Shown here one piece after another: positions 1 to 20,607 of a DNA stretch of 20,607 bases; within the stretch, counting starts at the first letter, position 1, and each line of letters opens with the position of its first letter. A program made the translations under genes and the position numbers. The notes under the pieces were generated by a model. That model was not told the origin of the DNA, did not search any database, and saw only the letters and a program-made list of their open reading frames with translations. This DNA comes from Chiloscyllium plagiosum (taxonomy: Eukaryota), in assembly GCF_004010195.1 (NCBI RefSeq), contig NC_057753.1:4874887-4895493 (forward strand), read 5' to 3'.

Positions 1-621
1 TTGGAAGGCTAATGCAATGATGGCATTTATTTTGAGAGGATTTGAATATAAAAGCAGGGATGTACTTCTGAGGCTCTATAAGGCTCTGGTCGGACATTTG
101 GAGTATCGTGCGCAGTTTTGGGCCCCATATCTCAGGATGGATGTACTGGCCCTGGAGTGTGTACAGAGGAGGTTCACCAGAATGGTCCCAGGAATGAAAA
201 GCTTAATATATGAGGAACTTTTGAGGACTCTGATGAAGTTTAGAAGGATGAGGGAGGATCTATTGAAACATACACATTACTGATTGGCCTGGACAGAGTG
301 GATGCTGGGAAGATGTTCCCATTGGTAGGACAGACTAGGACCTGAAGGCATAGCCTTGGAGTAAAGGGAATACCTTTTAGAAAAGAGGTAAGGAGAAATG
401 TCTTCAGCCAGACAGTGACAAATCTATGGAATTCACTGCCAGAGAAGGCTGAGGAGGCCAGGTCTTTGACTATGTTGAAGGCTGAGATAGATAGGTTCTT
501 GAGTATCAAGGGTTATGGAGAAAAAGTGGAAGAATGGGGTTGAGAAATTTTTCAGCCATGATTGAATGGCTGAGCAGACTGGATGGGCTGAATGGCCAAA
601 TTCCTGCTCCTCTGTCTTATG
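1..621 (+). mobile_element. CR1/HER1-type LINE, 3' fragment (ORF2 C-terminus plus 3' tail)
   Basis: Translation AFILRGFEYKSRDVLLRLYKALV..HLEY..QFWAPYLR..D...LE.VQRRFTRMVPG is the CR1 ORF2 C-terminal region. Ends in a typical tail GGGCTGAATGGCC..TTCCTGCTCCT. Frameshifted. Confidence 0.92.
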
Positions 622-869
622 ATACGAGGTTACAGCTGGGACAGTGACCGACTGGATTGGACAGGTGCATGCACTCAATGGACAAATGATCTTGTCTGAG
701 TCATATTGACTCAATCATACTTTGTCATCTGATCCACAGAGTACAAAGATCTTTCAGGTCGACCTGTGTTACAATCCTTCCAAGGCCATTAGATCCTTCT
801 GAAGGTATGCTATCCACAGCAGAACACATTTCTCCAGATGCGCTCTAACCAGGGTTTGTTGCATTTCTG

Positions 870-1030
870 TGCAACTCTCACTGATACTTGAAATCTTTTC
901 CCACGGATAAGCAAACAAACCTTTCCCTTCCACATTCAGAGGAGGATGACATTCAGGTCCTGGGTGGATCCAGCCAATCTGTTAAATCTTGATGTGGCGT
1001 TTGGTCTCTCAACCCTCGACTTCCAGGACC
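870..1030 (-). pseudogene. Vestigial zinc-finger gene exon-start module A (probably non-coding 5' exon of a gene lying left of the window)
   Basis: Minus strand: branch-like CACTGAC, acceptor CCTACAG|G at 1031/1030, then GCCACATCAAGATTT..ACCTGAATGTC..TGAATGTGGAAGG. This matches the start of the intact ZNF exon (GCCACATCAGGATCT..ACCTGAATGTC..TGAACATGGACGG) and is followed by a decayed finger-like stretch. Confidence 0.6.
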
Positions 1031-1134
1031 CTGTAGGTTTACAAAATTCCTCACCGTCAGTGCAAAATAGAAAAATCAGGAGAGACAAAGATTTCTCTTG
1101 GTTCCAGGTTGCTGTGTGCAACGCCTCTCTCCTC

Positions 1135-1620
1135 CCTTACCAGCCGCAGAACAGGTTAGCGCGTGCGCCCTGCCGAAACTTGCCCCCTACAAACATGTCG
1201 ACCGCGCAGGCGCCCTGATGTCCCGCTGCCCCCAACAAAGTTGGCGGGGGGGGGTCCCGTGCCTGAGCAAAAAGGAGAAACACAGTAATGTCGCCCCTCG
1301 CTGCGAGGAAGGGGGGGGGAACCGATCCTCTCTCAATTCTGCGCCTGTAACCTTCACTTAGGCTTTATGAAAACTTTCTTGCCCACCTCGCTTGCTCTAA
1401 CCCTTCCTCCGCCGCCTACTTCTATTGTTTTTTTCTGTCACACGTCGCCATTTCCCCACCACTTCGTCCAGCTCCAATCACAGTCTGACAACGCGCATGC
1501 TCGGATCCCGATGTGACACTGCGCATGCCCGAGGCCAGGCCGTCCGCACACCCTCATCCCAACCGCCCCGCGCATGCGTCCGGGCCCGAGCCAAGTTCGA
1601 TTCTCATGTTCGTCCCGCTG
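1135..1620 (-). promoter_or_regulatory. CpG-island promoter/first exon cassette A
   Basis: CpG-rich. GCGCATGC (NRF1-like) at 1493, 1521 and 1570; CCAAT at 1474-1478; aligns with cassettes B and C; candidate minus-strand donor CTG|GTAAGG at 1141/1140. Confidence 0.7.
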
Positions 1621-1650
1621 TGAATGCTGGGTAAAAACTTGGCCATTGAA

Positions 1651-1966
1651 TTAGATTCAGGTTAAATTAGATTCCCTGCAGAGTGGAAACAGGCCCTTCG
1701 GCCCAACCAGTCCACACCGACCCTCTGAAGAGTAGCCCACCCAGACCCATTTCCCTCTGACTAATGCACCTAACACTACGGGCAACTTAGCATGGCCAAT
1801 TCACTTGAGCTGCACACCTTTGGACTGTGGGAGGAAACCGGGGCACCCGGAGGAAGCCCACGCAGACACAGGGAGAACGTGTTAACTCCACACAGTCAGT
1901 TGCCCAAGGCTGGAATCGAACCTGGGACCCTGGTAGCAGTGCCAATCACTGAGCCGCCGTGTCGCC
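1651..1966 (-). mobile_element. HE1-type tRNA-derived SINE
   Basis: Minus strand begins GGCGACACGGCGGCTCAGTG (A box) and has GGTTCGATTCC (B box), conserved core GGGTGCCCGGTTTCCTCCCACAGTCCAAAG and an AATCT tail. Confidence 0.92.
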
Positions 1967-2144
1967 TATTGCATTGCAATGGGACAGAAAATTATATCGT
2001 TTGCTTCAAACGATTGTAGCCAGAGAGCCAAGACATGAGACTGTTCAGTCTATTGACACAGCAACCAAGGTGCACCAGCTCTCCACCACAGTTCTACACA
2101 GCAGGAGAAACTGTTAGATAGAAATTCACTGGAGTCACAAGTGA

Positions 2145-2363
2145 AAGGAAGCAAAATGAACAAATTGCTGGATAAACTCAAGCAGGCTTGGCAGCACGGC
2201 TGAAGAGAAAACAGAGTTAAAGTTTCAAGTCCAATGGCAATACTTTGGAACTGTTAACTCAGTTTCCTCTTCACAGATGCTGCCAGACCCACTGAGTTTC
2301 TCCAGCAATTTAAGTTTTCAGTTTCAGATTTCCAGCTTCTGCAGTTCTTTGATTAGTGATGAT
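2145..2363. mobile_element. Fold-back mini-element derived from a Penelope-like terminus (family A), decayed
   Basis: Arms AAATTGCTGGATAAACTCA..GGCAGCA..GAGTTAA and TTAACTC..GATGCTGCC..TGAGTTTCTCCAGCAATTT are inverted. Similar to 7345-7480 and 12313-12601. Possible TSD CAAGTGA at 2138 and 2364. Confidence 0.7.
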
Positions 2364-2727
2364 CAAGTGATTTTATGTTCCACGCTCAGAGCATCCAGAC
2401 TTTATCTTGACAGTAAGAATGAGCTGGCTGTAGACCACATTCTGGGATCTTTTAAAGACTGGCTGTAGGTGGGGAAGTGAGTAATGTCTTTCACGTACAA
2501 AAAGCAACTGAATGGTGCTACTGCATCAGCTAATTACCGAATAGTTAAATAATTTTACACTTCCACATGGACAGCTGTCTTCACAAGTTTCCAACACAGA
2601 TGTCAATCTCACTGATAATGGGTTCCACATTCTCATCACTGTCCAACAACATATGCTCTAACCTGAAATTTTAAAAAACTAGAAATTCCAGAAGACTCAG
2701 CAAATCTATCAACATCTGAGGAGAGGG

Positions 2728-3050
2728 ATTGGATTAGATTCCCTACAGTGCGGAAAACAGGCCCTTCAGTCCAACCAGTCCACACCGACCCTCCGAAGAG
2801 TAACCCACCCAGACCCATTTCCCTCTGACTAATGCACCTAACCCTATGGGGCAATTTAGTATGGCCAATTCACCCTGACCTGCACATCTTTGGACTGTGG
2901 GAGGAAACCGGAGCACCCGGAGGAAACCCATTCAGACACGGGGAGAATGTACAAACTCTACACAGACAATCGCCCAAGGCTGGAATTGAAACTGGGTCCC
3001 TGGTTCTGTGAGGCAGCAGCGCTAACGCTGAGCCACTGTGCCCCCCCCGC
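2728..3050 (-). mobile_element. HE1-type SINE
   Basis: Aligns over its full length with the other SINE copies; A/B boxes and AATCT tail on the minus strand. Confidence 0.92.
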
Positions 3051-3062
3051 CTTCTTTTTAAC

Positions 3063-3352
3063 GGGCCCTTCATCCCAACAAATCCACACCAACCCTCTGA
3101 AGAGTAGCCCACCCAGACCCATTCCCTTACCTTATATTCACCCCTGACTAATGCACCCAACACTATGAGCAGTTTACCATGGCCAATTCACCTGGACTGC
3201 ACATCTTTGTACTGTGGGAGGAAACCAGAGCAAATCCACACAGAGACAGGGAAAATGTGCAAACTCCACACAGACAACCCAGCGTGGGAATTGAACCTGG
3301 GTCCCTGATGCTGTGAGGCAGCAGTGCTAACCACTGAGCCACCGTGCCACCC
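3063..3352 (-). mobile_element. HE1-type SINE (longer-body variant, tail missing)
   Basis: Minus strand starts GGTGGCACGGTGGCTCAGTGGTTAGCACTGCTGCCTCACAGC; has an extra internal segment (CCCTTACCTTATATTCACCCC on +) relative to the neighbouring copy. Confidence 0.9.
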
Positions 3353-3689
3353 CATGGGAAAAAAAACATTTTCCATTACAAATCTTCACCATGTGACTGT
3401 ACAAACTGTTTTCTCAATCCTCAACTACCACTTAACAGTCGAGTATTTCCACCATTTTCTGTTTTCAATTTGCTTCTTAATAGCATGAGATTAGAATAAT
3501 TAACTTTTAATCTGATTCATTGACAAACAGAAATATCTTCCACATACATATCCTGCAAACCTTTATGGTGGAAATACTGAATATTGGTTACTGGGTGGGT
3601 CCAGCTGTTTTTGTTTTTAAGTCTTCACTTCTGGCTTTGCCTCAAATCTCTCCAAAACACAAAATAAAATTTCCAGATGGACATTAGAA

Positions 3690-3875
3690 GAATGATTTTC
3701 TCATGTGAGACACTAGAAGCAGGGCCACCATTTAAACATAAGGAGTCTTCTATTTAAGGTGGAGTCTCTTTATCTTTTTCCCCCTATTAAAGGGTCCCGA
3801 GTATTCAGAACTCATTTCCTGGACTGTGGGGACGGCAGAGTCATTTAAATTTATTTTTTAAGGCAGGAGGTGGAA
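3690..3875 (+). mobile_element. Old CR1 LINE 3' fragment
   Basis: CTAGAAGCAGGGCCACCATTTAAACATAAGGAG..ATTTAAGG..GGCAGAGTCATTTAAAT..TTTTAAGGCAG resembles the end of CR1 ORF2 seen at 330-490. Confidence 0.55.
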
Positions 3876-3877
3876 AT

Positions 3878-4140
3878 AACCATAGAAAAGGTACAATGTA
3901 GGAAAAGACTGTCCAGTCCGTGTGGTCAAAAAGCAAGCATTCCATTCTAATTCCAGCTTCCAGCACCTCGTCTGTCACCTGGCAGGTTACTGCGCTTACG
4001 GTACAAATCCAGTTACCTTTTCGAGGCAGAGAGAGATTTTCTACAGCGAATTCCAAGCAACCACCATCCACAAGGTGAATAGATCCTTTCCCCACGTCAT
4101 GCCCTGTATACAAAGCCTACCTCATCGACATGCATCAGGA
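3878..4140 (-). mobile_element. Old CR1 LINE 3' end
   Basis: Minus strand GTGGTTGCTTGGAATTCGCTG..CTGGATTTGTAC..GCTGGAAGCTGGAATTAG..TTTCTATG follows the order of CR1 3'-end motifs. Confidence 0.5.
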
Positions 4141-4739
4141 AGGAAAGAGATCTACAAAGTGAACCCATGTGCAAATCAACTGCATACCTTCAAGCAATCC
4201 AAATCCAACTGTTATTGGCTACTTTTACTGATGCCTGGTCTATTCTGTATCTATGTTGCTAATGCTCCTTTCATTCATTAGCTCTTAGATTTGCTCAGCA
4301 GACAGCTCAGTGGCTTCTTTCTAATTTTCCAGTCCATGTTCATTACACAAACACACACAGAATACTGAAGGGAACTTATGTCCTCTTGAGGTTCTGCACT
4401 TTCTTCCTCACGGTTCGTGATGTTTCTTGGCTTCACACCACCTGCAGGTTTTAAAGGCTGCATTTGCGGACACTGTGGAGCATGGACACTACCAGCCATG
4501 AAAATACGAGCTGTGCATTAACGGCTGTGGACGGGGAAGGGTAGGCAGAAGGACAGTGCTGGTAGGGGAGAGATCAGCCTGGAGTTGGTGCAGACCTATC
4601 CCCGTTGCTCTCTCCCCAGCCCTCCAAACCTTAACTCCTACAATGATGGATGGTGTTGCCGGCTTCAAGGCCTACCCCTGTTTGTAACCTGTGTGTGTCC
4701 GGTCGGCTCTGACATTGGATAACGTACGGAAAGGAAACG

Positions 4740-5310
4740 GAGATGATTTGAAGCAATGAGCTGGCCACAATGAACGGGGGACAGCACAGGCAACAGCAAA
4801 CATTTAACAAATGGCTGGAGGAACTGCAACAATTGTTCCGTCCTGTCACAGAAATAAAACGGGAAAGGTAGCCTAGCTATGGCTAACGATGAGAATCAGG
4901 GACAGTATCAGAACCAAGGAAGGGGCATACACGAATGATTACCTTGAAGGTGGCGGGGTGGAGAATAGAGAACCAGAGAAAGCTTTTGGGGAAACAACAG
5001 TCTGTAAAAGTCAGAAGGGTGCTCCCAACGACAGAACCGGGTGGGGTCGAGATCTAGGAACATGCGGTTTGCCATTTGGGATTGGAACGGGCAGGACATT
5101 GGTCACCCAGAGAGCGGTGGGACTGTGGAATTCTCCAGCACAGAAGTTGGTTGAGGCTAAAACACTGAATGTTTTCAAGGAGGGGAGGAATATATCGTTC
5201 TTAGGGCTCAACGGGTGTGGGATGAAAGTGAGAACAGGTTACTTAGTCGGACGATCAGCCGCGATCACACTGAAAGGCCGAACGGTTTCTCTCCAGTGCG
5301 AACGCGATGC
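4740..5310 (+). mobile_element. Internally deleted CR1 LINE, converging tail-to-tail on the ZNF 3' end
   Basis: WLTMRIRDSIRTKEGAY resembles the CR1 EN-RT linker. TQRAVGLWNS..QK.VEAKTLNVFK is the CR1 C-terminus. 5101-5310 aligns with 18671-18900. Confidence 0.75.
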
Positions 5311-5356
5311 TGTTCAATGAGTCAGGAATTCTACAATCCCACGCTATTATTTGACT

Positions 5357-5362
5357 TTTATT
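5357..5362 (-). terminator. Polyadenylation signal AATAAA of the intact ZNF gene
   Basis: TTTATT on + at 5357-5362, about 90 nt past the stop codon on the minus strand. Confidence 0.65.
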
Positions 5363-5454
5363 GGGCCCGATACTCGGGCAGGAGTTTACCAACATCAGCA
5401 GCACCAGTCCATGAACGTGGTTCAGTCCGGGGCGCGATGAAGATCAAAACTCAG

Positions 5455-6249
5455 TCACTGCGGGTGACCGTGAACTCGCTGGTGGGTCAGCAGGTTGGAC
5501 GAACGGGTGAATCTCTTCCCGCACTCGGAGCAGGTGAACGGCCTCTCCCCGGTGTGCACCCGCTGGTGGGTCAGCAGGCTGGACGAGTCAGTAAATCCCT
5601 TCCCACACACCGTGCAGGTGAACGGCCTCTCCCCGGTGTGCATGCGCTGGTGTATTTGCAGGTTGTACGACTGAATGAAGCCCTTCCCGCACTCTGAGCA
5701 GGTGAACGGCCTCTCGCCGGTGTGAACCCGCTTGTGCCGCAGCAGGGCGGACGAATCGGCGAATCCCTTCCCGCACTCTGTGCAGGCGAACGGCCTCTCC
5801 CCGGTGTGGACCCGCTGGTGGGTCAGCAGGTTGGATAGCTGGGTGAAGCCCTTCCCGCACTCGGAGCAGGCGAACGGCCTCTCCCCGGTGTGGACCCGCT
5901 GGTGGGCCAGCAGGGTGGACGAGCGGGTGAAGCCCTCCCCACAGTCGGAGCAGGTGAAAGTCCGCTCCCCAGTGTGGGTGCGCCGGTGCCTCAGGAGAGC
6001 AGATGAGTCCGCAAACCCCTTTTCACACTCGGGGCAGGTGAAGGGCTTCTCCCCGGTGTGACTGCGCCGATGAGTCTCCAGCTTTGACGGGGAAATGAAT
6101 CCCTTCCCACAGTCCCCGCATTTCCAAGGTTTCCGCACGCTGTGACTGCGCTTGTGTCTCGACAGGGCAGACGACTGTCTGAAGCCTCGCCCGCACACCG
6201 GACACATGTACAATTGCTCCCCACTGCGAGTGGGGCTTTGTCCGTCCAT
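5455..6249 (-). CDS. Tandem C2H2 (Kruppel-type) zinc-finger protein, 264 aa, 9 fingers, no effector domain
   Basis: Open frame with nine CxxC-x12-HxxxH fingers, mostly joined by TGE(K/R)PF linkers. ATG at 6249 has good Kozak context (AACATGG). An in-frame TAA lies 9 codons upstream. Stop TGA ends at 5455. Confidence 0.95.
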
Positions 6250-6352
6250 GTTCAAAATCCAGCGACATTCAGGTTACCAAAGGCCGGATGGATGGGCTCA
6301 GATCCTGATGTGGCATTCGCACTGTATCTGGCTGCAACTCCTGCGCAAATTG

Positions 6353-6385
6353 CTTAAAACAGGGGAAAAAAGAAATGGGATGAGA
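6353..6385 (-). other. Splice acceptor of the ZNF coding exon
   Basis: Minus strand CCCATTTCTTTTTTCCCCTGTTTTAAG|CAATTT: polypyrimidine tract plus AG. The exon would start at 6352. Confidence 0.7.
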
Positions 6386-7558
6386 GAGTATCCACAACAA
6401 CAAAACCGGCAGGCACAAAAGGTGCATTGGAGCCGAGTCAATCTGTGGGGCTAAAGGCATGGAAAAGAACAGACCACAAGTGCTGCTGCTAGGATGTCTT
6501 GAGCACCACTCAAGTCACTCGCGCCCACCAGCACAGCAAAACTGCCAACCCGTTCTGGGCTGGCACAAGACCCAGGCTTCAGTAGAAGCACTGGGAACAA
6601 AAGAAGCGGTGGTGGTGGTGGTAGAGGTCAGGGTGAAGGAGAGGGACTTTTATAAACGGCTGCATTTACTGCGAATAGGTGATGAAATTAGTACACAGAC
6701 AAAAACACATCAGTGCAAAGGACAGAAACATCAGTTGTCTGTCACAAAGGTATGATTACAAGGTTGCAAGGAACACAGCACGTATATTTAGGGAACAATT
6801 GAAAAGCCAGCCAACCTGTTATCATTCATTTCATGAAAGTTTGAGCTCAAGAATAATGAAGTCTTACAGTAAGAAACTGGCAGCAGTCTGCATGGTTTTT
6901 GCTTCAATCTAAGACAGAACCGTCCTCTCAATAGTGGTTGGGGGGGTGAACATTCTTACAACCATTCATTTAGTACACAAACAAAATCCTGCTCGATCTC
7001 AGTTGTAATGCACAGGTAATGCTGAGAGAGTCTGCACTCGTTGAATGTGGGAATGATAGTTTGTCGATGTCTCTGTGCTGCAGTAAGGGACTCTCCTCTG
7101 CTTTGGCAAATCCCCTAGGATTGAGGAACTGTAGATCTAGACACCACATGCAGATCTACATCAAGGCAGGCTGACATCCTCACAAATTGAGGGCGGACAT
7201 CAGATGCTAACAGTAGTCCTGTTGTAGCCAACTGACATAAAGGAGGTGCCATCTGCAATGGGTGCAGTTCTGAGTTCCACCTTTCATGTTCGGAACAGAT
7301 ATTCACTTCAGAGATGAAAGGTTGGGAGAAATCAATTGGTCAAATAAATCAGAGAACTGCTGATGCTGGAGAACACAAGCAAAAACAGAAATTGCTGAGA
7401 AACCTCAGCAGGTCTGGCAGCGTCTGTGGAAAGGAAGCTGTGTTAACATTTTGAGTCCAGTGACTCTTCATCCTAACTGTTAGCAGTTGGGAAGACTGGT
7501 GGTTGCATTAGCTGCAGAGGTTAGGTGATGGGATTGGGCTGGGAGTGAGCAGATAGGT

Positions 7559-7625
7559 GGAGACAGAGCACAGAGACAGAGAGAAAGAGAGAGACAGAGA
7601 CAGAGAGAGAGACAGAGAAAAAGAG
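7559..7625 (+). repeat. Imperfect (GA)n/(GACAGA)n microsatellite
   Basis: AGACAGAGCACAGAGACAGAGAGAAAGAGAGAGACAGAGACAGAGAGAGAGACAGAG read directly. Confidence 0.9.
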
Positions 7626-7748
7626 TAAACAAGGAGGAAAATAATTGATAGCAGGCCAGGTCTGATGAAGAGCTGAATAAGAGATAACAAAAGCTAAGAG
7701 TGAGAAAATGTGTTGGCTGTGTTGAACGCAACACTTTTTTTAAAAAAG

Positions 7749-8065
7749 AATCCCTACAGTGCGGAAACAGGCCCTTCAGCCCAACAAGTCCACACTGACC
7801 CTCCGAACAGTAACCCACCCAGACCCATTCCCCAACCCTATTATTCTACATTTACCCCTGGCTAATGCACCTAACCTACACATCCCTGAACACTATTGAC
7901 AATTTTAGTATGACCAATTCACCTAACCTGCGCATCTTCAGACTGTGGGAGCACACCCACGCAGACATGGGGAGAATATACGAACTCCACACAGATAGTC
8001 GCCCGAGGCTGGAATCAAACCTGGCTCCCTGACGCTGCGAGGCAGCTGTGCTAACCACCGAGCCA
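7749..8065 (-). mobile_element. HE1-type SINE inserted in the Penelope 3' region
   Basis: Aligns with the other copies; has an internal deletion in the core (GGGAGCACACCCACGC). Confidence 0.9.
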
Positions 8066-8308
8066 TACATATGATGTGATGATGGGCCTGGGAGTACGTG
8101 GGAATGACTGGCTGTGCTAAAAGCAACCCATGTTATATCAGGACCGGGTGTGGGGTGGGTTAAAGAAAGAAAAAGGATGGGAATCAAGGTCTAAAGTTAT
8201 TGAACTCGATGTAGAGTCCTGGAGGCTGCCAAGTGGAAAGTGAGATGCTGTTCTTTGAACTTGCACGAAAGTTCACTAGAGCACTGCAGCGGGCCTGCCA
8301 CAGACATG

Positions 8309-9252
8309 CTGTGATGAGGAGGAGCCGGTGTTGGACTGGGGTGGACAAAGTTAAAAATCACACAACACCACATTACAGTCCAACAAGCACTAGTTTTCAG
8401 AGCACTGCTCCTTCACTGGGCAGCTATGGAGCAGGACGATAAGAAACAGAATTTATAGCAAAAGATTACAGTGTCATGCAACTGAAATTATATATTGAAC
8501 AAACCTAGATTGCTGTTAAGTCTTTCATAAAGTCATAGAGATGTACAGCTCAGAAACAGACCCTTCGGTCCAACCCGTCCATGCCGATCAGATATCCCAA
8601 TCCAATCCAGTCCCACCTGCCAGCACCCGGCACATATCCCACCAAACCCTTCCTATTTATATACCCATCCAAATGCCTCTTAAATGCTGTAATTGTACCA
8701 GCCTCCACCACTTCCTCTGGCAACCCAGTTCACACATGCATCACCCTGTGTGTGAAAACCTTGCCGTTTAGTTGTCTTTTATATCTTTCACCTCTCACCC
8801 TAAACCTATGCCCTCTAATTCTGGATTCCCCGAACCCAGGCAAAAGACCTTGTCTATTTATCCTATCCATGCCCCTCATGATATTATAAACGTCTATAAG
8901 GTCACCCCCTCAGCCTCCGACGCTCCAGGAAACAGCCCCAACCTATTCAACCTCTCCATATAGCTCAAATCCTCCAATCTTTTAGAATGGGTTGCGGGTT
9001 TCGGTTCATTAATATGTAAATCCCAAATCTCCAGAATCTGACTTCAAAGAAGTTCTGGGATTTACATATTAACGAACCAAAACCTGTAACCCATTCTAAA
9101 AGATGACAGACTTAACAGCAACCTATATTTGCTCAATATATCATTTCATTACATGACGCTGTAATCTTGTGCTATAAACTTATGATCCTCTTCCACAACC
9201 ACCTGGTGAAGGAGCAGCGCTCCGAAAGCTAGTGCTTCCAAATAAACCTTTA
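8309..9252. mobile_element. Fold-back Penelope-like terminal element (family B) inserted in the family A element
   Basis: Left arm (about 8385-8530 plus 8980-9025) is the reverse complement of the right arm (about 9055-9237). Flanked by TSD ACAGACATG at 8300-8308 and 9253-9261. Same family as 10684-10869 and 19351-19779. Confidence 0.8.
8530..8979 (-). mobile_element. CR1/HER1 LINE 3' fragment nested in the family B element
   Basis: Reverse complement matches the CR1 at 15650-16497, including tail GGACCGAAGGGTCTGTTTC..CTGTACATCTCTATGAC. Confidence 0.9.
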
Positions 9253-10394
9253 ACAGACATGTTGGTTAGGGAACACAGTGGAACTGACAGGCATTTGGAA
9301 GCTCAGGATCTTTTTTGCAGACAGGCACTAGGTGTTCTGCAAAACTTGCATTACATCTCCCCAAGACAGAGGGGGCTACATTGAGAGCAGAGAATACAAT
9401 AGATTAGACCGAGTGAAGTGCAGGTGAATCACTGCTTCACGTGGAAGGTGTGTTTGGAGTCTTTGGATGGGGAAGAGGGAAAAGATAAATGGGCAGGTGT
9501 TACATCTTCTGCAGTTGGATGGAAAGATGCCATGGGAGTGTGAGAATGAAAGAGAAGTGGACCAGTGTCCTGGAGGAATGCTGACGAGAGGGAAGGAAAG
9601 AACTGTTGGAAATAGGCATCCCGTTGGAGGTGACTGACAATTGGTTGGTCGTGGAGCCTGGTGGGTCAGTAAGTGAGGACCAGAAGGACCCTATTGTTGT
9701 TGTGAGAGGGAAGAGGTGAAGGCAGAAATGCGGGAAATGGATCGAACATGGCTAAGGGCCTTGTCAGTTGAGGGAAGTGGTAGACATTTTGGAGACCCCT
9801 CTGCCGAAAGTGGCATTATCGTCAGTGTAGCTGAGATGGAGAAACTGGGTGAGTTGCCTGGACTCCTTAAAGGAAGCAGAGTGTGATGGTGTATGGTCCG
9901 GGTAACTGCAGGAGTCAGTAGGTTTACAGAGGTAATTGGTGGCCAAAGTATGCAAACAGAGATATGAAGGAAGGAAAAGGAGGAGTCAGGAATGAGCCAG
10001 GTGAAGGTGAGGGCAGGATAGAAATGATTTTTTCCAATTCCGAGCAAAAGAAGGAAGCAATACCAATGATGCCATTGATATACTGGAGAAAAAAAAGTCA
10101 TGGGGAAGAAACTGAGTAAATTTGGAACAAGAAATGTTCTACATTTCCCACAAAGAGGCAGGCATAACTGGAGCCCATGCAATACGTATGGACACGCCTT
10201 TGAACTGAAGAAAGTTAGAAAAGCCTGAGGTTGTGACTTGGTCAAATGCCTTTAAAGAAAGCTTGCATGCTTTTGTTACAAGCAAATGATGTAGAATTTG
10301 AAGCTTTTTTTGGACAGGTTTGATGATAGTAATAATATTTGTTTTACATGGACTTGCAAAAAAAAAGTTATACACTGGCACAGAAGAGACAAGT

Positions 10395-10625
10395 GAGCAA
10401 GGATTAGAGATCATGTAAGTATCATGACAGCAGATACATGGATATGCTTAGGCCAGGAGACCGGATAACAAAGTAGTCATGAATGATTTTGGGTCAGAGG
10501 AAGGTTTCTATTGGAGTTCCACAGGCATTCATATGAGGACCCATCTTTAGCCAGATACATATTAATAATATGGACCAGGGTATGCAGAGCACTACTTCAA
10601 TATTTACAGACAATGATTCAGACTG
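10395..10625 (+). mobile_element. Highly decayed CR1 RT fragment
   Basis: GVPQAFI*GPIF..I.INNMDQGMQST.SIFTDN resembles GVPQGSVLGPLLF.IYINDLD...ISKFADD. Confidence 0.55.
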
Positions 10626-10683
10626 GTTTACAAAAGATGAACTTGGTAGGCTTAATGCATTTGTTCTATGTCATAATGAATGT

Positions 10684-10869
10684 AGTCATGATTTGGAGAC
10701 GCTGGTGTTGGACTGGGGTGGACAAAGTTAAAAATCACCCAACACCAGGTTATAGTCCAACAGGTTTATTTGGAAGCACTAGCTTTCAGAGCGACGCTCC
10801 TTGATCACCCAAAAGCTAGTGCTTTCACATAAACCTGTTGGACTATAACCTGGTGTTGGGTGATTTTTA
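10684..10869. mobile_element. 186-bp fold-back mini-element, family B
   Basis: 59-bp inverted arms at 10728-10786 and 10812-10870 with 2 mismatches. 11-bp TSD ATAATGAATGT at 10673-10683 and 10870-10880. Confidence 0.88.
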
Positions 10870-11092
10870 ATAATGAATGTGTGCTGCCTATGTTTACCCT
10901 TGCCTCATAATTCAACTGCTAGACTCCAGGTATCATTCGGATAAATCTTATCTGTGCATCCTCCAAGGACAGTAATGTTTGTACTTCCTCAGGTGCAGTG
11001 CCCAGAACTGAGTACATGCTCCAGGTGTGATTTAAACAGGATATTAAACAATACCTCAGTCTATTCAATCACACGTAGTCCTGAAACCTTAC

Positions 11093-11258
11093 CCCCTCAA
11101 AGTACAGAGAAACCTTTTCCCCTCCACGATAAATAGCCAGAGATATTCAAGTGTTGACGAATCGAGTTACTTTGACTTCTGCTCTGACATCATATGGTCA
11201 TCTGATCAGATCTTGATGGAGTAATACCTTTGAGTTTCCAGGCTATAAATTTAATATC
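11093..11258 (-). other. Vestigial zinc-finger exon-start module B, candidate non-coding 5'UTR exon of the intact ZNF gene
   Basis: Minus strand: TACTGAC branch-like site, CTCTCTTTGCAG|GATATT acceptor, CATCAAGATCTGA..CTTGAATATC..GTGGAGGGGAAAAGGTTT homologous to module A, candidate donor GGG|GTAAGG at 11093/11092. Confidence 0.55.
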
Positions 11259-11384
11259 CTGCAAAGAGAGTTGACAAACAAAAAATGCTTCTGTCAGTAC
11301 ATAACAGAATCGGGAACAGACATACATTTCTCTCGGTTTTGAGTTTGCTGTATGTAAATACTCCACTGCTCTGTCAGTGAAGGA

Positions 11385-11770
11385 CAGCAGAGCATGCGCT
11401 CTGCCGCAGCTCGCCCCCTATAAAAATGGCGTCTACAAATACGGCCCGCGCAAGGTGCCCCTGACAAAGATGGCGGCGGCAACCGGAGCCTGTCACCGCC
11501 TGAGGCCCGGAGTCGTTTCCCGCAACCGCGGGGCAAGGAGTTTGCTAACTCTGCTCCGGGGGGGACCTACAGCGGACATTTACGAAAGTTCTTAGTCCAC
11601 AGTGTCTTCATTTCGTTGCCTGCTCTAACTCCCTCTTTACCGTCGCCTGCAGCAGCGGCGTTCGGCCAGACCGCGGTCGCCGCAGTAACGCGCGTGCGCG
11701 GGCCATCCGGCGTCGGGAATCACGTGGCTCGACGTTAGCCCCACCCCGATTGGTTGAAGGAGCCTGTCCT
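11385..11770 (-). promoter_or_regulatory. CpG-island promoter/first exon cassette B (likely promoter of the intact ZNF gene)
   Basis: GCATGCGC, AAAATGGCG (about 11423-11431), AAGATGGCGGC (about 11467-11477), CGCGTGCGCG, E-box CACGTG, and ATTGG (CCAAT on the minus strand) near 11749. It is the nearest promoter-like CpG island upstream of the coding exon. Confidence 0.75.
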
Positions 11771-11949
11771 GTTCAACGGAGGCAGAGGGGAGAGGAATGG
11801 TGGTAGGGAAATGAGTTGGAGCTTAAGATGGGATAAAGGGAGGAATTTAATGCACACATAAAGCCGCCGTATTTGTCAATAGCAACGTGTTGCATTAACT
11901 GAGAGGAGCTTGCTGCCCATCAAGCTGTCAATTTTTTTGGATACAGCTG

Positions 11950-12200
11950 AGCAAGGATGGTTCCAGCAAAAATGAAGAACTTCAGCTATTAGAATAGATG
12001 AAAGAAGTTGGTGCTGGAGAGGAGAAGGAGATTTGATAGAAGCTTGTCAAATCGACAGCGGGTTAGTTAGTGTCAATCTACAAAAGAAAAGCTTTGCCCA
12101 TTTGTAACAGACAAAAGAACATGATGGGAGAGGAAACTTTTTCACAGTCAGAGTCAAGGCATGGATAGCACTAACTGATTGGATAGAAATGGTAAGCAGC
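11950..12200 (+). mobile_element. Old CR1 3' fragment
   Basis: GGATGGTTCCAG..ATGAAGAACTTCAGCTAT..GGAGATTTGATAGAAG..GGAAACTTTTTCACA follow the CR1 C-terminal motif order. Confidence 0.55.
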
Positions 12201-12312
12201 ACAATGGAGAATCCGCAGGATATTGTCACTAGGGATTGGTACATGTTAGGAGTGTGATGAAATACTCTCCAGTTAACTGAACTGGTGCTCCTCCCAACAG
12301 TACAGTAACTCA

Positions 12313-12601
12313 AAAAAGAGAAAATGCTGGAAAATCTCAGCAAGTCTTGCAGCATTTGTAAGAAGAGATAAGAGCTGACAAAGCTTTGACAAAGGGTCAG
12401 TTAGACTCGAAACGTCAGCTCTTTCCACTGCTGATCAGCTCCTGAGCCATGTGCTGTTTACTTACCAGTTTTATCTACAGATGCTGCAAGACTTGCTAAG
12501 ATTTTCCAGCATTTTCTCTTTTTTGAGTTACTGTACTGTTGGGAGGTGCACCAGTTCAGTTTTGGTTTCAGATTCCAGCATCCGCAGTAATTTGCTTTTA
12601 A
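12313..12601 (+). mobile_element. Fold-back Penelope-derived mini-element (family A-like) with hammerhead motif, rearranged
   Basis: Inverted arms AGAGAAAATGCTGGAAAATCTCAGCAAG.. and ..CTTGCTAAGATTTTCCAGCATTTTCTCT. End GGTTTCAGATTCCAGCATCCGCAGTAATTTGCTTTTA is like 2320-2350. 12-bp TSD TACAGTAACTCA at 12301-12312 and 12602-12613. Confidence 0.85.
12382..12420 (+). ncRNA. Minimal type I hammerhead ribozyme motif (Penelope-type), U3-A8 variant
   Basis: AGCT-TTGACAA-A-GGGTC-AGTTA-GACTC-GAAA-CG-TC-AGCT: stem I AGCT/AGCT, core YUGANRA, 5-bp stem II, GAAA, palindromic ACGT stem III, GUC triplet ending at 12416. Confidence 0.65.
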
Positions 12602-12850
12602 TACAGTAACTCACCCAGGTGCCAAACCCATGACCTCTATCACTGAGAATGACAAAGGCAGCATGAGACCATTATCATCTGCACAATTCCCTCCAAGCCA
12701 CATATCATCCTGACCTGCACCTGTACCACTGCTGTTCGTTCACTGTTACAGGTTTGACTTTTAACTGTTACTGTTCCCAACTGTGTCTGAAAGACTTTCC
12801 ACTGCTGATCAGCTCCTGAGCCATGTGCTGTTTACTTACCAGTTTTATCT
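12421..12850 (+). repeat. Perfect 56-bp direct repeat (12421-12476 and 12795-12850)
   Basis: CTTTCCACTGCTGATCAGCTCCTGAGCCATGTGCTGTTTACTTACCAGTTTTATCT occurs twice, identically. Confidence 0.97.
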
Positions 12851-12987
12851 TCCCACGCAATCTGTCATTGTTTCTCCTGTGCTAGAGTCAGTTTCCCTTC
12901 CATTTTGAGTTGGTATTGAGTTGGTACGGTTATTTTTACCTGATAATTCATTCTGCATATCACGAAACATTAATTTTGCTTCACAGG

Positions 12988-14014
12988 TGTAAAAGGGCGA
13001 CCCCCAGCTGGGGACAAAGACTCAGGAAGCTGATATGATTCAGGCAAGTGGCGGACTTTTATTCAAACAATAATCAGTTAGTGCAGGGAGAGGCCCAAGA
13101 ATCTTCCCCGAACCTAGCTTCGAATGTGAGAACATGATGTGTAGCTCAGATTGGAAGAGAGATCAATGACATACACTCATTTTTACAATGAAAATTAGAA
13201 TTTTTATACATTTCTTGTTACAACGTTATTCCCTCCTCATTTTCCCTACTACCAAATTTGTAAAATACCTGATCAATGGTGGACACCCCTATGGACAGCC
13301 CTACGTTCCCTTAGTTTTTTATGATTTTTCACAATTATTATAATCGCAAGGCCTTGGGATCTTTCAATGTTGCATTCCAAAGTTACTAGCTGTTCTATTT
13401 TGGGCATGTCCCTGATCGTTTATCTCTAAGGACTGCCTGAATTCATTGTACTCTATCAAATTCCATTACTCCTTATAAAGTAAGTTGATGCTGTTATAGA
13501 AACTCAATATTAATAATACTATAATTTTTATAATTATTTCTACTGTAAACAGTTTTTAAGTAATCAGTAAAGATAAGCCAGGCACCTCTTTCATGGTTTC
13601 CCTTGGTGCTTTCATCATAGGTTTTATAATTATGTTGAAATCTATCTCTGTAATTATTTAAAGATTCTTTAACTAGAACTTATTAATATTGTGAACAGTT
13701 TCAAACAGACAATAATTTCTGCAAGACAACTTCAGCTATTGTTTTTATGGCTGAATACATTCTTAATGAGACTAGCATTAATTACTTGCTGCAGTTTAGT
13801 GATTTTTCAACGTTTTTCATAAGTTACAATTTCATTGTTTCTTCTGTGTTTTGTTACAAATCATTGAAATGTACATCCTTAAATATTTCTTGTTTAGATA
13901 ATGCTTCCTTTTGCCTTGGAAAGGCCCCTTCTCAAAGGCACTATTGTTTTCACTGAAGTGCTGAAGCAAGCTTTTTTTTCCAAAATTCCAGTCATTTTGT
14001 GCCTCTTAGGAACA
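12988..14014 (-). mobile_element. Candidate solo LTR (about 1 kb, AT-rich U3)
   Basis: Minus strand has TGTATAAAAA (13210-13201), AATAAA (13063-13058) and a U5-like end GGGGTCGCCCTTTTACA at 12988. No PBS follows. The far boundary is uncertain (13952 or about 14014). Confidence 0.45.
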
Positions 14015-14174
14015 GGTAGCTCCAACAAGAGATACCAGCAGAAAGTTGGCAATTCCCAGTCGACTATGGATGTTTGACCTTCCCGAATTCATACGTATGG
14101 TGAAGATGCTCCCACAATAGGTAGACAGTTACAGGTTATTCACCTAGCGATGAAGAAGCAGTGACATATGTAGA

Positions 14175-15072
14175 AACCAACAACAATTTGTATTTAAATA
14201 GCACCTTTCATAGAATATGCCAAGATGTTCCCCAGAAATTAACATTTGACAAGGTGGAGAGGTTAGGGCCTGTCGCAATAAAACTGAGAGGAAGACAGGG
14301 GTTTACTGTAAATGAGGTTGAGAGACAGAATTTTCTAGGGACTAAATTCCAGAGCAGACGTCCTTGGAACTGGAAACAGGAGCTTTTGGGTTATAAAACC
14401 AGGTTGGATAGACTGGGACTTTTTTTAACTGGAGCGTAGGAGGTTGAGGGGTGACTTTATCGAGGTTTATAAAATCATGAGGGGTGTTGATAAGATGAAT
14501 AACAAGGGTCTCTTTCGTAGGGTGGGGGAAATCCAAAACTAGGGGGCGTTTTTTTTACGGTGAGAGGAGAAAAGTTTAAAGCCGACCTGTTTTTACATAG
14601 CAAGTATGTGGAATGAATTGCCAGAGGAAGTGGTGGATGCAGGTACAGCTACAACATTTAAAAGATATTTGGATAAGTACTTGAATAGAAATGTTTGGAG
14701 GGAATACAGGCCAAACACAGGCAAGCAGGACTAGTTTAGATTAGGAACACGGTCGACATGGACTGTTGGACCAAAGGGTCTGTTTGCACGATGTATGATT
14801 CGATGATACGGTCACCAATGGTGAAGTAATTAAAATGCACAATATTCAGGAGGACAGAAAAAAAGAAACCCAAGAAATGGAAGGTGTAGAATCTGTGAAG
14901 AACCGCAAAGGATCCTGATGGGAGTTATGTACAGGCCTCCAAGCAGAAGTCAGGATGTGGAGCAGAAAATAAATCGGATGATTGTGACGCTACAGAGTAC
15001 AGAGATCAGGAGGTTTGTGAGGCTGGAGGAGATTAGAGATTGGTAGGAATTTGAAAATCAGGAATGAGAATT
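14175..15072 (-). mobile_element. Old L2-like LINE 3' end, split by CR1 insertions
   Basis: AACAACAATTTGTATTTAAATAGCACCTTT tail, AATTCCAGAGC, resuming at ACGGTCACCAATGGTG (about 14808) and GGCTGGAGGAGATTAGAGAT..TTTGAAAATCAGGAATGAGAATT (about 15020-15072). Confidence 0.55.
14385..14805 (+). mobile_element. CR1/HER1 3' fragment
   Basis: LGYK.RLDRLGLF.LE.RRLRGD.IEVYKIMRG with tail TTGGACCAAAGGGTCTGTTTGC..TGTATGATTC. Confidence 0.9.
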
Positions 15073-15075
15073 CCT

Positions 15076-15370
15076 GGCACGGTGGCTCAGTGATTAGCAC
15101 TGCTGCCTCATAGTGACAGGGACCCGGGTTCGATTCCAGCCTCGGGGCAACTGTCTGTGTGGAGTTTGCACACCCGCCCAGTGTCTGCGTGGGTTTCCTC
15201 CAGATGCTCCAGTTTCATCCCACACTCCAAAGATGTGCAGTTCAGGGTGAATTGCCCATGCTAAATTGCCCATAGGGTTAGGTGCATTAGTCAGAGGAAA
15301 ATGGGTCTGGGTGGGTTACTCTTCGGAAGGTTGGTGTGGACTGGTTGGGCCGAAGGGAATCTAATCTGAT
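15076..15370 (+). mobile_element. HE1-type SINE
   Basis: A box TGGCTCAGTGATTAG at 15083-15097, B box GGTTCGATTCC at 15127-15137, AATCTAATCT tail. Confidence 0.93.
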
Positions 15371-15849
15371 TCTGCAAAAGATCCTGATGGAAGTTACGTA
15401 TAAACCTCCGAGCATTAGTCAGGATGTGGGGCAGAAAATAAATCGCGATATACGAAAAGCATGTCAGGAAGGCAAGTTAATAGGTCCGCACATTGAGTAT
15501 AGGAATTGGGAGGTCATGTCCCGGCTGTACGGGTCATTGGTGAGGCCACTTTTGGGATACTTCATTCAATTCTGGTCTCCCTGTTGGAGGAAAGATGTTA
15601 TTAAACCTGAAAGTGGGCAGAAAAGATTTACAAGGATGTTGCCAAGGTTGGAGGGTTTGAGCTATAGGGAGAGGCTGAATAGGCTGGGGCTATTTTCCCT
15701 GGAGCATCGGCGGCTGAGGGATGACCTTATGGAAGTTTATAAAATCTTGAGGGCATGGATAAGGTGAATAGTCAAGGCCTTTTCCCCAGGGTAGGGGAGT
15801 CCAAAACTAGAGCGTTTAGGTTTAAGATGAGAAAGGAAAGATATAAAAG

Positions 15850-16238
15850 GGACCGAAAGGGCAACTTTTTCATGCAGAGGGTGATGTGTGTATGGAATGA
15901 GCTGCCAGAGGAAGTGCTGGAGGCTGGTACAATTACAACAATTTAGAGGGATATGGGACAAATGCTGGCAAATGAGACTACTGGGAGTCCCTGGGTTATG
16001 AACGCCCGACTTACAAACATTCCATGGACCGAAAGGGCAACTTTTTCATGCAGAGGGTGATGTGTGTATGGAATGAGCTGCCAGAGGAAGTGGTGGAGGC
16101 TGGTACAATTACAACAATTAAAAGGCATCTGGATGAGTGTGTGAATAGGAAGGGTTTAGAGGGATATGGGACAAATGCTGGCAAAAGGGACTACTGGGAG
16201 TCCCTGGGTTATGAACGCACGACTTACAAACATTCCAT
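15850..16238 (+). repeat. Tandem duplication (15850-16025 and 16026-16238)
   Basis: Two near-identical units run from GGACCGAAAGGGCAAC to ACAAACATTCCAT; the first lacks about 38 bp present in the second. Confidence 0.95.
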
Positions 16239-16417
16239 ACTGACAACCCAACCTTTGGCTTCTCATTTTCAAAGATTATTTTAAAATATCCGAGTCACAT
16301 ACAATGTTTCGTCGTAACGAACGGGCGGACTAATTAGCCCGTATCTGTTCCGACTTCCTCACAAATTTGGCTTAACAAACGGCGGAAAAAACTGAACTCG
16401 TTTGTAACCTGGGGACG
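16194..16417. mobile_element. Tigger/pogo-like MITE (Tc1-mariner superfamily)
   Basis: TA flanks at 16192-16193 and 16418-16419 inside the CR1 tail (GGGAC TA..TA GATTAA). Imperfect TIRs GTCCCTGGGTTATGAACG and CGTTTGTAACCTGGGGAC differ only at CpG-decay positions. Confidence 0.75.
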
Positions 16418-17049
16418 TAGATTAACTCAGGATGTCTGGTCGGCAAGGATGAGTTGGACCGAAGGCTCTGTTTCCCTGCTGTACATCTCTGTGACTCACA
16501 TGCAACTTCGATATGCAGATGGACTGGGAAAATCAGGTTGGTAGCAGAATGTGGAATGTCTACGAGATTGAACTCACTCGGGAACAGGCAGAAGTGGTGT
16601 GTAATGAGACAGACTTTAGGTGTATAAAGTGAAGGAGCCCCTGGGGGCAATTACCATAACGTGATAGAATTCACCCCGCAGTTTGACAGGGAGAAGCTGT
16701 AATCAGATGCAATGGTATTATAATTGAGTAAAGGAAACTGTGAAGACATGAGGAAAGAGCTGGCCAGAGTTAATTGGAGAGGGTAGGCAGGGAGGATGGT
16801 AGGGCAGCAATAGCACTGGGGTTTCTCAGGGTAAATCGGGAGAGACAGCAGAAATTCATTCCGAGGAAGAATAACGCTCCACAAACAGTCCGGAATAGAG
16901 GATCTAGTGAGATGGAGGAACTGAAGGAAATCAGTATCAGTAGGAAAATAGCCTGGGGGATATTGATGATACTGAAGGCTGATAAATTTCCAAGATGCGA
17001 TAATCTACATCACAGAGTACCTAAGGAAGCAGCCCAAGATTTAGTGGAT

Positions 17050-17382
17050 GATTAGATTAGATTAGATTACCTATAGTGTGGAAACAGGCCCTTCAGCCCA
17101 ACAAGTCCACACCGACCCTCCGAAGAGCAACCCACCCAGATCCATCACCCTACATTTCCCTCTGGCTAATGCACTTAACACTTTGGGCAACTTAGCGTGA
17201 CCAATTCACCTGACCTGCACATCTTTGGACTGTGGGAGGAAACTGGAGCATCCGGAGGAAACCCACGCAGACATGGGGAGGACGTGCAAACTCCACACAC
17301 ACAGTTGCCCGAGGTGGGAATCGAACCCGGGTCCCTGGCGCTGTGAGGCAGCAATGCTAACCACTGAGCCACCGTGCCACCC
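17050..17382 (-). mobile_element. HE1-type SINE inserted in CR1
   Basis: (ATTAG)n tail at 17051-17069; intact B box (GGAATCGAACC on +, 17317-17327) and A box. Confidence 0.94.
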
Positions 17383-17625
17383 CTTTCTTTAAGAATCTAG
17401 AGACGCTGGAATTTCCTATGAATTGGAATGTAGCTGATACAATGTCACTACTTAAAAGAGGTAGAGGGAAAACAAGGAGGTATGGATTGGTTAGCCTGAA
17501 ATCATTAGTGCAGAAAACGTAAGAGTCCATTATAAACAATTTAAAAGCAGAGCATTTTGATATTGGTGATAGGATTGACCAGAGTTAGAATGGAATTTAT
17601 GAAAGGGAAATCAAGTTTGACAAAT

Positions 17626-17682
17626 GTGTGTGGACTTGTTGGGCCAAAGGGCCTGTTTCCACACTGTAAGAATCTAATCTAA
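17626..17682 (+). mobile_element. 5'-truncated HE1 SINE tail inserted in CR1
   Basis: GTGTGGACTTGTTGGGCCAAAGGGCCTGTTTCCACACTGTAAGAATCTAATCTAA equals the SINE 3' end; possible short AAAT TSD. Confidence 0.85.
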
Positions 17683-18904
17683 ATTCACTGAAATGTTTCG
17701 ACCGTGTAATTGATAAGAGGAGGGGCAGTGGATATAGTTTACCTGGACTGTCAGAAGGCTTTCAATGAGAGACCACATAAGAGATTAGCATGTAAAACTG
17801 AAGCGCATAGGATTCGGATACTGTACTGACCGAGATAGAGAACTGCTTTGGCAGACGGGAAACAAGGAGTTGGAATAAATGGGTCTTTTTTCAAGTGGCA
17901 GTCACTGATGAGTGGGGTACCACAGGGATCGGCGATTGGACTCCAACTGTTCACAAAAATATGAATGATTTTGATGAGGGAACGAAATGTAGTTTCTCCA
18001 AGTTTGCAGGCAACACAAAGCTAATTGGGAGGGCAAACTGAGGAGGCTACAGTGATGTTTCAGTGTGATTTGGACGAGTTGAGTGAATAGTCAAATGCAT
18101 GATCAATCAAGTATAATCTGGATAAATACGAGCTTATCCATTTTAGTCACAAAAACGGGAAGGCAGATTATTATTTGAATAGCAATTGGGTGGGGATGTT
18201 AGGAGTTACCTGAGACCTGGGTGTCCTTGTACACCAGTCACTGAACATAAATACGCAGGTACAGCAGACAGTGAAGGAGGCAAATGCTATACTGTCCTTA
18301 GTAGTCAGGAGATTCAAGGATAGGATCAGGGATATCTTGCTGCAATTGTGCAGGGTCTTGGTGCGACCACAGCTGGAATACTGAATGCAGTTTTGGTCTC
18401 CTTATCTGAGGGAAGATTTTCTGGATCTGAGGGAGTAACGTCTGGTATGGCAGAACTGATGTATGAAGAGGGATTGGATCAGTTAGGACTATATTCATTG
18501 GAGTTCAGAAGACTGGGGAGGTGGGGTGGTTCTCATAGAAACCTATTAATGTGTAACAGGGCAAGACAGGGTAAACACAAGGGTTTCCCAGTGACTGAAG
18601 TGCCCATAACCGGGGGTGAAGGTTTCAGGATACAGGATAGGCTGTTTAAGGTTGAGGTGAGCAGAAATCTCTTCACCCAGGTAGTGGCAAACCTGTGGAA
18701 ATCTCTGCCACAGAACTCCATTGAGCTAAAACATTGAATACTTTCAAGAGGATAGACACAGTTTTTCGGACTCAAGGGATCAGACAACATGGGACGAAAG
18801 CAGGAACAGGGCACTGAGTTGCATGATCAGCCATGATCACATCAGATGGCAGGGAAGGCTCAAAGGACCAAATAGTTTCTCTCATTGTGAACGTGATCCT
18901 ACAA

Positions 18905-19350
18905 ATCCATATTTGACATTTACTGGCCCTAATACAAGGGGTGGAGTTTACCAACATCAGCAGAGGCGGACCAAGAACTGGATGTAATTAACATCAAAGT
19001 CCAATCACTGTATCTGATTGTGAACTCGCTGGTGTGTCAGCAGGTTGGATGAATGAGTAAATATCTTCCCCACAATCAGAGCAAATGAATGGCCTCTCCC
19101 CAGTGTGAACTACTTAGTGTATCAGCAGGTTGGATGAAGCAGTAAATCCTTTTCCGCACAGACGGCGGGTGAATGGTCTCTGCCGAGTGTTGGTGTGCTG
19201 TGTACCTACAGCTTGTCTGACTGAATTAATCCCTTCCCACTTTCAGAGCAGGTGCATGACCTCTACCGAGTGTGAACCCACTTTTGCATCAGTAAGGTGG
19301 ATGAATCGGTGAATCTCATCCCATACTCTGTGCAGATGAATGGCTTCTCT
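18905..19350 (-). pseudogene. Truncated C2H2 zinc-finger pseudogene (last four fingers plus 3'UTR), paralog of 5455-6249
   Basis: [97 protein letters not shown] with stops, frameshifts and lost Cys/His. Shares the UTR motif GGAGTTTACCAACATCAGCAG with the intact gene. Confidence 0.9.
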
Positions 19351-19779
19351 GCAAGTTTCAGTTCATTAATATATAAATCCCAGTACTTCTTTTAAGCCAC
19401 ATTCTTGACATAACTTAAGGTTTTATTTATCTCAGCTCAGACAATCTGTTAAAGGTGTGAGTTTAGAGTCTGTCTGTATCACAACCTTGAGTCATACAGG
19501 TTCTATTTCCAAAGTAGGAATGGATAGGTAGGTTGTGTGCTTTTTGAGCAAAAATATAATGTATGATGTTCATGAACCGAAACCTGCAACCCAGTCTAAA
19601 AGATGACAGACTTAACAGCAATCTAGGTTTGTTCAATGTATCGTTTTAATTGCATGACACTATAATGTTTTGCTATAAATTCTGTATTTATGATTCTGCC
19701 CCACGAGTTACCTGATGAAGGAGCAGCACCCTGAGAGCTGGGGCTTTGAAATAAACCTGGCGTTGTGTGATTTCTAACA
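19351..19779. mobile_element. Family B fold-back Penelope-like element with truncated left arm
   Basis: 19570-19779 aligns with 9070-9250; 19351-19390 aligns with about 8995-9025; contains CTGATGAAGGAGCAGC at 19712. Confidence 0.8.
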
Positions 19780-19879
19780 TTCCCAAAAAAGCACATTCAA
19801 GTTTGTGAGACACGATTCCCCATGCTGACCACCCACTACTTGCCTTTCCAAATGCAAGTAAATCCCACCTTTCAGAATC

Positions 19880-20275
19880 ACTTACCCACCACCAAAGGCT
19901 GAAAAGGAAGCAAGCTGAGCACGCACCCTGCTGCAACTCGCCCCCGACAAAGATGGCGCCGGCGGCCGTGTGTCGCCAAATGTCGCCCCTAACAAATATG
20001 GCGGCGGCAAACGGGCCTGTTACCACCTGAGGCCCGCAGCCCGTTTTTCTTCCTCTTTGCCTCAAACACAGCACTGGTCATTTCTAATTCAGACATGGGA
20101 AAGTACACCGGATGTTTATGAAATCTTCCAGCCAAACCGAGCGTCTTTTCGTTTCCTCTCCCCATTATTATTGCACTTTTACAGTCGCGTTAGTTCTGGC
20201 AAACGGCCAGACGTCGAGCACGGTAGATCCGCCCCAACCTCACTCTGATTGGTTGGAGGACCGGTCCCCTACGGT
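19880..20275 (-). promoter_or_regulatory. CpG-island promoter/first exon cassette C (of the pseudogene)
   Basis: AAGATGGCGCC (about 19950) and AATATGGCGGC (about 19995) YY1-type sites; GATTGGTTGGAGGA resembles cassette B; consensus minus-strand donor TGG|GTAAGT at 19886/19885. Confidence 0.72.
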
Positions 20276-20279
20276 CCTC

Positions 20280-20473
20280 CAGCCCCGCCCCCTACTGCCT
20301 ACTGGTCTGACCGGACGGTCGATCATTCGCCGCCAGCGGGAGCATGCGCAGTGCGTCCCTGAGGCGGCCAATGGTTTGTCAGGCGCACGCGCAAGCCGCC
20401 ATTTTCCTCGAGCCGCCGGCGATCGGACGGAACGTCGGCTCCCAACGGTCGCGGAGAGGAGCTCGGGGTCAGT
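20280..20473 (+). promoter_or_regulatory. Divergent plus-strand promoter and candidate first exon
   Basis: GC box CCCCGCCCC at 20283-20291, GCATGCGCA at 20342-20350, CCAAT at 20368-20372, GCGCACGCGC, GCCGCCATTTT at 20395-20405, candidate donor GGG|GTCAGT at 20467/20468 followed by G-rich sequence. Confidence 0.55.
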
Positions 20474-20607
20474 CATGGGGCCGGGGATTGGGATCGGTCC
20501 GAGCTCAACCCCCCGACCACTGTGTTCATCAAACAGGAACCCGGCCGCGCCGGCTTCATTCAGGCCTCGGGGTAGAATGGGATGGGGGGGGTTGGGGGGG
20601 ATAAGGG

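Follow-up and report, generated by a model that had tools for sequence, protein, structure and literature searches.

A 39-nt motif in the genome of Chiloscyllium plagiosum is very probably a minimal type I hammerhead ribozyme (min-HHR), carried by a short, non-autonomous retroelement comparable to those reported for Penelope-like elements (PLEs), a judgement that concerns its identity and origin and not its catalysis. The motif occupies positions 12382-12420 on the + strand of the window, the 20,607-nt stretch of DNA analysed here, and its core carries U3 and A8 where canonical hammerheads carry C3 and G8. The window copy itself, probably dead on arrival, is the full-length arm of a head-to-head inverted dimer, the other arm of which is truncated at the GUC triplet.

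Read directly from the window, 12382-12420 (+) is AGCT TTGACAA A GGGTC AGTTA GACTC GAAA CG TC AGCT, letter for letter as the first-pass annotation had reported it. In hammerhead numbering this corresponds to U3 U4 G5 A6 C7 A8 A9, an extra A and a 5-bp helix II with a 5-nt loop, followed by G12 A13 A14 A15.1 and then C15.2 G16.2 U16.1 C17. All parts lie on the + strand. The 5' strand of helix I (AGCU, 12382-12385), with which short copies of the family usually begin, leads into the catalytic core box UUGACAA (positions 3-9, 12386-12392), with U3 and A8 in place of C3 and G8. It is followed by an unpaired A between A9 and G10.1 (12393), common to all three subfamilies described below and a hallmark of PLE min-HHRs in PMC4209133. 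Helix II (GGGUC/GACUC, 5 bp with one G-U) and its loop AGUUA span 12394-12408, are closed by the G10.1-C11.1 pair (G12394-C12408) and appear in every predicted fold. The second core box, GAAA (G12 A13 A14 A15.1, 12409-12412), is invariant in our alignment, partly since the fetch patterns demanded it, and overlaps the ACGU palindrome (15.1, 15.2, 16.2 and 16.1, 12412-12415), for which pairing into a 4-bp helix III would require two copies. Hammerhead numbering of the sequence places the predicted cleavage site directly after GTC, between C17 and the next nucleotide (12416/12417), and the 3' strand of helix I (AGCU, 12417-12420) is able to form 4 bp with the 5' strand and pairs elsewhere in the local fold. 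The helix II and helix I pairings, the palindrome and the position of the triplet all agree with the earlier description. The boxes stand in type I order, UUGACAA before GAAA, with U3 and A8 complementary.

A relaxed min-HHR descriptor (C3-G8 or U3-A8 core, 0-1 bulge, helix II of 4-8 bp closed by G-C, GAAA, paired 15.2/16.2, U, H and a 4-bp helix I) matched 12382-12420 alone when run over both strands of the window, and returned 0 matches in 300 dinucleotide-preserving shuffles of the same stretch. The hammerhead at 12382-12420 is not a chance match. The Rfam hammerhead models (RF00163 Hammerhead_1 and others) gave none at the gathering threshold in the window and none at E<=10 around the site; four sister-subfamily copies with the canonical core go equally unrecognised, which deprives the negative result of weight, and the Rfam hammerhead models do not cover such minimal architecture. 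Across the genome RF00163 produced 0 matches among the 73 of 409411 candidates scored, a search in which the controls were silent too and which is hence uninformative. Two family loci, L077 and L052, scored in Rfam as resembling plant or animal microRNA precursors, at 82.7 bits in one case where the gathering score is 330; these scores are an artefact of the long hairpins in head-to-head family dimers.

The motif stretch is a dispersed repeat, with at least 155 matches when 40 of 760 candidates were scored. We counted exact patterns across the 3.56-Gb assembly (101,977 contigs), using the reversed patterns as controls, which returned 0 each. The exact 39-mer occurs in 639 copies. The U3-A8 pattern TTGANAA-A-GRGTC-N3-6-GACYC-GAAA has 2312 matches, nearly all of the window form with loop AGTTA, against 2718 for C3-G8 cores in the same frame (557 with CTGATGA and 2161 with CTGAVGA); the mixed classes C3-A8 and U3-G8 have 348 and 211. 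This genome-wide comparison of variant and CUGANGA cores, a test put forward in the first-pass annotation, identifies U3/A8 as the consensus of one subfamily.

Three subfamilies can be distinguished. That of the window, F3, reads AGCT TTGACAA A GGGTC AGTTA GACTC GAAA CGTC AGCT, and the window copy is identical to this consensus, the intact CpG of ACGU included. The two canonical ones are F2 (AGCT CTGATGA A GAGTC ATCTA GACTC GAAA CGTT AGCT) and F1 (AGTT CTGA(G/A/T)GA A GGGTC ACTG GACCC GAAA CGTT AACT). All have one layout, in which helix I (AGCU or AGUU) is followed by the core box, the extra A, a helix II of 5 bp, GAAA, ACGU and H17, and they have in common a related tail of ~100 nt after the cut site; for the canonical sisters, the layout was viewed with its flanks at 30 loci. 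Judged from these sequences, F3 is a subfamily of a short, non-autonomous and abundant retroelement. The window also holds a decayed relative on the opposite strand: a related terminus had been pointed out at ~7445-7475 (minus), and it does belong to a real sister copy at 7356-7478 (-), of subfamily F1 and with 81-82% identity to it, but its hammerhead is degenerate, with positions 3, 4, 12 and 15.2 changed. Two further tail fragments of the family, inverted and with 72-84% identity, are found at 2144-2354 without a recognisable core.

An alignment of 74 distinct sequences, made up of the window copy and the fetched loci of the subfamilies, was used to assess base pairing. Hammerhead pairs are 91% paired in these sequences, compared to 23-40% with the partners slid by 1-3 columns. 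Helix I lies outside every fetch pattern; its pair 2.2-1.2 reads CG in 50 sequences, UA in 6 and UG in 3, and the helix as a whole changes from AGCU/AGCU in the window to AGUU/AACU in the sister subfamily, such that the 4-bp helix is supported by covariation. Pair 10.2-11.2 of helix II likewise varies (GU 47, AU 22, GC 4), whilst G10.1-C11.1 is GC in 74/74 sequences, but with letters fixed by the fetch patterns. The proposal that the motif is a Penelope-type minimal hammerhead gains from this, since covariation in helices I and II and the existence of CUGANGA sisters of the same layout mark it as a homologue of true min-HHRs. The CpG in ACGU (15.2-16.2) is retained as CG in 33 sequences, with UG in 19 and other letters in 20; because it has decayed in so many, the family copies drift neutrally and are not under selection.

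The pair at positions 3 and 8 requires separate treatment. In the alignment it is U-A in 42 sequences and C-G in 30, a split set by the fetching of 30 loci per pattern and thus of no evidence value. Within F3 we estimate ~2250 U3-A8 doubles, ~94 C3-A8 and ~8-13 U3-G8, the single classes being scaled from the copies in F3 context among 100 matches listed for each (27 for C3-A8, scaled to 348; 4-6 for U3-G8, scaled to 211). Some C3-A8 copies arise where a deletion junction happens to set a C in front of TGACAA (L017, L023, L025 and L029, 4 of the 27 that were aligned), and the single variants look like decay together with junction artefacts. A comparison of singles with doubles had been proposed as a check on covariation, and the double does dominate F3, but common descent predicts the same with or without selection. 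The copies all go back to a single source lineage that handed down U3 and A8 as a pair; they record one event and no independent covariation, and the description of U3-A8 as compensatory cannot be read from them. Decay of a CpG in the copies, from an ancestral CUGACGA to CAA, was also considered and rejected: among 100 matches listed, TTGACGA occurs 4 times and TTGATGA twice in F3 context. Because both are rare there, the source element itself had A8. What the sequences do suggest, short of proof, is that the source element altered exactly the two partners of the core tertiary pair, with complementarity and the other invariant core letters kept.

Positions 3 and 8 are said to pair in the hammerhead, and swapped pairs can reportedly retain part of the activity. 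Such C3-G8 exchange mutants are engineered and sit in full-length ribozymes, in contrast to the window motif, which is a natural minimal form. In the part of PMC11167929 drawn on here, the Poseidon PLE of Anolis carolinensis (PAc) regained some cleavage with C3G/G8C. The F3 core may cleave, a prospect that we place just short of even.

The alternative that survives best, which we hold to be a serious contender though likewise a shade under an even chance, is that the F3 core is catalytically dead, C3 to U and G8 to A being neutral hitch-hikers and the motif persisting by descent or because it serves some purpose other than catalysis, for instance as a leader structure or protein-binding site. 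Several observations would fit a dead core. Min-HHRs cleave poorly even as dimers (PMC4209133), and in the isolated 39-mer the MFE structure (-9.9) pairs the core GAC with GUC, as compared to -8.4 for the hammerhead fold. According to that same part of PMC11167929, a 2024 study of the Anolis PLE, hammerhead catalytic mutants had no effect on insertion in vitro, and no RNA-seq reads ended at the PAc cut site.

Genomic copy starts and RNA reads bear on the same question. Reverse transcription of cut RNA would be expected to leave copies whose first letters are AGCTC. Among F3 tails, 3521 of 3644 keep the T at -2 and 123 do not, and 73 of 100 listed tails of the latter kind still have the family C at -1, so that at most ~1-2% of F3 copies could start at the predicted cut. 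For the canonical F1, 13,888 tails keep it and 1,419 do not, with 71 of 100 listed of these keeping the T at -1 and at most ~5% possibly starting at the cut. Because F1 and F3 behave alike, the start test does not separate the variant from the canonical core; it suggests that RNA cut at the hammerhead is rarely the template in either. The lack of cut-site starts, which would favour a dead F3 core, is therefore matched in the canonical F1 and does not single F3 out. Mapping of one single-cell polyA RNA run onto the monomer L077 showed reads crossing the site with no pile-up of ends there or elsewhere, at a depth of ~30 and from a library poorly suited to ends, and a second RNA run gave 0 reads. 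Against a dead core stand the F3 letters themselves: both changes hit precisely the two bases that form the core's sole tertiary Watson-Crick pair, which stays complementary, U4 G5 A6, A9, G12 A13 A14, U16.1 and H17 are intact in the consensus, and the same double change is reported from another animal lineage (PMC4209133).

A separate observation concerns the tails without T at -2, of which 17 of the 100 listed read AA-AGCT-CTTTTC. These could be either precise losses of the 35 nt between the AGCT words, that is, of the whole hammerhead, or remnants of short palindromes.

We sampled 30 F3 copies by pattern alone and then classified them by their 5' side. In 13 of the 30, unrelated DNA reaches to within ~3 nt of AGCT, which is the family start, whilst 5 extend upstream into a common leader with TATAAATA ~30 nt before AGCT. 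The remaining 12 rows, representing 10 loci, are head-to-head inverted dimers whose second arm is short by 0 to 27 nt. The carrier unit measures ~135 to 370 nt and has no ORF. Head-to-head pairs are common genome-wide: at least 12 were seen among 100 tail matches listed, and no tail-to-tail pair was noticed among the same 100. Several of the genome's dimers form perfect palindromes about one AGCT common to both arms, each arm having the whole core. About a quarter of F3 copies stand in head-to-head pairs, with 5' ends facing and variable junctions. Such an arrangement is consistent with both ends of a target break having primed reverse transcription.

The window copy is one such dimer. Its right arm (12382-12600, +) is a full-length short copy, comprising the hammerhead and a ~100-nt tail ending in ...CAGTAATTTGCTTTTA, and is interrupted by two insertions; 12382-12432, 12476-12522 and 12560-12600 match the monomer L077 at 94-95%. 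Its left arm (12275-12379, -) is an inverted, 5'-truncated second copy that begins at GTCAGCTC and has no hammerhead core, 12314-12379 being 92% identical to the family tail. The inverted arm's GAGCTGAC (12372-12379) faces GTCAGCTC (12414-12421), and the dimer divides into inner arms (12361-12379/12414-12432, 79%) and outer arms (12275-12360/12476-12561, 86 nt, 97%). The earlier statement that the core has no antisense partner holds for this locus, where the arm is truncated at GUC, but this is an accident of one junction: in other dimers the inverted arm spans the whole hammerhead, with junctions lying 0-27 nt from the start of the element. The window's junction occurs 10 times genome-wide.

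The first insertion (12433-12475, +) is present in the right arm only and lies within a 56-nt stretch, 12421-12476, that is 100% identical to 12795-12850. The latter is unique-looking DNA 374 nt downstream, and the left arm is without the 56-nt stretch. The stretch looks like a templated patch that might have been copied into the palindrome, as after break repair near its centre. The second insertion, of ~37 nt in the tail (12523-12559, +), is mirrored in the left arm at ~12277-12313 and absent from nine other aligned copies with the same junction. The two arms of the window dimer are 97% complementary, as against differences of 5-8% between family copies, which points to a single RNA as the template of both arms or to homogenisation of one arm by the other.

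This arrangement has consequences for the window copy as an RNA. The MFE structure of 12270-12565 (-177.7 kcal/mol) is a ~90-bp hairpin in which helix II survives and both strands of helix I pair elsewhere, and when 62 nt are folded, GAGCUGAC takes GUCAGCUC as its partner (-19.0). The promoter leader is replaced by the inverted arm, and the descriptor search found no second hammerhead for a dimer in the window. Given the competing hairpin, the lack of a nearby partner hammerhead and the missing leader, the modelled folds make the window copy a poor candidate for cleavage and probably inert, and we think it unlikely that this copy does anything. That its RNA cleaves itself, paired in trans with transcripts from other family copies, seems to us more improbable still. 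Its 39 nt are those of the F3 consensus with the CpG of ACGU intact, and the single-cell polyA run contains family reads in both orientations on L077; however, the long hairpin would sequester helix I and the cut site, the copy has neither promoter leader nor partner within the window, and it sits, broken by two insertions, in a setting of decaying repeats.

A last reading, in which a palindromic repeat merely mimics a hammerhead and the supposed core TTGACAA is simply a fold-back apex, is scarcely credible and was rejected: TTGACAA is indeed symmetric about its central A (T3-A9, T4-A8, G5-C7) and the inverted arm meets the core directly in some copies (e.g. L026, L073), but 18 of the 30 sampled F3 copies are not palindromic and yet carry AGCT TTGACAA, dimer junctions range over 0-27 nt, AGCT forms the centre of many dimers whose two arms each contain the whole core, and the canonical sisters have the same layout and tail.

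Returning to the reading that we prefer, a min-HHR of a short non-autonomous retroelement, its PLE label is drawn from anatomy and from the literature. PMC4209133 (Cervera & De la Pena 2014) defines the PLE min-HHR by a short helix I, a nucleotide between 9 and 10.1, G10.1-C11.1 and a palindromic 15.2-16.2; it describes thousands of dispersed solo motifs and pairs on opposite strands, has min-HHRs act as dimers with low activity in vitro, and reports a U3-A8 covariant family in Schistosoma with ~1300 hits, the sole description of a U3-A8 hammerhead that we found in the literature. Like the PLE min-HHRs of that study, including the U3-A8 Cercyon of Schistosoma mansoni, the family analysed here is type I with a helix I of 4-5 bp, an extra nucleotide and G10.1-C11.1; it further resembles them in having no real helix III, dispersed solo copies in consensus families, opposite-strand pairs and one U3-A8 family. 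It differs from the Schistosoma min-HHRs in helix II (5 bp here, 7-8 bp there), and from the published U3-A8 case in that U3-A8 comes with C7 and H17 = C in a short, ORF-less carrier. A Pfam scan placed no PLE ORF among 84 flank ORFs beside the copies, which held scattered RVT_1 fragments alone, and a genome search for GIY-YIG gave 1 weak match among the 150 of 14403 candidates scored.

Two other hammerhead systems invite comparison. In the viroid CChMVd, an extra A between A9 and G10.1 is reportedly compatible with activity; that hammerhead is of viroid type III with full helices, and the extra A after A9 is common to it and the window motif. Non-LTR retrozymes, so far as the parts of PMC7229834 and 10.64898/2026.07.22.740005 used here describe them, are likewise short, non-autonomous hammerhead units, proposed to derive from PLE pLTRs, and units of this type are present in most non-mammalian, non-avian vertebrate classes. 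By the same partial account they form tandem arrays and circular RNAs and have a 6-bp helix I and loop-loop contacts, whereas the copies in C. plagiosum are dispersed or head-to-head: no tandem array was seen among the 30 sampled copies, and the window copy is a head-to-head dimer.

From these features we propose how the family may propagate. In source elements, the TATA box TATAAATA ~30 nt upstream would start transcription at the AGCU of helix I, and the hammerhead would form the first 39 nt of the source RNA. Two RNAs, or tandem units, may pair through ACGU to form helix III, and each paired hammerhead would then cut after GUC, slowly and perhaps with protein help; in this step U3-A8 would preserve the Watson-Crick contact made by C3-G8. 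Both ends of a target break may prime reverse transcription of family RNA, such that the cDNAs would meet at their 5' ends and leave head-to-head dimers. We posit this dimer origin because PAc protein, in the portion of PMC11167929 cited above, cleaves and extends both target strands in vitro.

The window contains several other repeats. Minus-strand frames at 5386-6189 and 19067-19357 are arrays of 84-nt repeats, which by their 28-codon period resemble tandem C2H2 zinc-finger units. Another dispersed repeat has at least 6 copies (1687-1966, 2755-3050, 3059-3353, 7765-8077, 17082-17383 and, inverted, 15075-15357), and its end resembles a tRNA-derived SINE head (GGGAATCGAACCCGGG...). Hairpin repeats of other families lie at 10728-10870 (arms of 59 nt at 97%, loop of 25 nt) and 8977-9104 (arms of 54 nt at 89%, loop of 20 nt).

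The architecture and the U3-A8 variant were both published in 2014 (PMC4209133), and the finding is little new for ribozyme biology as such. The first-pass annotation presented this as a core that CUGANGA searches would miss, but a descriptor for U3-A8 dates from 2014, and the core is no novelty. The finding is of use for annotating the C. plagiosum genome, where thousands of such motifs escape both the Rfam models and CUGANGA patterns. The genomic record of copy starts agrees with the in vitro result for the Anolis PLE, as far as the portion of PMC11167929 considered here goes. Tentatively, and as the less probable outcome in our estimation, F3 would be a young subfamily of several thousand copies whose source switched from C3-G8 to U3-A8 and kept transposing; if the core cleaves, the hammerhead active site would have acquired a natural compensatory mutant a second time, independently. 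In that case F3 and its canonical sisters would offer a natural pair, within the same genome, for testing the purpose of the PLE hammerhead. Taken together, two canonical sister subfamilies and one with U3-A8 in a single genome provide a natural comparison for asking whether PLE hammerheads need cleavage.
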